Both the position numbers and the translations under genes were made by a program. This document shows positions 1 to 64,000 of a DNA stretch of 64,000 bases, in pieces (within the stretch, counting starts at the first letter, position 1; every line of letters starts with the position of its first letter). This DNA is from Trueperaceae bacterium (GTDB taxonomy: Bacteria; Deinococcota; Deinococci; Deinococcales; Trueperaceae). The notes beneath the pieces were generated by a model. That model made no database searches, was not told the origin of the DNA, and saw only the letters and a list, made by a program, of their open reading frames with translations. Location of the stretch: assembly GCA_965213705.1 (NCBI GenBank), contig OZ243913.1, forward strand, positions 1,504,001-1,568,000, in the 5' to 3' direction.

Positions 1-1
1 C

Positions 2-118
2 GTCCCCGGGGACAAGCTGTTCAGGCCGCACGCCTGGCACAGCTTCGGCACCGCCGACCCGGAGGGGGCGGACTTCCGCGCTTGTAGGGCGTTCGGGCCG
101 CTTTACGGGACGTACTAA
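2..118 (+). CDS. fucI: L-fucose isomerase, 3' end only (gene starts upstream of the window)
   Basis: Frame from base 2 reads [38 protein letters not shown], matching the characteristic FucI C-terminus (RPxAW..G...EG.D.RAC..xGPLY); followed by kinase and aldolase genes. Confidence 0.8.
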
Positions 119-155
119 ACTAGAGACGGGTCTAAACTAGAGGCAGGAGGTTGCT

Positions 156-719
156 ATGGCAGTCGCACTAACCAGATACCGCTTCAGCGTCGACGAATAT
201 CATCAGATGGTCGAAGCGGGTGTGTTCAATGAAGACGACCGGATAGAACTCATCGAGGGAGAAATTGTCGAGATGGCACCGATAGGCAGTCGGCACGCGG
301 CGTGCGTTACTCAGTTGACCCAACTCTTTTCACTAGGATTGGGTGAGCGTGTATTCGTCAGCGTTCAAAACCCTATTGGAATAGCGAACAGCGAGCCCGA
401 GCCTGATTTAGCCTTGCTGCGTCCCCGCGACGACTTTTACGCTGAGCGGCATCCGGGGCCGGAGGATGTGCTCCTCGTCGTGGAAGTCGCCGACAGTTCG
501 TTTCAGTACGACCGTGAAGTCAAGATACCGCTGTACGCGCGTTCTGGCATCGTTGAGGCATGGTTGGTCGACCTCGGTAACGACGAAGTTGTGGTTTACC
601 GCGAACCTTCTCCCAAAGGCTATGGGTTGATGCAGACTTACAGCGCCGGCGACGAAATTTCGCTGTCAACTTTCGACCTCACGTTTCGCGTAGCCGACGT
701 GCTGCTGCGCTCGAGCTAA
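156..719 (+). CDS. Uma2 family (putative restriction endonuclease-like) protein
   Basis: RFSVDEYHQM, RIELIEGEIVEMAPIG, EPEPD, LLVVEVADSS..YDR..K..LYA motifs; GGAGG RBS. Confidence 0.9.
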   Translation: MAVALTRYRFSVDEYHQMVEAGVFNEDDRIELIEGEIVEMAPIGSRHAACVTQLTQLFSLGLGERVFVSVQNPIGIANSEPEPDLALLRPRDDFYAERHPGPEDVLLVVEVADSSFQYDREVKIPLYARSGIVEAWLVDLGNDEVVVYREPSPKGYGLMQTYSAGDEISLSTFDLTFRVADVLLRSS

Positions 720-752
720 CCCCCTCCGCGCCTCTTTTCGGAAGGTACCGAA

Positions 753-1202
753 GTGTCTGACTACATCAAGGAGATTCGCGGACTAGTCGGGCACCGCCCC
801 CTCATTCTGACAAGCGCCATGATTCTTATTCTCGACGACCAGGAGCAACTGCTCCTGCAACGCCGCGCTGGAACGGGGGCGTGGCACGTCCCTGGTGGGT
901 ATATGGAGCCTGGCGAAAAGATAGAAGATACCGCGCGTCGGGAAGCTAAGGAGGAAACCAACCTGGAAATTGGCGAGCTAGCGCTGTTGGGCGTTTTTTC
1001 AGGGCCGGAGTTTCACTGGTTTGCACCCAACGGTGACGAGGTTTACAACGTCACCGTGGCGTTTGTGACCAGGGACTTCAGTGGTGAACCTCGAGCCGAC
1101 GGTGATGAGGGAACGAGTGTGGCGTTCTTTGACTTGGAGACCTTGCCGGAAAACCTCGGGCCACCCGCACGACCCGTTCTCGCAGCATTTCTGAAACGTT
1201 AG
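753..1202 (+). CDS. NUDIX hydrolase
   Basis: Nudix box GGYMEPGEKIEDTARREAKEETNL. Confidence 0.9.
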   Translation: MSDYIKEIRGLVGHRPLILTSAMILILDDQEQLLLQRRAGTGAWHVPGGYMEPGEKIEDTARREAKEETNLEIGELALLGVFSGPEFHWFAPNGDEVYNVTVAFVTRDFSGEPRADGDEGTSVAFFDLETLPENLGPPARPVLAAFLKR

Positions 1203-1211
1203 GAGCGCGAA

Positions 1212-2456
1212 ATGAAGCTTCCGTCCCAAATGCGCGCCCTCGTCCTTTCCGGCACCGGCTCCCAGCACTTAGCGGTGCGCACCGTCCTGACCCCCACACC
1301 CGGCCCCCGGCAACTCTTGGCGAGAGTCGACGCGGCGGGCATCTGCACCAGCCTCATCAAGCTTGTGGCGCAGGGGCCGGAGCACAGCTATCTTTACGGT
1401 TGGGAGGTAAGCAAACACCCGCTGATTCTCGGCGACGAGGGCGCGGTGACGCTCATGCAGGTCGGGGAAGAACTAAAAAATGACTTCGAGGTCGGCGCGC
1501 GCTACGTCGTCCAACCCGCCGTCGACCACGCGCCCGTCAATCACCGGGACCGCTACCGAAACGTCGAAAGCGTTCACAAGCTCGCCGTCGGTTACACGCT
1601 GGCGGGACACTTGGCCGAGTACATGCTCATTACCGAGGAAGTTTTAGAAGCGGGTTGTTTGTTGCCGCTGCCGGACGGGCTCGCGTCGGCCCACGCGGCC
1701 ATGAGCGAGCCGCTGTCGTGCGTGGTCTCGAGCCAGGACCATCACCTGCATTTGCGTCAGTCAAATCCCGGTGCGCCTCGAGAAGTTTTCAAAGGCCTCA
1801 AACCCGGCGGCGTCACGGTCATTGTCGGTGCGGGCGCGATGGGGCGGATGCACGTGGACGTGGCGCTGGGTTACCGGCCCCGAGTCGTCGTTGTAACGGA
1901 CTTTCTCGAGTCCCGGTTGGCACGGGTTCGCACGCTGTTTGAAAATAAGGCCGCGGCGCAGGGCACAGTTCTCCACACGGTTCAGGGTGGGGAAGAGGTG
2001 CGTGCCCTCGTCGACCGTGTGAGCGACCATCACGGGGCCGATGACGTGATTGTGGCGGTCGGCTCGCCCAAGGCCGCCCAAGCAGCGCAGCTTTACGGCG
2101 GGCGGGGTAGTGTCTTAAACCTCTTCGGCGGTTTTACAGCCTCCGACCGCACCGTGGCGCTCGACGGCAACATCGTCCACTATTCTGAGACCGTCGTCAC
2201 CGGCTCGTCGGGCGGCTCGCCTTGGGACGTGGCGCGGACGCTTGTGCTGCTGGAAGAGGGCGCTTTGGAAGTCGCTGGTCACATCGCAACCGTCGGCGAT
2301 TTGAACCACGCGCCGGAGTTGTTGGGGCGCGTCGAGCGGCAGGAAATGGACGGCAAGGCGGTCGTTTATCCGCACCGCCGGAGCGAACGGGTACTTACTG
2401 TTGAAAGCTGGAGCCTCGAGGACGAGCGAGCGTATTTGGAAGCAGTCCGCAGTTGA
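1212..2456 (+). CDS. MDR-family oxidoreductase, L-sorbose-1-phosphate reductase-like
   Basis: GroES-like N-terminus (AGICTS..K, LGDEG), EPLSCV, GAGAMG Rossmann motif, HY...VTGSSGG. Confidence 0.7.
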   Translation: MKLPSQMRALVLSGTGSQHLAVRTVLTPTPGPRQLLARVDAAGICTSLIKLVAQGPEHSYLYGWEVSKHPLILGDEGAVTLMQVGEELKNDFEVGARYVVQPAVDHAPVNHRDRYRNVESVHKLAVGYTLAGHLAEYMLITEEVLEAGCLLPLPDGLASAHAAMSEPLSCVVSSQDHHLHLRQSNPGAPREVFKGLKPGGVTVIVGAGAMGRMHVDVALGYRPRVVVVTDFLESRLARVRTLFENKAAAQGTVLHTVQGGEEVRALVDRVSDHHGADDVIVAVGSPKAAQAAQLYGGRGSVLNLFGGFTASDRTVALDGNIVHYSETVVTGSSGGSPWDVARTLVLLEEGALEVAGHIATVGDLNHAPELLGRVERQEMDGKAVVYPHRRSERVLTVESWSLEDERAYLEAVRS

Positions 2457-3757
2457 GAGACGGAACATCCACAAGCCAAAAAACCTTCGTCGGGTTCGGC
2501 TTCGGCGCGATTCAGGCGGGGCTGTATCTTGTTGAAGCCATGCACTCCGGAGCCTTTAACCGGCTCGTCGTGGCCTACCGTCGTCCCGAAACCATTCAGC
2601 GAGTTCGTGCGGCGAACGGCTATTTTTCACTCAATATCGCACATGAGGATGGTGTAGAAACAGTGCGCGTCGGTCCCATAGAAATGTTCGACGTGAACGT
2701 ACCCGCCGACCGTGAGCGTATTGTCGAGGCTGTGGCGGAAGCCTCGGAAATGGCGACGGCGCTCTCGAGCGTGAACGACTACGTGGGCGACGGCCCCGCG
2801 AGCATCCACCACCTGATTGCCGAGGGGTTGAAGCGCAAGGTCGAACAGGGCGGGCCTCGAGTGGTCATCTACACCTCGGAAAACCACACCGAAGCGGCGG
2901 AAATCTTAGAAAAAGTTGTTTCAGCCGAGTTGTCTGAGGAAGAGCGTGCGGCAGTAGCGCGCTCGAGCCGTTTCGTCAACACCGTCATCGGCAAGATGAG
3001 CCGGGTGGTCGAGGACGCGGACGAGGTGAGGGCGCTGGCGCTCGAGCCCGTCACCCCCGGAGACACGCGCGCGTTTTTGGTCGAGGCGTACCGGCACATC
3101 CTCGTTTCGAAAGTGGCGTTTGGAGACGGCGTGAACTTCAAATCAGGCTTCGACTTCGACGAAAAAGCCGACCTCACGCCGTCCGAGGAGGCCAAGCTCT
3201 ACGGCCACAACGCCACCCACGCGCTCGCCGCTTATCTCGGCGCGTTCGCGGGCGCGACTTACATCGCCGACCTTAAAGATACGCCGGGCTTTGTGCCTTT
3301 TTTGCGCGCGGCGGCGCTGGACGAGTCCGGCGCTGCGTTGCTGCGTCGCCACGGCGGCGTCGACCCGATGTTCACCCCCGCGGGTTACCGTGACTTTATG
3401 GAGAGTTTGCTGGCGCGGATGCTCAACCCTTACCTGAACGACACGGTGGTGAGGGTCGGGCGCGACGCGCGGCGCAAGCTCGGTTGGAATGATAGGTTGG
3501 TCGGTACGATGCGTTTGGTACTGGCGGCGGGCCTGGTGCCGCACCGTCACGCCCTCGGGGTAGCGGCGGCCCTGGCGAGCGAAGACATACGTCCTGAAGA
3601 CCTCCTCGAGCTGTGGCAGGGTGAAGCTACGGAGGCTGAGCGGCGCGAGGTGCTGACTTTGGTCGAGGCGGGTGCCGAGCACTTCGACGCCTGGCGCGGG
3701 GCGGGCTGTCCACCGCTCGAGCCCTTTTTTCAAGCCCGCGTGTGGAGGCGAACGTGA
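2453..3757 (+). CDS. Mannitol-1-phosphate 5-dehydrogenase-family polyol-phosphate dehydrogenase
   Basis: [11 protein letters not shown]-terminus, [36 protein letters not shown] motifs of the MtlD family. Confidence 0.75.
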
Positions 3758-4521
3758 CTTTTGAGACGTTGCGCGACGACCTCATCGCGCTGTCGCACGA
3801 GTTGGGCCGCGAGTCCCGCCAGTTCGCGCTTTTGGGCGAGGGCAACACGAGTGTCAGTTGCGGCGACGGCACCTTTTGGGTCAAGGCGTCGGGGGGTCGG
3901 TTGGGGACGCTTGACGCGTCGGGCGTCAGCCGGGTGCGGCTCGAGCCCGTTTTGAAGCTGCTCGAGCGCGACGCGCTGAGCGAGGCAGAGGTCGAAGCCG
4001 AACTCGTTGCGGCCTTGGTAGACAAAGGCCACAAAAAACCTTCGGTCGAGACCTTCATGCACGCCCTCTGCTTGGAAGGCGGCGCGGCGTGGGTGGGCCA
4101 CACACACACCGTGTCGGTGAATCAAATCCTCTGCAGCGCCCAGGGTGCCGAGCCGTTTCGCCGCCACGTCTTTCCCGACGCGATTGTGGTCTGCGGGCTT
4201 CATCCGGCGGTGGTGCCGTACGTCGACCCCGGTTTCGCGCTCGCCAAGGCGGTGCGAGGCGAGCTGCAACGGTTCAAAACCGACCACGGTCAGCCGCCCA
4301 AACTGTTGCTCATGGAAAACCACGGCGTGGTCGCGCTGGGCCAGAGCGCGGCGGAGGTTTTGAACATCCACCTCATGGCGGACAAGTGGGCGAAAACGCT
4401 GCTCGGCACCTACACGCTGGGCGGCCCAAGGTTTTTGCCCGACGAGGAGGCCGCGCGCATCGACAACCGTTTGGACGAGCACTACAGGCGGCTCGAGCTG
4501 TCTCGAGGTTCGAATGGCTGA
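3742..4521 (+). CDS. Class II aldolase/adducin family protein (FucA/RhaD-like)
   Basis: [28 protein letters not shown] metal-binding motifs; start may be GTG at 3754. Confidence 0.85.
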
Positions 4522-6010
4522 GGCAAACTTTAGCGCCGCGAACTTCATTGCCGTGGACTTAGGCGCGTCGGGCGGGCGGGTGCTGCTGGGCCGCTTCGAC
4601 GGCGCGCGCTTCGAGCTTGAAGAACTGCACCGCTTCTACAACGGCCCGGTGGCGGTGCTGGGCAACCTGCACTGGGACGTGTTGGGGCTCTGGAACGAAA
4701 TCCTGACGGGCTTGCGCCGTTACGCCGGGCAAGAGGACGCGCCGCTCGTGGGCATCGGCGTGGACACTTGGGGAGTCGACTTCGCCCTGCTGGACGCCTC
4801 CGGCGGGATGCTCGGCAACCCGCACCACTACCGCGACCGCCGCACCGACGGGGTGATGGAGCGGGTGTTCGAGAAAGTTGGCAAAAGCTCTCTTTACGAA
4901 CGGACCGGTCTGCAGTTTATGCAAATCAACACGCTTTATCAGCTTTACAGTATGCGCCTGCAGGGTGACCCGCGTTTGGACTGCGCCGAAACCCTGCTAA
5001 TGATGCCCGACCTGTTTCACTACTGGCTTACCGGGCGCAAAGTGGGCGAGTACACCATCGCCTCGACAAGCCAACTGCTGGACGCGCGCGGTCGCAGGTG
5101 GGATGTGGAAACGCTCGAGGCCCTCTCGCTTCCTAAAATCTTCCCCGACCTGGTGCAGCCGGGCACCGTCGTTGGGCCGCTTTTAAAAGAGGTAGCTGAC
5201 GAAGTGGGGTTCTCGACCGAGGTATCTGTGATTGCCACCGGCTCGCACGACACCGCCAGCGCCGTGGCGGCGATTCCCGACTTGGACGAGAACAGCGTGT
5301 TCATCAGCAGCGGCACCTGGAGTTTGATGGGCGTCGAACTGAGCGAGCCCGTGCTGAGCGAAGCTGCTCGAGCCCTGGACGTGACCAACGAGGGCGGCGT
5401 GGGGGACACGGTGCGGCTCTTGAAGAACGTCGCCGGGCTGTGGCTGTTGCAAGAAAGCCGCCGCCAGTGGCGGCGCGAGGGACGTGATTACGGCTGGGAC
5501 GAGCTGCTCGAGCTTGCCACCCACGCCGAACCGTTTCGCAGCTTCGTCGACCCCGGTGCCGAAACCTTTTTGAATCCCGGCGACATGCCGGAGGCGATTC
5601 GTGCGGCCTGCCGCCGCACCGGGCAACCCGAGCCGGACGGCGTCGGGGAGGTCGTGCGCTGCTGTTTGGAGAGTCTGGCGCTCAAGTACCGCTCGGTCCT
5701 GGACGGGACGGAGGCGTTGTTGGAGCGCCGCCTGGACAAAATCTACGTCGTCGGCGGCGGCAGCCAAAATCATCTTCTAAACCAGTTTACCGCCGACGCT
5801 TGCCGGCGTGAAGTCGTCGCCGGGCCGGTCGAGGCGACGGCCTACGGCAACCTGTTGGTGCAGGCGGTGGCGACAGGCCATATTCAAGACCTGGCGGCGG
5901 GGCGGCGCGCGGTCGCGGCATCGGTCACGCGGCAGCGCTTTCATCCCGAACACGGCGAGGCTTGGGAGAAGGCTTACGCGCGGTTTCAGGGGTTGTTTGG
6001 AGATGGGTGA
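4514..6010 (+). CDS. Rhamnulokinase/fuculokinase (FGGY family)
   Basis: [54 protein letters not shown]. Confidence 0.9.
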
Positions 6011-6056
6011 GGCTCGAGCCCGGCTACCCGTTCAAGAGGTGTACCCGCGTTTATAG

Positions 6057-7547
6057 CTACTCGAGCGGGCCGGTCGCCTCCGGCAAAAACAACGCGCCCG
6101 AGCGGGCGGGCAAGGTCTCACCTCGACACTCGGTCGCCGTTACGTGAAGCCTCAAGCCGTTCAGCGCGTCGCGGTAGGCTCCTGCTAATTCAGGACGTTG
6201 CAAGGCAAGCTCGAGGGAGGCAGACTCGTCGCTGACGTTTAACATCCCTATCAGCTTTGCGCCGTCCCACTCGCGCAGGTAAACGTACAACCCCGCGGCG
6301 GCGTAAAGCGTTTTAAAGTTGCCGCGACGCAGCGCCGGGTGGGCGTGGCGCAACTCGGCGAGCCGTTTGGTGTAGGTAAGCAACTCACAGTTCCAGGTTT
6401 CCTCACGTTCCCAGGGTATCGCCTGACGACAGTCGGGGTCGTGCTTGCCGCTTAAACCGAGTTCGTCGCCGTAGTAGATGCAGGGCGCGCCGGGGAAAGT
6501 GAACATGAACAGCAGCGCCAACCGCAGCGCCGCCTCGTCGCCGCTTACGACGGTGAGGGCTCGAGGCGTGTCGTGGCTGCCGAGCAGGTTGAGCTGAGTT
6601 TCGGTAATCGCCCGGGGGTGGTGGGTGAGCAGCGTGTCGACTTCGCGCGCGAACGCCTCGGCGTCCAACTTGGGGATGTACTTGTAACCACAGCGCAGAA
6701 TCTCAGCCTCGTTGAGGTTCGTCGCGGTAAAGCCGAACGCCGCCCTCGTAAACGGGTAGTTCATGACTGCGTCGAACTGGTCGCCCTGCAGCCAGCGCGC
6801 GGCGTCGGTCCAGATTTCGCCGACGATGTAGCATTCCGGGTTCACCGCGCGGCAGCGCCGCCGGAACTCCTGCCAAAAAAAGTCGTCGTCGATTTCGTTG
6901 GGCACGTCCAAACGCCAGCCGTCGACGCCGAAACGGAGCCAGTATTCCCCGACCTCCCACAGGTACTCGCGCACCGCGTCGAGTTCGGTGTTGAACTTCG
7001 GCAGCGCCGCCAGCCCCCACCAGGCGTCGTAACCCAAAGGGCCGCGGCCGTAGGCGTTCAGCGGAAACTTGCGCACGTGAAACCAGTCCAGGTAAGGGCT
7101 TTTGTCGCCGTTCTCTAAAATATCGTTGAACTGGAAAAAGCCGCGGCTGGCATGGTTGAAGACGCCGTCCAGCACGACCTTCATGCCGCGGGCGTGGGCG
7201 CGCTCGAGCAGTTCGCGCAGCGCCGCATCACCCCCCAACAGCGGGTCGACCCGGAAGTAGTCGTGCGTGTGGTAGCGGTGGTTCGAGGCCGACTGAAAAA
7301 TGGGGTTGAAGTAAAGCGCGGTCACGCCCAAGTCTTGCAGGTACTCGAGCCGTTCCGCCACGCCGAGAAGGTCGCCGCCCTTGTAGCCGTGGACGGTCGG
7401 CGGGCTGTCCCAAGCTTCCAGGTTATTCGGTTTGTAGACGCGCTCGCTCTTGGCGAAGCGGTCGGGGAAAATCTGGTAGAAAACGGCGTCTCTCACCCAC
7501 TCGGGGGTATCGATGTCAGGTGTGTTGCTGAAAAGTTCAGGCGTCAT
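6057..7547 (-). CDS. GH13 cyclomaltodextrinase/neopullulanase-like alpha-glycosidase
   Basis: FYQIFPDRF, DGVFNH, DGWRLDV, GEIW, GSHD catalytic regions; start ATG 7547 preceded by TACAAT (leaderless). Confidence 0.9.
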   Translation of the reverse strand: MTPELFSNTPDIDTPEWVRDAVFYQIFPDRFAKSERVYKPNNLEAWDSPPTVHGYKGGDLLGVAERLEYLQDLGVTALYFNPIFQSASNHRYHTHDYFRVDPLLGGDAALRELLERAHARGMKVVLDGVFNHASRGFFQFNDILENGDKSPYLDWFHVRKFPLNAYGRGPLGYDAWWGLAALPKFNTELDAVREYLWEVGEYWLRFGVDGWRLDVPNEIDDDFFWQEFRRRCRAVNPECYIVGEIWTDAARWLQGDQFDAVMNYPFTRAAFGFTATNLNEAEILRCGYKYIPKLDAEAFAREVDTLLTHHPRAITETQLNLLGSHDTPRALTVVSGDEAALRLALLFMFTFPGAPCIYYGDELGLSGKHDPDCRQAIPWEREETWNCELLTYTKRLAELRHAHPALRRGNFKTLYAAAGLYVYLREWDGAKLIGMLNVSDESASLELALQRPELAGAYRDALNGLRLHVTATECRGETLPARSGALFLPEATGPLE

Positions 7548-7641
7548 GGCGGCCATTGTAACGAAGGAGCACCAACCCCGATGTGCAGTTCGTGTGACCG
7601 AGCCCCCCGACCTCACCCAATCCTCTTGCCATAATGGTCTA

Positions 7642-8328
7642 ATGACGAGGCAGACCTCCGACGTGCTAAACCGGCTCAACACTTACTTGCTCGAGCCGGT
7701 CAACGCTATTACGCACGGGTTGGGGGCCGTCTTCAGCGTGGTCGGCATGGTCGTCCTCGTGTACCTTTCCTGGGGACAACCGCTTTACGTCGTGAGTTTT
7801 GCCGTGTACGGGGTCAGTTCGGTGTTGCTTTACTTGGCGAGCAGCCTCTACCACGGCCTCAAGGTGAGTTCGCAGCGGCGGCGAATGCTGCTCAGGCTCG
7901 ACCACGTCGGGATTTACGCACTTATCGCTGGGAGTTACACGCCGCTCGCGCTCCTCGTCCTCAAAAGTCATAGCCCGTTGCTGGGCTGGGCGTTCTTTTG
8001 GCTCGTTTGGGGTTTGGCGACGCTCGGTATCGCCTTCAAGCTGTGGTGGCTGGACGCCCCGGTATGGCTCTCGACCGGGTTTTACCTGGCCTTGGGCTGG
8101 CTCGCTTTAGGTGTGATGCCCACACTTTTTCAAACCCTGAGTCCGGGCGGCTTGCTGCTGCTGTTCACGGGCGGCCTGCTCTACTCGGTCGGCGCGGTCG
8201 TGTTCGCTTTAGAGCGCCCCGACTTTTACCCCGGCGTGTTCGGCCACCACGAGTTGTGGCACCTGTTCGTGCTGGCGGGCGGGTCGTGCCACTACCTGCT
8301 GCTGCTGTTCTACCTCACGCCCAAGTAG
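7642..8328 (+). CDS. Hemolysin III / PAQR family membrane protein
   Basis: EPVNAITH, SSLYH, RLDH..IY.LIAGSYTP, HELWHLFV; multiple hydrophobic helices. Confidence 0.9.
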   Translation: MTRQTSDVLNRLNTYLLEPVNAITHGLGAVFSVVGMVVLVYLSWGQPLYVVSFAVYGVSSVLLYLASSLYHGLKVSSQRRRMLLRLDHVGIYALIAGSYTPLALLVLKSHSPLLGWAFFWLVWGLATLGIAFKLWWLDAPVWLSTGFYLALGWLALGVMPTLFQTLSPGGLLLLFTGGLLYSVGAVVFALERPDFYPGVFGHHELWHLFVLAGGSCHYLLLLFYLTPK

Positions 8329-8371
8329 CGCTTGTTCGCAATCTCATGTTCTGCTACACTTTTGTCAGTAG

Positions 8372-8690
8372 CGTAGCGCAGGAAAAGTACCTTGCCGACG
8401 CCCGCCAGAGAGCCCCGGCGCTTGCGCTGAGAACCGGGGTCGGGACGAGCAAGCGAAACGTCACCTGCAATTTTTAGAGGTAGCATCTCTAAAACTTCTA
8501 AGAATGCGCTGGAGAAGAACGGGTCGAGTTGCGATTTTGAGACGAACACCTCCTTACTAGACCTCCCGGCCCGCCGCGCCGACCCTGCGGTTAACGAAGC
8601 GCCCCGTGCTTACATTTCAAGCGGGGAACTGCGGTGGTACCGCGGGATAGCGTAAGCGTCTCGTCCGCACAGCCGGACGGGCTTTTTTTG
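8372..8690 (+). ncRNA. T-box riboswitch (Val, specifier GUC) upstream of valS
   Basis: Stem I with AGGAAAAGTA, AGAGAG and GCTGAGA boxes; specifier loop GAAAC-GTC-A (GTC 8460-8462); T-box AACTGCGGTGGTACCGCG 8627-8644; terminator hairpin CTCGTCCG/CGGACGGG plus T-run 8660-8689. Confidence 0.9.
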
Positions 8691-8700
8691 TCCTCCGGCT

Positions 8701-11337
<2,637 letters not shown>

Positions 11338-11378
11338 CGTTTTTGAAATAGCGCAAGAGAGGCCGTTTCTCTGCAAAC

Positions 11379-11407
11379 GTAGGGGCGGGTTTCAAACCCG
11401 CCCCTAC
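11379..11407. repeat. GTAG-type REP-like perfect palindrome
   Basis: GTAGGGGCGGGTTT-C-AAACCCGCCCCTAC between convergent valS and ggt. Confidence 0.75.
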
Positions 11408-11416
11408 ACGGTTTAT

Positions 11417-13156
11417 TTACTGCGGCGTGACGACTTGCGCAGTGCCGCTGCTGCGGCGGACCGGCTCGGCGACGGCGGTCAGGGTGCCGTCCTCGTTGAA
11501 ATAAATGCCGGTGACCGCGCCGATTTCGCTCGGGTCGCGGAATTCGTGGCCTCGAGCCATGAGCGCGGTAAGCAGTTCCGGCGACACCTCGGCCTCGATA
11601 GACGTGGCGCTGCTGTTGCGCTGCGACAAGCGCGGCGCGGCCACGGCTTCGGGCAAGGTCATGCCGAAGTCGGTGACGTTGAGGAGGGTTTGCAGCACCG
11701 TGGTGATGATGGTGCTGCCGCCGGGCGAGCCGAGCGCCATCACCACGCGACCGTCTCTCATGACAATCGTGGGCGACATGCTCGAGCGGGGCCGCTTGTA
11801 GGCTTCGACCACGTTGGGGCCGCCGGGCGCGCTGTCGAAGTCGGTGAGTTCGTTATTTAAGAGGAAACCCCGACCCGGTACGACAATGCCGCTACCGCCG
11901 GTCGATTCGATGGTGGTCGTAAAACTCACCACGTTGCCGTCCGCGTCCGCCACGGTGAGGTGGGTGGTGCTGGTGCCTTCGGTGTCGGCACCCGGCGGCG
12001 TTAAAGGCGGGCTCGGGTCGTCCTGAAACGCGAACGGGTCGCCGGGCGCGGGGTCGCTGCCGGCCGTCTCGGTAATCAAGGACGCGCGGGTGTCGGCGAA
12101 GTCTTGACTGAGCAAACCCTCGACCGGCACGTTCACAAAATCACTGTCGGCCATGTACGCGCCGCGGTCGGCGTAGGCGAGGCGGCTGGCCTCGAGCATA
12201 TGGTGAATTGCTGCCTCTTCAGACATCGTGCTCAGGTCGAAAGTGTCCAGCATGTTCAGGATGAGCGACACGGTCAAGCCACCGCTCGAGGGCGGCCCCA
12301 TCCCGTAGACCTCGTAGCCGCGGTACTCGCTCACGGTCGGGCGGCGCACGCGCACCTCGTAAGCGTCCAGGTCGGCCATCGTCATGTTTTGGCCGCGAAC
12401 CGGAAAGGGCGGGTCGTCCACGGCTTGCGGGTTTTGCACGGTGGCGACGAGGTCTTCGCCGATGGCCCCGTGATAAAAGGCGTCGGTGCCCTGCTCGGCG
12501 ATGGTTCGAAAGGTTTCAGCCAGGTCGGGGTTGGTGTGGACGCTGCCCGCCTCGGGCGCGGTGCCGTCTTCGGTGAGGTACAGCGCGGCGGTTGCCGGGA
12601 AGACCGAGAAGCGCTCGAGGTTTTGCTCGACTTGGCTAGAAAACGTCTCGGTAATCGGAAAACCGTTTTCGGCGATGTCGACGGCGGGCGCGAGGGCGGT
12701 GGCTAGGTCAATTGTGCCGTAGCGCTCGAGCGCAACTTCCCAACCCAGCAGCGTCCCCGGAATCCCGACGGCGAGGCCGCTCGAGATGCGGTCGGGATAA
12801 AAGTTGATGGGCTCGCCCGTCGCGCTGTCGATAAACATGTCCGGCGTCGCCGCGCCGGGGGCCATCTCGCGCATGTCGAGGGTGACGACGCGGTCTTCGT
12901 CGGCCAAGTAAACGACCATAAAGCCGCCCCCGCCGATGCCCACACTGAACGGGTTTGTTACGTTCAAAACGGCTGCGGCGGTGACGGCTGCGTCGACGGC
13001 GTTGCCCCCGAGTGCGAGCACGCTAATCGCCGCTTCGGTGGCAAAACGGTCCACGGTCGCCGCCGCGCCGCCCGTGCCCGTTTGGGTGCTCTGCGCGGTG
13101 CCCAGCGTCAGCACGAGCGCAAAGGGTAAAAAGACAAGTCGCCGGATAAAGTTCAT
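11417..13156 (-). CDS. ggt: Gamma-glutamyltransferase (secreted)
   Basis: Signal peptide, GGNAVDAA, GIGGGGF, PPSSGG, autocleavage T-T-H, LNNELTDF, RPRSSMSP, GSPGG. Confidence 0.95.
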   Translation of the reverse strand: MNFIRRLVFLPFALVLTLGTAQSTQTGTGGAAATVDRFATEAAISVLALGGNAVDAAVTAAAVLNVTNPFSVGIGGGGFMVVYLADEDRVVTLDMREMAPGAATPDMFIDSATGEPINFYPDRISSGLAVGIPGTLLGWEVALERYGTIDLATALAPAVDIAENGFPITETFSSQVEQNLERFSVFPATAALYLTEDGTAPEAGSVHTNPDLAETFRTIAEQGTDAFYHGAIGEDLVATVQNPQAVDDPPFPVRGQNMTMADLDAYEVRVRRPTVSEYRGYEVYGMGPPSSGGLTVSLILNMLDTFDLSTMSEEAAIHHMLEASRLAYADRGAYMADSDFVNVPVEGLLSQDFADTRASLITETAGSDPAPGDPFAFQDDPSPPLTPPGADTEGTSTTHLTVADADGNVVSFTTTIESTGGSGIVVPGRGFLLNNELTDFDSAPGGPNVVEAYKRPRSSMSPTIVMRDGRVVMALGSPGGSTIITTVLQTLLNVTDFGMTLPEAVAAPRLSQRNSSATSIEAEVSPELLTALMARGHEFRDPSEIGAVTGIYFNEDGTLTAVAEPVRRSSGTAQVVTPQ

Positions 13157-13443
13157 AAGACCTCCCAGGGTCGAGGCGGGGACGGTGCAGGAGACGGCAC
13201 CTCAAGTGAATCGCTTGGAGGCCAGTGTAACCCGGCGCGGCACCGGCTCGAGCCGTACCCACGTCTGCCGAGAAGTGGCTCGAGCCCGTTGAGTTTGTAC
13301 AGTGCACCGTTTTATACTTCGGTTCGACGCTGAAATAGGCCTTTTCGGGTTTATCCGTCAACCAAACAACGGACAAGCGCTGTGAGTTGCCCTTATACCT
13401 GAAAGGGGTGCTTTACAAAAAGCTCCCACTTAGGAGGATAGTT

Positions 13444-14037
13444 ATGAAAAATGTTTTGCTCGTGGTTGCCGGTCTTGTCACTTCTATGGTCGCCGCCCAG
13501 GGGGAGCTGTTCGTGCTCGGGGCCGGCGGCACCGCGCCCCGGCAGCAGGTCGCGGTGCAGTCCAGCACCGACTTCGAAGACTTTATCGGCACGACGACGG
13601 CCATCACGGGCGAAGTCACCTTCGACCCCGAGGCCAACACCGGCTCCGGCTTTTTGGTCGTCGACGGCACCTCTATCGACACCGGCGTCGCGGAGCGCAA
13701 CGGCCACATGCGTGGCGAGAACTGGCTGAACTTCGACGAATATCCCGAGATTCGGTTCGACATTGAAAGTGTCGAGTACCTGGGCGACGACAACTACGAG
13801 GTGAGCGGCACCATGACCATGAGCGGCGCGACCGTACCTGTTACCGCGCCCGCGACCTTGCGCTACCTACCCGCCAGCGACGAGACCGCGGCGGCCCGGC
13901 TGGAGGGCGACATCATCGCGGTGCAAACCACGTTTCCGGTGGTGCTGAGCGACTTCGGGATTGAGCGCCCCGCGCCCGACCGCGTCGCCGACGAGCTGGC
14001 CCTCAACGTCCGCTTTTTCGCCTCCAACGGTGAGTAA
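13444..14037 (+). CDS. YceI family protein (secreted)
   Basis: Signal peptide, SIDTGVAERNGHMRG..WL...YPEIRF; AGGAGG RBS. Confidence 0.85.
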   Translation: MKNVLLVVAGLVTSMVAAQGELFVLGAGGTAPRQQVAVQSSTDFEDFIGTTTAITGEVTFDPEANTGSGFLVVDGTSIDTGVAERNGHMRGENWLNFDEYPEIRFDIESVEYLGDDNYEVSGTMTMSGATVPVTAPATLRYLPASDETAAARLEGDIIAVQTTFPVVLSDFGIERPAPDRVADELALNVRFFASNGE

Positions 14038-14040
14038 GTT

Positions 14041-14454
14041 GTGAATATACTGAAAGTTTTGGCGGCCGGAGGCGCAATTCTGGCCGCCGTGGTGCTCGTC
14101 GTGACGCTGCTGGCCTCGGTCTGGCTCGGCGGCCGCGCCGAGGCCGTGCAACGCGTCGTGCCCCACGACGAGGCGACGGCGGCGCTGCTGGGTGAGGTGG
14201 GCACGCCCGTCGGGCGGGTGGACAACTACATCATCTTGAACGAGGGCGCGTTTCTGGGCGAGACCACCGACGCGGGCGCGCAACTGGTGAGCGAGACGTT
14301 TTTGAAAGACAACAACGTCTACCCGTTACAGCTTAAAACTGTGACGTTTCTGCGGAACCTGGTGGCGGCGGTGAGCCTGGCGGCGCTTTTGCTCCTGGGC
14401 GGGCTGTGGCTGTGGCTGAGACGCCGGGGCGAACCCGCGCGGGCGAACGCTTAA
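14041..14454 (+). CDS. Hypothetical membrane protein (two TM helices)
   Basis: Hydrophobic N- and C-terminal segments; immediately downstream of the YceI gene. Confidence 0.65.
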   Translation: MNILKVLAAGGAILAAVVLVVTLLASVWLGGRAEAVQRVVPHDEATAALLGEVGTPVGRVDNYIILNEGAFLGETTDAGAQLVSETFLKDNNVYPLQLKTVTFLRNLVAAVSLAALLLLGGLWLWLRRRGEPARANA

Positions 14455-14529
14455 GAAAGACGGGCTGGCGCAGTCGGTATGAGGCAACTTGACACCTACC
14501 GAAGCTCGTTGCGTCGGCCTCACTGTACT

Positions 14530-14609
14530 GTCGTTCTGAACGAAGCGCAGGAGTAGTCTCGTTTCGAGTTTGGCCCTCGAGAGACTCTTTCGCTACCGCT
14601 CAGAGTGAC
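14530..14609. repeat. Degenerate palindromic intergenic repeat (GTC.TTCTGA.CGAAGCG ... CGCT.CGCTCAGA.TGAC type)
   Basis: Imperfect inverted arms GTCGTTCTGAACGAAGCG / CGCTACCGCTCAGAGTGAC with inner GAGTAGTCTC/GAGACTC. Confidence 0.5.
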
Positions 14610-14709
14610 GGAAAAAGTAGAAGACCGCTCTTGCTGTCAAGGTGAGAGCGGGTTTCGAATTCGCCCTCGAGCCCGTCCCCTACCTTCAGCCCCGGTGCTA
14701 AAGTAAACC

Positions 14710-15930
14710 ATGCACGTCGTTTTTATCGCGCCGAGCTTTCCGGCGAACCAAAAGCAGTTCGTCCGCGCGCTTGCCGAGGTGGGCGCAACGGTCACGGGCA
14801 TCGGCGAGACGGACTTTTACGAGTTGCCAGAGGACGTGCGGGCTTGGCTGAGTTGGTACGAGCGCGTGCCGTCGGTGACCGACGAAGCGGCGCTGTTGGC
14901 GGCGGTGCGGCGCGTGCAGGCGCAGGTTTGGGTGGACCGTCTGGAAGCGACTATTGAGTCGCACATGCTCACCGTTTCAAAGGTGCGCGAGGCCTGCGGC
15001 ATTCCGGGGACGAGCTACCGGCAAACCTTGCTGTGCCGCGACAAAACCTTTATGAAAGACTTTATGCGCGAGCACGGCATTCCGACCGCCGCCTCGAGGG
15101 CGGTGACAAGCGCCGCCGAAGTGCGCGACTTCGTCGAGATGCACGGTTACCCCGTCGTCTTGAAACCCAAAGACGGCGCGGGCGCGGCGGCGACCTACCG
15201 CGCGGACGACGACGAGAGTTTGCAGCGCGCGCTCGACGAAATAGGCGGCAGCGGCGCGTTAACCATCGCGGTCGAAGAGTTTGTCTCTGGGCACGAAGGT
15301 TTTTACGACACCCTCACGGTGGGGGGCGAGGTGGTTTACGAATTCATCAGCCACTACTACCCGAACGTGTTGGAGGCCATGCGGACGCGCTGGGTTTCGC
15401 CCGTCATCATCACGACGAACCGCGTGGACAGCCCCGGTTACGACGAACTCAAGGCGCTGGGGCGCAAGGTTATATCCGCGCTGGGGTTGCAGACCGCGCC
15501 GACCCACATGGAGTGGTTTTTCGGCGACAAAGGCCTGAAGTTTTCCGAAATCGGCGCGCGTCCGCCGGGGGTGGGGCAGTGGGACCTGTACAGCGCCGCG
15601 AACGACCTCGACCTGTATAGGGAGTGGGCGCACGCGGTCGCTTACGGCAGCGCGCCGGGACACTTGTCGCGCGCTTACTCCGCCGCCATCATCGCCCTGC
15701 GCCCGACGCAAGACGGCGTAGTCGACCACTACGAGGGTGTGGAGCGCGTCGCGGACAAGTACAACGACCTCGTCATCCGGGCTCATTTCCCCGAGCCGGG
15801 CTCGAGCACGCAAGCCGTGGAAGCGGGTTACATGGCGAACGCCTGGCTGCAACTCAAACACCCCGACTTTGATGAGTTGCGGCGTATCCTCACCGAAATC
15901 GGGGAGACGGTGCGGGTGGTCGCGCGCTAG
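14710..15930 (+). CDS. ATP-grasp domain protein
   Basis: RDKTFMK, GYPVVLKPKDGAG, VEEFVSG, HMEWF, FSEIGARPPG. Confidence 0.85.
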   Translation: MHVVFIAPSFPANQKQFVRALAEVGATVTGIGETDFYELPEDVRAWLSWYERVPSVTDEAALLAAVRRVQAQVWVDRLEATIESHMLTVSKVREACGIPGTSYRQTLLCRDKTFMKDFMREHGIPTAASRAVTSAAEVRDFVEMHGYPVVLKPKDGAGAAATYRADDDESLQRALDEIGGSGALTIAVEEFVSGHEGFYDTLTVGGEVVYEFISHYYPNVLEAMRTRWVSPVIITTNRVDSPGYDELKALGRKVISALGLQTAPTHMEWFFGDKGLKFSEIGARPPGVGQWDLYSAANDLDLYREWAHAVAYGSAPGHLSRAYSAAIIALRPTQDGVVDHYEGVERVADKYNDLVIRAHFPEPGSSTQAVEAGYMANAWLQLKHPDFDELRRILTEIGETVRVVAR

Positions 15931-16470
15931 GTGCTCGAGCTTCTCGTCTACCGCCTCAGGACGGCCGTTTCAACCCTGCCGGACGCGGGCGGTTGGCTTG
16001 TCACGTTTTTCTTGTTCGCACTCTTCGCCGTCCTCACTTTTTTGATTCTGCGTTCGACACGGCTGTTCGAGTTTTCGCTTAGCGAGCTGCCGGTCTCTAA
16101 AATCCTGCTGCTGGCACTTATCGCCGTGTTTACACCGAGCTTGCCCGAAGAAATCCTCTACCGCGTGGTGCTGTTGCCACATCCGGACGAACAAGTTTCG
16201 CTCACGGTGCGCGCTCTGTGGAGCGGCGGGGCGTTGCTCGTGTTCGTCGCGGCCCACCCGCTTCTCGCGCTAACGGCCTGGCCCTGGTCGCGGCGCATCT
16301 TTTACCGCAGGTCGTTTTTGGCAATCGTCGCGCTGCTGGGGACGGTCTGCACGCTCGCGTACTTTGCGACCGGCTCGGTTTGGGCAAGTGTCGCACTGCA
16401 CTGGGCGACGGTTGTGGGTTGGAAGCTGTTTTACGGCGGGCCGGACTTCAACCTGGGGCGCCCGCCCTGA
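15931..16470 (+). CDS. CPBP (Abi/CAAX) family intramembrane metalloprotease
   Basis: EEILYR, FVAAH, SVWASVALH motifs. Confidence 0.8.
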   Translation: MLELLVYRLRTAVSTLPDAGGWLVTFFLFALFAVLTFLILRSTRLFEFSLSELPVSKILLLALIAVFTPSLPEEILYRVVLLPHPDEQVSLTVRALWSGGALLVFVAAHPLLALTAWPWSRRIFYRRSFLAIVALLGTVCTLAYFATGSVWASVALHWATVVGWKLFYGGPDFNLGRPP

Positions 16471-16609
16471 GAAGCCCGTCCTCAACCAAAGTCAAAAAGA
16501 GGTTTCGGCAACCCCGGTGTGAGACGGGGCGACAGAAGTGGCCCGCAGAGGTGTTGCGGAGTGTAAGTTCTTGTTGACGTAACCACGCCGACGGACTTAG
16601 GCTCAAGCT

Positions 16610-17635
16610 GTGGACCGTCCCGTTGCGTCGCCGACCTCGTTGAAAATCGTTCCCGGTCTCGTTCTCACCGCCGCGCTCACGCTGCTCGCTTACCTGCTGG
16701 ACAGGGTGCCGGGGTTGCACCTGTTGGGCACGCTCGGCATCGCGCTCGTGCTCGGGTTGGCGTGGCGGGGGTTTCTGGGTTTGCCGGGACGGGCCGCGCC
16801 CGGCGCGCGCTTTTCGGCGCGGACGCTTCTTAACGCGGGCGTCATCCTGCTCGGGGTGCGGCTGGACTTCGTCTTGCTTTACCGGGCTGGACCGGCGGTG
16901 CTGTTGCTGGACTTGCTGGTGGTGACGGCGGGGTTGTTGGTGATGGAACGGGTCGGCAAGTGGTGGGGTTTGTCGCGCGGGCTGCGGCTGGCGCTGGCGG
17001 TGGGCTCGAGCATCTGCGGCGCGTCGGCGATTGCCGCGTCGGTGCCGGTTATCAAGGCCACCGACGACGAGGTTTCAGTGGCGGTCGGGGTGGTGAGCGT
17101 GCTCGGCACCCTGGGCGTGCTCGGTTACGGCTTGCTGGGGCCGCTGTTGGCCTGGAGCCCGGCGCACTACGGACTGATGACCGGCGCGACGCTCCACGCG
17201 GTCGGCCACGTGCTCGCGGCGGGCGCGGCGCAAGGTGCCGAAGCGCTCGACGTCGCCACCTTGACCAAGCTCACGCGAGTCGCGCTGTTGGCCCCGGTGC
17301 TGCTGGTGTTGGGCGCGCTGCTGCGGCGGCGGGACGCAGCTCTAGGCGCGACCGTTTCGCTCACGGCAAAACGGCCGCCGCTCGTGCCCGGCTTTTTGGT
17401 GGGGTTTCTGGCGCTCGGGCTCGTGAACAGTCTCGGGCTGATTCCGCCCGGACTGGTGGGGGTGCTCGAGACCCTGAGCGTGCTGCTGACCGCAATGGCG
17501 ATGGTCGGAATAGGTTTGGGTGTGGACTTCGGCGTGTTGCGGCGAATAGGCGGCGGCGCGTTGCGGTTGGGCGTGGTTGGGTTTGCGGCTATCTTGTTGG
17601 TTGCGGGAGTCTATGCAGCTTTCGTCCAGTTCTGA
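16610..17635 (+). CDS. YeiH/UPF0324 putative sulfate exporter family membrane protein
   Basis: GSSICGASAIAA, KLTRV, AMVGIGL; many TM helices; TTGACG-18-TAGGCT promoter just upstream. Confidence 0.85.
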   Translation: MDRPVASPTSLKIVPGLVLTAALTLLAYLLDRVPGLHLLGTLGIALVLGLAWRGFLGLPGRAAPGARFSARTLLNAGVILLGVRLDFVLLYRAGPAVLLLDLLVVTAGLLVMERVGKWWGLSRGLRLALAVGSSICGASAIAASVPVIKATDDEVSVAVGVVSVLGTLGVLGYGLLGPLLAWSPAHYGLMTGATLHAVGHVLAAGAAQGAEALDVATLTKLTRVALLAPVLLVLGALLRRRDAALGATVSLTAKRPPLVPGFLVGFLALGLVNSLGLIPPGLVGVLETLSVLLTAMAMVGIGLGVDFGVLRRIGGGALRLGVVGFAAILLVAGVYAAFVQF

Positions 17636-17799
17636 AAAGGCCTTCGACGGCTCTGGACAAACAGTTGCGGCAAAAAGTGAACAGAATCTACAGCAGTTCC
17701 GGAACCGCCTGAGACGTTCTCGCTGTGCCTCGTTCAACATCCTTTTGGCCTAAAGGGCGACCCACTTGTCGAGGGACAAGGTCAAAAACAGTTGTGCCT

Positions 17800-17843
17800 G
17801 GTCAAATCGAGAAAGTCAAACCGAGAAAGTCAAACCGAAAAAA
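17800..17843 (+). repeat. 14-bp tandem repeat x3 (GTCAAAYCGAGAAA)
   Basis: gtcaaatcgagaaa gtcaaaccgagaaa gtcaaaccgaaaaa. Confidence 0.8.
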
Positions 17844-18073
17844 TGCTACAAAGCGAAAGTTGTGACGTTCACAATCCAACCTCACTTACAGTTTCGTACC
17901 TTGCCGCTGTTTATCCTGAGATTTGTGCTGGACACAAACTATTGGGGGACAACCTAGTTAGGTTGTCGTCTTGGCAGGGCACCGGGGGGTGAAATTTGAA
18001 CAACTACTTTTGAGTGCTGCAGTAAACTTCACAAAGCAAACAACGAACCCAACTCACTTTTTCAAGGAGGACC

Positions 18074-18955
18074 ATGAAACGTCTTAACGCTGTCATCTTG
18101 CTACTTGCGACCGTTCTGCTTACAGCCTGCGCCACGGCCCAAACGGGCGACACGACGGGGAGCTTTCTCGAGCGTCCCGACGGCGCGCGCATCCACTACC
18201 AGGTAACGGGCTCGGGCGAGCCGATGCTGCTCGTTCACGGCTACCCGCTGTCCGAAGAACTGTTTTCGCAAAACCGCGACGCGCTCGCCGCCGAGTACCA
18301 GGTCGTCACCCCGACGCTGCGCGGCTACGGCCAGAGCGAAGCGCCGACGAGCGACGCGACGATTTCCACCTACGCCGAGGACATGCTCGCGCTCATGGAC
18401 GAACTCGGCGTGCAGCAAGCCATCGTCGGCGGCATGTCGATGGGCGGGCCTATCGTGTTCGAAATGTACCGCCAAGCGCCCACTCGCTTTAAAGGCATGA
18501 TTCTCATCGACACCATCGCCGCGCCCGCCATGCCGCCCGAAGCCGGGTTGTGGAACGGCGTCACCGAACTCGTCAATCAGGACGGCGTGGACGCGCTCGT
18601 GCCGGTGCTGCTCAAAGACATGCTGACCGGCGAAACACGCATGAACCAGCCCGAGCAGGCCGAATTTTTGACCGGAATTATCAAGCAAGCCTCGGTCAAC
18701 GGTGCTTTAGCTGGTGCCAAAGCGCTCGCCAACCGCCCCGACTCGCAGCCGACCCTGACCGAAATCACCGTGCCCACCCTGATTTTGGTCGGACTGGCCG
18801 ACTCGCTCTACCCGTTCGAGATTGCCCGGATGATGAACGAGGCCATCCTCAATTCGGAGTTGGTCATCCTGGACGGCGCGTCGCACGCGGCGATTTACGA
18901 AGCGGCCGAGCAAGCGAACCAGGCAATCCTGGACTGGGCGGCAGGCGTTCAGTAA
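18074..18955 (+). CDS. Alpha/beta hydrolase (exported, possible lipoprotein)
   Basis: LLTAC lipobox-like signal, HGYP, GMSMGG nucleophile elbow, C-terminal His; AAGGAGG RBS. Confidence 0.85.
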   Translation: MKRLNAVILLLATVLLTACATAQTGDTTGSFLERPDGARIHYQVTGSGEPMLLVHGYPLSEELFSQNRDALAAEYQVVTPTLRGYGQSEAPTSDATISTYAEDMLALMDELGVQQAIVGGMSMGGPIVFEMYRQAPTRFKGMILIDTIAAPAMPPEAGLWNGVTELVNQDGVDALVPVLLKDMLTGETRMNQPEQAEFLTGIIKQASVNGALAGAKALANRPDSQPTLTEITVPTLILVGLADSLYPFEIARMMNEAILNSELVILDGASHAAIYEAAEQANQAILDWAAGVQ

Positions 18956-18971
18956 AGTTTGAAGAAAACGA

Positions 18972-19001
18972 CCGGCGGGGCGTAAGCGCCCCGCCTTTTT
19001 T
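18972..19001 (+). terminator. Rho-independent terminator
   Basis: GGCGGGGCG-TAAG-CGCCCCGCC followed by T-run. Confidence 0.85.
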
Positions 19002-19123
19002 GTGGCCGCCCCGAGCCGCTGTGGACGTGTAGAATTCGTCTTACAAAGTGCTGGACGGGCTGGACGAAACCTTGGGGGCAGCATGGCAAAAAATCGCGGG
19101 GCTCGAGCGGTCAAGGGTACGGC

Positions 19124-20380
19124 GTGAGTGACCTGAACCTCACCCTGTTCGCGCTCGGCGCGCTCACGCTTGTTTTAAGTTTGCTGTCGGGATTCGTCAA
19201 GCGCAAGGTTTATCCCGTCTCCGAACCGATGCTGGCGCTGGCGCTGGGCGTCCTCCTGGGTCCTTACGGGTTCAAGCTGCTCGAGATAGCTCACTGGGGC
19301 GAGCCGCGTGGCATCCTCGAGACCGCCGCCCGCTTGACCGTCGCCGTGTCGGTGATGGCGACGGCGCTGCGCCTGCCGAAGGGTTATTTTCCAAACAACG
19401 TTTCGGCGCTTTTAGCGCTGCTCGGGCCGGGGATGCTGCTGATGTGGTTGACTAGCGGGTTGCTGGCTTGGTGGCTGCTGGACGTGCCGTTTTGGCTCGG
19501 GCTGCTCGTCGGCGCGGTTCTCACGCCCACCGACCCGGTGGTGTCCGGGACCATCGTGACCGGCGAAACGGCCAAAAAGTACATCCCGGCGCGCCTGCGC
19601 AACCTGCTCTCCGCCGAGGCCGGGGCCAACGACGGCGGCGCGTACGTGTTCGTGTTTTTGTGCCTGCTGATGCTGGAACGTTCGCCGGGCGCGGCGCTGC
19701 TCGAGTGGACGACGCGTGTGCTGCTCTGGGAAGTGCTCGCCGCCGCGGTGATTGGCTACCTGCTCGGCTACGCGGCGGGGCGGGTACAAAAGTGGGCTGA
19801 GCAGCGCGACTTTGTGGAGACGAGTTCGCTGTTTACCGTGACGATAGCGCTCACGGCGGTGGTCCTGGCCGGGGTGGCGCTCGTAGGCGGCAACGGTATT
19901 TTGGCCGTCTTTGCCGCCGGTTTGGCGTTCAACCGCGCCGTCGGCGAGCCCGAGGAGGACGAGCAAGCGGCCGTGCAAGAAGCCGTCAACCGCCTGTTCT
20001 CGTTTCCGGTTTTGGTGCTGTTCGGTATGGCGTTGCCCTGGCAGGGTTGGGGTGAACTGGGCTGGGCGGGACCCTTACTCGCCTCGCTGCTGCTCCTGCT
20101 GCGCCGATTGCCGATGACGCTGTTGCTCCGGCCCTTGCTGACACCGCTGCAACGGCGCGCCGACGTGCTGTTCACGGGCTGGTTCGGGCCTGTGGGGGTG
20201 GCGGCGGTGTTTTACGCGGCGCATACCTCGGAGCGGTTGGGGAGCGACCTCGTTTGGAACGTGTGCAGCCTCGTGGTGGCGGCGTCGGTGGTGGCGTTCG
20301 GGGTGACCTCCACACCGTTTACACTGCTTTACGGGCGGCTTTCAAACAGTAAACAGGACGGTGCGCGAGACGACGCATAA
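19124..20380 (+). CDS. Cation:proton antiporter (CPA1/NhaP-like)
   Basis: TPTDPV, EAGANDG, GWFGPVG; about 12 TM helices. Confidence 0.85.
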   Translation: MSDLNLTLFALGALTLVLSLLSGFVKRKVYPVSEPMLALALGVLLGPYGFKLLEIAHWGEPRGILETAARLTVAVSVMATALRLPKGYFPNNVSALLALLGPGMLLMWLTSGLLAWWLLDVPFWLGLLVGAVLTPTDPVVSGTIVTGETAKKYIPARLRNLLSAEAGANDGGAYVFVFLCLLMLERSPGAALLEWTTRVLLWEVLAAAVIGYLLGYAAGRVQKWAEQRDFVETSSLFTVTIALTAVVLAGVALVGGNGILAVFAAGLAFNRAVGEPEEDEQAAVQEAVNRLFSFPVLVLFGMALPWQGWGELGWAGPLLASLLLLLRRLPMTLLLRPLLTPLQRRADVLFTGWFGPVGVAAVFYAAHTSERLGSDLVWNVCSLVVAASVVAFGVTSTPFTLLYGRLSNSKQDGARDDA

Positions 20381-20421
20381 ACCGCCCTGTCTAACCGTCC
20401 TGTCTGACAACCGCGTGAAGT

Positions 20422-20922
20422 CTAGGCGGACACCCGCTCGAGGTAGCCCCGCGTCACGACCGGAATCTGCTCGCGCAAAAAGTCGGCCATGCGCTCTTCT
20501 TCTTGCAAAATGCCCTCGCACACGCTCGCCGTTTGCTCGTCGCCCAAGGCGCGGGCGGCCGCCACGAGCGAGCGGTACGAGGCGATTTCGAACGACTCGG
20601 CGGCGTAGTCGCCGAGCGCGTTTTTGACCACCTCGTCCGCGGCCAGCCCCGAGCCTCTGGCCTGAAAAAAACCGCTGACCGTGCCGAGGGCGTCTTTGGC
20701 CGTGGAGGTGCTGCCGCCCAAACGTTTTATACACGCTTCGACCTGTTCGGCGTGACGGCGCGACTCTTCCAGGTGCTGCTCAAGCCGCTGTTGCAACTCC
20801 GCGTAGCCCTTTTCGCCCGCGTCCTTGCTGTGGTTTTGGTAGGTCTGCACCGCGTTCAGCTCGAGCGCGTGCGCGTCTTTGAGCCAGGCTAGGAGCGTGT
20901 CTTGTTGGCTGTCTTTGCTCAT
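20422..20922 (-). CDS. Ferritin-like DUF892/YciE family protein
   Basis: WLKDAHALE, HLEESRRH, E.FEIASY, ILQEEERMA. Confidence 0.85.
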   Translation of the reverse strand: MSKDSQQDTLLAWLKDAHALELNAVQTYQNHSKDAGEKGYAELQQRLEQHLEESRRHAEQVEACIKRLGGSTSTAKDALGTVSGFFQARGSGLAADEVVKNALGDYAAESFEIASYRSLVAAARALGDEQTASVCEGILQEEERMADFLREQIPVVTRGYLERVSA

Positions 20923-21399
20923 GAGTAAACCCCCTTGGGGCCGCTTTGGAACCGGCTGAACCTCAGTGTAAAAAAGGTTCGGCCGGGGCGTCTGCAAGCT
21001 TGCGCGCTTTTGGGGGTTGTTTCACCCCGGTTGTTGTCTACAAAGAGCGCGGCAAACAAAGCGGGAGGCGTCCACCACTTTGTATTTGTAATCGTGAAAC
21101 GCTCAGGGCGTACTCTTGACGCGTTCTCCTGGTACAACCTATGTGAAGAAGAGAACCGAACGCCCTGTTTGTTACGTCAAGTCGAGGGAAAGCTGACCTA
21201 CAAAGCGCTGCCTGATGAGCGAGAAGCCGAAAAACCTCAAACGAGAACTCAGGAGAGGATGATACCTTTGGGCTCGACACGGACTTTGAAAGGGCAGCGG
21301 CGCGGGTTTCGGAAGTTAGGCCGAAATAGGTGAGAGAGAAAAGCCTGTGTCAAAAAGTGGAAAATCTGCCGCTGCTAGGTAGGTTCATTTGGTTTATGA

Positions 21400-22122
21400 T
21401 TGTTTTCAGGAAGGTTGCTGACGATGGCTGTTGACATTTACGGAGGGCGCGAGCCGCTCGAGATGCCACTTTACACTTACGCAGAGGCGTCTCGGTACCT
21501 CAATGTGCCGGTCAGCACTATAAGGTCATGGGCAAAAGGGCGCTACTACATCTATGCAAATGAAAGGCGCTTTTCAGACCCCCTGATAGTTGCAGTGGGG
21601 GACAACAGTTTGCCCTTGTCCTTTCACAACCTCGTCGAACTACATGTGCTCAGTGCATTACGTCATTTCCACAACGTCACCAGTTTTGCCATTCGCTCAG
21701 CTTTAGACAATGCCAGGGCTGAGTTTGGGGAGCAGGACAGACTTTTGTTGCGTGATGATTTAAGCACGTTCGGCGGTGACGTTTTTGTCGAGGCTTTGGG
21801 ACACCTGATCAACTTGAACAAAGGCCGACAGATAGTTTTGAAAGATATTCTCAAGAACTATCTGCGAAGAGTTATCAGGGACGAATCAAAAATTCCTGTA
21901 AAGCTTTACCCTGTTGCCAGAAATCCGGATAGTCCGGACAACTCTGTTTCTATCGACCCCAGAGTTTCGTTCGGTAGACCTGTCGTCAAAGGGACGGGCG
22001 TAAGTACAGGGGTTATAGCTGCGCGCATAAACGCCGGAGAAAGTATGGAAACCGTAGCAGGAGATTACGGTTTGACCACTGAGGTCATTAAGGATGTCCT
22101 TTACTACGAACAAGCGGCCTAA
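21400..22122 (+). CDS. DUF433-domain antitoxin (VapB45-like) with N-terminal HTH
   Basis: PLYTYAEASRYLNVP.STIRSW, LSFHNLVE, IDPRVSFGRPVV..TGV, GES...VAGDY; start may be ATG 21424. Confidence 0.8.
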   Translation: MFSGRLLTMAVDIYGGREPLEMPLYTYAEASRYLNVPVSTIRSWAKGRYYIYANERRFSDPLIVAVGDNSLPLSFHNLVELHVLSALRHFHNVTSFAIRSALDNARAEFGEQDRLLLRDDLSTFGGDVFVEALGHLINLNKGRQIVLKDILKNYLRRVIRDESKIPVKLYPVARNPDSPDNSVSIDPRVSFGRPVVKGTGVSTGVIAARINAGESMETVAGDYGLTTEVIKDVLYYEQAA

Positions 22123-22124
22123 GG

Positions 22125-22601
22125 GTGCCCGACTTCACGTTTTTTTTAGATGAAAACCTACACAGCGAAACTTTCTCGAGCATCCTTGTAGAGGCAGAGC
22201 TTGACGTCGAACTTCACAAAAACCACTTTCCCCAGGGGGTAAGCGATACGGTGTGGATACCCGAAGTCGCGTCGAGGGGATGGATAGCGGTGACGGGTGA
22301 CGTAAAAACAAGATTTAAGCGCCCCGAGGTTGAGAAAATCGTACTTTCAAAAGCCAGGGTCTTACACTTGGTTGTCGGTAAAAATGCAACTCACCCTGTT
22401 CTCGCTCAAAATTTTGTCAACACACTACCCTCAATCAATTCATTTTTAAGAAGACACACCGCCCCGTGCCTAGCAACAATCACCCGCCCAAGTAAACCGG
22501 AGGATTTTGGTGCCGGGCGACCGGGCGGTGTTTATTCGAAAGAAGCAAAAATCGTAGAGGTGCGACTCACGCTTATACGGCAGGGCCACACGGGTATATA
22601 G
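22125..22601 (+). CDS. PIN-like toxin (VapC45-like)
   Basis: FFLDENL, D.VWI..VA.RGW.AVT.D; coupled directly behind the DUF433 gene. Confidence 0.75.
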   Translation: MPDFTFFLDENLHSETFSSILVEAELDVELHKNHFPQGVSDTVWIPEVASRGWIAVTGDVKTRFKRPEVEKIVLSKARVLHLVVGKNATHPVLAQNFVNTLPSINSFLRRHTAPCLATITRPSKPEDFGAGRPGGVYSKEAKIVEVRLTLIRQGHTGI

Positions 22602-22819
22602 TTCGCACTCAAATTAAAAAAGCGGAGGCACGCCGGGGGGAAGGTGCCTCCGAAAAAAGTGTAGGGGCTAACGTTGTCCGGAAAAGCCGCCTACACTACA
22701 GGTGGAAGCTGGAGTCGTCGGGCTGGAACGCTGCAGTCCCGTCCCACCAATCAAAAGGCCCAAATACCTAGTGCATGTGCCCCGGTCGTACCAAGGCGCG
22801 TGCGTCTGTTTAGCTCGGG

Positions 22820-24103
22820 GTGGGGCGTGCTACGGTCAACCTACCAGCTGTGCCACAGTTGGTGCTTGTCACCCGTTTGGAACCGAACCTAGACAGTACA
22901 CGACCCTGTCCGCTTCCACGCCCGTGTATGGCAGAAGGGACAGACGTGACCGCTGTCGTCGCAACGCCCACCGACACGCTCGCCGTCAATGCAATGTCTA
23001 AGGACAAAATCACCACCTGGGGCGCGACCCGCAGCCAGTTAGAAGCTATTCTCGAGGGCATGGCGGAAGGCTTGCTCGTCTTAGAGCCCGTCTCCGGCGA
23101 CATGTTGTACTTAAACGAGGCGGCTAGAAAGCTGCTCGGTTTCAGCCACGACCAAGACGTCAACTACCCTGCCGCCTGGTACGCCGAGCGGTTTTTACTG
23201 CACCGTCCGGACGGCCGCGAGGTCACGCCGGACGAGCGCCCGACCAGCAGGATAAGGCGCGGCGAGACGTTCACCGGGCTGAGGCTGCAGGTGACGCGCC
23301 CGGACAACGGCCCGGGCAAGGACTCGCAACCGGTGCCGCCCTGGATGGGCAGCTTCAGCGGCACGCTCGTCAAGGATTCCATCGTGTTGGGCGTCGTCAC
23401 GCTGCAAGACGTGACGCTGCAGCTCGAGGCCGAAGCGGGTTTCTGCACCATCTTTCACGCCAGCCCCACGCCGACGAGCATTATCAGGGTGTCCGACGGT
23501 GTGTTCGTCGACACAAACGCGAGCTTTAGCGAGTTGACCGGCTACGGGCGGGACGAACTTCTGGGGCGCTTGCCCGCCGACTTCAACCTGCACGTCGAAA
23601 CCGAAAAGCGCAACCTGGTGCTGCGGCGCGGCCAGGAGCGGGGCAGCTTGCCGCCCCTCGAGCGCGATTTGCGCCGCAAAGACGGTACGCACCTCCGGGT
23701 CGAGACGTCAGGCGAAGTTATCACCATCGGCGGCGAGCCGCACCTGCTCGACACCTTCATCGACGTTACCGAACAGCGCCGCACCGAAGAAGAACTGCTC
23801 CAGGCCATCGAAGAAGTGATGCGCGACACGAGCTGGTTCAGCCGCAGCGTGGTCGAAAAGCTCGCCAACCTGAAAGCTCGAGCGCAAGAGCACGATTCCG
23901 TCGAGGTGCAAGAACTCACCCGGCGCGAACGGCAAGTGCTCGGCGCGCTGGCCCAAGGCCTCAACAACGACCAAATCGCCGAGAGTTTGGGCATCAGCAA
24001 GAACACGGTGCGCAACTACGTCGCGGGCGTGTACGGCAAACTCGGCGTGTCCTCCCGCGCCGAGGCGGTGGTGTGGGCGCGCGAGCGGGGCATCGTGAAT
24101 TAG
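22820..24103 (+). CDS. PAS-domain LuxR-family transcriptional regulator (true start probably 22928 or 22994)
   Basis: Two PAS-like segments (N..F.ELTGY.RDELLG) and C-terminal LTRRERQVL..LAQG..N.QIA..LGIS.NTVRNY. Confidence 0.85.
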   Translation: MGRATVNLPAVPQLVLVTRLEPNLDSTRPCPLPRPCMAEGTDVTAVVATPTDTLAVNAMSKDKITTWGATRSQLEAILEGMAEGLLVLEPVSGDMLYLNEAARKLLGFSHDQDVNYPAAWYAERFLLHRPDGREVTPDERPTSRIRRGETFTGLRLQVTRPDNGPGKDSQPVPPWMGSFSGTLVKDSIVLGVVTLQDVTLQLEAEAGFCTIFHASPTPTSIIRVSDGVFVDTNASFSELTGYGRDELLGRLPADFNLHVETEKRNLVLRRGQERGSLPPLERDLRRKDGTHLRVETSGEVITIGGEPHLLDTFIDVTEQRRTEEELLQAIEEVMRDTSWFSRSVVEKLANLKARAQEHDSVEVQELTRRERQVLGALAQGLNNDQIAESLGISKNTVRNYVAGVYGKLGVSSRAEAVVWARERGIVN

Positions 24104-24490
24104 TGCAGGTGTAACGCTTTTACCAGGACACTGAACACTACCCCCCCCCCCCATCCCATGCTCTAATACTTCAAGCGGACGAACCGTCCGCGCTTCGGGG
24201 GGAGCAGTACCTGCAGCTTATTTGCTTCGGCAACACTGCAGGTATTTTTTTCTCGACTTTCGGTTAGGGGGCAGTGTGACAAAAGGCAGCGTGACAGAGG
24301 ACTGCAGGGTAAAGGCCTGCAGGGTAGGGGGCGGTATGAACGGCGTTGGTCTCAGCAAATTTTATAGTGGGCGCTCACCAGTTTTGCGCCCACGTTTCAA
24401 GAACCGGAGCGGTTTCAGGGTCTCGAGTTTGGAGGAGCGAGTGGCTGCGCCCTGGTATCCCACGGTGCGCCGCGAAAGCGGGAAACGCCT

Positions 24491-25405
24491 GTGAACGCCG
24501 TGTTCGACGGTGTCAACGCGGGCCGAAGGGCCGAGGCGGCCGTCCCCGACTTTGTCCCCGATTTTTTAGCCGCGTTGGCCGACCGCGTGGTGATGCTCGA
24601 CGCGGTGGGCCGCGTGACCGCTTTGAGCGAAGCGCCCACCGCGGCCACGCCGACGATGGCCTCACAGACGCTGCTGCGGCCGGGTATGGGTTACGTGGCG
24701 CTGTGCCGCCGCGCCGAAACCGCGGGCCTGGCGGCCGCCGGAGCGGTGGCCGACGCCGTGACGGCGCTGCTGTGGGGCACGAGGCCGGACGTGCAGCTAG
24801 AGCTGCAGCACCCCGCGCGCTGTCTCGAGGTGCAGGCGACGTCCCTGCAAACCGGTCCCGGCGCGGTACTGGTTCACCGCGACATGACCGCGGCCTCGGT
24901 GCGGCTGCGTGAACTGCGCGACCTCGCCTACTCGGACACCCTGACCGGTCTGCACAACCGCCACTACTTTTTTCAAAAGGCCGGGACGCACCTGCAGGGC
25001 GCGCGGCAGGACGGGTGCGGGGTAGCCCTCGTGTACCTCGACTTAAACGGCTTCAAGCTCGTCAACGACACCTACGGCCACGCGGTCGGGGACGAAGTGC
25101 TCGCAATCATGGGCGCGCGGTTGCGGGGGTTGCTGCGTTCGGGCGACCTGCTGGCGCGCTTGGGCGGTGACGAGTTCGCTTTTTTGGTGCGGGTAGAGGA
25201 CGTGCGGGCGGTGGAAAGGTTGACCGAGCGCATTCGCCGCACCCTGCGGCAGCCGGTGGCGCTGAACGGTGCCGAGTTGCACTTGTCGGTGAGCGTCGGG
25301 ACGGCGCTGGCCCCGGAGTCGGGCGACGCGGGCCCGGACGACGTCGCGGCGCTGCTCGAGACAGCCGACCGCGCCATGTACGCGGCCAAACGGCGGCGAG
25401 CTTGA
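24491..25405 (+). CDS. Diguanylate cyclase (GGDEF)
   Basis: DTLTGLHNR, DLNGFK.VNDTYGH.VGD, RSGD I-site and GGDEF, AD.AMYAAK. Confidence 0.9.
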   Translation: MNAVFDGVNAGRRAEAAVPDFVPDFLAALADRVVMLDAVGRVTALSEAPTAATPTMASQTLLRPGMGYVALCRRAETAGLAAAGAVADAVTALLWGTRPDVQLELQHPARCLEVQATSLQTGPGAVLVHRDMTAASVRLRELRDLAYSDTLTGLHNRHYFFQKAGTHLQGARQDGCGVALVYLDLNGFKLVNDTYGHAVGDEVLAIMGARLRGLLRSGDLLARLGGDEFAFLVRVEDVRAVERLTERIRRTLRQPVALNGAELHLSVSVGTALAPESGDAGPDDVAALLETADRAMYAAKRRRA

Positions 25406-25557
25406 GGGCTGGGGCGGCCCTCAAGCTCGCCGCCGTTTGCCTCAAACGTTTGTCTTGCACCTGTTAAAGACGGGGGCGGCCTCCTTCTAAGACAAGGGTG
25501 GCCCCGCGGGCAAAGCTTTCGCGGACACCGCGGTCTTTTGACGCGGGCTCGAGCGCC

Positions 25558-25616
25558 CAACTCTTTCAACTGCAACTCTTTCAACTACAGCTCTTTCGGC
25601 CTCGACTCTTCCAGCC
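25558..25616 (+). repeat. Degenerate 15-bp tandem repeat x4
   Basis: caactctttcaactg caactctttcaacta cagctctttcggcct cgactcttccagcc. Confidence 0.75.
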
Positions 25617-25753
25617 CAACGCGCCGACAAGTTTGTTATAGTCCTGACTTACTACCGTGTCAAAAAAGACACACCGGTAACGTAAACCACAGAACTGCGC
25701 GCGACCGCCTCGGGGTGTTCGCGCTGAGGCTTGACGTGCTGGAGGAGGCTTAA

Positions 25754-26563
25754 GTGGACGCTAAAGCAATCGTGGTGACCTCGGGCAAGGGGGGCGTCGG
25801 CAAGACGACGACGACCGCCAACGTGGGCGCGGCCCTGGCCCAGAGTGGGGAAAAAGTCGTCGTCATCGACACCGACGTGGGCCTGCGCAACTTAGACACC
25901 GTTATGGGCCTGGAAGGCCGGGTCGTCTTCGACCTCATCGACGTGTTCGAGGGCCGCTGCAAGCTCAAGCAAGCCCTCATCCGCGACAAACGCGTGGACT
26001 CGCTCTACTTGCTGGCCGCGTCGCAAACCAAAGACAAGAGTTCGCTGAGCGAGGAGCGGATGCGCGAAACGGTTGCCGCGCTGCTCGACGAAGAGGCGTT
26101 CGACCGCGTCATCATCGACTCGCCCGCGGGCATCGAATCGGGTTTTCAAACCGCCGCCTGCGCCGCCGACGGCGCGCTCGTGGTGGTCAACCCGGAGGTG
26201 TCTTCGGTGCGCGACGCCGACCGGATTATCGGCCTGTTGGAGTCAACAGGCATCACCGAGGTCAAACTCATCATCAACCGCTTGCGCCCGGCGATGGTCA
26301 AGCGCGGCGACATGCTGGAGGTCAACGACGTGCTCGAGATTTTAGGCGTCAAACTCATCGGCATCGTGCCCGAGGACGAGAAAATCCTGATTTCGACCAA
26401 CATCGGCAACCCGGCGAGTCTCGACGACAGCACCAAAATCGGTGCGGGCACCGCGTTCCGGGACATCGCGCGGCGCATCCGCGGTGAGGACGTGCCCTAC
26501 CCGAACATGGACGCGCCCGGCGGTTTTCTGGCGGCGCTGCGCCGTCTGCTGGGGGTCGGCTGA
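25754..26563 (+). CDS. minD: Septum site-determining ATPase MinD
   Basis: TSGKGGVGKTT, GLRNLD, DSPAGIE, PEVSSVRDADR, C-terminal amphipathic helix. Confidence 0.97.
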   Translation: MDAKAIVVTSGKGGVGKTTTTANVGAALAQSGEKVVVIDTDVGLRNLDTVMGLEGRVVFDLIDVFEGRCKLKQALIRDKRVDSLYLLAASQTKDKSSLSEERMRETVAALLDEEAFDRVIIDSPAGIESGFQTAACAADGALVVVNPEVSSVRDADRIIGLLESTGITEVKLIINRLRPAMVKRGDMLEVNDVLEILGVKLIGIVPEDEKILISTNIGNPASLDDSTKIGAGTAFRDIARRIRGEDVPYPNMDAPGGFLAALRRLLGVG

Positions 26564-26805
26564 TGTTCGGCGGTTTGTTCGGGCGCAAGCGCAGCAAGGA
26601 CCAGCTCAAAGAGCGCCTCAAGCTCGTGCTGTCTTACGACCGCGCCGGGCTCACCCCCGGCAAGATGGAAGAACTCAAGACCGAACTTTTAGAAGTCATC
26701 GGCAAGTATTTTCCCTCGGAGAAAAACGACTACGACGTGACGCTCGAGCAGCAGGGCGACCGCATGGTTTTCGTCGCGAACTTGCCGGTGCGGCCGGAGG
26801 TTTAG
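26563..26805 (+). CDS. minE: Cell division topological specificity factor MinE
   Basis: KERLKLVL..DR, ELLEVI.KY, ANLPV; overlaps the minD stop. Confidence 0.95.
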   Translation: MFGGLFGRKRSKDQLKERLKLVLSYDRAGLTPGKMEELKTELLEVIGKYFPSEKNDYDVTLEQQGDRMVFVANLPVRPEV

Positions 26806-26938
26806 GGGCGGGGGAGGCTAAGTCTTGTCGTCAGTGGCGTTCGCAACCACTGACGACTGAATTCTGACGATTCTCCAAATGAGAGCACCCGAACTCGTTT
26901 GCATAACGACTGGAGCTAACTAAGGTAGACTGTTCGCT

Positions 26939-27364
26939 ATGGTCAAGGCCACGCTCGAGGACATCGCCGTCGCTAGCGACGGCAGCTATTTTCTGATGCT
27001 GTTGGGTACGGGGGACGGGGACATCGTGCCTATTTCCATCGACCCGCTGCAGGCGCAGTCTATCGTCATCGGCCAAGCCCACGAAAAGTTCGAACGGCCC
27101 CTCACGCACGACCTGCTGTTGTCGGTCATCGAAATGCTCAACGCCACGCTCAAACGCATCGAAATTACCAGTCTGCAAGACGGCGTTTACTATTCGCGGC
27201 TGGTGCTCGAGGCCAAGGGCATCGAATACGACATCGACGCGCGCCCGAGCGACGCGATGGCCCTGGCGGTGCGCAGCGACGTGGAGTTGTTTATCGCCGA
27301 AGAGGTCATCGAGCAGGTCGGCATGACGGACGACTTCGGCGGCTCGGGCGGGGTGGAGGCTTGA
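26939..27364 (+). CDS. Bifunctional nuclease family (DUF151)
   Basis: RPLTHDL, IDARPSDA.ALA. Confidence 0.9.
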   Translation: MVKATLEDIAVASDGSYFLMLLGTGDGDIVPISIDPLQAQSIVIGQAHEKFERPLTHDLLLSVIEMLNATLKRIEITSLQDGVYYSRLVLEAKGIEYDIDARPSDAMALAVRSDVELFIAEEVIEQVGMTDDFGGSGGVEA

Positions 27365-27454
27365 GCCTCGAGCAGGGGAGTCACAGACTTTTTTCTTTGT
27401 TCCTCGGCTCACGTTTTTACATAATCACCGGACGGACCGAGACGCCGTCTCCTC

Positions 27455-28135
27455 TTATAACGAGTACCCGCCCCGCTCGTCGTCACGAACGATCTGGCCG
27501 TTGCGCAGGACAATCGTGCGCCGCCGCAAGCTGTCGACGAGGTCGCGCGAGTGCGTGGCGACGACGATGGTCGTGCCGCGGATGTTCAGGTCGTTCAAGA
27601 GTTCGACGATTTCCCAACTCGTGTCGGGGTCTAGGTTGCCGGTGGGTTCGTCGCAGAGCAGCAGCGGCGCGTTGGTGACGAGCGCCCGCGCAATCGCCAC
27701 CCGCTGCTGCTCGCCGAGACTGAGTTCGATAGGTTTCGCCTTGCGCTTGTGCGCCAGCCCGACCTGACGCAAAGCCAGCGTCGCGCGCTGTTCAAAGTTG
27801 CCGCGCTCGCCCGTGGCCCGCAACGCGAACACGAGGTTGTCGACCGCGCTCAGGTCGCCCAAGAGCCGGTGGTCTTGAAACACCATGCCGATTTTGCGGC
27901 GCAACAGCGGCAGCTTGCTCTCGCGCACCTTGCTGATGTCTTGGCCTATCAGGTAAACGCTGCCCTCGGTCGGCGTAATCCGGCGCAAGATTAAGGACAA
28001 CAGCGTCGACTTGCCCGCGCCCGAGTGCCCGGTGATGTAGACGAACTCGCCCTTGTGGATGCGAAAGTCCACCGCTTTAAGCGCGTGGGTGTGCGTGCTG
28101 GGGTAGGTTTTGGTCACGTTTTGAAACTGAATCAC
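27455..28135 (-). CDS. ftsE: Cell division ABC ATPase FtsE
   Basis: GHSGAGKST, LRRKIGMVFQD.RLL, LSLGEQQRVAIARA, DEPTGNLDP; GTG start 28135 after TACGAT. Confidence 0.85.
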   Translation of the reverse strand: MIQFQNVTKTYPSTHTHALKAVDFRIHKGEFVYITGHSGAGKSTLLSLILRRITPTEGSVYLIGQDISKVRESKLPLLRRKIGMVFQDHRLLGDLSAVDNLVFALRATGERGNFEQRATLALRQVGLAHKRKAKPIELSLGEQQRVAIARALVTNAPLLLCDEPTGNLDPDTSWEIVELLNDLNIRGTTIVVATHSRDLVDSLRRRTIVLRNGQIVRDDERGGYSL

Positions 28136-28218
28136 CTGCTTATCGTACCCGCCTGCGGCGGCGGGGGCAAGCTTGCGTACCTCGTTGCGCACCTCGGCTT
28201 TGCGCGTCTCGAGGGCGC

Positions 28219-28248
28219 TTGACAAAGCCGAGCGCAAAAGCGTTTAAT
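28219..28248 (+). promoter_or_regulatory. Sigma-A promoter for tRNA-Val
   Basis: TTGACA-18-TTTAAT about 45 bp upstream of the tRNA. Confidence 0.55.
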
Positions 28249-28291
28249 GGATTTTCGAAGTGTTGGGCACAGAGCCTGACGCGACGTTTTC

Positions 28292-28366
28292 AGGCGCGTA
28301 GCTCAGCGGGAGAGCACCACACTGACACTGTGGGGGTCGGCAGTTCAATCCTGCCCGCGCCTACCA
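28292..28366 (+). tRNA. tRNA-Val(GAC)
   Basis: Acceptor AGGCGCG/CGCGCCT-A-CCA, D-arm GCTC/GAGC, anticodon arm CCACA-CTGACAC-TGTGG, T-loop GTTCAATC. Confidence 0.95.
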
Positions 28367-28369
28367 AAA
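28319..28369 (+). repeat. attL core (51 bp)
   Basis: ACACTGACACTGTGGGGGTCGGCAGTTCAATCCTGCCCGCGCCTACCAAAA, repeated at 37372. Confidence 0.93.
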
Positions 28370-28394
28370 GAAAAGCCGTGAGGGACGCAAAAAG

Positions 28395-28428
28395 AGTGAC
28401 CCGGTTCAACACCGGGTCACTTGCTTTT
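28395..28428 (+). terminator. Terminator hairpin between tRNA and convergent integrase
   Basis: AGTGACCCGGT-TCAAC-ACCGGGTCACT flanked by A- and T-rich tracts. Confidence 0.75.
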
Positions 28429-28464
28429 AAGTTGCTTTGCACCTTATTTGCACCTACAGGATTT

Positions 28465-29619
28465 TCAATTTGCCGTGCTTGGGGCGACCTTGGGTAAGAA
28501 GTCGAGAAGGGACACGGCGCTCTTTGCCCGCTGGGACTCAAACAGGTGGGTATAGCGGTCTAGGGTAAACGAGGCTCGAGCATGGCCGAGCCGGTCGGCT
28601 AGCACCTTGGCGTCCATACCGCCCCGGATAGCGAGCGAGGCGTGCAGGTGCCGGAGGTCGTGTAAGCGGACGCGGGGCACGTCGGCTTTATCCATAAGGG
28701 CGTACCGGACACGCTTCAGGTTGCTGGGATTTAAGGGTGTCCCGACTTCAGAAGTAAAGACCAATTCCGGGTGCTGCCACACGCCGCCGAACACAGCCCG
28801 CTCTGCCTCTTGGCGCTGACGGTGCAAGAACAGCACCTCGAGCACATCCGGTGAGAGGGCAACCGTCCTAAAGCCCTTGCGTGTCTTTGGCGTCGACAGG
28901 ACGAGCTGATTCCCAACCTTCACGAACGCCTGTTTGACATGTAGCAGATTTCCCTCAACATCGACCCAGCGCAACCCTAGCAACTCACCCCGGCGTAGGC
29001 CGGTCGACATGCTCAGGTAGAAAAAAGCGTAGAGCCTGTGTTCTCTAGCAGCGTCGAGAAAGCGTGCGGCTTGCTCAGGCTCCCACAAGGTCATCTCACG
29101 CGGCGTTTCCGGCACCGGGTCGGTTGCCTCTACGGGATTGCGCATTACGAGCTGCCAGCGCACGGCCTGTTTGTAAGCACCGTAAAGGAGCGTGCGGCAT
29201 TTTGAGGCCCGCGCTGCGCCCGAGGCGTCCCGTATTTCCCCTATTAGCGTCTGCACTTGCATAGGCGTGAGTTTATCGAGGCGAACGCGCCCAACACGGG
29301 GAATGATGCAGCGTTCTATACAAATTTCATACTCTTCAAATGTCGAAGGCTTTACGTCTCGTTCTTTATCACTAAGCCAGCGCTCGAGGTACTGTGCGAC
29401 CGTCAGTTTGCTTTCTGAGAAAGTCCCGGCGGTGAGTTGCTGTTTTATCTCAGCAATTTTCGTAAGCGTTTCCGCTTGCGTTTTACCCGATACCCACTTG
29501 AACCGTTGTTTACCCGCGTCGTCATAGCCCACTGTGACCTTGCCCCGCCACGTACCATTAGCCTGTTCAAATACTGAGCCCTCACCCTTGCCACGTCTTG
29601 TGCTGCGTCGTCTCGCCAT
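28465..29619 (-). CDS. int: Tyrosine recombinase/integrase
   Basis: RRGKGEGSV arm-binding N-terminus, TGLRRGELLGLRW, PKT, HDLRHLHAS, RLGH, catalytic Y (DRYTH). Confidence 0.95.
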   Translation of the reverse strand: MARRRSTRRGKGEGSVFEQANGTWRGKVTVGYDDAGKQRFKWVSGKTQAETLTKIAEIKQQLTAGTFSESKLTVAQYLERWLSDKERDVKPSTFEEYEICIERCIIPRVGRVRLDKLTPMQVQTLIGEIRDASGAARASKCRTLLYGAYKQAVRWQLVMRNPVEATDPVPETPREMTLWEPEQAARFLDAAREHRLYAFFYLSMSTGLRRGELLGLRWVDVEGNLLHVKQAFVKVGNQLVLSTPKTRKGFRTVALSPDVLEVLFLHRQRQEAERAVFGGVWQHPELVFTSEVGTPLNPSNLKRVRYALMDKADVPRVRLHDLRHLHASLAIRGGMDAKVLADRLGHARASFTLDRYTHLFESQRAKSAVSLLDFLPKVAPSTAN

Positions 29620-29621
29620 GT

Positions 29622-29897
29622 TTACGCTTCCCCTCTGTACTCGAGCAAGTCGCTAAGCGTAATCGTCTTTCCGGTTTCCTCTCTAAGCACCTCAATAATG
29701 CCCATGAGTAAGGCAACGTCTAAGGTGTCGGGAAGTTCGTTCGACCACCTGTAAACGGTCGTGCGAGACGTGCCCAACATCTCATAAAGGCGCTGATGCA
29801 AGCGGTAGGGCGTGACCGCCTCACGCTTCAGCAGGTCGGGTAGTTTCCAAACGGCTTTGTCTTTCATCTCTTCTAGTGTAACGCTTGTTAGTACCAT
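29622..29897 (-). CDS. XRE/Cro-C1-type HTH repressor (start may be ATG 29867)
   Basis: WKL.DLLKRE.VTPYRL...SRTTVYRW...ITLSDLLEY; co-oriented upstream of int and divergent from a strong promoter. Confidence 0.7.
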   Translation of the reverse strand: MVLTSVTLEEMKDKAVWKLPDLLKREAVTPYRLHQRLYEMLGTSRTTVYRWSNELPDTLDVALLMGIIEVLREETGKTITLSDLLEYRGEA

Positions 29898-29936
29898 ACA
29901 CCTACTATATACAAGTTCTTAACACTTTACAAGCAC

Positions 29937-29966
29937 TTGACAACATTAACAAGCACGTGGTACTAT
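29937..29966 (+). promoter_or_regulatory. Strong sigma-A promoter with overlapping ACAAG repeats
   Basis: TTGACA-18-TACTAT; ACAAG at 29911, 29929, 29949 and inverted CTTGT at 29884. Confidence 0.7.
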
Positions 29967-30048
29967 AAGGACATCAGAAAAGGCGGCTATCCCGCTAAGA
30001 AACACCGCCTCTTCTGAAATTCAAAGTCCCCCATAGGAGGGAACCAAG

Positions 30049-30249
30049 ATGCAAGTTACCACGTTCGAAAAGTATTTAGCCGCCAGCAAGTTGCAAGACC
30101 AAGCCCGCCACACCATGAACCGGATAGAGGCGAAAGCAGACGAGGGCGTGCGTAAAGCTGAGAAGCTGCTTAACCGGGCATGGGAGCGCTACAACCGCCG
30201 CGCTGCTGTAACCTATGAAGCTGCATACCGCCACTGGGGAGACCTTTAA
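30049..30249 (+). CDS. Hypothetical protein (element)
   Basis: AGGAGG RBS; first gene after the promoter; coupled to the next ORF. Confidence 0.65.
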   Translation: MQVTTFEKYLAASKLQDQARHTMNRIEAKADEGVRKAEKLLNRAWERYNRRAAVTYEAAYRHWGDL

Positions 30250-30587
30250 TGGTCTCCCTCTCTACCATCCTTGAAGAGTTGGCTACCGGCGCACAGGCTT
30301 ACAGTGACAGGCTCGAGACCTACCACCAGGCGACCGCTAAACTCACCCTTGCCAAGCGCACCTTAGAGACCGCTAGAGGTACGCACCTGTTAAACGGGCT
30401 CGAGGGTAAGAATCAAGCCGAACGGGACGCCCGGCTCGAGTCCCTCATAGTTGAAGAGTTGGCGGCGGTCGAGTTCTTAGAAGACGAGCAAGCACAAGCC
30501 AAGTTGGGGCTCGAGCAAGCCAAACTGTCTTGGGACTTGGCACGCTACAAAGTCCGGGCGTTTGAAGCGTTGGGAGGGGCGGCGTGA
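30249..30587 (+). CDS. Hypothetical coiled-coil protein (element)
   Basis: Overlapping stop/start; helical heptad pattern, GKNQAERDA. Confidence 0.65.
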   Translation: MVSLSTILEELATGAQAYSDRLETYHQATAKLTLAKRTLETARGTHLLNGLEGKNQAERDARLESLIVEELAAVEFLEDEQAQAKLGLEQAKLSWDLARYKVRAFEALGGAA

Positions 30588-31015
30588 AAGCCGCTCCCTT
30601 ACCTCACTCGTTTGTCTTGGCAGACTTGTTTGACGTTTTGGCCCTCGAGCTTCTCATACCCGACCACGTGCTAGAGGATGAGCCGGGGCTCGAGCTTATG
30701 CCTTGTCCTGAGTGCGGCGGTGAGGGTTGGCTCGAGTGCTACGGGTCGGCGTGGGGCGGTGCTTGTGAAGCGTGGGGACGGCCTGACCTTGCTTTCAGCT
30801 ACAAACCTTGCTCACGCTGTCACGGTGAAGGTGAGGTGCTGACTCTAAGCGAGTCGGCACCCCACGCGCCCGCGTGTAAGCGCTGCTTAGACACAGGCTG
30901 GATAGACGCTACACCGACCGCCAAGACACGAGCGGCGGGCTTTCGCTACTTGTTAGGTCGGGGCGTTTGCCCCTGTGGGGCCTGGCGTCACGCGGCTGTA
31001 AACCGGGCGGCGTGA
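30584..31015 (+). CDS. Cys-rich zinc-finger protein (CxxCxGxG repeats)
   Basis: CPECGGEG, CSRCHGEG, CKRCLDTG, CPC; GTGA overlap. Confidence 0.6.
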   Translation: MKAAPLPHSFVLADLFDVLALELLIPDHVLEDEPGLELMPCPECGGEGWLECYGSAWGGACEAWGRPDLAFSYKPCSRCHGEGEVLTLSESAPHAPACKRCLDTGWIDATPTAKTRAAGFRYLLGRGVCPCGAWRHAAVNRAA

Positions 31016-31048
31016 GGTAGCAGTAAAGGCTCGAGGTTGCTCGAGCCT

Positions 31049-31450
31049 TTAATTATTGGTTAAATCTTCGTCTGAGGGGAATGAAATAATAACGTAACCT
31101 TCCAAGTAGTTAACCATCACGTTTTGACCATCTAAGAGAACAAAAAGACCCAAACCGTTTTCTGCATCAAGGGCACGCCAAGGCAACCCCAGCATCTCAG
31201 GATGGGGACGAAGGCCGAGAACTGCATAATTCTCTTTCACAGAAGTTATTATCTCGAGCTGGCTGGCGGGCGCGTCGAAGCAAAAAAACGTTTCTGAGTT
31301 GAACGGCTTTTCGGGATGGAGTTCCAAGCAACCAGGTTGGGCTTGTTCTGCAAAAAGTCCTCGTGCTATTTGTTCAGCTGTGAAGTTATTTTGAGCCAGC
31401 GCAAAAGCAACTGCACCCAGCACCAAACCTATTATCAGCATTTTTTTCAT
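31049..31450 (-). CDS. Hypothetical secreted protein (AT-rich cargo)
   Basis: MKKMLIIGLVLGAVAFALAQ signal peptide; two Cys. Confidence 0.65.
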   Translation of the reverse strand: MKKMLIIGLVLGAVAFALAQNNFTAEQIARGLFAEQAQPGCLELHPEKPFNSETFFCFDAPASQLEIITSVKENYAVLGLRPHPEMLGLPWRALDAENGLGLFVLLDGQNVMVNYLEGYVIISFPSDEDLTNN

Positions 31451-31484
31451 AGTGGCAACCTTAACATGCCACATTTTCTTTCTT

Positions 31485-31583
31485 CTTGTGTCATGGGGTC
31501 ACATCAGTTTCGCTTGTGTCATGAGGTATCAATTTAGTTGATAACCCATGAGCCTGGCAAAAATGTTGATAAGCCATGAGCCT
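31485..31583. repeat. Symmetric four-unit repeat site
   Basis: TCATGRGGT-type units at 31491 and 31519 (forward); TTGATAA.CCATGA at 31538 and 31566 (reverse); 28-bp spacing on each side. Confidence 0.75.
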
Positions 31584-31585
31584 TG

Positions 31586-32059
31586 CTAGGGTGTAACCCC
31601 TTCAACGCCGATACTCGAGACCTCTACAGCCATAGCCAGCACTAAAGCTATCGCCGCCCTACTGCGACCTTCAGAGGTGCTGGGGTATGTCCAGCCCTGA
31701 GTAGCTGCAAGCGCGTCGACCGGGTTATGGGGCGGCTTGGGAACACGCTCAGGTGTCAGGTGATAGGGAATGTTCTTGCCTTTGTAGTGCGCAGGTTCGG
31801 CAGCTTGGGCCGCGCTGTACCAGGCGTACCAGGGGGCGGGCTCTAAACCCAACTCAGCAAAACGCTCGTGTTCATTGCTCACGTTTTCAGCGTCACGTTC
31901 AGGTGAGACCGGCCACTCGCTTTTCAACACCTCAAGCAGTGGGTCTATAGCCTCTTCTGGCATTCTGTCGAGCGTCCTGTTCATATAACTTTCCCAGCTT
32001 GCAGACCAGCGCTCATAGGCGAGCGGCTCGAGCTTGTTCAAACGCTGTTTAAGACTCAT
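31586..32059 (-). CDS. Hypothetical protein with N-terminal MSLKQRLNKLE motif
   Basis: ATG 32059 overlaps the end of the upstream ORF; last gene of the leftward operon. Confidence 0.65.
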   Translation of the reverse strand: MSLKQRLNKLEPLAYERWSASWESYMNRTLDRMPEEAIDPLLEVLKSEWPVSPERDAENVSNEHERFAELGLEPAPWYAWYSAAQAAEPAHYKGKNIPYHLTPERVPKPPHNPVDALAATQGWTYPSTSEGRSRAAIALVLAMAVEVSSIGVEGVTP

Positions 32060-32291
32060 CCCGCAACCACCAATGCGCCTCCCAACCCTTACCGACACGC
32101 CGCTCCAAAACGCCCGGCAAGTTGCTGAACAGCGAGTCCTGTATCTCTCTCACCGTCGCCGGGGTCATGCTCTGGCTTATCTCCTCTAAAAACGCTTGTA
32201 ACTCGTGCTGCAAAGCGTGCGCCGTCAGACGGTTTACAAGCTGTGCTGCTACCTCGACCTCGAGCTGTCCTAAACGTGTCTTGAGGCTCAC
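32049..32291 (-). CDS. Hypothetical protein with N-terminal MSLKTRLGQLE motif
   Basis: GTGA overlap with the upstream gene. Confidence 0.65.
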   Translation of the reverse strand: MSLKTRLGQLEVEVAAQLVNRLTAHALQHELQAFLEEISQSMTPATVREIQDSLFSNLPGVLERRVGKGWEAHWWLRDES

Positions 32292-32593
32292 GCCGCTACG
32301 TCCCTAATCACGTTGCTGTGTGCCTGCTCGAGAGCTTCTACCCGCGCTTCCAACTCGCCTACTTCCAACGCTTTCAAGTAGGTGCTGGCTGACTGACTCA
32401 GGGCGTGGGTGAGCTTGCACAGTTCGGTTGTATCCGTCTCGTCGGCCTCGACCACGCCTGCGAGGTGCGTCTCGAGTTTGGTAATGGCGCTCCACAGCAC
32501 TTGGCTGAGTTGTTTGACGGTGCCGGGCTTGGGGCGGTTGATTCGTTTTTTGCCACGCCGGGCTTTACTCGCGTCGGGGTTCGGGTTTGCCAC
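32288..32593 (-). CDS. Hypothetical helical protein, basic N-terminus and C-terminal ELEARVEALE coiled coil
   Basis: G-rich RBS; lies in a tightly overlapping operon. Confidence 0.65.
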   Translation of the reverse strand: MANPNPDASKARRGKKRINRPKPGTVKQLSQVLWSAITKLETHLAGVVEADETDTTELCKLTHALSQSASTYLKALEVGELEARVEALEQAHSNVIRDVAA

Positions 32594-32900
32594 TGTCCCC
32601 CCCCTCTCTAAAAGCTAACAGGTCGTTTAGTCTCATGACGATGAGCGGTTCCTTTCTGTCTGCCTTCAGGATAAGCCCGTCTCGGTGCTCGAGCCAGTCG
32701 TAAAGCGTTTTGAAGTCTTTACGGGCCTTGACCTCGAGACACAACTCTCGACCCTTCAGTGTGACGCACACGTCGCCGGGGTAGCCCGTGACGTTGCCTG
32801 AGAGGGGGACGCGCTTGGCCGTTAGTCCCGCTTCGACAAGGCGTTTTACCACCTCACGCTCGGCGCGGTCGCCTTTGCGTTTGGGGCGTTTGCCGCTCAC
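32565..32900 (-). CDS. Holliday-junction resolvase-like PD-(D/E)xK nuclease (Hjc type)
   Basis: KG.RAEREV..L...G, RVPLSG, PGD, LEVK. Confidence 0.8.
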   Translation of the reverse strand: MSGKRPKRKGDRAEREVVKRLVEAGLTAKRVPLSGNVTGYPGDVCVTLKGRELCLEVKARKDFKTLYDWLEHRDGLILKADRKEPLIVMRLNDLLAFREGGDSGKPEPRRE

Positions 32901-33313
32901 GCTTTGGCTTTCGTTCTCAGGTAAGCGACTGCCGCCTCGAGCCGCTCGTAAATGTCCGCTGGGTCGTCTCGGAACAGTTCGGTAAGTCGCTTGTTAATTC
33001 GTTCGGGCAACTCGCCCATCTCAAACAACAGCAACAGGCCGCGCACCTCGTCCGACAGGTTTACAGGCGGCTCGAGTACCTTGTAGAGTTCCCAGCGACC
33101 GCGTGAGCGGACGAAGGTCACTGACTCGCCACGGTCGTAAGCGGCTGCAATGTCAGGGGGCATGGGCGGCTCGGCTTGCGTTGTCAGGTCGGCACGTACC
33201 GACTTTTCAATACGGTCAGGGTGTTGAGTTGCCGTCACTTGTAAACGGTTCACAGATAGCAAAGGTTTCTCTTGGGGCGGCTCGGTTTTTCTCAACAATT
33301 TGAGGTAACTCAT
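32897..33313 (-). CDS. Hypothetical protein (element)
   Basis: ORF with GTGA overlap to the resolvase gene. Confidence 0.55.
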   Translation of the reverse strand: MSYLKLLRKTEPPQEKPLLSVNRLQVTATQHPDRIEKSVRADLTTQAEPPMPPDIAAAYDRGESVTFVRSRGRWELYKVLEPPVNLSDEVRGLLLLFEMGELPERINKRLTELFRDDPADIYERLEAAVAYLRTKAKA

Positions 33314-33320
33314 AACACTT

Positions 33321-33391
33321 GCGAAACAAGCGAATAAAGCGAAAGAAGGGTAAGGGTGCCTATCTTCGTTCGCTTCTTTCGCTTAATTCGC
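33321..33391. promoter_or_regulatory. Putative replication origin iterons
   Basis: GCGAA x3 at 9-bp period facing inverted TTCGC x3 at 9-bp period, directly after the primase gene. Confidence 0.65.
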
Positions 33392-35671
33392 ACCTCCCAA
33401 CAGCCAGCGCTCGGAAGTCCTACCCTCGGTCGGCTCGAGCACCCTGTGGGCGAGACCGAGAGACTCGAGTAACTCGAGCGCGGTTTGAATAGCCTCGGCA
33501 TTTTTGTGGCGTCCGAACAAGTTGCTGAGGTCGGTACGGGTCAGCCCCTTTTCAGCCTTTTTGAGGGCGTCAAGAATCGTGTCGGCGGTCGGGTCGCCCA
33601 ACCCTGCCCCGAAGATGTACGCGGCGCTCCGTTCGGAGTATTCCCACAGTGCGAGGGCGGCGTGCAAGTGCTCGGGTTCGATGGTCGCGCTGTGGTCGAG
33701 TAGGGCGTAGGTGAGGGCAAGCCGGAGCACCTGCGCCTCGGAACGGGCCAACAGCGAACCTAAAAGGCCGGGTTTGGCTTCCGAGAGTGCAGGGTAAACC
33801 GCCACCCACTCGTGACGGGTTGCCTCACCCCAAGAGACGCGCTTAATCTGCTGGGCAAGCTGTAAAGCGGTAGCGGTGTGGTTTGCCAGGTCGCGTAAAG
33901 CCTCTTGGCTCAAGTTGCCGCCGAAGGGTAAGTGCTTGCTGCGTCTGACGGCGAGCCAGATAAAGCGGTTGCCAAAGCCGTTGGCGCTCTCGGTCGCGGT
34001 GAGGTAGTTCAGCAGTTCGGCGCGGGTGATGTGGCCGACGATGCTGATGTGCGCTCCGGTCGCCACAGCGGGGCTCGCTTTGGTGAGGGTACGCAGGTCG
34101 CCGCTGTCCCAAGCGCTACGCAGCACCGGACTCAGCGTGTTGCCGTCGCGTCCCAACACTCTCAGGACGCGAGCAAACTCACCCTCGACCACCATGAGCC
34201 GCTTGTCCGCTTCGCCGTGGTCGGTGATGACTTCTTGATAGCGTGTAACCTCGCCCTTTTTCTTCACGGGTTCTTTTTTCACGATGGGGTCGCGTACCGC
34301 CCAGATGAGCCCTTCACCGCTACTCATGCCGTCGACGATGCGGGCGGCCCACTCAGGGGCGGCATCTTTGAAAACTGCTTTGACGTAGCTCCAGGACGTG
34401 CCTTTTCGGGCTTTGGAGCTTTCACCCACAAGGTTGGCGAACAAGCGAGCGCTGTGCTTCCCGCCCTCGATGGCGACGTAAGGACCGACGCCCACGGCGT
34501 TGCCGAAAGAGGCCAGGTAATTTATCAAGAGGGCTACCGGGTCGGCCTCGCTGTGTGGCTCGAGGGTTCTCACGACTCTGCCGGCCAGCCCGTGATAAGC
34601 GGCCTCGTCTAGCGGTGAGGGAAAATTCAAGGTTTGGGTGGGTTGCGAATGATGCGAAGTATCGGCACGAGTATTTGAGGTTGCTTGGGCATCGTTAAAG
34701 GCAGCGCCGCGCTCTTTCAGGCCGACGCCTGACAAGTCCCTTGGCTCTTGCTCGCCACTGCTTAGCCCGCTGGCGATGGTTTTACGCGCCTCGGTTTGGT
34801 CCAGGCCACAGGTGAGGGCGGCGTCAAGTAGCACGCCCTCGACCATCGGCTTATTTAGAGCGCCCGCCCCGACAAGCTGACCGAGTGAAAAGGCGGCTTT
34901 GTTGAGGGTGTCGTTACGCCCGCCCTCCGAAGAGGCTGCTACCCGCTGCGCCTCACCGTGCAAAGCAGCCAGGGCGTACTTACTTTGATGGTCGCTGACC
35001 GTGAGCACGGGGCTAGGGGCGGGGGGTTTGGGAAGCTCGAGCTTCAGGCCGAACGCTTCTATAAACTCGGCCCGTGTGTGAAGCGTGCCGTTTGCCTCTT
35101 CCAACAGGCTCATGACCGGCTCGCCTTTGGTGTGGTAAAAGCCGGGCACCCTCAGCACCCGTGACAGGTTCTTACTCTCGGGACCGGCCCCGAAGCGGTC
35201 TATCAGTTGGACTTGAAACACTTTGAACTCGGCTAGAGGTAGGTCAGCGACTAACCAGTAAGCGTGTAGTTTGTGGGGAAGCGAAGAGCGCACGATGAGC
35301 GAGGGCTTCAGGGGTGCGCTCAGCAGTTCTCGCAAGTTGCCGCCGGGCGTCGCCTCGTCTTTGTCTATTTCTACAGACAGCGCCCTTATGCCGGTGATGT
35401 CCTGGTCTCGAGTTCCTTTGCCTCTCAAGGTGCGGGGCTCGACGTTGGGGTCGGCTCGGTTGATGACGGCGAACACGCCGTAACCTTCACGGTTGGACTG
35501 AACACAACTCGCAAAGTCCGCCTCTGTTTCGGGGTAGCCCCAAACGTGTCTCGTCTTGCCGGTGTGAGGGTGAATGTCTCTGAACTCGGTTGGTTCGTTT
35601 CCGAACAGTGTCCGGCAAAAGGTCAAGGCCATAGCGGTGTCGGGGACAAGCTCGAGGGTGGGGGCACTCAC
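33383..35671 (-). CDS. RepB-type (AEP) primase fused to a DUF3987-like helicase domain
   Basis: RALSVEID, PSLIVRSS..KLHAYW, SRVLRVPGFYH.K; GGRNDTLN helical domain; VGESSKARKGTS, SSGEGLI, L..AWD, NGF.NRF. Confidence 0.8.
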   Translation of the reverse strand: MSAPTLELVPDTAMALTFCRTLFGNEPTEFRDIHPHTGKTRHVWGYPETEADFASCVQSNREGYGVFAVINRADPNVEPRTLRGKGTRDQDITGIRALSVEIDKDEATPGGNLRELLSAPLKPSLIVRSSLPHKLHAYWLVADLPLAEFKVFQVQLIDRFGAGPESKNLSRVLRVPGFYHTKGEPVMSLLEEANGTLHTRAEFIEAFGLKLELPKPPAPSPVLTVSDHQSKYALAALHGEAQRVAASSEGGRNDTLNKAAFSLGQLVGAGALNKPMVEGVLLDAALTCGLDQTEARKTIASGLSSGEQEPRDLSGVGLKERGAAFNDAQATSNTRADTSHHSQPTQTLNFPSPLDEAAYHGLAGRVVRTLEPHSEADPVALLINYLASFGNAVGVGPYVAIEGGKHSARLFANLVGESSKARKGTSWSYVKAVFKDAAPEWAARIVDGMSSGEGLIWAVRDPIVKKEPVKKKGEVTRYQEVITDHGEADKRLMVVEGEFARVLRVLGRDGNTLSPVLRSAWDSGDLRTLTKASPAVATGAHISIVGHITRAELLNYLTATESANGFGNRFIWLAVRRSKHLPFGGNLSQEALRDLANHTATALQLAQQIKRVSWGEATRHEWVAVYPALSEAKPGLLGSLLARSEAQVLRLALTYALLDHSATIEPEHLHAALALWEYSERSAAYIFGAGLGDPTADTILDALKKAEKGLTRTDLSNLFGRHKNAEAIQTALELLESLGLAHRVLEPTEGRTSERWLLGGAN

Positions 35672-35868
35672 GCGCGGTCCCCCAGAGTGAGTGGGTACGG
35701 CTCGAGGGTCAGGGGTCGGCTTAGGACTCGCCAGCAGCGGGCGCAGTAGTAGCAGGTCTCGTCAACGGTCGGGCAGCAGTGGGGGCTCGAGGGGCAGTGT
35801 GGTAAAATGCCTCCAGCACTCTCGCAGGTATTGTTTGTTCGAGCCCGCTCTGCTAAGCGGGCTTTCAT
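35668..35868 (-). CDS. Small Cys-rich hypothetical protein
   Basis: Coupled at both ends (TAATG and GTGA overlaps); CP....CC...CYYCARC. Confidence 0.5.
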   Translation of the reverse strand: MKARLAERARTNNTCESAGGILPHCPSSPHCCPTVDETCYYCARCWRVLSRPLTLEPYPLTLGDRA

Positions 35869-36059
35869 TATGCGGCCTCCGTTTCGTCGTACCCCTCGAG
35901 CCAGCGGTCCAGTGCTGCACGCCGGATGAGCACGCGCGCCCCGGCGCGGCGGTGGGGGATGGTGGGGAGCATTTTGCGTAGCGTCATTCGGGAGAGCCCT
36001 GCATAGCGCGCGGCTTGTGCGGTGTTCATAACTTCGGGTTCATTTTGCTTTGCTTTCAT
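35868..36059 (-). CDS. Excisionase/AlpA-like HTH protein
   Basis: MNTAQAARYAGLSRMTL...IPHRRAG.RVLIRRAALDRWL; AGGAGG RBS. Confidence 0.85.
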   Translation of the reverse strand: MKAKQNEPEVMNTAQAARYAGLSRMTLRKMLPTIPHRRAGARVLIRRAALDRWLEGYDETEAA

Positions 36060-36121
36060 GTTTAGCCTCCTACAACTAGAGTTAGAGCGCTCTGTATGTA
36101 GGATGCCTTATACTGCCTTTT

Positions 36122-37210
36122 ATGAACAGAGAGAAATCTATCGGAAAATCTATAAGTTTTTTCTGGGCACCAAAGCCTTATCCTTTTCAATGGGCAGAGT
36201 CACCCGATGAGGTACCACCCTGGGACGCTTCACGGGGCTTCCCTGCGGATGTCGGAGCAGATGTTAAAAGGCGACCGGAGCCAGCCAACCCCTATGAAGT
36301 TAGTTCGTTGCGACCCTTTTTGCGCGACCATGTCGACTATGTTGACCGTGTAGAAACTTGGGAGCCTACACCTGCACCAACAAAGGGATACCCGCGCTTA
36401 ATTAGAAAATCGGTAAAAATGATGCCTCTTCCTTTGTACTACCGTCATGAAGATGACATAGTAGGTGCATTGGCTCCGCTTGCAAAATATATACAGGCGT
36501 GGCGCGAAGACAAACCAGTAAAAGTCTTAAGAAATAAAATTTTAGAACTTGCTGAACGGTATGGGCCTCCAAATGAGGCCAAGGAAAACACGCTCGAGGT
36601 TTGGCTCGAGTTAATTACCTTTGTGGACGTACATTTGAGTGCATTGCGTGATTTCAAGCTGTATGGATATGAAGGGATGTTGACTGAACTTGCATATAGG
36701 TGTGACGAACTAGAAAAGTTGAAAATCGTTGATGAGGATGCCACGCGCCGCGCTTTTGAGCTTGCAGAGAAGAAATACGACCCGTCAAAACCTCCGTTTA
36801 ATACGCCTTTGCCTGTCATGATTCAAGATTTAGGCTCAATCCAACATTCAAAATGGTGGTACACAAGAAGGCTGCTTTGGGTTTATGAACGGCTTGCCAA
36901 AGGAAATCACAGTCCTCAATCATATAGAACAGAGGTGGCAGACGACTTATTCAATTCGTTCAGTTTATTGATGAAACAAAACGATTGGGACTACTTAATA
37001 GAGTTTGCGCCGTGGGGAACTATTCTTCATTGTCCCATAAAGCCTTGGGTTGCTTTCAAACTATCCGAGTTGTGGCGACACGAGGCACCTGTGGAAGCTT
37101 GTCCTGTTTGCGGTATGCTTTTCGCACGCACTCACGGCAATCAAAAGTATTGCAGAGGGGGGACGTGTGCCGGAAAAGCCTATGAGCTAAAACGTCCTAA
37201 GCGGAGTTGA
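36122..37210 (+). CDS. Hypothetical protein with C-terminal CGNR-like zinc finger
   Basis: CPVCGMLF......QKYC....C at the C-terminus; AT-rich; TATACT-7-ATG leaderless start. Confidence 0.7.
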   Translation: MNREKSIGKSISFFWAPKPYPFQWAESPDEVPPWDASRGFPADVGADVKRRPEPANPYEVSSLRPFLRDHVDYVDRVETWEPTPAPTKGYPRLIRKSVKMMPLPLYYRHEDDIVGALAPLAKYIQAWREDKPVKVLRNKILELAERYGPPNEAKENTLEVWLELITFVDVHLSALRDFKLYGYEGMLTELAYRCDELEKLKIVDEDATRRAFELAEKKYDPSKPPFNTPLPVMIQDLGSIQHSKWWYTRRLLWVYERLAKGNHSPQSYRTEVADDLFNSFSLLMKQNDWDYLIEFAPWGTILHCPIKPWVAFKLSELWRHEAPVEACPVCGMLFARTHGNQKYCRGGTCAGKAYELKRPKRS

Positions 37211-37371
37211 AAGATTGCCTCTAAGCTCAAGGTGCTTGCACCTTAACTGCACCTACAAGCTCTGTTATCCGCTGATTTACACCTTTAGTTCTATATAGCC
37301 AGAGTGGAGTTTATACTGTCCTGTACGTTATACCTGCATTTCCCTGTATAGCCTTGTTTTGCTTAAAAATG

Positions 37372-37422
37372 ACACTGACACTGTGGGGGTCGGCAGTTCA
37401 ATCCTGCCCGCGCCTACCAAAA
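37372..37422 (+). repeat. attR core (51 bp; 3' tRNA-Val fragment)
   Basis: Identical to 28319-28369; lacks the tRNA 5' half. Confidence 0.93.
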
Positions 37423-37637
37423 AGCTGTGCGAACGGCAAACCAAAAACTCTGCCAAAAGCGAAGTTTTTTTCGTTGTCGTAACTTCTTTTACGGAAAATT
37501 TTTACGGGGAAATTGACCGCGGCGCGTACTACCTGCGAAAGGCGCTGCGGTCGTCAGCTCAAAGTCTGAGCCGTTCTTAAGCGTGCAATGCGGGTGCAGC
37601 ACTTATATTTGCGGCTCGAGCTTTGCTACTTTGCGTT

Positions 37638-38579
37638 ATGCCGACCCTTCTCCTCGCCGTCGACGAACAAAGGTTGCCCGAAGGAAGTGTAAGAAGCGTC
37701 AGAAAGCTCGCCCCCGACTACGACGTCCTCGTCAGCCGGGACGCTCAGGAAATTGAAGAGCGCGCGGCCGACATTGAAGTGGCGGCGGGTAGTTTTCCCA
37801 GGGCCTTGCTCGCAAACATGCCGCAGCTCAGGTGGTTCCAACAGTGGGGCGCCGGTGCTGACTGGTTGCGCGACCATCCCCAGCTGCGCGCCAAAGACTT
37901 CGTCCTCACCAACGCTTCGGGCGTTCACCCGGTTCAGATAGGCGAACACGTCTTCGCGCTGCTGCTCGCGTTTGCCCGGCAGTTGCCCAAAGCGCTCGAG
38001 GCGCAGCGGCAAAGAAAGTGGCTCGAGCTGGGCAACCATGACGTGTTCGAGCTTCAGGACAAAATGCTGCTTTTGGTCGGTGTTGGGGCTATCGGGGAGC
38101 GCACAGCGCGGCTGGCCCAGGCTTTCGGGATGCGGGTCGTCGGGCTGCGCCGCCACCCGGCGAGAAACGTGCCGGGCGTCGACCGAATGGTCGGCCTAGA
38201 CGGTTTGCACGCCGAGTTGCCCGGTGCCGACGCCGTCGTCCTCACCGTGCCCCTGACCCGTGAGACCCGGCACCTTCTCGGCGCACGCGAACTCGCCCTG
38301 ATGAAAGACAGCGCCTGCCTCGTCAACATCGGCCGGGGCGGCACGGTTGACGAGGCGGCGCTCGTGAAAGCCCTCGAGGCGGGTAAGTTTGCCGGGGTCG
38401 GTTTAGACGTGTTCGAGCACGAACCCTTGCCTGACGACTCGCCCCTGTGGACTTTTGAGCGCGTCGTCGTCACCGCGCACTACGACGCGCGCGCTTTCGG
38501 TATCTTCGTGGACAACCTGGGGCGCTACCTAAAAGGTGAGGAGCTGACCAACGTGGTGGACAAGGACCTCGGCTACTGA
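37638..38579 (+). CDS. D-2-hydroxyacid dehydrogenase
   Basis: GAGAD, TNASGVH, GVGAIG, PLTRET, NIGRG..VDE, LDVFEHEPL. Confidence 0.9.
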   Translation: MPTLLLAVDEQRLPEGSVRSVRKLAPDYDVLVSRDAQEIEERAADIEVAAGSFPRALLANMPQLRWFQQWGAGADWLRDHPQLRAKDFVLTNASGVHPVQIGEHVFALLLAFARQLPKALEAQRQRKWLELGNHDVFELQDKMLLLVGVGAIGERTARLAQAFGMRVVGLRRHPARNVPGVDRMVGLDGLHAELPGADAVVLTVPLTRETRHLLGARELALMKDSACLVNIGRGGTVDEAALVKALEAGKFAGVGLDVFEHEPLPDDSPLWTFERVVVTAHYDARAFGIFVDNLGRYLKGEELTNVVDKDLGY

Positions 38580-38861
38580 CAACACACCGAGTTTGCCCCG
38601 CACTTTTGTCGGGTTGGGGTCCGCCGCAAACAGGGCAGCCGAACCCCCCAGGGGGTTCGGCTGTCTGAGGTGAGCAGGGAAGGCGTAAGGGTCAGTTGCT
38701 CAGTAAAAACAGTCTAGCAGCCGAACTGTCACAAAATTCTGACACGCCCCTCGGGGCTGCGGGCAGCCCAAGCTTGAAAAAGGTTTAATAAAGACTGTCC
38801 TGAGCTTTGAGTTTCAAAAAGGAGTTTCCATGTTCGACCTCAGTCAGAAATCGACCCGCCG

Positions 38862-39845
38862 ATGAAGGTGCTGTTCGTCGGCGGCACCGGCGTCATCAGT
38901 TCGGCTTGTTCCCAGCTGGCTGTGAAACGCGGCACCGACCTCTACTTGCTCAACCGGGGTAACAGTTCACGACCCCCGCCGGAGGGCGCGCACATTCTCC
39001 ACGGCGACATTCGCGACGAAGCGTCCACGCGCGCGGCGTTGGGCGAGCACCACTTTGACGCGGTGGTGAACTGGGTCGCTTTTACACCCGAACACGTCGA
39101 GACCGATTTGCGCCTGTTCAGGGGTAAAACGCAGCAGTACGTTTTTATCAGTTCGGCCTCGGCCTACCAGACGCCGCCGCTGAGCTTGCCCGTTACGGAG
39201 TCCACGCCGCTCGCCAACCCGTTTTGGGCGTACTCGAGAAACAAAATCGCCTGCGAAGAACGTTTGGTGCAGGCCTACCGCGAAGAGGGGTTTCCCGCCA
39301 CCATCGTCCGGCCCTCGCACACCTACGACCGAACGTCGTTGCCGGTGGGAGGTTACACGGTCGTCGACCGTATGAGGCGAGGCAAAAAGGTCGTCGTTCA
39401 CGGTGACGGCACCTCCGTGTGGGTCCTGACCCACCACCGCGACTTCGCCAAAGGTTTCGTGGGCTTGCTGGGCAACCCGCACGCGGTCGGGGACGCTTTT
39501 CACATCACCTCGGACGAACTGCTGACCTGGAACCAAATTTTTGAGACGGTGGCGCGGGCGGCCGGTACGACCGCCGACATCGTCCACGTTCCGTCCGACC
39601 TCATCGCTGCTCACGACCCCGATTGGGGCGCGGGGCTGTTGGGCGACAAGGCGCACAGCATGGTCTTCGACAACACCAAAATTAAGCGGCTCGTGCCCGA
39701 CTACGTCGCCACTGTTCCGTTTGCGCGTGGAGCTGAGGAAATCATGGCCTGGTTCGACGCCGACCCGGCCCGGCAAAAAGTCGACGACGAGCGCGACCGC
39801 TTGATGGACGAAATCATTGCCGCTCAAGTGTCGGCGCTGCCTTGA
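38862..39845 (+). CDS. NAD-dependent epimerase/dehydratase (extended SDR)
   Basis: GGTGVIS, FISSAS, YSRNK, RPSHTY. Confidence 0.9.
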   Translation: MKVLFVGGTGVISSACSQLAVKRGTDLYLLNRGNSSRPPPEGAHILHGDIRDEASTRAALGEHHFDAVVNWVAFTPEHVETDLRLFRGKTQQYVFISSASAYQTPPLSLPVTESTPLANPFWAYSRNKIACEERLVQAYREEGFPATIVRPSHTYDRTSLPVGGYTVVDRMRRGKKVVVHGDGTSVWVLTHHRDFAKGFVGLLGNPHAVGDAFHITSDELLTWNQIFETVARAAGTTADIVHVPSDLIAAHDPDWGAGLLGDKAHSMVFDNTKIKRLVPDYVATVPFARGAEEIMAWFDADPARQKVDDERDRLMDEIIAAQVSALP

Positions 39846-40137
39846 TGAAAAGTTATCTTGATGCGAGGCTACCCCGATAAAAAAGTTGAGCCGTTCGGCG
39901 TATCTCGAGGTCGAACTCGGGTCTGCACAACCTCTCACTGGGTATCCGGCGGTAAGTAGGACTTTTCAACCTTGAAACGAAAGCCGTGAGACGGTCCGTT
40001 TCAAACCTCGCCCTGCGGACCGCCGCTGACGGCCAAAGGTGCGTTTGGGAACGACTCGGTTTGTAGCTTCGGAAACTTTCTGCGTGATTGCTGCCTAAAT
40101 CCCCGGTTCAAAAACCTACTGCTCAGAAACCCACCAC

Positions 40138-40410
40138 TTAGAAGCCCACCGCGGCCTCGAGCGAGTCGGGGAGCAGCCAGGCCGCTTTCTGCAGGGCGGC
40201 GCTCTGCGCTTCGGAAAGCGTTTCTCTCGCGCCGCGAAACTCGACGCCGTCCTCTTTGTGCCGACCTTCGAACAGCCACACGAAAGGGTGCTCGTCCGAA
40301 CCGAGTTCGTCGTCTTCGCCCGGAATGGGTGTGGCGGGGTCGAGCCAGGCGCTCAAAACGAACTCGCCGTAGTCCAAAAGGTGCTGCCCTCCGTCGTATC
40401 GCCAGGTCAT
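40138..40410 (-). CDS. Small acidic hypothetical protein (leaderless)
   Basis: TTGCTT-17-TATTAT-7-ATG on the minus strand; 90-aa ORF. Confidence 0.7.
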   Translation of the reverse strand: MTWRYDGGQHLLDYGEFVLSAWLDPATPIPGEDDELGSDEHPFVWLFEGRHKEDGVEFRGARETLSEAQSAALQKAAWLLPDSLEAAVGF

Positions 40411-40428
40411 ACCTTAGATAATAAGGTA
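40411..40428. promoter_or_regulatory. Palindromic operator ACCTTA-GATAA-TAAGGT, copy 1
   Basis: 18-bp identity with 46243-46260; overlaps the -10 element. Confidence 0.75.
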
Positions 40429-40543
40429 AGCCGTCTCAAAAAGCAAGCCCCGTGTGAATTTTTTGGGGTTGTGGCTTGTGTGGCAGCGGTACCGCGATTT
40501 TAGAAATGACTTTCAAGAGCTTCAACTGTAGGGATTGGGACCG

Positions 40544-40722
40544 GCTCGAGCCCGGCGGGGGACGCCCGCTTGACGGTGCGACGGTAGCGCGGCCGTGACC
40601 CTGGACTTAAGCCTAGTCGTGAGCCAGCGGGTGTTTCAGCAGGCCAAAAACCTGCTCGCCGAAGTCGCAGGGTCGTCCGGCCCGCCCGCTTCGTAATCCT
40701 GCGGCGCTTGCCGGGTTTGGGC
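40544..40722 (+). ncRNA. Candidate structured RNA (four-way junction), family unknown
   Basis: 16-bp closing stem plus 11-, 6- and 9-bp stems in which every non-Watson-Crick pair is G-U on the + strand. Confidence 0.45.
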
Positions 40723-40834
40723 ATTGCTGCTTACTGCGCTCGAGTTTCGGTCCTGTTTCGACCGCTGTTTTGACCGCTGTTCCGACCACTGTGTCAACCA
40801 CGTCTCGACTGGGGTATGCGGTTAAACTGAAGAC

Positions 40835-41914
40835 GTGAAGAGTCAAGCTGAGGAAAAACGAGTTGCGCAAAACCTAGTTGCGCAGGGCGAAGCGGCGGAG
40901 CAGCGGACTGCCGAGAACCTGGCACCTGCACCCGTCATCGTCGTCACAGGCGCGACCGGCAACGTTGGCGAGTGGGTGGTGCGCGGCCTGTTAAAGCGCG
41001 GTGCGCGCGTCCGCGTTGCGGTGCGCGACCCCGAGGGGGCCGAAGCGTTGTTCGGCCCCAGGGCTGACTACGTGCGGCTCGAATTCGGCGAAGAAGGAAC
41101 TTACGAACAAGCGTTCGCGGGCGCTCAGGCTTTGTTCCTGATTCGCCCGCCGCAGATTGCGGACGTCGCGCGGAAAATTATTCCGGCGCTAAAAGCGGCC
41201 AAGCTGGCCGGGGTCGAGCGTGTGGTTTTTCTGTCGCTGCAGGGTGCCGAGCGCAACAAGGTGGTGCCGCACCGCCGCGTCGAGGACCACCTCAAAGCGC
41301 ACGGGCCGGCCTGGACTTTTCTGCGGCCCAGTTTTTTTATGCAAAACTTGTCCACCACGCACCGCCGCGACATTGCGGTGCATGACGAGATTTTCGTACC
41401 CGCCGGTGCCGGCCGCACCAGCTTTATCGACGTGCGGGACGTGGCCGCCGTCGCCGTCACCGCGCTCACCGAGCCGGGTCACACCTTTGAAGCCTACGAG
41501 TTGACCGGCGAGGCGTTTGACTACACCCGAGCCGCGCGCATTTTGAGCGCGGTGCTGAACCGACCCATCGCTTACGCCAACCCGTCACCGTGGCGCTTTT
41601 GGCGGCGGATGCGCGGTTACGGTTACCCGGCCGGTTACGTCGGGGTGATGCTCGCGCTCTACACCGCCTGCCGGTTCGGTCTGGCCGCACGCGTCACGCC
41701 CGAAGCCGCACGCTTGCTCGGTCGTGCGCCCCTCTCTTTCGAGCAGTTTGCCCGCGACTACGCCGACTGCTGGCAGAAACCGGCCGCCGTTCCGAGCACG
41801 GGTGAGCCGGAACCTGCTGAGCGGAAGTTTACTGAGTCAGAACCTACTGAGTCAGAACCTACTGAGCCGGCGCACGGCAAGACGGCGTCGGCACCAAAAC
41901 CGGAGGCAACATGA
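40835..41914 (+). CDS. NmrA-family NAD(P)-binding protein
   Basis: VTGATGNVG, LRPSFFMQN, FIDVRDVA; repeat-derived N- and C-terminal extensions. Confidence 0.85.
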   Translation: MKSQAEEKRVAQNLVAQGEAAEQRTAENLAPAPVIVVTGATGNVGEWVVRGLLKRGARVRVAVRDPEGAEALFGPRADYVRLEFGEEGTYEQAFAGAQALFLIRPPQIADVARKIIPALKAAKLAGVERVVFLSLQGAERNKVVPHRRVEDHLKAHGPAWTFLRPSFFMQNLSTTHRRDIAVHDEIFVPAGAGRTSFIDVRDVAAVAVTALTEPGHTFEAYELTGEAFDYTRAARILSAVLNRPIAYANPSPWRFWRRMRGYGYPAGYVGVMLALYTACRFGLAARVTPEAARLLGRAPLSFEQFARDYADCWQKPAAVPSTGEPEPAERKFTESEPTESEPTEPAHGKTASAPKPEAT

Positions 41915-42381
41915 GCTTTATCGGTAACCTCGTCGGCGCCGTGCTGCGTCCCCTGCTCGAGCGCCAAGCCAAAAACCGTTCGTTGGAAGAGTTGGCGGCA
42001 GCCCTCGAGCGCTCTGGGACGGAGGTTAAAAAACGCCTGGAAGCTGCGCCCGACACGCCACGCAACCGGGAGGTCGCCAACCACATCGTCGGGATAGAGC
42101 GCTGGGGTCAGCGCCGTCTCCGGACGGCACTCGGCGAACCGCTCACGTCCGACCCTTACCACGGCTACCGCCTGCCCGAGGACGCCTCTTTGGACGACCT
42201 GAAAAACGCCTACGCCAAAACGAGGTGGGCGACCCTCGAGCTGATAAGCGAGTTGAAAACGCAGCGGGTCGACGCCGCGCGCAAAGTTCGCCACAACGAT
42301 TTGGGCGAGCTGAGCGTCAGGGGTTGGCTCGCCTACCTCGACGGGCACGCGAAGCGCGAAAGCACCCGGCTGAAAGCGTGA
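41911..42381 (+). CDS. DinB-superfamily protein
   Basis: EVANHIVGIE, H..LGELSVRGWL.YL..HA.RE. Confidence 0.65.
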   Translation: MSFIGNLVGAVLRPLLERQAKNRSLEELAAALERSGTEVKKRLEAAPDTPRNREVANHIVGIERWGQRRLRTALGEPLTSDPYHGYRLPEDASLDDLKNAYAKTRWATLELISELKTQRVDAARKVRHNDLGELSVRGWLAYLDGHAKRESTRLKA

Positions 42382-42437
42382 CGTTCCCGGCTATTTGCTC
42401 GAGCTGACGGGTTAGGCCGCACCCTTTTCCAAAAGGC

Positions 42438-42491
42438 TCCGCCGCAGACTCGAACCGCCGCAGACCCAGACCGCCGCAGACTCGGACCGCC
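42438..42491 (+). repeat. 16-bp tandem repeat x3
   Basis: ccgccgcagactcgaa ccgccgcagacccaga ccgccgcagactcgga ccgcc. Confidence 0.8.
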
Positions 42492-42645
42492 TGTCTTTTT
42501 GGCCCGCACCGGTTGGCGGAGCCGGCTCACGTCGCTGAAAAGGCACTCGGCTTCGGCCGGTCTTAAACCGTGCATGACGAACGCCCTCAGCTTGAGCGCT
42601 CTTTCGGGAGACCGGCTGCAAGTTCGGCTCTGCTAGACTGAACCC

Positions 42646-42885
42646 GTGGGCGGTTGGATAGGCAAGGACTTAGACTTAGGCAGCTATTTTTTCTCGGTGC
42701 AAGACCCGACTGTGTGGACCTGGCTCGCCCTGGTAAACAGTGTGCTCGGGCCTTTTTTCGCCCTGCCCGTGCTGTGGAACCCCAAGCTCGGCGCGTTGCG
42801 CAAGCTCGGCTGGATAGGTCTCGGTTTTGCGTTGCCGCCGGTCGCCATGCTCGGCTACTGGCTGTGGGCGCGGCGCTCGAGCTGA
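42646..42885 (+). CDS. Small membrane protein (PLDc N-terminal-like)
   Basis: TAGACT-6-GTG; K.GW....F.LP.V..L.YW pattern. Confidence 0.55.
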   Translation: MGGWIGKDLDLGSYFFSVQDPTVWTWLALVNSVLGPFFALPVLWNPKLGALRKLGWIGLGFALPPVAMLGYWLWARRSS

Positions 42886-42926
42886 TGCCCCGGCCGGACC
42901 CCGGTCGGCGGGCGAAAGAGGCGGGT

Positions 42927-43865
42927 TCAGGTATGCGGGTTCGCGGCGTAGGGTTCTCGGGCCTGGCGTAACGCCTCGACCTGTTCTTGCGTAACGGGTT
43001 CCGAGCCCAAACGCCCAAACGTCTCCGGCCCGCCGTGTTCGTCCGAGCCGCCGGTGACGGGCAACCCGAACAGTTTGGCGAGGAGTGCGAAGTGCCGCCG
43101 CTGCTGTCGGTTCAACCGGTAGTGAAAGACCTCTATACCGTCCAGCCCCATCTCGACGAGTTCGGCCAGGCCGCGCTCGTTCAAAAGTTCCAAGTCGGTC
43201 GCGCGCCGCACGATGGACGGGTGCGCGAGCACCGCGACGCCGCCCAAACTGTGGACAAAACGGATGGTCTCGGCCATGCCCGGCGCGGCGTGCTCGCTTG
43301 TCCAGGCCGTTTCCGCCATAGCGGTGTCGAGCACCTTTGCGGCCTGGGCGGAACTCCCCACCAGACCCTGGCGGGTCAGGGAGTCGCGCAGGGCCAAAAA
43401 GCCGGGGAAGTCCGCGTGGGTCGCCAGCACGTCGTCCAAGTGGAGTTTGTACCCCAACGTCTGCAGAGTCTGGCACACGACCTCCGCCCGCGCGGTAAGA
43501 CGTGCGCGGGTGTTCGTCTCGTGCTCCAACAGCAGTTCGTGGTAAGGGTCGATAAAGTAAGCCAGAATGTCGATGTCCGGCCCGCCGCCGTGCCCGACGT
43601 AGCCCGGCCAGGCCGCGGTCAGTTCGGTGGCGGGGATGAGTTCCAAGTCCAGTTCACGCGCCAGGCTCGCGCCTTCGCGGCTCGCTCGAGCCGTTTCGTG
43701 GTCGGTAATCGCCACGGTCTGCAGCCCTTTTCGCTTGGCCCCAGTGAGGAGTTCCAAAGGCGACGAACGCCCGTCGGAGTAAAAAGTGTGCGTGTGCAGG
43801 TCGACCGGATGACGTTCGGTGTCCGACGGTTGGGGTTTTGAGGACGAAGCTCTGCGTTTGAACAT
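42927..43865 (-). CDS. PHP domain phosphoesterase
   Basis: DLHTHT..SDG, AITDH, VLAHP, GLDGIE, TGGSDEHG. Confidence 0.9.
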   Translation of the reverse strand: MFKRRASSSKPQPSDTERHPVDLHTHTFYSDGRSSPLELLTGAKRKGLQTVAITDHETARASREGASLARELDLELIPATELTAAWPGYVGHGGGPDIDILAYFIDPYHELLLEHETNTRARLTARAEVVCQTLQTLGYKLHLDDVLATHADFPGFLALRDSLTRQGLVGSSAQAAKVLDTAMAETAWTSEHAAPGMAETIRFVHSLGGVAVLAHPSIVRRATDLELLNERGLAELVEMGLDGIEVFHYRLNRQQRRHFALLAKLFGLPVTGGSDEHGGPETFGRLGSEPVTQEQVEALRQAREPYAANPHT

Positions 43866-43951
43866 CGGGCTCGAGCATACTTTACGGCTTGGACCCTGAC
43901 CGTGTTCTGGGCGGGTTCGTGTTGAGCGGGTTCAATCTGTTAGCATCGCGC

Positions 43952-44770
43952 ATGACTATAGGACTCGTTTTAAGCGGCGGCGGCAGTCGCTGTCTCGCGC
44001 ACATCGGGGTACTCAAGGCTTTGGAAGAGCGCGGCGTCGGCTTGGACGCCATCTCGGCCTGTTCGACGGGCGCGTTCGTGGCCGCGCTCGCCGCGGCCGG
44101 ACACGGTTCGGCCGCCATCCAGGACATCCTGAGCGCTAACCTGTTCAGCGTGATAAGTCTCAGCAAAGACAGCGGTCTGGCCGACCAGGACGCCATCGCG
44201 GCGCTGCTCCAGGAACACCTGCCCGCGCGCTTCGAAGACTTGAAGCTGCCGCTGGCGGTCGTCGCCGCCGACATTCAAAACGGCGAGTCGCTCGTCCTCA
44301 GGAAAGGCGCACTCGTCCCGGCACTGTGCGCCAGCAACGCTTTTCCGGGGCTGTTCGACGCGGTCGAACTGGGGGGCCGCTTTCTCATCGACGGAGGCAT
44401 CTTGAACAACGTGCCGGTCGACGTCATCAAGGTGTTGACGACCTCGCCCGTGCTCGCCGTCGACGTCAGCCAGCCGAAGACGGAACGGGTGGACTTGGGC
44501 GACAAAAAAGAGGGCTTGCTCCACCGACTCGCCGGCGCCGTGACGCAACAGGTGACCCTGCCGGTCGCCATGCTGCGCAAGTCCTACATCGTCGCGCAGA
44601 GTTTTATCACCGAGGTTCGCTTGACGATGCACCCGCCCGACCTGCTGGTTTGCCCCGACTTGGGCGATTTCGGCATTTTCGACTTCGGCGACATCGACCG
44701 GGCGGTGGCGGTCGGCTACCAGGCCACGCTGGCGGCGCTGGCTCAGGAAGGCTACAAGCTCGAGCGCTAA
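43952..44770 (+). CDS. Patatin-like phospholipase
   Basis: LSGGGSR..AHIGV, ACSTG nucleophile variant, DGG. Confidence 0.85.
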   Translation: MTIGLVLSGGGSRCLAHIGVLKALEERGVGLDAISACSTGAFVAALAAAGHGSAAIQDILSANLFSVISLSKDSGLADQDAIAALLQEHLPARFEDLKLPLAVVAADIQNGESLVLRKGALVPALCASNAFPGLFDAVELGGRFLIDGGILNNVPVDVIKVLTTSPVLAVDVSQPKTERVDLGDKKEGLLHRLAGAVTQQVTLPVAMLRKSYIVAQSFITEVRLTMHPPDLLVCPDLGDFGIFDFGDIDRAVAVGYQATLAALAQEGYKLER

Positions 44771-44964
44771 GTATCTCCGTGGTAAATTTGCTCCTGCAAA
44801 TTCACCCGAGTGGAGCGAGTACGGATAGACCGACTGAGCATTCTGCAAAGTCACCCTAGATTAGCTTAAAGCTCACCAGACCTCTTTTACAAATCCAGTT
44901 GCAACGCTGGTTGCCAGTCTTGTTGCTCAGTTGACACGGGTTGAGGGCGGTTTACTCGGCTTCG

Positions 44965-45504
44965 TTACCGCCGCGTTTTCTCAGCGGCGTCGGGGACGAA
45001 GCCTCGCGATTCACCCCTGGCGATGGAAAGTGTCTGCCAGTCGGCACCCTTAAGGTGTTTCGCCAGCAGCACGATTTGGCCGACGTGTTGGGCGTAGTGG
45101 GCGGTCTGCCGCGACAGCGCCTCGAGCACGGTGTGTTTTTGCCCGCGAATCCTCACGGTTTGCAACAGGTGTTCCGGCGTGAGTTCGTGCAGGGTTGTAA
45201 ACAGCGCCGCCCAACCCGCTTCCCAAACCTGCATCAGCTCGGCGGGTCCAAGGTCGTCGACGAACTCTTCGTCGCGCTGCCGGTCGGGTTTCTCGCCGTC
45301 ACTCGTCAAAAAGTCGCGCCAGCGTGAACGCATGTTGCCCGACAAGTGCTTGACGATGACGGCGACGGAATTGCCTTCCGGGTCGAGTTGCCGGTGAAAG
45401 TCCGCGGGCTCGAGCTGCGCCAGTGCTTTTTCGGCTAAACGTTTTTGGCCGCGAAAAGTCGCCGCGGCCGTCTCCAAATAGTGCTGTTCCAACGACTGAG
45501 GCAT
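44965..45504 (-). CDS. DUF1572 / DinB-family protein
   Basis: NSVAVIVKHLSGNMRSRW.DFLT.DGEK..R.RDEEF, HY..HVGQI. Confidence 0.85.
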   Translation of the reverse strand: MPQSLEQHYLETAAATFRGQKRLAEKALAQLEPADFHRQLDPEGNSVAVIVKHLSGNMRSRWRDFLTSDGEKPDRQRDEEFVDDLGPAELMQVWEAGWAALFTTLHELTPEHLLQTVRIRGQKHTVLEALSRQTAHYAQHVGQIVLLAKHLKGADWQTLSIARGESRGFVPDAAEKTRR

Positions 45505-45572
45505 AGACAAAAGTGTACACGAACATGTTGGCGCGGCGACCCTTTGCTAAAAACTTGGCCTGAGTCTTGGGT

Positions 45573-46217
45573 TCAGGCCGCTTCTCTGAACAGCTCGTCC
45601 ACGACCGCGCCGCGCAAAAGCGCGTCGTAAACGCCCGCTATGTACACGTCCGTCAGGTCGACTTCGATAGGGGCGTACGCGCGGTTGTGCGGTCTGAGCG
45701 AAGCGGTGCCGTCGGGGTGCAAGTCCAGGTATTTCAAGGTGGTTTCGTCTTCGTGTCTTACCGCGCAGATGTCGCCGTTTCGGTAGGGCGCTTTTTTCAG
45801 GATGACGACGTCCCCGTCTTGGATGGGCTCGCTCATTGAGTCGCCTTTGACCCGCAGGGCGAAGCGGTCTTCGCGGCCCGGCACGTTTAAGAAGCCTTCT
45901 AAGTGCTCGACCGCCTCGTGCAGACCGCCGGCGGCGATGCTGCCCAGCAGCGGGACGCCCTGCTGCAGGGTGCCGTCGTCGCCAAGGGTCAGGTTGCCGT
46001 ACTCAAACAGCCGGATGATGGGCGGTTTGCCCCGGCCTTGCGTTTGAAACGTCAGGTAGCCTTTGGTGTCAAGGGCTTCCAAGTGCTGCTTCAGCGACAC
46101 GTAGTGCATGCCCACCGCTTTGGCGACGTCGTTTAGGTTCGGTTGCCCGCCGCGCTCTCGCCACTGCTTTTTGAGCAGCGTCAACACGCGCTGCTGTGGT
46201 TGGGTCAGTTCAATCAC
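45573..46217 (-). CDS. lexA: LexA-family repressor (S24 autopeptidase)
   Basis: LTQPQQRVL winged-helix N-terminus, VPLLGSIAAG Ala-Gly cleavage site, VKGDSM catalytic Ser, TLK catalytic Lys; GTG 46217 with AAGGGG RBS. Confidence 0.8.
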   Translation of the reverse strand: MIELTQPQQRVLTLLKKQWRERGGQPNLNDVAKAVGMHYVSLKQHLEALDTKGYLTFQTQGRGKPPIIRLFEYGNLTLGDDGTLQQGVPLLGSIAAGGLHEAVEHLEGFLNVPGREDRFALRVKGDSMSEPIQDGDVVILKKAPYRNGDICAVRHEDETTLKYLDLHPDGTASLRPHNRAYAPIEVDLTDVYIAGVYDALLRGAVVDELFREAA

Positions 46218-46242
46218 AGATTCATCCCCTTTGTCAAGAGAC

Positions 46243-46260
46243 ACCTTAGATAATAAGGTA
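46243..46260. promoter_or_regulatory. Palindromic operator ACCTTA-GATAA-TAAGGT, copy 2 (lexA/SRAP intergenic)
   Basis: Overlaps TTGTCA-17-TAAGGT (+) and lies just downstream of TTGACT-18-TACTCT (-). Confidence 0.75.
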
Positions 46261-46337
46261 TTGTTACAGAGTAAGACGAACCCCGTGCGCAAGTCAAGCG
46301 CAAGACTTTACAAGTGGGAGTTTACCGGGAGGTTTTT

Positions 46338-46988
46338 ATGTGCGGTCGCTACGCGGCGAAGTGGGAGCCGGCCGAGTTTCAAAACGTGTTCGGCGTTCAG
46401 CCACCCTTGTTCGAGAGCTACAACGTAGCGCCGACGCAGTACGCGCCCGTCGTGTTGCGTCGAGGCGAGCGGGAAGTGGTGTTCGCCCGCTGGGGGCTCG
46501 TTCCTCGTTGGGTCGACAAACCGCTCGACTTTAGGGCGAACCTGTGCAACGCTCGAGCCGAAACCCTGCCAGAAAAAGCAAGTTTCAAGCGCCCGTTCAA
46601 GTCTCAGCGCTGCTTGGTCCCGGCCTCGGGCTTTTACGAGTGGCGGAAAGTCGGGGCAGCCAAGCAACCCTTCTACATCCGTTTGGAAGGCGCTGCGCCT
46701 CTGGCCTTTGCAGGTCTTTACGACCACTGGCAAAAAGACGACCAGAGCTTTTACTCTTACACCGTCATCACGACCTCACCCAACGCGTTTATGCAAAACA
46801 TTCACGACAGGATGCCGGTCGTCTTGGCGCCCGAGCACTTCGGGACCTGGCTGGGCGAGGACGGCGACCCAGGGGACTTGGAGGCCCTGCTCAGACCTTA
46901 CGAGGGTAACCTGGAGGCTTACGAAGTCGACAAAAGGGTCGGCAAAGTCAGGGAAAACGACGAACACCTGCTCGAGCCTGTAATCTAA
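46338..46988 (+). CDS. SRAP family abasic-site processing protein (YedK/HMCES)
   Basis: MCGRY N-terminus, YNVAPT, WGLVP, NARAET, RCLVPASGFYEW, IHDRMPV. Confidence 0.95.
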   Translation: MCGRYAAKWEPAEFQNVFGVQPPLFESYNVAPTQYAPVVLRRGEREVVFARWGLVPRWVDKPLDFRANLCNARAETLPEKASFKRPFKSQRCLVPASGFYEWRKVGAAKQPFYIRLEGAAPLAFAGLYDHWQKDDQSFYSYTVITTSPNAFMQNIHDRMPVVLAPEHFGTWLGEDGDPGDLEALLRPYEGNLEAYEVDKRVGKVRENDEHLLEPVI

Positions 46989-47062
46989 AGAAGCGCTCGC
47001 GCCGCCCGTCTAGAACACGCGCGGCGACGGCGGGCTAAACTGGTCTCAAAGGGGGGTGGCGA

Positions 47063-48067
47063 ATGGTTTCGACCACACACAGGACAAGTCAACAGGGGTT
47101 TGGCCGGGCGGCCTCGGGTGAAGTAGCCGAGGGCGTCGTTCGGGTTCCCACCGTTTTTGTAAACGCGTACCTGGTCGACGCGCCCGGCGGAGCCTGGGTG
47201 CTGGTGGACACGGGCCTGCCCGGTTTCGCTTGGCGCGTGCGTCAGGCCGCGGCCGCGCGTTACGGGGCGGGGTCGCGGCCGGCGGCCATTCTCCTTACCC
47301 ACGGCCATTTCGACCACGCGGGCTCGGCTTTGGAGCTGGCTAAAAGCTGGGACGTACCCGTTTACGCCCACAAGCTCGAGCTGCCTTACCTGACCGGGCG
47401 CTCCGACTACCCGCCGCAAGACCCCACGGTCGGCGGCGCTATCGCGCAGATGTCGCGGGTTTTTCCGCACCACGGTTACGACTTCGGGCGCTACGTGCGC
47501 GCGCTGCCGGAGGACGGCCGCGTACCCGCCCTGCCGAAGTGGCGCTGGCTGCACACGCCGGGCCACACACCCGGTCACGTTTCGCTGTGGCGCGCTGCGG
47601 ACCGCACGCTGCTGGCGGGCGACGCGTTTGCAACCATGAACTTAGACTCGTGGGTGTCGCAAGTAACGCACGAGCGCGAGCTGAGCCGCCCGCCGGCCCC
47701 CTTCACCCCCGACTGGGCCGCGGCGCGGCGGTCGGTCGAGGTGCTCGCGGCCCTGGTGCCTGCACGCGTCGCCGCCGGGCACGGCCGGTCGTTGGCCGGG
47801 CCGGCGTTGGCGGCGCGGTTGAAGGGTTTTGCCGCCCGCTTCGTGCCCCCGCCGCACGGTCGCTACGTGGGCCGTCCGGCGCGTGCCGACGCGAGCGGCA
47901 CGGTCGCGCTGCCCCCGCCGGTCGCCGACCCCGTGCTCGGCAAAGCTGCCGCGGTCGTGGGTGGTTTGGGGTTGGTGGGGTTGGCCGTGGGGGTGTACGC
48001 CCTGTCGCGCCGTAGCGACGGCGTTTCAAAGGATACCTCTGCAAACTTCAGCGGGTCGAGCTTGTGA
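47063..48067 (+). CDS. MBL-fold metallo-hydrolase with C-terminal TM anchor
   Basis: THGHFDHAG, TPGHTPGH, AGDA. Confidence 0.9.
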   Translation: MVSTTHRTSQQGFGRAASGEVAEGVVRVPTVFVNAYLVDAPGGAWVLVDTGLPGFAWRVRQAAAARYGAGSRPAAILLTHGHFDHAGSALELAKSWDVPVYAHKLELPYLTGRSDYPPQDPTVGGAIAQMSRVFPHHGYDFGRYVRALPEDGRVPALPKWRWLHTPGHTPGHVSLWRAADRTLLAGDAFATMNLDSWVSQVTHERELSRPPAPFTPDWAAARRSVEVLAALVPARVAAGHGRSLAGPALAARLKGFAARFVPPPHGRYVGRPARADASGTVALPPPVADPVLGKAAAVVGGLGLVGLAVGVYALSRRSDGVSKDTSANFSGSSL

Positions 48068-48359
48068 GGCGGCCTGTTGCGCTCAGCGCAGAAGAATTCT
48101 TTCGTGACCGGCTGCGCAAGTTCGGCACGACACGAGCCGACGTTTGTTTCTAAGGTCGAGCGGGTGAACGTGCCCACGCGCCTCTCGAGACCGTGCGGAT
48201 TCCGGCGGTCGGGGTGCTCGAGCCGCGTGAGGCACGCTAAAACGTGCTCCAGTGCGCAGAGTGTAGCAGTCGTTCCGGCCTACATTGGCTGTTGGGTACG
48301 TGGAGTAGGTTACACTCGGAAGGTTCGGTAACCTACAACTAGCAACGAAAGGGGAGACT

Positions 48360-48872
48360 GTGGACCAGGAGACTCGGCAAACGCCACCCTTCAGCGAGGT
48401 GAACGCTCAAGGCGGCAGCAAGGTGTCGGCGCAGGGGGCAACGAACAAAGTCGCAGCCGACGCGCGGCACACGGCGGAAGAAGTGTTCGGCGAGGCCAAA
48501 GCGCAACTCAAAGACGTCGGCGCAACCTTACAAGAACAAGCGCTCGGCGTGTTCGAACGGCACCGCGGCGACGTCGCCGGACAAATCGACGACCTCACGC
48601 AAACGTTGCGCCGCAGCGGCGAGGAACTGCGCCAGCAAAAGCTTGGCAACATCGCGCACTACGCCGACAGCGCGGCCGACGCGGTCGGCGACGTGACGAC
48701 TTACTTGCGCGAGCGCGACGGCGCGGCCATGCTTCACGACCTGGAGCGGGCCGCCAAACAGCAACCTCTCCTTTTGTACGGAGGCCTGTTCGCCCTGGGG
48801 GCAGCGGGCGTGTGGTTTTTCAAGAACTCTAGTCAACTAGAGGCTACAGTTCCCCGGGAGGTTGTACCATGA
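48360..48872 (+). CDS. Hypothetical helical protein with C-terminal membrane anchor
   Basis: Amphipathic helical repeats, LE..A.QQP...G..FA.G tail; GGGGAG RBS. Confidence 0.7.
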   Translation: MDQETRQTPPFSEVNAQGGSKVSAQGATNKVAADARHTAEEVFGEAKAQLKDVGATLQEQALGVFERHRGDVAGQIDDLTQTLRRSGEELRQQKLGNIAHYADSAADAVGDVTTYLRERDGAAMLHDLERAAKQQPLLLYGGLFALGAAGVWFFKNSSQLEATVPREVVP

Positions 48873-49252
48873 CCGATGACAAACGTTCTTTAGGTGACAT
48901 CGTCGGCGACGTGACGAGCGAGTTCGGCACGCTCGTCCGTGAGGAAATAGCCCTCGCCAAGGCCGAAGTCCAGCAAACGCTTTCCCAAGCGGTCGGCGAC
49001 GTCGTCGCCATCGTTCTGGGTGGGTTCGTCGCTTACACAGGCTTGTTGGTGCTCATTGCGGCGGCCGTCCTGGGTCTGGCGACGGTGGTTGCGCCGTGGT
49101 TGTCCGCGCTCCTCATCGGCATCGTCTTGGCACTTGTCGGCGCGATTCTGCTGCGCCGCGGCATCAAAGACCTCGGCAACCTGTCAGGCGCACCCAGAAC
49201 GGCGGAAACCCTCAAAAGAGACGCCGCGATGGTGAAAGAGAAACTGCCGTGA
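48869..49252 (+). CDS. YhjD-like / phage-holin-superfamily membrane protein
   Basis: SLGD.V......LVREE..LAKAE, two TM helices, P.T.ETLK.D. Confidence 0.8.
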   Translation: MTDDKRSLGDIVGDVTSEFGTLVREEIALAKAEVQQTLSQAVGDVVAIVLGGFVAYTGLLVLIAAAVLGLATVVAPWLSALLIGIVLALVGAILLRRGIKDLGNLSGAPRTAETLKRDAAMVKEKLP

Positions 49253-50181
49253 GCGACAACCGCAGTCCCGCAGAAATTCAGCGCGACATCGAAAAAACGC
49301 GCGACCGACTTGCCGAAGACTTGGACGAACTGAGCTACCGGGTCAGCCCGGAAGGCCTGCGCAACCGGGCCGAAACAGGCCTCGAGGACCTGAAAGAAAC
49401 CGCCCTCGGCACGACCCAAGACGCGTTGCGCGGGCTGACCGACCGCGCCGAGGCGGCGAGCGAGTCGTTCAGCGCCCGGCTCAGCGCCCGCCCCTTGCCC
49501 TTGAGCGTGCTGGGGGCGGTTTTCGGCGTCGGGTGGCTGCTTGTAAACGCGGCCAAGCAGGGCAGCCGCGCGCGGCGCGCCGCCCCGGTGCTCCCGCCGA
49601 CCTCGCCCGGGGGTACGGGTCGCCTTGTCGACGCCGCGGGCGAGGTCGTCTACGAACCCGAACAAAAGCCGGACTGGCTCACCGCTGGCGACCACGGCAA
49701 GCCCGCCACCCAAACGCTGCTGATAAGCGCGGTCGCCCTGGCGAGCGGGGCCGCCGTCGGCGCGCTGTTGCCGGACCAGGAAACCCTCAAACAACAGGTT
49801 TCCGAACCGCGCTCGCAGCCTTCGGGACGGCCCGAACGCGTCCCGGTCATGCCCGGAACTGTCGCCGCCCCAGCTGCCAAACCTGCGCCTCTCGAGAGCG
49901 AGCCTGCCGACCCCTCAAACCCTGTGCCGGAAAACGAGGCGTTCCGGGCTCACTACGAAACGGCGTTTGCGCCGTCCGGCCGGGACTACAGCTATTTCGA
50001 GCCCGCTTACGTTTACGGTAGCGGTTTGCCGAGCGCGCCCATGCACCGGAGCCGCAGTTGGGCCGAGGCCGAGGCCGACGCGCGGCGCGACTGGGAGCGC
50101 AGTCACTCGGAGCCCTGGGACGACGTCCGCGACGCCGTTCGGCAGGGCTGGGAGCGCGGCCTGGAAAACAGACAAACGTAA
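49249..50181 (+). CDS. DUF3618 domain protein
   Basis: EIQRDIEKTR.RL..DLDEL..R.SP; C-terminal PAY.YG...W.E.E...RRDWE...W..VRDAVR.GW. Confidence 0.75.
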   Translation: MSDNRSPAEIQRDIEKTRDRLAEDLDELSYRVSPEGLRNRAETGLEDLKETALGTTQDALRGLTDRAEAASESFSARLSARPLPLSVLGAVFGVGWLLVNAAKQGSRARRAAPVLPPTSPGGTGRLVDAAGEVVYEPEQKPDWLTAGDHGKPATQTLLISAVALASGAAVGALLPDQETLKQQVSEPRSQPSGRPERVPVMPGTVAAPAAKPAPLESEPADPSNPVPENEAFRAHYETAFAPSGRDYSYFEPAYVYGSGLPSAPMHRSRSWAEAEADARRDWERSHSEPWDDVRDAVRQGWERGLENRQT

Positions 50182-50208
50182 GCCTCAGCGGTTAAAAACT
50201 GTGTCCAA

Positions 50209-50248
50209 CTTCTTACGGCCGCCCACGCGAGGCGGCCGTAAGAAGTTT
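50209..50248 (+). terminator. Terminator hairpin
   Basis: CTTCTTACGGCCGCC / GGCGGCCGTAAGAAG perfect inverted repeat followed by TTTG. Confidence 0.75.
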
Positions 50249-50305
50249 GTTACGAACGAGGTCGACGCGACTTTCTACCCGCAGCGCAGGGTTAAACTGG
50301 AAGGA

Positions 50306-51202
50306 ATGAAACCGGCTGTAAAGGTGGGCGTGGCTTTGGGCGGCGGGGCGGCGCGGGCGCTGGCGCATATCGGGGCGCTCAAAGCGTTGGAGGCGCGCGG
50401 GCTCGCGCCGTCGGTGGTGGCGGGGACGAGTTCGGGGGCCATCATCGCGGCGCTCTACGCGCTCGGCTTGCCCGCCGCCGAGCTGGAGCACCGGGCGCGC
50501 ACCCAAAACTTAAACGAGTATTGGATTCAAGCCTGCGACTTCGGCCTGCACCGGGCCAGCCTGATTCACGGACGCAGGTTTGAAAACTTTTTGGAGCGCA
50601 AGTATTTTTACGGCGTGACTTTCGAAGACTTGGCCCTGCCTTTGGCAGTAGCTTGTACGAGCGTGGACAGCGGCGAGCTTGTGGTGGTGCGCAGCGGCCC
50701 GGTGGCGCGGGCCGTGGTGGCGAGTTGCGCGCTGCCGGGTCTGTTCGCCGCGGTCAGGGTCGGCGACGAGTGGCTGGTCGACGGTGGCCTCGTCGCCACC
50801 GTGCCCTTTGCCGCACTCGGTTCCTACGACCTCGATTTGACCGTCGGCGTTCATACCGGCGTCGACACGCAGCGGAGCGGTTTTGTCCGAGCGGTGCAGC
50901 GTTGGCACACGTCGGCCTGGGGACAGGGGGTTCAGCGACGCCTGCTTGGGGTTCGCGGCCGCGGGGTGTGGTCGGGTTTCGCGCGGGGCGTGGCGCGGCT
51001 GCAAGCTTCTTACACGCAAGGGGTCGCCGCGCCGGACGGGGCTTTGCTGGTGCGCGCCGACCCGCCCCTGAGTTGGTTCGACCTGCACAAGTCGCCGCAG
51101 GCCGTAACGGCGGGCGAGCGCGCTACCTTGGCAGCCCTGGACGCGCACCCTTTGGGAGTGCTCGGCGCACACCCCGAACTGCCGGCGGGCGAGCGCGCAT
51201 GA
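50306..51202 (+). CDS. Patatin-like phospholipase
   Basis: LGGGAAR..AHIG, GTSSG, DGG; TAAACT-7-ATG. Confidence 0.85.
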   Translation: MKPAVKVGVALGGGAARALAHIGALKALEARGLAPSVVAGTSSGAIIAALYALGLPAAELEHRARTQNLNEYWIQACDFGLHRASLIHGRRFENFLERKYFYGVTFEDLALPLAVACTSVDSGELVVVRSGPVARAVVASCALPGLFAAVRVGDEWLVDGGLVATVPFAALGSYDLDLTVGVHTGVDTQRSGFVRAVQRWHTSAWGQGVQRRLLGVRGRGVWSGFARGVARLQASYTQGVAAPDGALLVRADPPLSWFDLHKSPQAVTAGERATLAALDAHPLGVLGAHPELPAGERA

Positions 51203-52401
51203 CCTTGTTCGTGTTGACCTTGGACTCGAGCTGGGGCAGGGCTTTGGAAGCGTTGCGGCAGGCTTTGGCCCAAAAAGAGCGCGAGCCGGTGCTGGCGGCT
51301 TACGGGGCGTTGGTGCGCGCGCTTGTCCTGCGCGGCGCGCCCGACTTGGCGACCGCTTTAGTCGAAGACTTGCTGTGGACCGAGTCGCCCCTGAGCCGGG
51401 TGCTGCAGTCCGGGGAAGTGCCGAGCGGCCTGAAAGCGGCCGTGCAGCAAGACTTGGACACCCTGGTCACCCAAACCGGCCACGACTGGCAGGCCGAGGC
51501 GAGCCGCGCGGTGGGCCGCCCGCTGCCGCCGCTCAAGGCGCTGGCGCCGGAGAGCGCGAGCGCACAGGTTGCCGAACTCGTTCTCGCGCTTTCCTCGAAC
51601 GACGCGGGCTGGCTGTTAGGGCGCCTGACGGACATCTACCGTCAACAAGGCGCGGGGCTGCTGGCGCGGTTTGAAGCGTTCCGCTGGACGCCTGCGGGTC
51701 TGGTCGGCGTCGAGCATCCGGTCGTAACGAACATGAACCGCTTGGTCGCGCTCGAGCGCCAACTCGTGCAGTTGCACCAGAACACGCTCGCTTTTTTGAG
51801 CGGCAAACCCGCTCAGCACACGCTTCTTTACGGCCCCCGCGGCAGCGGCAAGTCGACCGCGGTGCGCGGACTGCTCAAACACTACGCCGCCGCAGGCTTG
51901 CGGCTGGTCGAACTCGCTCCGGCCGACCTGACCGCGCTGCCCGACGTGGTCGAACAGCTTAGGCCCCGGCCCCACCACTACCTCGTCTTCGTCGACGACC
52001 TCAGTTTCGAGGCGGGCGACAACGGCTATCAGCCCCTAAAAACGCTGCTCGAGGGTTCGCTCACCGCGCGGCCGGCCAACGTTTTGCTCGTCGCCACCAG
52101 CAACCGCCGTCACCTCGTCAGGGAGGGCTTCAAAGACCGGCCCGACCCGCTCGACGACGACGTTCACGCCTGGGACACCGTTAATGAGCGCCTGGCGCTG
52201 GCCGACCGCTTCGGCCTCACCATCACCTTCCCGAGCGCGACGCAGGCGCGCTTTTTGGAAGTCGTGCGCGGGCTCGCCGAGCAAGAGAAGGTCGTCGTCG
52301 AGAACTTGGACGAGCGCGCGATTCGCTTCGCGGAGTGGGGCAACGGTTACTCGGGCCGCACCGCGCAGCAATTTTTGGACGCGCTCAAGGCTGAGGTTTA
52401 A
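51199..52401 (+). CDS. DUF815 AAA+ ATPase
   Basis: GPRGSGKS, FVDDLSF, ATSNRRH, DRFG, SGRTA.QF. Confidence 0.9.
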   Translation: MTLFVLTLDSSWGRALEALRQALAQKEREPVLAAYGALVRALVLRGAPDLATALVEDLLWTESPLSRVLQSGEVPSGLKAAVQQDLDTLVTQTGHDWQAEASRAVGRPLPPLKALAPESASAQVAELVLALSSNDAGWLLGRLTDIYRQQGAGLLARFEAFRWTPAGLVGVEHPVVTNMNRLVALERQLVQLHQNTLAFLSGKPAQHTLLYGPRGSGKSTAVRGLLKHYAAAGLRLVELAPADLTALPDVVEQLRPRPHHYLVFVDDLSFEAGDNGYQPLKTLLEGSLTARPANVLLVATSNRRHLVREGFKDRPDPLDDDVHAWDTVNERLALADRFGLTITFPSATQARFLEVVRGLAEQEKVVVENLDERAIRFAEWGNGYSGRTAQQFLDALKAEV

Positions 52402-53160
52402 CCCGGCCGGGTTTGAAGTCCTCGAGCATCCGGTCCTGAAAAGGCATTCCGCTGTTCCGAACGCTCTCGACATAAGTTTCAGCGTCGTAAGGAACGCGCC
52501 GGAAGGTGAGGTTGGGCTCGCCGTTTACAACGTCCAGCAAAGCGTATTCGGCGACTGGACGGTTAAAGGCCCGCCCCTCCGCCGTGATGACAAAAGAAAG
52601 GCCGACGCTGCCGGGGTTCATAAGCCGCGCGCCGTGGTAACGCCGCACGAACTGCTCGTGCGTGTGCGCGCCGACGTAGAGGTCGGCGCTCTCGCCCGCA
52701 AAATACCCGTCCAGCACCTCGTCGGGCGTGGTGGCGCGGACGGGGTCGTCGTAGCTTTTGGGCGAGCCGTGGTAGGCGAGGAGGTCCAGACCCGCCCACT
52801 TCAGCCGCACTACGTCCTGAAAAGTGCGGACATAGGCGAGGTCGGTTTCGTCCAGTTGCGCCGCGCTCCAGGCTTCGACCGCCAGGAAAAAGTCCGTGTT
52901 TTCGTCGGGCGCGGGCACGTCCCGCGTTACGCCACAAACCCTAACGTGCGCGGCCGCAACAAATACGCGTCGGTGTTGCCCATGACGACTTTCGGCCCGA
53001 GTTCACGCACGCGGCGCAGCGTTTCTCGCGGCTGCGGCCCGAAATTCGCCGCGTCGCCGAGGCAGAGGATGTCCTCCACGTCAAAGATGCCCATATCGTC
53101 CAGGACGGCCTCGAGCGCGGTCAAGTTGCCGTGAATGTCCGCGAGCAGGGCGAGCGCCAC
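52385..53160 (-). pseudogene. Frameshifted metallophosphoesterase
   Basis: DIHGN, LGD, GNTD in ORF 52927-53160; HGSP, HTH, NPGSVG in ORF 52385-52918 in a different frame. Confidence 0.75.
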
Positions 53161-53163
53161 GGC

Positions 53164-55140
53164 TCAGTCCCTGGTAGCCGTGTCGAACGGTTGTCGAAAC
53201 CCCGGCTGCAGCCGGGCGACGCCCGCGGCGAGCGCGTACATCTCGCCGCGAGTCAACACCGGGCCAGGGTTGAACGAGGCGGGCACCATTCCGGCGGCCT
53301 TGAGCGCGTCCCAACCGGTGCCCGGGCAGCGCCCGAGCTGACAGGCCGCGTCCTGGGTGATGGCGAGGGCTAGAACGGGGGAGAGGGGCGCTGCGGTGTC
53401 GGCGAGCGCGTCGGGGTAGCGCGCGACGAGGTCCGGGCCGAACGAGTCGCTGCTCAAAAAGCGCTGGCCCACGTTGCTGAGGAGGTAGACGTAGCTCAGC
53501 GCCGTCACCGGCTGTTCGAGACCGGGGTCGTTGGTGTAGCCGCCGACCGCCAAACCCCGGCTCAACAGCAGCCGGTAATCGCGGTAGTACGGGTTGCCGA
53601 CCGGGCCGACCGCGGCCCGCGCACGCTCTCTCGGCAGGTAAGCGCCCCGCGCGCCGAGGCGGGCGCGGACGGTTTGAACCGTGCCGGGTTGGCTGACGAC
53701 CTCACGCGGCTGCAGGCCGCGCTCCGCCCCGAGCGCCGCCGCCACGCCGACCGCCTCGCCGAGCGCCATGCCGAAGGGAACGACGCGCGCGCTCGAGGCT
53801 GCAATCGGGTCGTAGCCCGCCGCCTTGCCGACCACCCACAGACCGTCTACGCGGTCCGGCACGTTCACGCACAGCTTTACACCGTAGATGTCCGGCGTGC
53901 CGAACACAAAACCGCTGTCGTAAGGTGTCAGGGTTTGCACGTCGAGCGGGTAGCCGCCCGCGGCGACGTCTTCGTTCGACACTCGGTTGTCCAAAACGTC
54001 GTCGGCGCTCAATATACAAGCAGCGTCTAGGTGACGCGTTTCGCGCAGGTACAGGCGCGGCGCGACCCCGCCGAAACGGGCGTCTGCAAAGCCGGGCAAA
54101 GCTTGTTTGAGGTAGTTGACGACGCGCGGCGCTTCGCGTTGGGCTCGAGCATGTCCCTCGGCAATACTCGTGGGGTCGAACGGGTCGACACCGTAGATGA
54201 GCAGCGCGTTGACCAGAACCGAACCGTCTTCCTGGCGGCCCAAGTTCAGGCCGCGCAGCCGCAGCCCCGGCTCGGTCGGCGGGTAAGCTGCCGGGTAACC
54301 GCCGAAGCTGCCCCAAGCGACGAAATCGTCCACACTGGCGTACTGTTTGCCGCGCGCCCTGACGCCGCGTTCCAACGCGCCCCAGTCGATACCGTCGATT
54401 TTGAAGACGAGCGTGTCGGCCATGCGCGCGTTCACACCTAGAGAGTTGAACCCCACGCTGTAGCCTGCGCCCGCCGCCGCTGCAAAACTCATGTCGGCGG
54501 TCGCGTCGACGATTTGCGGCGCGCGGACGGTGCCGCCCGCCGCGCCGTCCCCGCCGGCAACCCGCACGCCGGTAACCTGCACGCTTGTGACCTGTACGCC
54601 GGCAACCTGCACGCCTTCGCTCCTGACCGGGCTCAAGCCGGGCGCGCCGGTTCGCACCGTCACGCCCGCGTCGGCCAACATGCGCACGAACACCGCTTCG
54701 GCGCGCACCACGTCGAACGAGTGGCTCCGTCCGACCGCGCGCCACCAGCGCTCGAACAAGCCCTGTTGATAAGAAAAAGGTTGCGTGCGCAGGTCGAGCG
54801 AGTTCATCGCGCCGAGCACGAACAAACCGCCCACGGTCTCGTCCTCGGTAATCAGGAGCGTGTCGGCCCCGCTCTCGGCCGCGGCGACCGCCGCCATGAC
54901 GCCCTCGGGCTCGCTGCCGACCACGACCACGTCGTAGTTCAGGTCGTAAGTGAAGGCGTAGTCGGGGTTGTCACTGGGGTTGGTGTCGAGGTTGGCGTCG
55001 AGGTTGTGAACCGGGTCTCGAGCGGCGTCTTTCGGCGTGACCAGCGTCGTTTGCGCCCAGGCCGCACCGACGCCGCACAGGACCAGCGCACAGACGACGC
55101 CCAGCCCGAAATGAGAAAAACAGTACCGTAGACCTGGCAT
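53164..55140 (-). CDS. Secreted FAD-dependent oxidoreductase
   Basis: Signal peptide, YDVVVVG...EG..AA.AAA..G, DAT, LYLRETRH, Y.LD, S.RV...M..GEA.G. Confidence 0.8.
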   Translation of the reverse strand: MPGLRYCFSHFGLGVVCALVLCGVGAAWAQTTLVTPKDAARDPVHNLDANLDTNPSDNPDYAFTYDLNYDVVVVGSEPEGVMAAVAAAESGADTLLITEDETVGGLFVLGAMNSLDLRTQPFSYQQGLFERWWRAVGRSHSFDVVRAEAVFVRMLADAGVTVRTGAPGLSPVRSEGVQVAGVQVTSVQVTGVRVAGGDGAAGGTVRAPQIVDATADMSFAAAAGAGYSVGFNSLGVNARMADTLVFKIDGIDWGALERGVRARGKQYASVDDFVAWGSFGGYPAAYPPTEPGLRLRGLNLGRQEDGSVLVNALLIYGVDPFDPTSIAEGHARAQREAPRVVNYLKQALPGFADARFGGVAPRLYLRETRHLDAACILSADDVLDNRVSNEDVAAGGYPLDVQTLTPYDSGFVFGTPDIYGVKLCVNVPDRVDGLWVVGKAAGYDPIAASSARVVPFGMALGEAVGVAAALGAERGLQPREVVSQPGTVQTVRARLGARGAYLPRERARAAVGPVGNPYYRDYRLLLSRGLAVGGYTNDPGLEQPVTALSYVYLLSNVGQRFLSSDSFGPDLVARYPDALADTAAPLSPVLALAITQDAACQLGRCPGTGWDALKAAGMVPASFNPGPVLTRGEMYALAAGVARLQPGFRQPFDTATRD

Positions 55141-55311
55141 GGGTCTGGATTGTAGCAGGCCGGTTCCGACCCGCTCGTAAGCTTTCGCTCAGTCGCCGTG
55201 AGGTTTTTCCGATTCACTCACGCAAAACGGCAGCGGTCGCCGTGGATTTGCGGTGCTCGAGCTTCGCACGGGCGCTGGGACGGGTTGCTCAGTGCCGGCG
55301 CTTGGATTTTT

Positions 55312-56112
55312 TCAACCGCGGCCGACAAAGGGCATCTTCGTCGCCATCACGGTCATCGTGGCGACGTTGGCGCCGAGCGGCAGGTTCGCCATGTAAAGGA
55401 CCGCTCGCCCGACCTCGGCAACGTCCATGAGCGGCTCGGTCTGTACGCTGCCGTCGGCTTGGGTGGCGCCGTGCGCGGCTTTGCGGCCTATCTCGGTCGC
55501 CGCGTTGCCGACGTCGATTTGCCCGCAGGCGATGTCGAAGGCGCGCCCGTCGAGGGCGGTCGACTTAGTGAGCCCGGTCAGGGCGTGTTTCGTCGCGGTG
55601 TAGGCAACCGAGCGGGGCCGCGGGGTGTGAGCCGACACCGAGCCGTTGTTGACGATGCGGCCGCCCCGGGGCTGTTGCCGCCGCATCGTCCGGAAAGCTT
55701 CGCGGGTACAAAGAAACGCGCCGGTCAGGTTGACGGCGACGACCGCGTTCCAGGCCTCGAGCCCCAACTTGTCGATGTCGACGGCGGGCGCGCCGACGCC
55801 CGCGTTGTTGAAAAGCAAGTCGACGCGGCCGTACCGTTCTACCGTGGTCGCGAACAGGTGCTGCACGCTTGCCTCGTCGGTGACGTCGGCGGGAACCGCG
55901 TCCAAGACGCCTGCTAGGTCGGCGCCGGTGGCGACAACCGTTTGCAGCGTTTCCAGGTGTCGCCCGGCCAGCACGACGGTCCAGCCGTCACCGGCCAGCG
56001 CCTGCGCGGCCGCCGCTCCGATGCCGCTACCGCCGCCGGTGACAACGGCGATTCGCTGCTTTGGGGTTGGCACGGTGGGCGTGGCTGAAGGGGGGCGCGG
56101 GGGGGTCGGCAC
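55312..56112 (-). CDS. Short-chain dehydrogenase/reductase
   Basis: [17 protein letters not shown]. Confidence 0.9.
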
Positions 56113-56244
56113 AAAAACTCCTTGGGTTGCTAGAGGTGACCCATCTATTTAAAAAAGGTCGGTGCAAAAAGTGGGTGCGGGAAAAGGTGAGTGCTGAAAA
56201 GTCAGGTATCGAGCAGAAGTCCGGGTTTGGTAAGCCTCCACGGG

Positions 56245-57402
56245 TCAAACTCCCAAGTCTTTCAAAACCGTGTCGGCGACGACCTGCGCCGCCGCCGGTT
56301 TGCCCAAGGCGCGCGCCGCCGCGGCCATCTGCTCGCGCAGCGCAGGCGTTTCGAAAAAGCGCCTCACCTTGTAGTCGAACACGCTCAACGGCTCGATGCG
56401 CAGGGCCGCGCCGTGCTCGAGCAAGTAACTCGTGTTGGCTTCTTCTTGCAGCGGGTAGGGTTGCACCACCGCGAAGGGCAAGCCTGCGGCGAGCGCTTCG
56501 CTCGAGGTCAAGCCGCCGGGTTTGCCGACCAACAGGTCGGCGGCGCTCATGTAGCGCGGCACCTCGCTCGTAAAGCCGACCAGTTCGAAAGTGACGAGCC
56601 CGTCCGCCTCGCCGACCGCTTGCGTGGCAACGTCCAACAGTTCCGGGCTGCGGCCGCAGACGACGACCGCCGTGAGCGGCCAGCGCAGCGCCGTGAGTTC
56701 TTTAAGAAGCGTGCGCAGGGGCCGTTCGTCGAGGCCGCCCGCCATCAGCAGCAAAATATCTCGCTCGGGCGGGTAGTGCAGCGCTTGCCGGGCCGCTGGT
56801 TTGGGCTCGAGACTGGAAAACCGCAGGTCGATGGGGATGCCGCTCACGGTGACGTGCTCGGGCGGCACGCCGCAGGCGCGCAGGTGTACGGCGACTTCTT
56901 CCGAGGCGACGAAGTAGCGCGCCACTTGAGGCTGCAGCCAAAAGCTGTGTGCAAAAAAGTCGGTGATGACGACCGCTTGCGAGATGGGTTCGCGGTTGCT
57001 GCGGCGCAGCACGTCGGGAGAGAGTCGCGAACTCAACACTTCCGGCGCTGAAAAATGTGTGTGGACGACGACATTGGGCCGGTAACGGTTTATCAAACGC
57101 GGCAGCTGTAGCGAGATGAGCCGCGCCAGCCGCGCCCGCAACTTTTCCTGCTGCGTTTTTTGCTCGCTCGGCGTCCGGTCGAGGCGTTTGCCCAGCCAGT
57201 CGACAAATTCGGGCGCGCTGCGCACCAGGTCGAAGTAGGCTTGGCGGTACAGGCGGCGGAACGGCAGGGTGGTGTAGTCGAGCAGGTCGACGTGGGTCAC
57301 CTCGGCAGTCCGTTCGGCAAACGCCGCCTGGAGCGCCCGCGCCGCCGCCACGTGTCCCCCACCGATAGACGCCGAAATTATCAGCACGCGCTTGCCGCTC
57401 AC
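56245..57402 (-). CDS. MGDG synthase/UgtP-like glycosyltransferase (GT28)
   Basis: GGGH..AA.A, THF, VITDF, GIPI, KPGGLT.SEA, QEE.N. Confidence 0.85.
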   Translation of the reverse strand: MSGKRVLIISASIGGGHVAAARALQAAFAERTAEVTHVDLLDYTTLPFRRLYRQAYFDLVRSAPEFVDWLGKRLDRTPSEQKTQQEKLRARLARLISLQLPRLINRYRPNVVVHTHFSAPEVLSSRLSPDVLRRSNREPISQAVVITDFFAHSFWLQPQVARYFVASEEVAVHLRACGVPPEHVTVSGIPIDLRFSSLEPKPAARQALHYPPERDILLLMAGGLDERPLRTLLKELTALRWPLTAVVVCGRSPELLDVATQAVGEADGLVTFELVGFTSEVPRYMSAADLLVGKPGGLTSSEALAAGLPFAVVQPYPLQEEANTSYLLEHGAALRIEPLSVFDYKVRRFFETPALREQMAAAARALGKPAAAQVVADTVLKDLGV

Positions 57403-57631
57403 AAGACGAGTTTAGCAAGTCGCTGGGGGGTGAGGGTCAGTCGCCGCGGTGACGCTCGGTACCTGTTCTTAATAGACCGGTGTCTTTTGTCTAAAAAGTA
57501 GGTGGGCCGGGTCGACAGCCTTCAGCCTTCCCCTTTTAAAAAAACAGCGCCTTAACCCGACCCTCACCGCAGGGCGGGCTCACGGTGTTAGCATAAATTC
57601 GTTGGCCCAGCTTCGTGACCAAGGAGACCCT

Positions 57632-58753
57632 ATGCGTTCGACTGAAAAATTGCTGCCCGGAAAATTGCTGCCCGGAAAGTTGCTGCCTACGGCGCTGCTC
57701 GCCCTGAGCCTGCTGGGCTGTCTGCCCGAGGCCGACACGACCCCCGAACTCCACGACGTTGCCGTGTACAGCAACGCGACCGATTTGCAAGGTGCCTACG
57801 GTTACCTCTACGGCTCACCGACGACCCTGCGGGTCGGCGCGCAGACGCTGAACTTAACCGACGGCGTCTCGGCGGACCCCCTGGCGGTGCCGTCGGCGTT
57901 GCTGGTCGACGGGCAACCCTACTTGAAAACAGCCCTCGTCACCCTTGCCGCGCCGCCCACGAGGGTGCAGCGCATTCCCCTGACGAGCGACGTCGAACTG
58001 CAGGTCGGCGGCGGCAACGACGCCAAGGAGGTCGTTTACTTCGACGGCTCCAAGTGGTTTACGCTCGCCAGCGAGCCGCGCCCCAGCCAAGGCACGCGCG
58101 TCGTGCCCAAAGAACGCTTCGGCGGTTTGGAAGGTCTGGGCGAGCTGACCCAGGAAGAGGCCGGCACCCTGGAGCGCGTCCTCCGTGAGCGCGCGCCCGT
58201 CGCCGTGACGCTGCTGCCCGAGTCGCGGGTGCCGCCACGGCAAATCGCGGGTTTGCCCAACTACCGCCGCACCGCCCTGTACGTGCAGCAAACCGTTCCC
58301 ACCGACCCGAGCGCCTACACCCCGCCCGTGCGCGAACTTCTTTGGGACACGCTTGCGTCGGGCAGCCAAGCGGTAGGCGCCGAGACGCCCAGCTTTCAAC
58401 TTATCACCAGTCAGGCCGACCTGGTCTCGGCTTGGACCCGCGCTTACGGCACCCGCCTGACCCTGCCGCCCCTGCCCGACGTCAACTTTCCCCAAGAAAC
58501 GGTCCTGGCCGTGTTCTCGGACACCAAACCGACCGGCGGTTACGCTCTGGAAGTCCAGGACGTCACGCTGGACGACAACGACCTCTACATCGACTTGAAC
58601 GAAACGGAGCCTGCACCCGGCACCATCACCACGCAAGCGCTTACCACGCCTTGGATACTGGTACGGGTGCTGCGCGGCGACGTCAACGCGGCCTGGTTTC
58701 GGGAGCCGGGGGGTGGGCGGATTATCGGGGTGGCGCGGCGAGGGGAAAAGTAG
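57632..58753 (+). CDS. Lipoprotein with PrcB C-terminal-like domain
   Basis: LLGC lipobox; VNF.QE.VLAVF..TKPTGGY, TQALT.PW. Confidence 0.75.
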   Translation: MRSTEKLLPGKLLPGKLLPTALLALSLLGCLPEADTTPELHDVAVYSNATDLQGAYGYLYGSPTTLRVGAQTLNLTDGVSADPLAVPSALLVDGQPYLKTALVTLAAPPTRVQRIPLTSDVELQVGGGNDAKEVVYFDGSKWFTLASEPRPSQGTRVVPKERFGGLEGLGELTQEEAGTLERVLRERAPVAVTLLPESRVPPRQIAGLPNYRRTALYVQQTVPTDPSAYTPPVRELLWDTLASGSQAVGAETPSFQLITSQADLVSAWTRAYGTRLTLPPLPDVNFPQETVLAVFSDTKPTGGYALEVQDVTLDDNDLYIDLNETEPAPGTITTQALTTPWILVRVLRGDVNAAWFREPGGGRIIGVARRGEK

Positions 58754-58996
58754 AGTATAAGGGAAGCGGCAGGATTAAAAGCTCGAGCCAAGCCCCAAGC
58801 ATTTTTGCGCTTTCAGCAGACGTGGCTTTGCCGGACGGACTGAAACGATTGGCTTCCGCGTCACCGTAAACTATAAAAACCGCCTCTGCACCGGCCACTA
58901 CGGGTTTGCGAAGTAAAAGGCGAGAGGTTGTGCAGCAGCTAAAGCTCGTAGGTTGAGTTTGGCTGCTGTAACATTTTTACCTGACGCCTTTTTGGG

Positions 58997-59785
58997 TCAT
59001 AACTCGCCCCGTGACGCCTCAGCCCTGACCAACCGCACGAACCTCACCAAGCGCGGAAAGCGGTGCCAGCGCTTGCGGTCCAGACCCACGCGGTAAGCCC
59101 ACTCCAAACCGGCGCGGCGCGTCCACTCGGGCGTTCGCTGCACCGTACCCGCCAACACGTCGAGCGTGCCGCCGACACCTATCATGAGCGGAACCTGGAG
59201 GGTGTGCAGGTGTTCGTGTAAGAACAGTTCTTGCCCCTCGCCCAGTCCGGCGAGCAGCAAGTTTGCGCGGCTGTCACGCACTTTTTTGAGAACTGCGGGC
59301 GTTTCGGCGGGGCGCTCAAAGTAGCCGTGCTGGACGCCGGCGACGCGGGTGCCGTAGCGCTCTCGAGCAGCAGCAGCGGCTCGTTCGGCCACGCCCGGTT
59401 TGGACCCCAAAAAGAAAACGTTCAATTCGCTGCCACCCAGCTCGAGCACGCGACTTACCAATTCGACCCCCGGCACGCGCCCCGGCAACGCCACCCCGGA
59501 GCGTCTGGCGGCCCAAACCACGCCGACGCCGTCGGCGACGGTGAAGGCGGCCGACAAAAGCGCCCCTTTCAACGCCGGATTAGCTTCGGCCTGGACGATG
59601 ATTTCGGGGTTCAAGGTCACGAGCAGTTTGGGTTCGGGGTTGCGCGCCGCCGTCAAGCACCACTCGGCGGCCTTGTCAAGCGTACACACAGCCAGCCTGT
59701 AACCGAGAACGTCGGCGCGCGCCGGCTCAGTATTATGATTCAAATCAGTATTCTGAGTCGAAGGTGTAAAGGGTTCCGTGGTCAT
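58997..59785 (-). CDS. WecB/TagA/CpsF family glycosyltransferase
   Basis: VTLNPE, ADGVG, RVPGVEL, HGYF, QE, GVGG..D, LEW.YR. Confidence 0.9.
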   Translation of the reverse strand: MTTEPFTPSTQNTDLNHNTEPARADVLGYRLAVCTLDKAAEWCLTAARNPEPKLLVTLNPEIIVQAEANPALKGALLSAAFTVADGVGVVWAARRSGVALPGRVPGVELVSRVLELGGSELNVFFLGSKPGVAERAAAAARERYGTRVAGVQHGYFERPAETPAVLKKVRDSRANLLLAGLGEGQELFLHEHLHTLQVPLMIGVGGTLDVLAGTVQRTPEWTRRAGLEWAYRVGLDRKRWHRFPRLVRFVRLVRAEASRGEL

Positions 59786-60470
59786 GGGTTCGGGTTTCTG
59801 TTAGGACGGGCACGTGCTCGGTTTGCGAGACGAGGCTCGCTACCGCCAGGTCGTCGAGCAAGTTCAAGGTGCGCAGGTACTGACCCGACGACGAGCGCCA
59901 AAAAGCCTCCAACGGGTCTGGAAAAGCGCGGACCAAGTTTACTGCCAAGCGCGCCGCACCGCCCAGGTCTACGTCCGGGTTTCGGTGCTGTAACCGTGCG
60001 GCCAAAAAACCGGCGGCGAGGGTGTCGTCTAAGTCCTCACGGCCCCACAAACCGCTGCAGACTAAGTAGACCCGCCGTTGCGCCAGGGCCAAAGCCCGCT
60101 CGACGGCGGCGTCCGCGTTGTAAAGGGAGCCCAAAAGCAGGTGCTCGGCGCCGTCCAGCAAGGGCAAGGTGGTCGGCGCGTTTTCGGAAACCAGGACCGC
60201 TTCGGCTCCCGCCATGTCGACGCGGCGCAGTTCGGCGGGCGAGTTGCCGTAGTTGAAACCTTCGGGCGGCAAGCCTTTGCGCTCGCCTAAAAGCAGCCAC
60301 TTTCGCTCCTGGGCGAGGGTGCGGGCGAGTTTGGTTTTGGTTGCCAGGTGCAAACGCAATAAGCCGTTCTCAAACAAAAGCGGCGCGACCGTACAGGTGC
60401 GCAGCACGTCGATAAGGACGACGACGTCGTCGTAAGGCGGGGAAGGAAGCAGGTCGACACGAATGTGCAT
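59745..60470 (-). CDS. 2-phosphosulfolactate phosphatase (ComB family)
   Basis: VLIDVLR, GER.G....GF.YGNSP, LVCSG, DD.L.AG. Confidence 0.85.
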   Translation of the reverse strand: MHIRVDLLPSPPYDDVVVLIDVLRTCTVAPLLFENGLLRLHLATKTKLARTLAQERKWLLLGERKGLPPEGFNYGNSPAELRRVDMAGAEAVLVSENAPTTLPLLDGAEHLLLGSLYNADAAVERALALAQRRVYLVCSGLWGREDLDDTLAAGFLAARLQHRNPDVDLGGAARLAVNLVRAFPDPLEAFWRSSSGQYLRTLNLLDDLAVASLVSQTEHVPVLTETRTHDHGTLYTFDSEY

Positions 60471-60647
60471 AAAGGTTCCGTCGGGTTCGAGGGGCTTGGT
60501 GGCTTACGGGCTCGAGCCACGCCCGGAAGTCTAACACGGTGCGTTGCCGGGCGGTGTGTCCGTACCGGTTACCGCACTGCTCGTGCGGACGGCGGGTATA
60601 GGGTTCTGGAAAACGGTGCGGGCACTGCGCGCACGGTAACCTGACCC

Positions 60648-62213
60648 GTGCCGGGTTCCCCCCCAAAACCGAACTTTGCCGCGAGCTACGCCGCCGGAGC
60701 GCTGAACGAGTTTTACGCGCTGTCTCCGGGCGACATGAGGACCGCCCTCGACCTGCCCAGACCTGTCGACCGCGACCCGCTAGCGGCGGCGCTGAAAAGT
60801 CACGCCACGCGGCTCGGCGCGCCCCAGCCCGTTTACGCCCAGATAGAACGGCTGCGCCACCCGGACAGCCGCGCGGTCGTGACCGGCCAGCAGGCCGGGC
60901 TGCTGCTCGGCCCCAGTTACACCCTGTCCAAAGCGGTCACGGCGTTGCGTCTGGCAAAAACTCTCTCGACCGAAGCCAAACCCGTCGTGCCGATTTTTTG
61001 GGTCGCCAGCCAAGACCACGACACCGCGGAGGTCGACCGCGCTTACCTGCTCGACCTGAACGAAGACCTGCACAAGCTCTCGCTGCCCTTGCCGCGGGGT
61101 GTGGCTTCCGGCCGCATCGAGTTCAAAGACGCTTGGCTCGAGACGCTCCTCGCCGACTTGGGACCCCTCGCCTCGAAACCACCGCATTTTACCGAAGTTA
61201 CCGCGTTGCTGCGCGAGGCGGCAGCGGTCTCGAACAGCTTTGCCGACTTTTTCGCTGCGCTCTTGTACAAGCTGCTAGGCGCGTACGGGCTCATCGTCCT
61301 CGACCCGCTCGAGCCCGAGCTGGCAACCCTGTTCAAGCCGCTCTTGAGGGCGGAACTCGAGCAGCCGACCGCCTCGGCAACGGCCGTGAACGAGGCCGGG
61401 GAAAGAATTGCAGCCCACGGCTTCAGCCCGCAACTCGGGCGCGGGGCGGGCGCAACTAACCTGTTTTTAGAAAGCGAAACCGCTCAGCGGCAACTCCTTC
61501 GTTTCGACGGCGAAACCTTTGCGACCGACGCGGGCGAGTACGTTCAGCAAGAGGTCCTCAGGATTTTGGAACAAGACCCAAGCCGCCTCACGCCTGCGGC
61601 GGGTTTGCGGCCCGTGACCCAAGACTTTGCGCTGCCGACCGCCGTCACGGTCGTCGGGCCGGGCGAGTTGCGCTACTTTGCCCAACTGGGGGGCGTCTAC
61701 GACCTTCACCGCGTCGCCATGCCGCTCGTGTGGCCGCGCGCGACCGTCACCGTTTTGGAGCCCCCGGTCGCGCGCATCCTGGACAAGTTCGGTCTGGACG
61801 CGTTGGACCTCACCCAAAACTTTGCCGCCCTCAAAAACAGGACGCTGCTCAGGCTGCACGGTCACGCCGAAGGTTTCGAAGGTACGCTGGCGACGCTCGA
61901 GACCTCGCTCGAGGCCTTGCTCGAGCACCTGCGCGCCGTCGACCCGACCTTACGAGGCACGCTTGACAAAAGCGAAGAGAGGTTGCGCACCACGCTGGAC
62001 GTGCTGCAGACCAAAACCGCTCGAGCCCTGGCGCGCGAGGACAGCACCTACACACGGCAGTTCGACCGCCTGGAAAAACACCTGCTCCCGCTCGGCCAAC
62101 CCCAGGAGCGCGTCGTCAGCCCCTTCAGCTTTTTCTTAAAATTCGGCGTCAAACCCGTTTTGGACGCGTTCTTAGCCGTCCCGCCCGAGGGCGACCACAT
62201 CGTCACCCTTTGA
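60648..62213 (+). CDS. bshC: Bacillithiol biosynthesis cysteine-adding enzyme
   Basis: VVTGQQ.GLL.GP.YT..K, FW.ASQDHD..E, LRP..QD..LPT, GPGE..YFAQL, QER. Confidence 0.92.
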   Translation: MPGSPPKPNFAASYAAGALNEFYALSPGDMRTALDLPRPVDRDPLAAALKSHATRLGAPQPVYAQIERLRHPDSRAVVTGQQAGLLLGPSYTLSKAVTALRLAKTLSTEAKPVVPIFWVASQDHDTAEVDRAYLLDLNEDLHKLSLPLPRGVASGRIEFKDAWLETLLADLGPLASKPPHFTEVTALLREAAAVSNSFADFFAALLYKLLGAYGLIVLDPLEPELATLFKPLLRAELEQPTASATAVNEAGERIAAHGFSPQLGRGAGATNLFLESETAQRQLLRFDGETFATDAGEYVQQEVLRILEQDPSRLTPAAGLRPVTQDFALPTAVTVVGPGELRYFAQLGGVYDLHRVAMPLVWPRATVTVLEPPVARILDKFGLDALDLTQNFAALKNRTLLRLHGHAEGFEGTLATLETSLEALLEHLRAVDPTLRGTLDKSEERLRTTLDVLQTKTARALAREDSTYTRQFDRLEKHLLPLGQPQERVVSPFSFFLKFGVKPVLDAFLAVPPEGDHIVTL

Positions 62214-62830
62214 CTGTGGCTCCGAGCTACCTGCTCCACGACCTCGAGGACGCTTTAGAGAAGACCGAAGACTGCATCCTGTGCTTTTTGGAACGCCGTC
62301 AGGTGGCGCGTTACTTGGGGGGCGTCGCCGCCGACGGCGTCAACAACGTCCCCTTGCGGCAAAAACTGGCCGCGCGCGGCGGCTACTGCGCCCCGCACAG
62401 CGCCGAGTTCGCGGCAATGGCGAGCCCGCTGTCGGCGGCGATTTTGCTTGCCGCTTTCGTGACCGAGCGCCTGGAGCGCGCGGCTCAGGGCAAGCGCCCC
62501 GTACCTCTGCGTTGCGAAGCTTGCGAGGTCGGCGCAAAAACGCGGCAGAGCTACGTCAAGAGCGTCGCTAAAAACGGCAAGTCGCCGGAGGTTCAAAAAA
62601 TTCTTTTAGACGGCAACTTGTGTTTGAACCACCTCGAGCTCCTCTGCCGCCACTTGCCCGCCGGTGTTCGTGACGCGCTCGTCGCCCAAAACGACAAGTT
62701 GTTAAAAAACCTGGCCGAACTCGTCCGCAAACACGACTACAGGTTTCAGGCCGAAACCATCACGGAGGCTGAGAAAGGGAGCGTCAAAGACGCCTTGAGG
62801 TTGTTGGGCTCGAGGGAAGAAAACGAGTAA
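62210..62830 (+). CDS. DUF6062-like Cys/His-rich protein
   Basis: CILC, GYC..H, CEAC, LCL.H, RKHDYR. Confidence 0.7.
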   Translation: MTVAPSYLLHDLEDALEKTEDCILCFLERRQVARYLGGVAADGVNNVPLRQKLAARGGYCAPHSAEFAAMASPLSAAILLAAFVTERLERAAQGKRPVPLRCEACEVGAKTRQSYVKSVAKNGKSPEVQKILLDGNLCLNHLELLCRHLPAGVRDALVAQNDKLLKNLAELVRKHDYRFQAETITEAEKGSVKDALRLLGSREENE

Positions 62831-63059
62831 ACCCTACAACTCACACGTGCAGCGGTGCCGAGAACGGTTGAAACGACTCTGCACTACCGCCAAAAGACAG
62901 CCGACCCACAAGGCTGCCTTTCCTCAAAAAGGAGGAAGAATCAAAAGCCGTTCAGCAAAGTTGGACGGAAAGGCTAGCGTAAGCCCCTCGTTCGGAATTC
63001 GAACAAGGGGCCGGGTCCGGCATTCGTTTTTAGAAGCTGCCTCGAGGGTCGTGCTGGCG

Positions 63060-63398
63060 CTAAGCGTCGTCCCGGTCGTTGATACGCGCGGGTGGCGAGG
63101 TCGCCTCGACGGCGGTGAAGGTCTCGAGAATCTTATACGTGTGCTTGGCGTCTTTGGGCACGAGCCAGGAGTCGCCGCTCTCGAGCAGTACCATCTGGCC
63201 TTCTAGGTGCAACTCGGCGCGGCCGCTGACGACGTAGCCGACGGTTTCGTACTCGCGGCTCATCTCGGGCTTGGGCTCGCTGGCTTCTTCTTTCCACAGC
63301 CGCATGGCGAGACTCTTGCCCGAAACGAGGTAGGTCTGGCCCATCTCGCCCTTGGGCGAGTGGTCGGCGTTGACTTTTTTGATGGTCGTGTCGCTCAT
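63060..63398 (-). CDS. Cupin domain protein
   Basis: SP.GEMGQ.YL.SG, ETVGYV.SGRAEL, GDSW.VP....H.Y; CAGGAGG RBS. Confidence 0.85.
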   Translation of the reverse strand: MSDTTIKKVNADHSPKGEMGQTYLVSGKSLAMRLWKEEASEPKPEMSREYETVGYVVSGRAELHLEGQMVLLESGDSWLVPKDAKHTYKILETFTAVEATSPPARINDRDDA

Positions 63399-63495
63399 CT
63401 TTGCCTCCTGCGGCAAGTGTTGCACGGCCCACAAAGCCGCACTGTGAGACACGCGCAAATAGCCGCTTCGCGCACGTTCGTGTGACGAGCGGGCG

Positions 63496-64000
63496 TTACT
63501 CGAGCGTGACGGACTCCAAGTCTTGCCGCCGCTCCCGGTCTTTGGCACGCTGCGCGGGCGTTTTGAGCAAGTCGGCTAAGCGCTCGTTGACCGTGTCGTA
63601 GTAGCGAAACACCAGGCTGCCCAAAATCACCATCGTCAACACGTAGAGCGAGGTCATGCCGATAATCGCCTCGCGCGTGCTTTCCGGCAGCGCGCTCACC
63701 CCGGCGGCGAGCCCGGCGATGACGAGCGAGAACTCGCCCCGCGGCAACAGCATCAGTCCGTGCCCGACACTGGCCCTTGGGCTCAAACCGCTCAGCCGAC
63801 CCGAGGTGAAGCCGGTCAGCATGTTCGTCACCACGGTGGCGACGACGAGGAGCAGCGCGGCCGGCAGTTGGGTCAGCGCGCTCAAAATATCGACGTGCAA
63901 GCCGAAGTCCAGAAAAAATGCCGCGGCGGCCACGTCGTACCAGGGGTGGAGCGTGGCTTCCAACCTGTCCTTAAAGCGCGACTCCGCCAGGAGCATCCCC
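63496..64000 (-). CDS. Cation:proton antiporter (CPA2/KhtU-like), 5' part outside the window
   Basis: FF..FG, PRGEFSLVIA; multiple TM helices. Confidence 0.8.
   Translation of the reverse strand, partial: GMLLAESRFKDRLEATLHPWYDVAAAAFFLDFGLHVDILSALTQLPAALLLVVATVVTNMLTGFTSGRLSGLSPRASVGHGLMLLPRGEFSLVIAGLAAGVSALPESTREAIIGMTSLYVLTMVILGSLVFRYYDTVNERLADLLKTPAQRAKDRERRQDLESVTLE

Follow-up and report, generated by a model that had tools for sequence, protein, structure and literature searches.

The presence of one palindrome at two promoters of the window (the whole stretch of 64,000 nucleotides of Trueperaceae DNA analysed here) raises the question of which repressor recognizes it and how many genes it controls. 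Our analyses suggest that it is very probably the SOS box of a LexA clade spanning the Trueperaceae, whose members are predicted to hold recA, an extra uvrA, SRAP, several small genes and the two lexA genes themselves in check until damage-activated RecA triggers LexA self-cleavage. Judging from sequence, the box and its genes likely represent a new, family-wide putative SOS operator and regulon.

Two putative operators and their genes in the window

The 17-bp palindrome ACCTTA-N5-TAAGGT stands at positions 40411-40427 and 46243-46259, where an earlier note on this DNA had reported identical copies; 18 bases are indeed identical between them. These are the only exact matches within the window, and shuffled sequence yields 0.58 matches even with two mismatches permitted. 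The copies score 32.3 and 28.5 bits, respectively; since their flanks differ, the spacer that they share calls for no special explanation. The features of the locus are listed below.

40138-40410, minus strand: gene for a 90-aa protein of a small unnamed family, likely with a leaderless mRNA (ORF and homologues)
40411-40427, no strand assigned: operator copy 1, abutting the ATG of the 90-aa gene and covering its -10 element
40418-40446, minus strand: putative small-gene promoter, TTGCTT (40441-40446)-17-TATTAT (40418-40423)-7-ATG, read by eye
45573-46217, minus strand: lexA2, 214 aa, GTG start, secondary cassette-type LexA of the Trueperaceae clade (PF01726 and PF00717; tree)
45732-45932, minus strand: autocleavage elements Ala96-Gly97 (45927-45932), Ser127 (45837-45839) and Lys162 (45732-45734), from the sequence
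46080-46106, minus strand: residues 38-46, HYVSLKQHL, a recognition-helix segment that is unchanged in the main LexA and falls on the helix-3 region when aligned with E. coli LexA
46231-46259, plus strand: putative SRAP promoter, TTGTCA (46231-46236)-17-TAAGGT (46254-46259), with the operator over spacer and -10, read by eye
46243-46259, no strand assigned: operator copy 2, common to the divergent lexA2 and SRAP promoters
46268-46297, minus strand: putative lexA2 promoter, TTGACT (46292-46297)-18-TACTCT (46268-46273), with the operator 8 bases downstream, over the likely transcription start
46338-46988, plus strand: SRAP/YedK-family protein beginning Met-Cys-Gly-Arg (PF02586, 9e-71; matches to YedK and HMCES structures)

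The geometry that the earlier note had proposed for the small-gene and SRAP promoters, with the box over their -10 elements, is present in the sequence as described. The lexA2 promoter element on the minus strand is a third one, which that note had missed; both of its hexamers and their spacing are kept in locus L080, and its -10 in the sister genome (G001). None of the three window promoters was called by a strict promoter scanner, and a perfect TATAAT with the promoter geometry of the small gene is found at a GemA-like gene.

The Ala-Gly site and Ser/Lys dyad of the window LexA are intact, as had been stated. Both clade LexAs of the genome under study (G000) match PF01726 and PF00717 above the Pfam cut-offs, and both match TIGR00498 over the full length with E about 1e-30, at 107.6 bits for lexA2 and 103.4 bits for the other against a cut-off of 110.95. 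It counts against the LexA reading that a third, unboxed LexA-like protein (L003) passes TIGR00498 while both clade members fall just short. The family-wide lexA, at G000:C1:1953436-1954062, encodes a protein whose recognition helix is that of lexA2; both proteins would accordingly be expected to bind the box, the family-wide copy acting as main repressor.

The window lexA2 is a secondary copy, a relic of an SRAP/lexA-imuY-dnaE2 mutagenesis cassette after polymerase-gene loss. Behind its 73% orthologue L080 come imuY and a 273-aa ORF for a dnaE2 N terminus, and the operator sits between the same divergent lexA/SRAP pair in L080, L214, L215 and L216. Three imuY queries gave no match in G000, dnaE2 queries reached only a 28%-identical DnaE at C1:2467120, and the window locus does not qualify as a cassette. 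Within the regulon, SRAP and the 90-aa gene occupy a peripheral place. SRAP is boxed in 7 of the 31 loci read, and it was not found in the sister genome, where lexA and its box are kept.

The 90-aa gene, called an orphan in the earlier note, gave no Pfam or NCBIfam match but is conserved; it was found in 3 of the 128 family genomes. The box stands immediately ahead of the homologue start in G001 (32.3 bits) and in G021 (24.7 bits). The protein model (pLDDT 76.8) predicts five strands and a C-terminal helix. With VIA-align its best Z is 7.0 (rmsd 2.9, 65 residues), to an MmoD chain, followed by AP2- and dsRBD-like folds with Z below 5, and the best ESM Atlas score of 0.88 provides a lead only. 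Comparison with viral structures gave none at E 0.001, and PDB sequence searches with three other regulon proteins returned nothing.

Distribution of the box in the genome and the family

The earlier note had proposed scanning the genome for ACCTTA-N5-TAAGGT and looking for the motif upstream of orthologous lexA genes. The scan yields seven exact matches in G000 with the 5-base spacer and none with spacers of 2, 3, 4, 6, 7, 8 or 9 bases. A matrix scan gives 13 sites of at least 22 bits, whereas 30 column-permuted matrices find 0.03 on average and 1 at most; this matrix was built from 13 of the genome's own sites, so that the seeds match by construction and the weight is carried by the spacer control and the other genomes. 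All bit scores given here refer to the G000 matrix, no family-wide matrix having been built, and G+C-richer boxes are under-scored by it. Only 8 of 1886 long ORFs have a 14-bit site within 400 bases upstream, and 11 of the 13 top-site genes are boxed in the sister genome as well.

The genes that follow the 13 strong sites are recA, uvrA, the two lexA genes of the clade, SRAP, those of a Rad52/DdrA-like operon and a set of small unknown ones; AAA_24, GemA-like and SocA genes are also boxed. The "mini-regulon" of the earlier note is therefore too narrow, the box being found elsewhere in G000 at recA, a uvrA, another lexA and some ten further genes. Some of the sites adjoin a CRP-family gene or an AraC gene.

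Members of the LexA clade occur in 121 of 128 family genomes (several tallies, among them those of clade LexA, DdrO and IrrE over 128 genomes, include the unpublished G111, which the 29-locus reading below leaves out and on which no conclusion depends by itself), and in the tree they form a long-branched clade of their own. The palindrome is conserved ahead of all 27 first-sampled clade lexA loci, 23 of them with at least 14 bits, in keeping with its behaviour as the candidate LexA operator that the earlier note had taken it for. It is found at 13/13 named clade lexA loci (some repeating the 27) versus 0/39 distant ones, and in all 29 loci of a further promoter reading whose genes are partly shared with the 27. 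The cleavage residues are kept in 53/53 clade proteins, three of which miss the strict pattern yet keep Ser and Lys. Many lexA1 promoters carry TTGAC 17-19 bases ahead of the box-borne -10 hexamer; where the promoter is of cassette type, a separate -10 precedes the box. LexA-like proteins sampled from families f2 and f3 fall outside the clade and lack the box.

Within the family 12 of 25 recA copies are boxed, versus 0 of 11 in other families, and genomes with two recA genes have exactly one boxed copy in 8/8 cases. A boxed recA is present in 12 of the 17 family genomes with readable upstream DNA, and cinA is absent from the locus of all 12 boxed copies; such a second recA outside the cinA operon could supply an inducible RecA pool. 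The extra-type uvrA is boxed in 6 of 8 cases, the AAA_24 gene carries the standard box in 14/15 and the GemA-like gene in 14/17. Separate genera retain a box at their recA, uvrA, photolyase and UvdE genes. On the opposing side, the ordinary uvrA (22/22) and most SRAP genes (24/31) are unboxed and no recA is boxed in 5 of the 17 genomes, so that in many genera the regulon is either small or only incompletely put together. No exact box occurs in G019, where the clade LexA was not found. In G059 one of eight fetched sites lies at a gene of the G000 set, and the exact pattern also fits TetR-linked palindromes in 4 of the 10 out-of-family loci fetched, so raw pattern counts overstate the regulon.

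Recognition helix, box and competing explanations

The box appears to change together with the recognition helix of the adjacent LexA paralogue. The 42 Val/Met-type LexAs have the standard box or a near variant, Pro-type LexAs have ACCCT-N9-AGGGT in 10/10, and Thr-type LexAs have in-register CCC arms in 3/3. Both genomes of genus g4 hold a Thr-type paralogue and CCC boxes at uvrA and the GemA-like gene, where the paralogue-type box has, from the sequences compared, evidently replaced the standard one; this CCC pattern has no match in G000, G024 or G021. Two observations count against the correspondence: it rests on two clades only, between which the tree gives no firm relation, and L368, which belongs to another family, combines a helix Pro with the standard box. 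A further point against the LexA reading is that G023, whose sole LexA is Thr-type, shows just two variant sites.

Direct observation covers the box itself, its placement on or immediately after promoter-like elements, the genes downstream of it, the extent to which it is conserved, the intact cleavage residues and the matched change of helix and box among paralogues. By analogy with the known LexA mechanism, a dimer would bind the box, repress sterically and undergo RecA-stimulated cleavage at Ala-Gly. It might be argued that another repressor, such as a DdrO-like XRE protein, a TetR or the LexA-like L003, binds the box and controls lexA and the repair genes, given the TetR-linked palindromes that fit the exact pattern, the standing of L003 above the TIGR00498 cut-off, the likewise 17-bp DdrO palindrome (PMC5552922) and the CRP-family and AraC genes beside some sites. 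We regard this as very unlikely: no DdrO orthologue was found in the 128 family genomes; the TetR sites have G+C-rich centres and score about 3 bits, and that TetR matches G000 weakly, N-terminally and without a box; L003 differs in its helix, lacks a box and, of 25 family genomes, is closely matched in G000 and G001 alone; and the box shifts with the helix of the neighbouring LexA.

There is a still smaller chance that LexA binds the box while damage induction of the regulon is absent or weak, as for LexAs without recA control, the repair genes being mostly constitutive. According to the accessible text of PMC8072749, LexA1 and LexA2 of D. radiodurans are cleaved yet recA is not under their control, and an unboxed recA is kept in each two-recA genome, like the unboxed ordinary uvrA; against this, the cleavage residues are kept throughout the clade and the box is retained at recA, uvrA, photolyase and UvdE across separate genera. 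Finally, it is scarcely credible that the palindrome is a mere by-product of promoters, its TAAGGT arm and A+T centre fitting a -10, or that the window copies arose by local duplication. The -10 hexamer often lies inside the box, with TTGAC ahead of it in many lexA1 promoters, and the window copies share their spacer, but a -10 element does not call for a CCTTA arm and a TAAGG arm with exactly 5 bases between them, cassette-type promoters have a separate -10 with the box downstream, and the box occurs in one family only and at repair genes only.

Relation to known systems and possible origin of the proposed regulon

An SOS box read by LexA would resemble the canonical RecA/LexA response in its winged-helix and S24 repressor, the palindrome at the repressor's own promoter and the core of lexA, recA and uvrA. 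LexA boxes are lineage-specific, with CTGT-N8-ACAG in E. coli, GAAC-N4-GTTC in Firmicutes, TTAC-N3-GTAA in Bdellovibrio and GGTT-N10-AACC in Geobacter, and no motif given in the accessible parts of PMC3323433 and PMC8565304 agrees with the Trueperaceae box. Further differences from the canonical system are the long-branched LexA clade, the restriction of boxed recA and uvrA to extra copies and the many small unnamed members. In the available portion of PMC8565304, the non-canonical SOS repressors of Bacteroidetes, with CTAA-N5-TTAG and GGA-N5-TCC, share the 5-base spacer and the paralogues with diverged boxes; unlike Trueperaceae LexA, they are not LexA homologues in the DNA-binding domain, and their arms differ. 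No description of a Truepera or Trueperaceae LexA box was found in the accessible literature; RegPrecise, CollecTF and supplementary motif tables lay outside its scope, and an earlier prediction is possible. The LexA box of Magnetococcus MC-1 is reportedly CCT-N10-AGG; its outer CCT...AGG arms are alike, the Trueperaceae form being one base shorter (CCT-N9-AGG), and G000 contains no exact copy of a Magnetococcus-like form whose centre is 6 bases long.

The Deinococcus IrrE/DdrO system offers another likeness, as its RDRM is a 17-bp palindrome over promoters of often leaderless genes, with recA, uvrA and a Rad52/DdrA-family gene among the targets (accessible text of PMC8072749 and PMC8533742). 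The box differs from the RDRM sites and the consensus TATGYYHTTARCRKA given in the accessible part of PMC8533742, in line with the earlier note's view that it is not the RDRM, and the Trueperaceae have a LexA of self-cleaving type where Deinococcus has an XRE repressor and a metalloprotease. An RDRM-like regular expression was left unused, as it found no site in the ddrO loci L162 and L163, its positive control. Among the 128 family genomes there was no full-length DdrO: the matches were weak and for the most part no longer than the HTH (best E 2.6e-10, limited to the HTH), whereas 3 of 5 control genomes gave full-length ones (E 1e-59 to 1e-69). Nor was there a full-length IrrE, with partial matches in 3/128 (best E 9.9e-8); G000 has one short PF06114 match. 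The LexA system would thus fill the role of IrrE/DdrO. SOS-independent recA control is given in reviews as the rule for radiation-resistant Deinococcus (PMC8072749), and Truepera is also radiation resistant (PMC4148983, as far as its accessible text goes); if Trueperaceae repair runs through LexA, IrrE/DdrO is not required for extreme resistance.

Many secondary clade LexAs lead imuY and dnaE2 (L080, L140, L146), as in lexA-imuY-dnaE2 cassettes, beside which SRAP is already known (PMC3765255, accessible part). Unlike the cassette LexA of Deinococcus, which controls the cassette and not recA, the clade LexA is predicted to control recA, and the window cassette has lost its polymerase genes. One tentative scenario, to which we would give somewhat less than even chances, is that Trueperaceae lost the IrrE/DdrO response and placed a mutagenesis-cassette LexA at the head of a rebuilt global SOS regulon, to which second copies of recA and uvrA under LexA control were added and into which DdrA-like proteins and small unnamed ones were drawn. 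The order of DdrO loss cannot be read from our RecA tree, which has no outgroup. In this scenario the turnover would still be running, because the diverged paralogue of g4 took uvrA and other targets while the primary LexA remains; should it be true, the small genes with a box would encode new proteins for the damage response of a lineage resistant to radiation. In any event, the box singles out a number of candidate damage genes whose function is not known.

There are, moreover, three helix/box pairs in one family, and one genus splits its targets between the primary LexA and a diverged paralogue. A published model of SOS motif turnover has a paralogue take over once the primary gene is lost (PMC8565304); in contrast, the hand-over in g4 appears to begin while the primary LexA and the paralogue coexist.

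The box and its genes in G000

The palindrome ACCTTA-N5-TAAGGT is very probably the operator of a distinct LexA clade within an SOS-type regulon, as indicated by the intact cleavage residues of these proteins, the position of the sites, the content of the regulon, its conservation and the covariation of helix and box. Both copies that the earlier note had placed in the window are present in its sequence, next to the genes of the locus:

40138..40410, minus strand, 90-aa gene
40411-40427, box
45573..46217, minus strand, window lexA (lexA2)
46243-46259, box
46338..46988, plus strand, SRAP gene

Across the genome (G000, a single 4.25-Mb contig) the pattern has seven exact matches, while the same arms separated by 2-4 or 6-9 bases have none. 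A matrix made from 13 G000 sites returned 13 sites of at least 25 bits, two at about 20 and three at 15-17; box centres are A+T-rich in a genome of 61% G+C, and a 14-bit site lies within 400 bases upstream of only 8 of 1886 long ORFs. Matches with two mismatches include three identical 23-base stretches (G000:C1:259311, 1782498 and 2964370), probably a repeated element rather than operators.

Genes downstream of the 13 strong sites of G000
recA
uvrA
second lexA
window lexA/SRAP pair
90-aa gene
operon of a 163-aa ORF, a Rad52-family gene and a primase-like gene
AAA_24 ATPase gene
GemA-like gene
gene of a 127-aa protein weakly like PriL
SocA/Panacea gene
ORFs of 215, 92 and 85 aa, none with a family match

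The "mini-regulon" first proposed was therefore too narrow, given 13 strong sites genome-wide, recA, uvrA and a second lexA among them, and a family-wide range. G001, of the same genus, keeps the box at 11 of the 13 genes, the SocA gene and the 85-aa ORF not being recovered among its boxed genes (15 of 17 sites read). G056, from another genus, has eight exact sites: one at lexA, which is followed there by the Rad52-family operon, and the others at recA, the GemA-like and PriL-like genes, a small membrane-type ORF and glyoxalase-like, CRP-like and photolyase-like genes. Boxes in G024, G021, G004 and G012 lie at some genes of the G000 set, at photolyase, UvdE, BrnT and TnsA-like genes and at several unrelated ones; in G059 only one of eight sites read coincides with a G000 member. 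A box stands at the AAA_24 gene in 14 of 15 genomes, and the GemA-like gene, in 17 genomes, has a standard box in 14, a half site in one and a CCC variant in two.

Several of these genes deserve a separate word. The weakly PriL-like 127-aa protein, boxed and standalone at L038:4598-4978, has 2039 homologues, with named matches in Cyanobacteria, Chloroflexota and Deinococcus. The operon of the 163-aa ORF, Rad52/DdrA-family gene and CHC2-Toprim primase-like gene (L035:5067-7430; also L210, L344 and L393) is boxed in G000, G001 and G021 and lies downstream of the main lexA in G004, G057 and G056; in family f5, ddrO stands less than 1 kb from a Rad52/DdrA-like gene (L361 and L163, G028:C35). In five genomes a CRP-family gene, which may be related to Deinococcus DdrI, is either the divergent neighbour of lexA or carries a box itself (L040:14466-15143; L190, L205, L211, L391). 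Boxes also precede the SocA/Panacea antitoxin gene (G000, L039:5042-5563), a BrnT gene (G024, L192) and a TnsA-like gene (G012, L207), so that mobile or toxin-antitoxin genes apparently fall under the same control.

The LexA clade and its probable reading of the box

The clade was found in 121 of 128 genomes of family f1, presumably Trueperaceae (78 of the 79 of good quality), and its 53 proteins in our tree form one well-supported, long-branched group, separate from the Deinococcales and proteobacterial LexAs sampled. As the reading of the earlier note requires, the palindrome is conserved upstream of orthologous lexA genes: each of the 27 clade loci sampled first has one (23 with at least 14 bits), against none at 39 distant lexA loci. 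Of the 127 other family genomes, 76 contain the exact 17-mer, with up to nine copies each; in the other four families it turned up as a single copy in 14 of 235 genomes, roughly as often as the reversed control. Genera lacking the exact pattern (g20, g33, g38) have variants of one or two bases at the same place.

Helix 3 of E. coli LexA is the helix that reads DNA bases, and the segment HYVSLKQHL, carried by both clade LexAs of G000, aligns with that region. The residue after its tyrosine goes with the box across paralogues: the standard box or a close variant of it accompanies 42 Val/Met-type proteins, Pro-type LexAs have ACCCT-N9-AGGGT in ten cases out of ten and Thr-type LexAs have in-register CCC arms in three out of three. 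Since the variant helices form two clades, this covariation amounts to at most two independent changes of helix and box. A stronger point is the match in trans: G004 and G057 possess a Thr-type paralogue alongside the primary LexA, and in both CCC-type boxes stand at the extra uvrA and the GemA-like gene, while the G004 sites at recA, the PriL-like gene and the primary lexA remain standard; the CCC pattern has no match in G000, G024 and G021, all without this paralogue. Two cases count against a simple residue-to-box rule: L368, a deep-branching clade member of family f5 leading imuY, has proline in the helix yet a standard box, and G023, whose sole LexA is Thr-type, has few sites of either type.

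Other readers of such a palindrome have to be considered. The third LexA-like protein of G000 (L003, G000:C1:4020106-4020696) passes TIGR00498 and has a different helix; the DNA upstream of its gene contains no box, having instead an inverted repeat with widely spaced arms, and among the 25 family genomes compared its only close match is in G001. A palindrome whose arms read ACCTTAC adjoins a TetR gene in families f2 and f5 (L362, L365, L367, L369), in most cases lying between that gene and one for a zinc dehydrogenase, and is likely a TetR operator; such palindromes can fit the exact pattern but score only about 3 bits on the matrix.

By analogy with the established LexA pathway, from which the following steps are drawn, LexA dimers would cover the -10 element or the transcription start until RecA filaments on single-stranded DNA trigger cleavage at Ala-Gly; recA, uvrA, Rad52-family, SRAP and small genes behind the box would then be made, several from leaderless messages. 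No published description of this box was found in the literature searched, where coverage of subscription papers was limited; the box is real and apparently undescribed, a very probable SOS operator whose regulon spans the family. LexA boxes new to science are regularly reported, 17 being counted in one source (PMC8565304), so the box alone is of modest novelty. Greater interest attaches to the regulon's apparent division between LexA paralogues, seemingly caught in progress, and to the apparent reliance of a radiation-resistant lineage on LexA.

Two recA copies and the IrrE/DdrO system

Upstream DNA could be read for 25 recA copies of the family; 12 of these are boxed, and exactly one copy is boxed in all eight genomes with two complete recA genes; in other families none of 11 recA loci is. 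cinA is absent from the loci of all boxed copies and accompanies most unboxed ones, such as that of G000 in cinA-recA-rny. Within each genome the two copies group together as closest relatives (L049/L138 plus seven further pairs) and encode an identical protein in G024, which suggests, from sequence relationships, ongoing gene conversion between the boxed standalone copy and the cinA-linked one. An extra uvrA type occurs in 8 of 25 family genomes and is boxed in six, whereas all 22 loci of ordinary uvrA are unboxed.

In this radiation-resistant lineage of Deinococcales, LexA seems to take the place that IrrE/DdrO has in Deinococcus. Searching the 128 family genomes with D. deserti DdrOP3 gave only weak, mostly HTH-length matches in 57 (best E 2.6e-10), while full-length orthologues (1e-59 to 1e-69) appeared in three of five control genomes of other families; an IrrE-like protein from G033 matched three of the 128 genomes, and these only in part. 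One review (PMC8072749) names Deinobacterium, Calidithermus, Meiothermus, Marinithermus and Oceanithermus as having close IrrE/DdrO homologues, but not Thermus; Truepera does not appear in its list. Loss in Trueperaceae is the simpler reading of this distribution, though the RecA tree is unrooted.

The window locus

The window lexA shares 50% identity with the main G000 copy. Its 73% orthologue at L080, in a record labelled Cyclobacteriaceae that may be misbinned or transferred, stands in the order SRAP, box, lexA, imuY and dnaE2 N-terminal ORF, and G021 has the full cassette with a related LexA. Because imuY and dnaE2 were not found in G000, the window locus is best seen as a cassette remnant. 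G001 keeps lexA and box, with SRAP not found; in G002 (L143), SRAP and box remain and lexA stops behind the helix domain, after 79 codons. Here and in G110 (L215) SRAP is divergent from a lexA whose match is limited to that domain, and a perfect box separates the two genes. SRAP is present in 99 of 128 family genomes and boxed at 7 of 31 loci read, five with divergent lexA; its place beside lexA-imuY-dnaE2-type cassettes is already known (PMC3765255). At L221, L236 and L238, from three genomes, a strong box just past the SRAP end apparently serves the next gene.

The 90-aa gene is, judging from its homologues in G001 and G021, where the box abuts the start, a real gene. A profile of the family found 14 proteins, five of them long and matched only in short, repeated stretches, and the predicted model has a five-stranded sheet and one helix, for which structure comparisons gave no function. 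Elsewhere in the window, 35868-37210 holds a divergent pair, a 63-aa HTH_17 excisionase-like gene and a 362-aa ORF of atypical composition without a Pfam match, which may mark where an integrated element ends, and a short tandem repeat at 41840-41870, at the 3' end of an NmrA-like gene, encodes repeated TESEP-like units.
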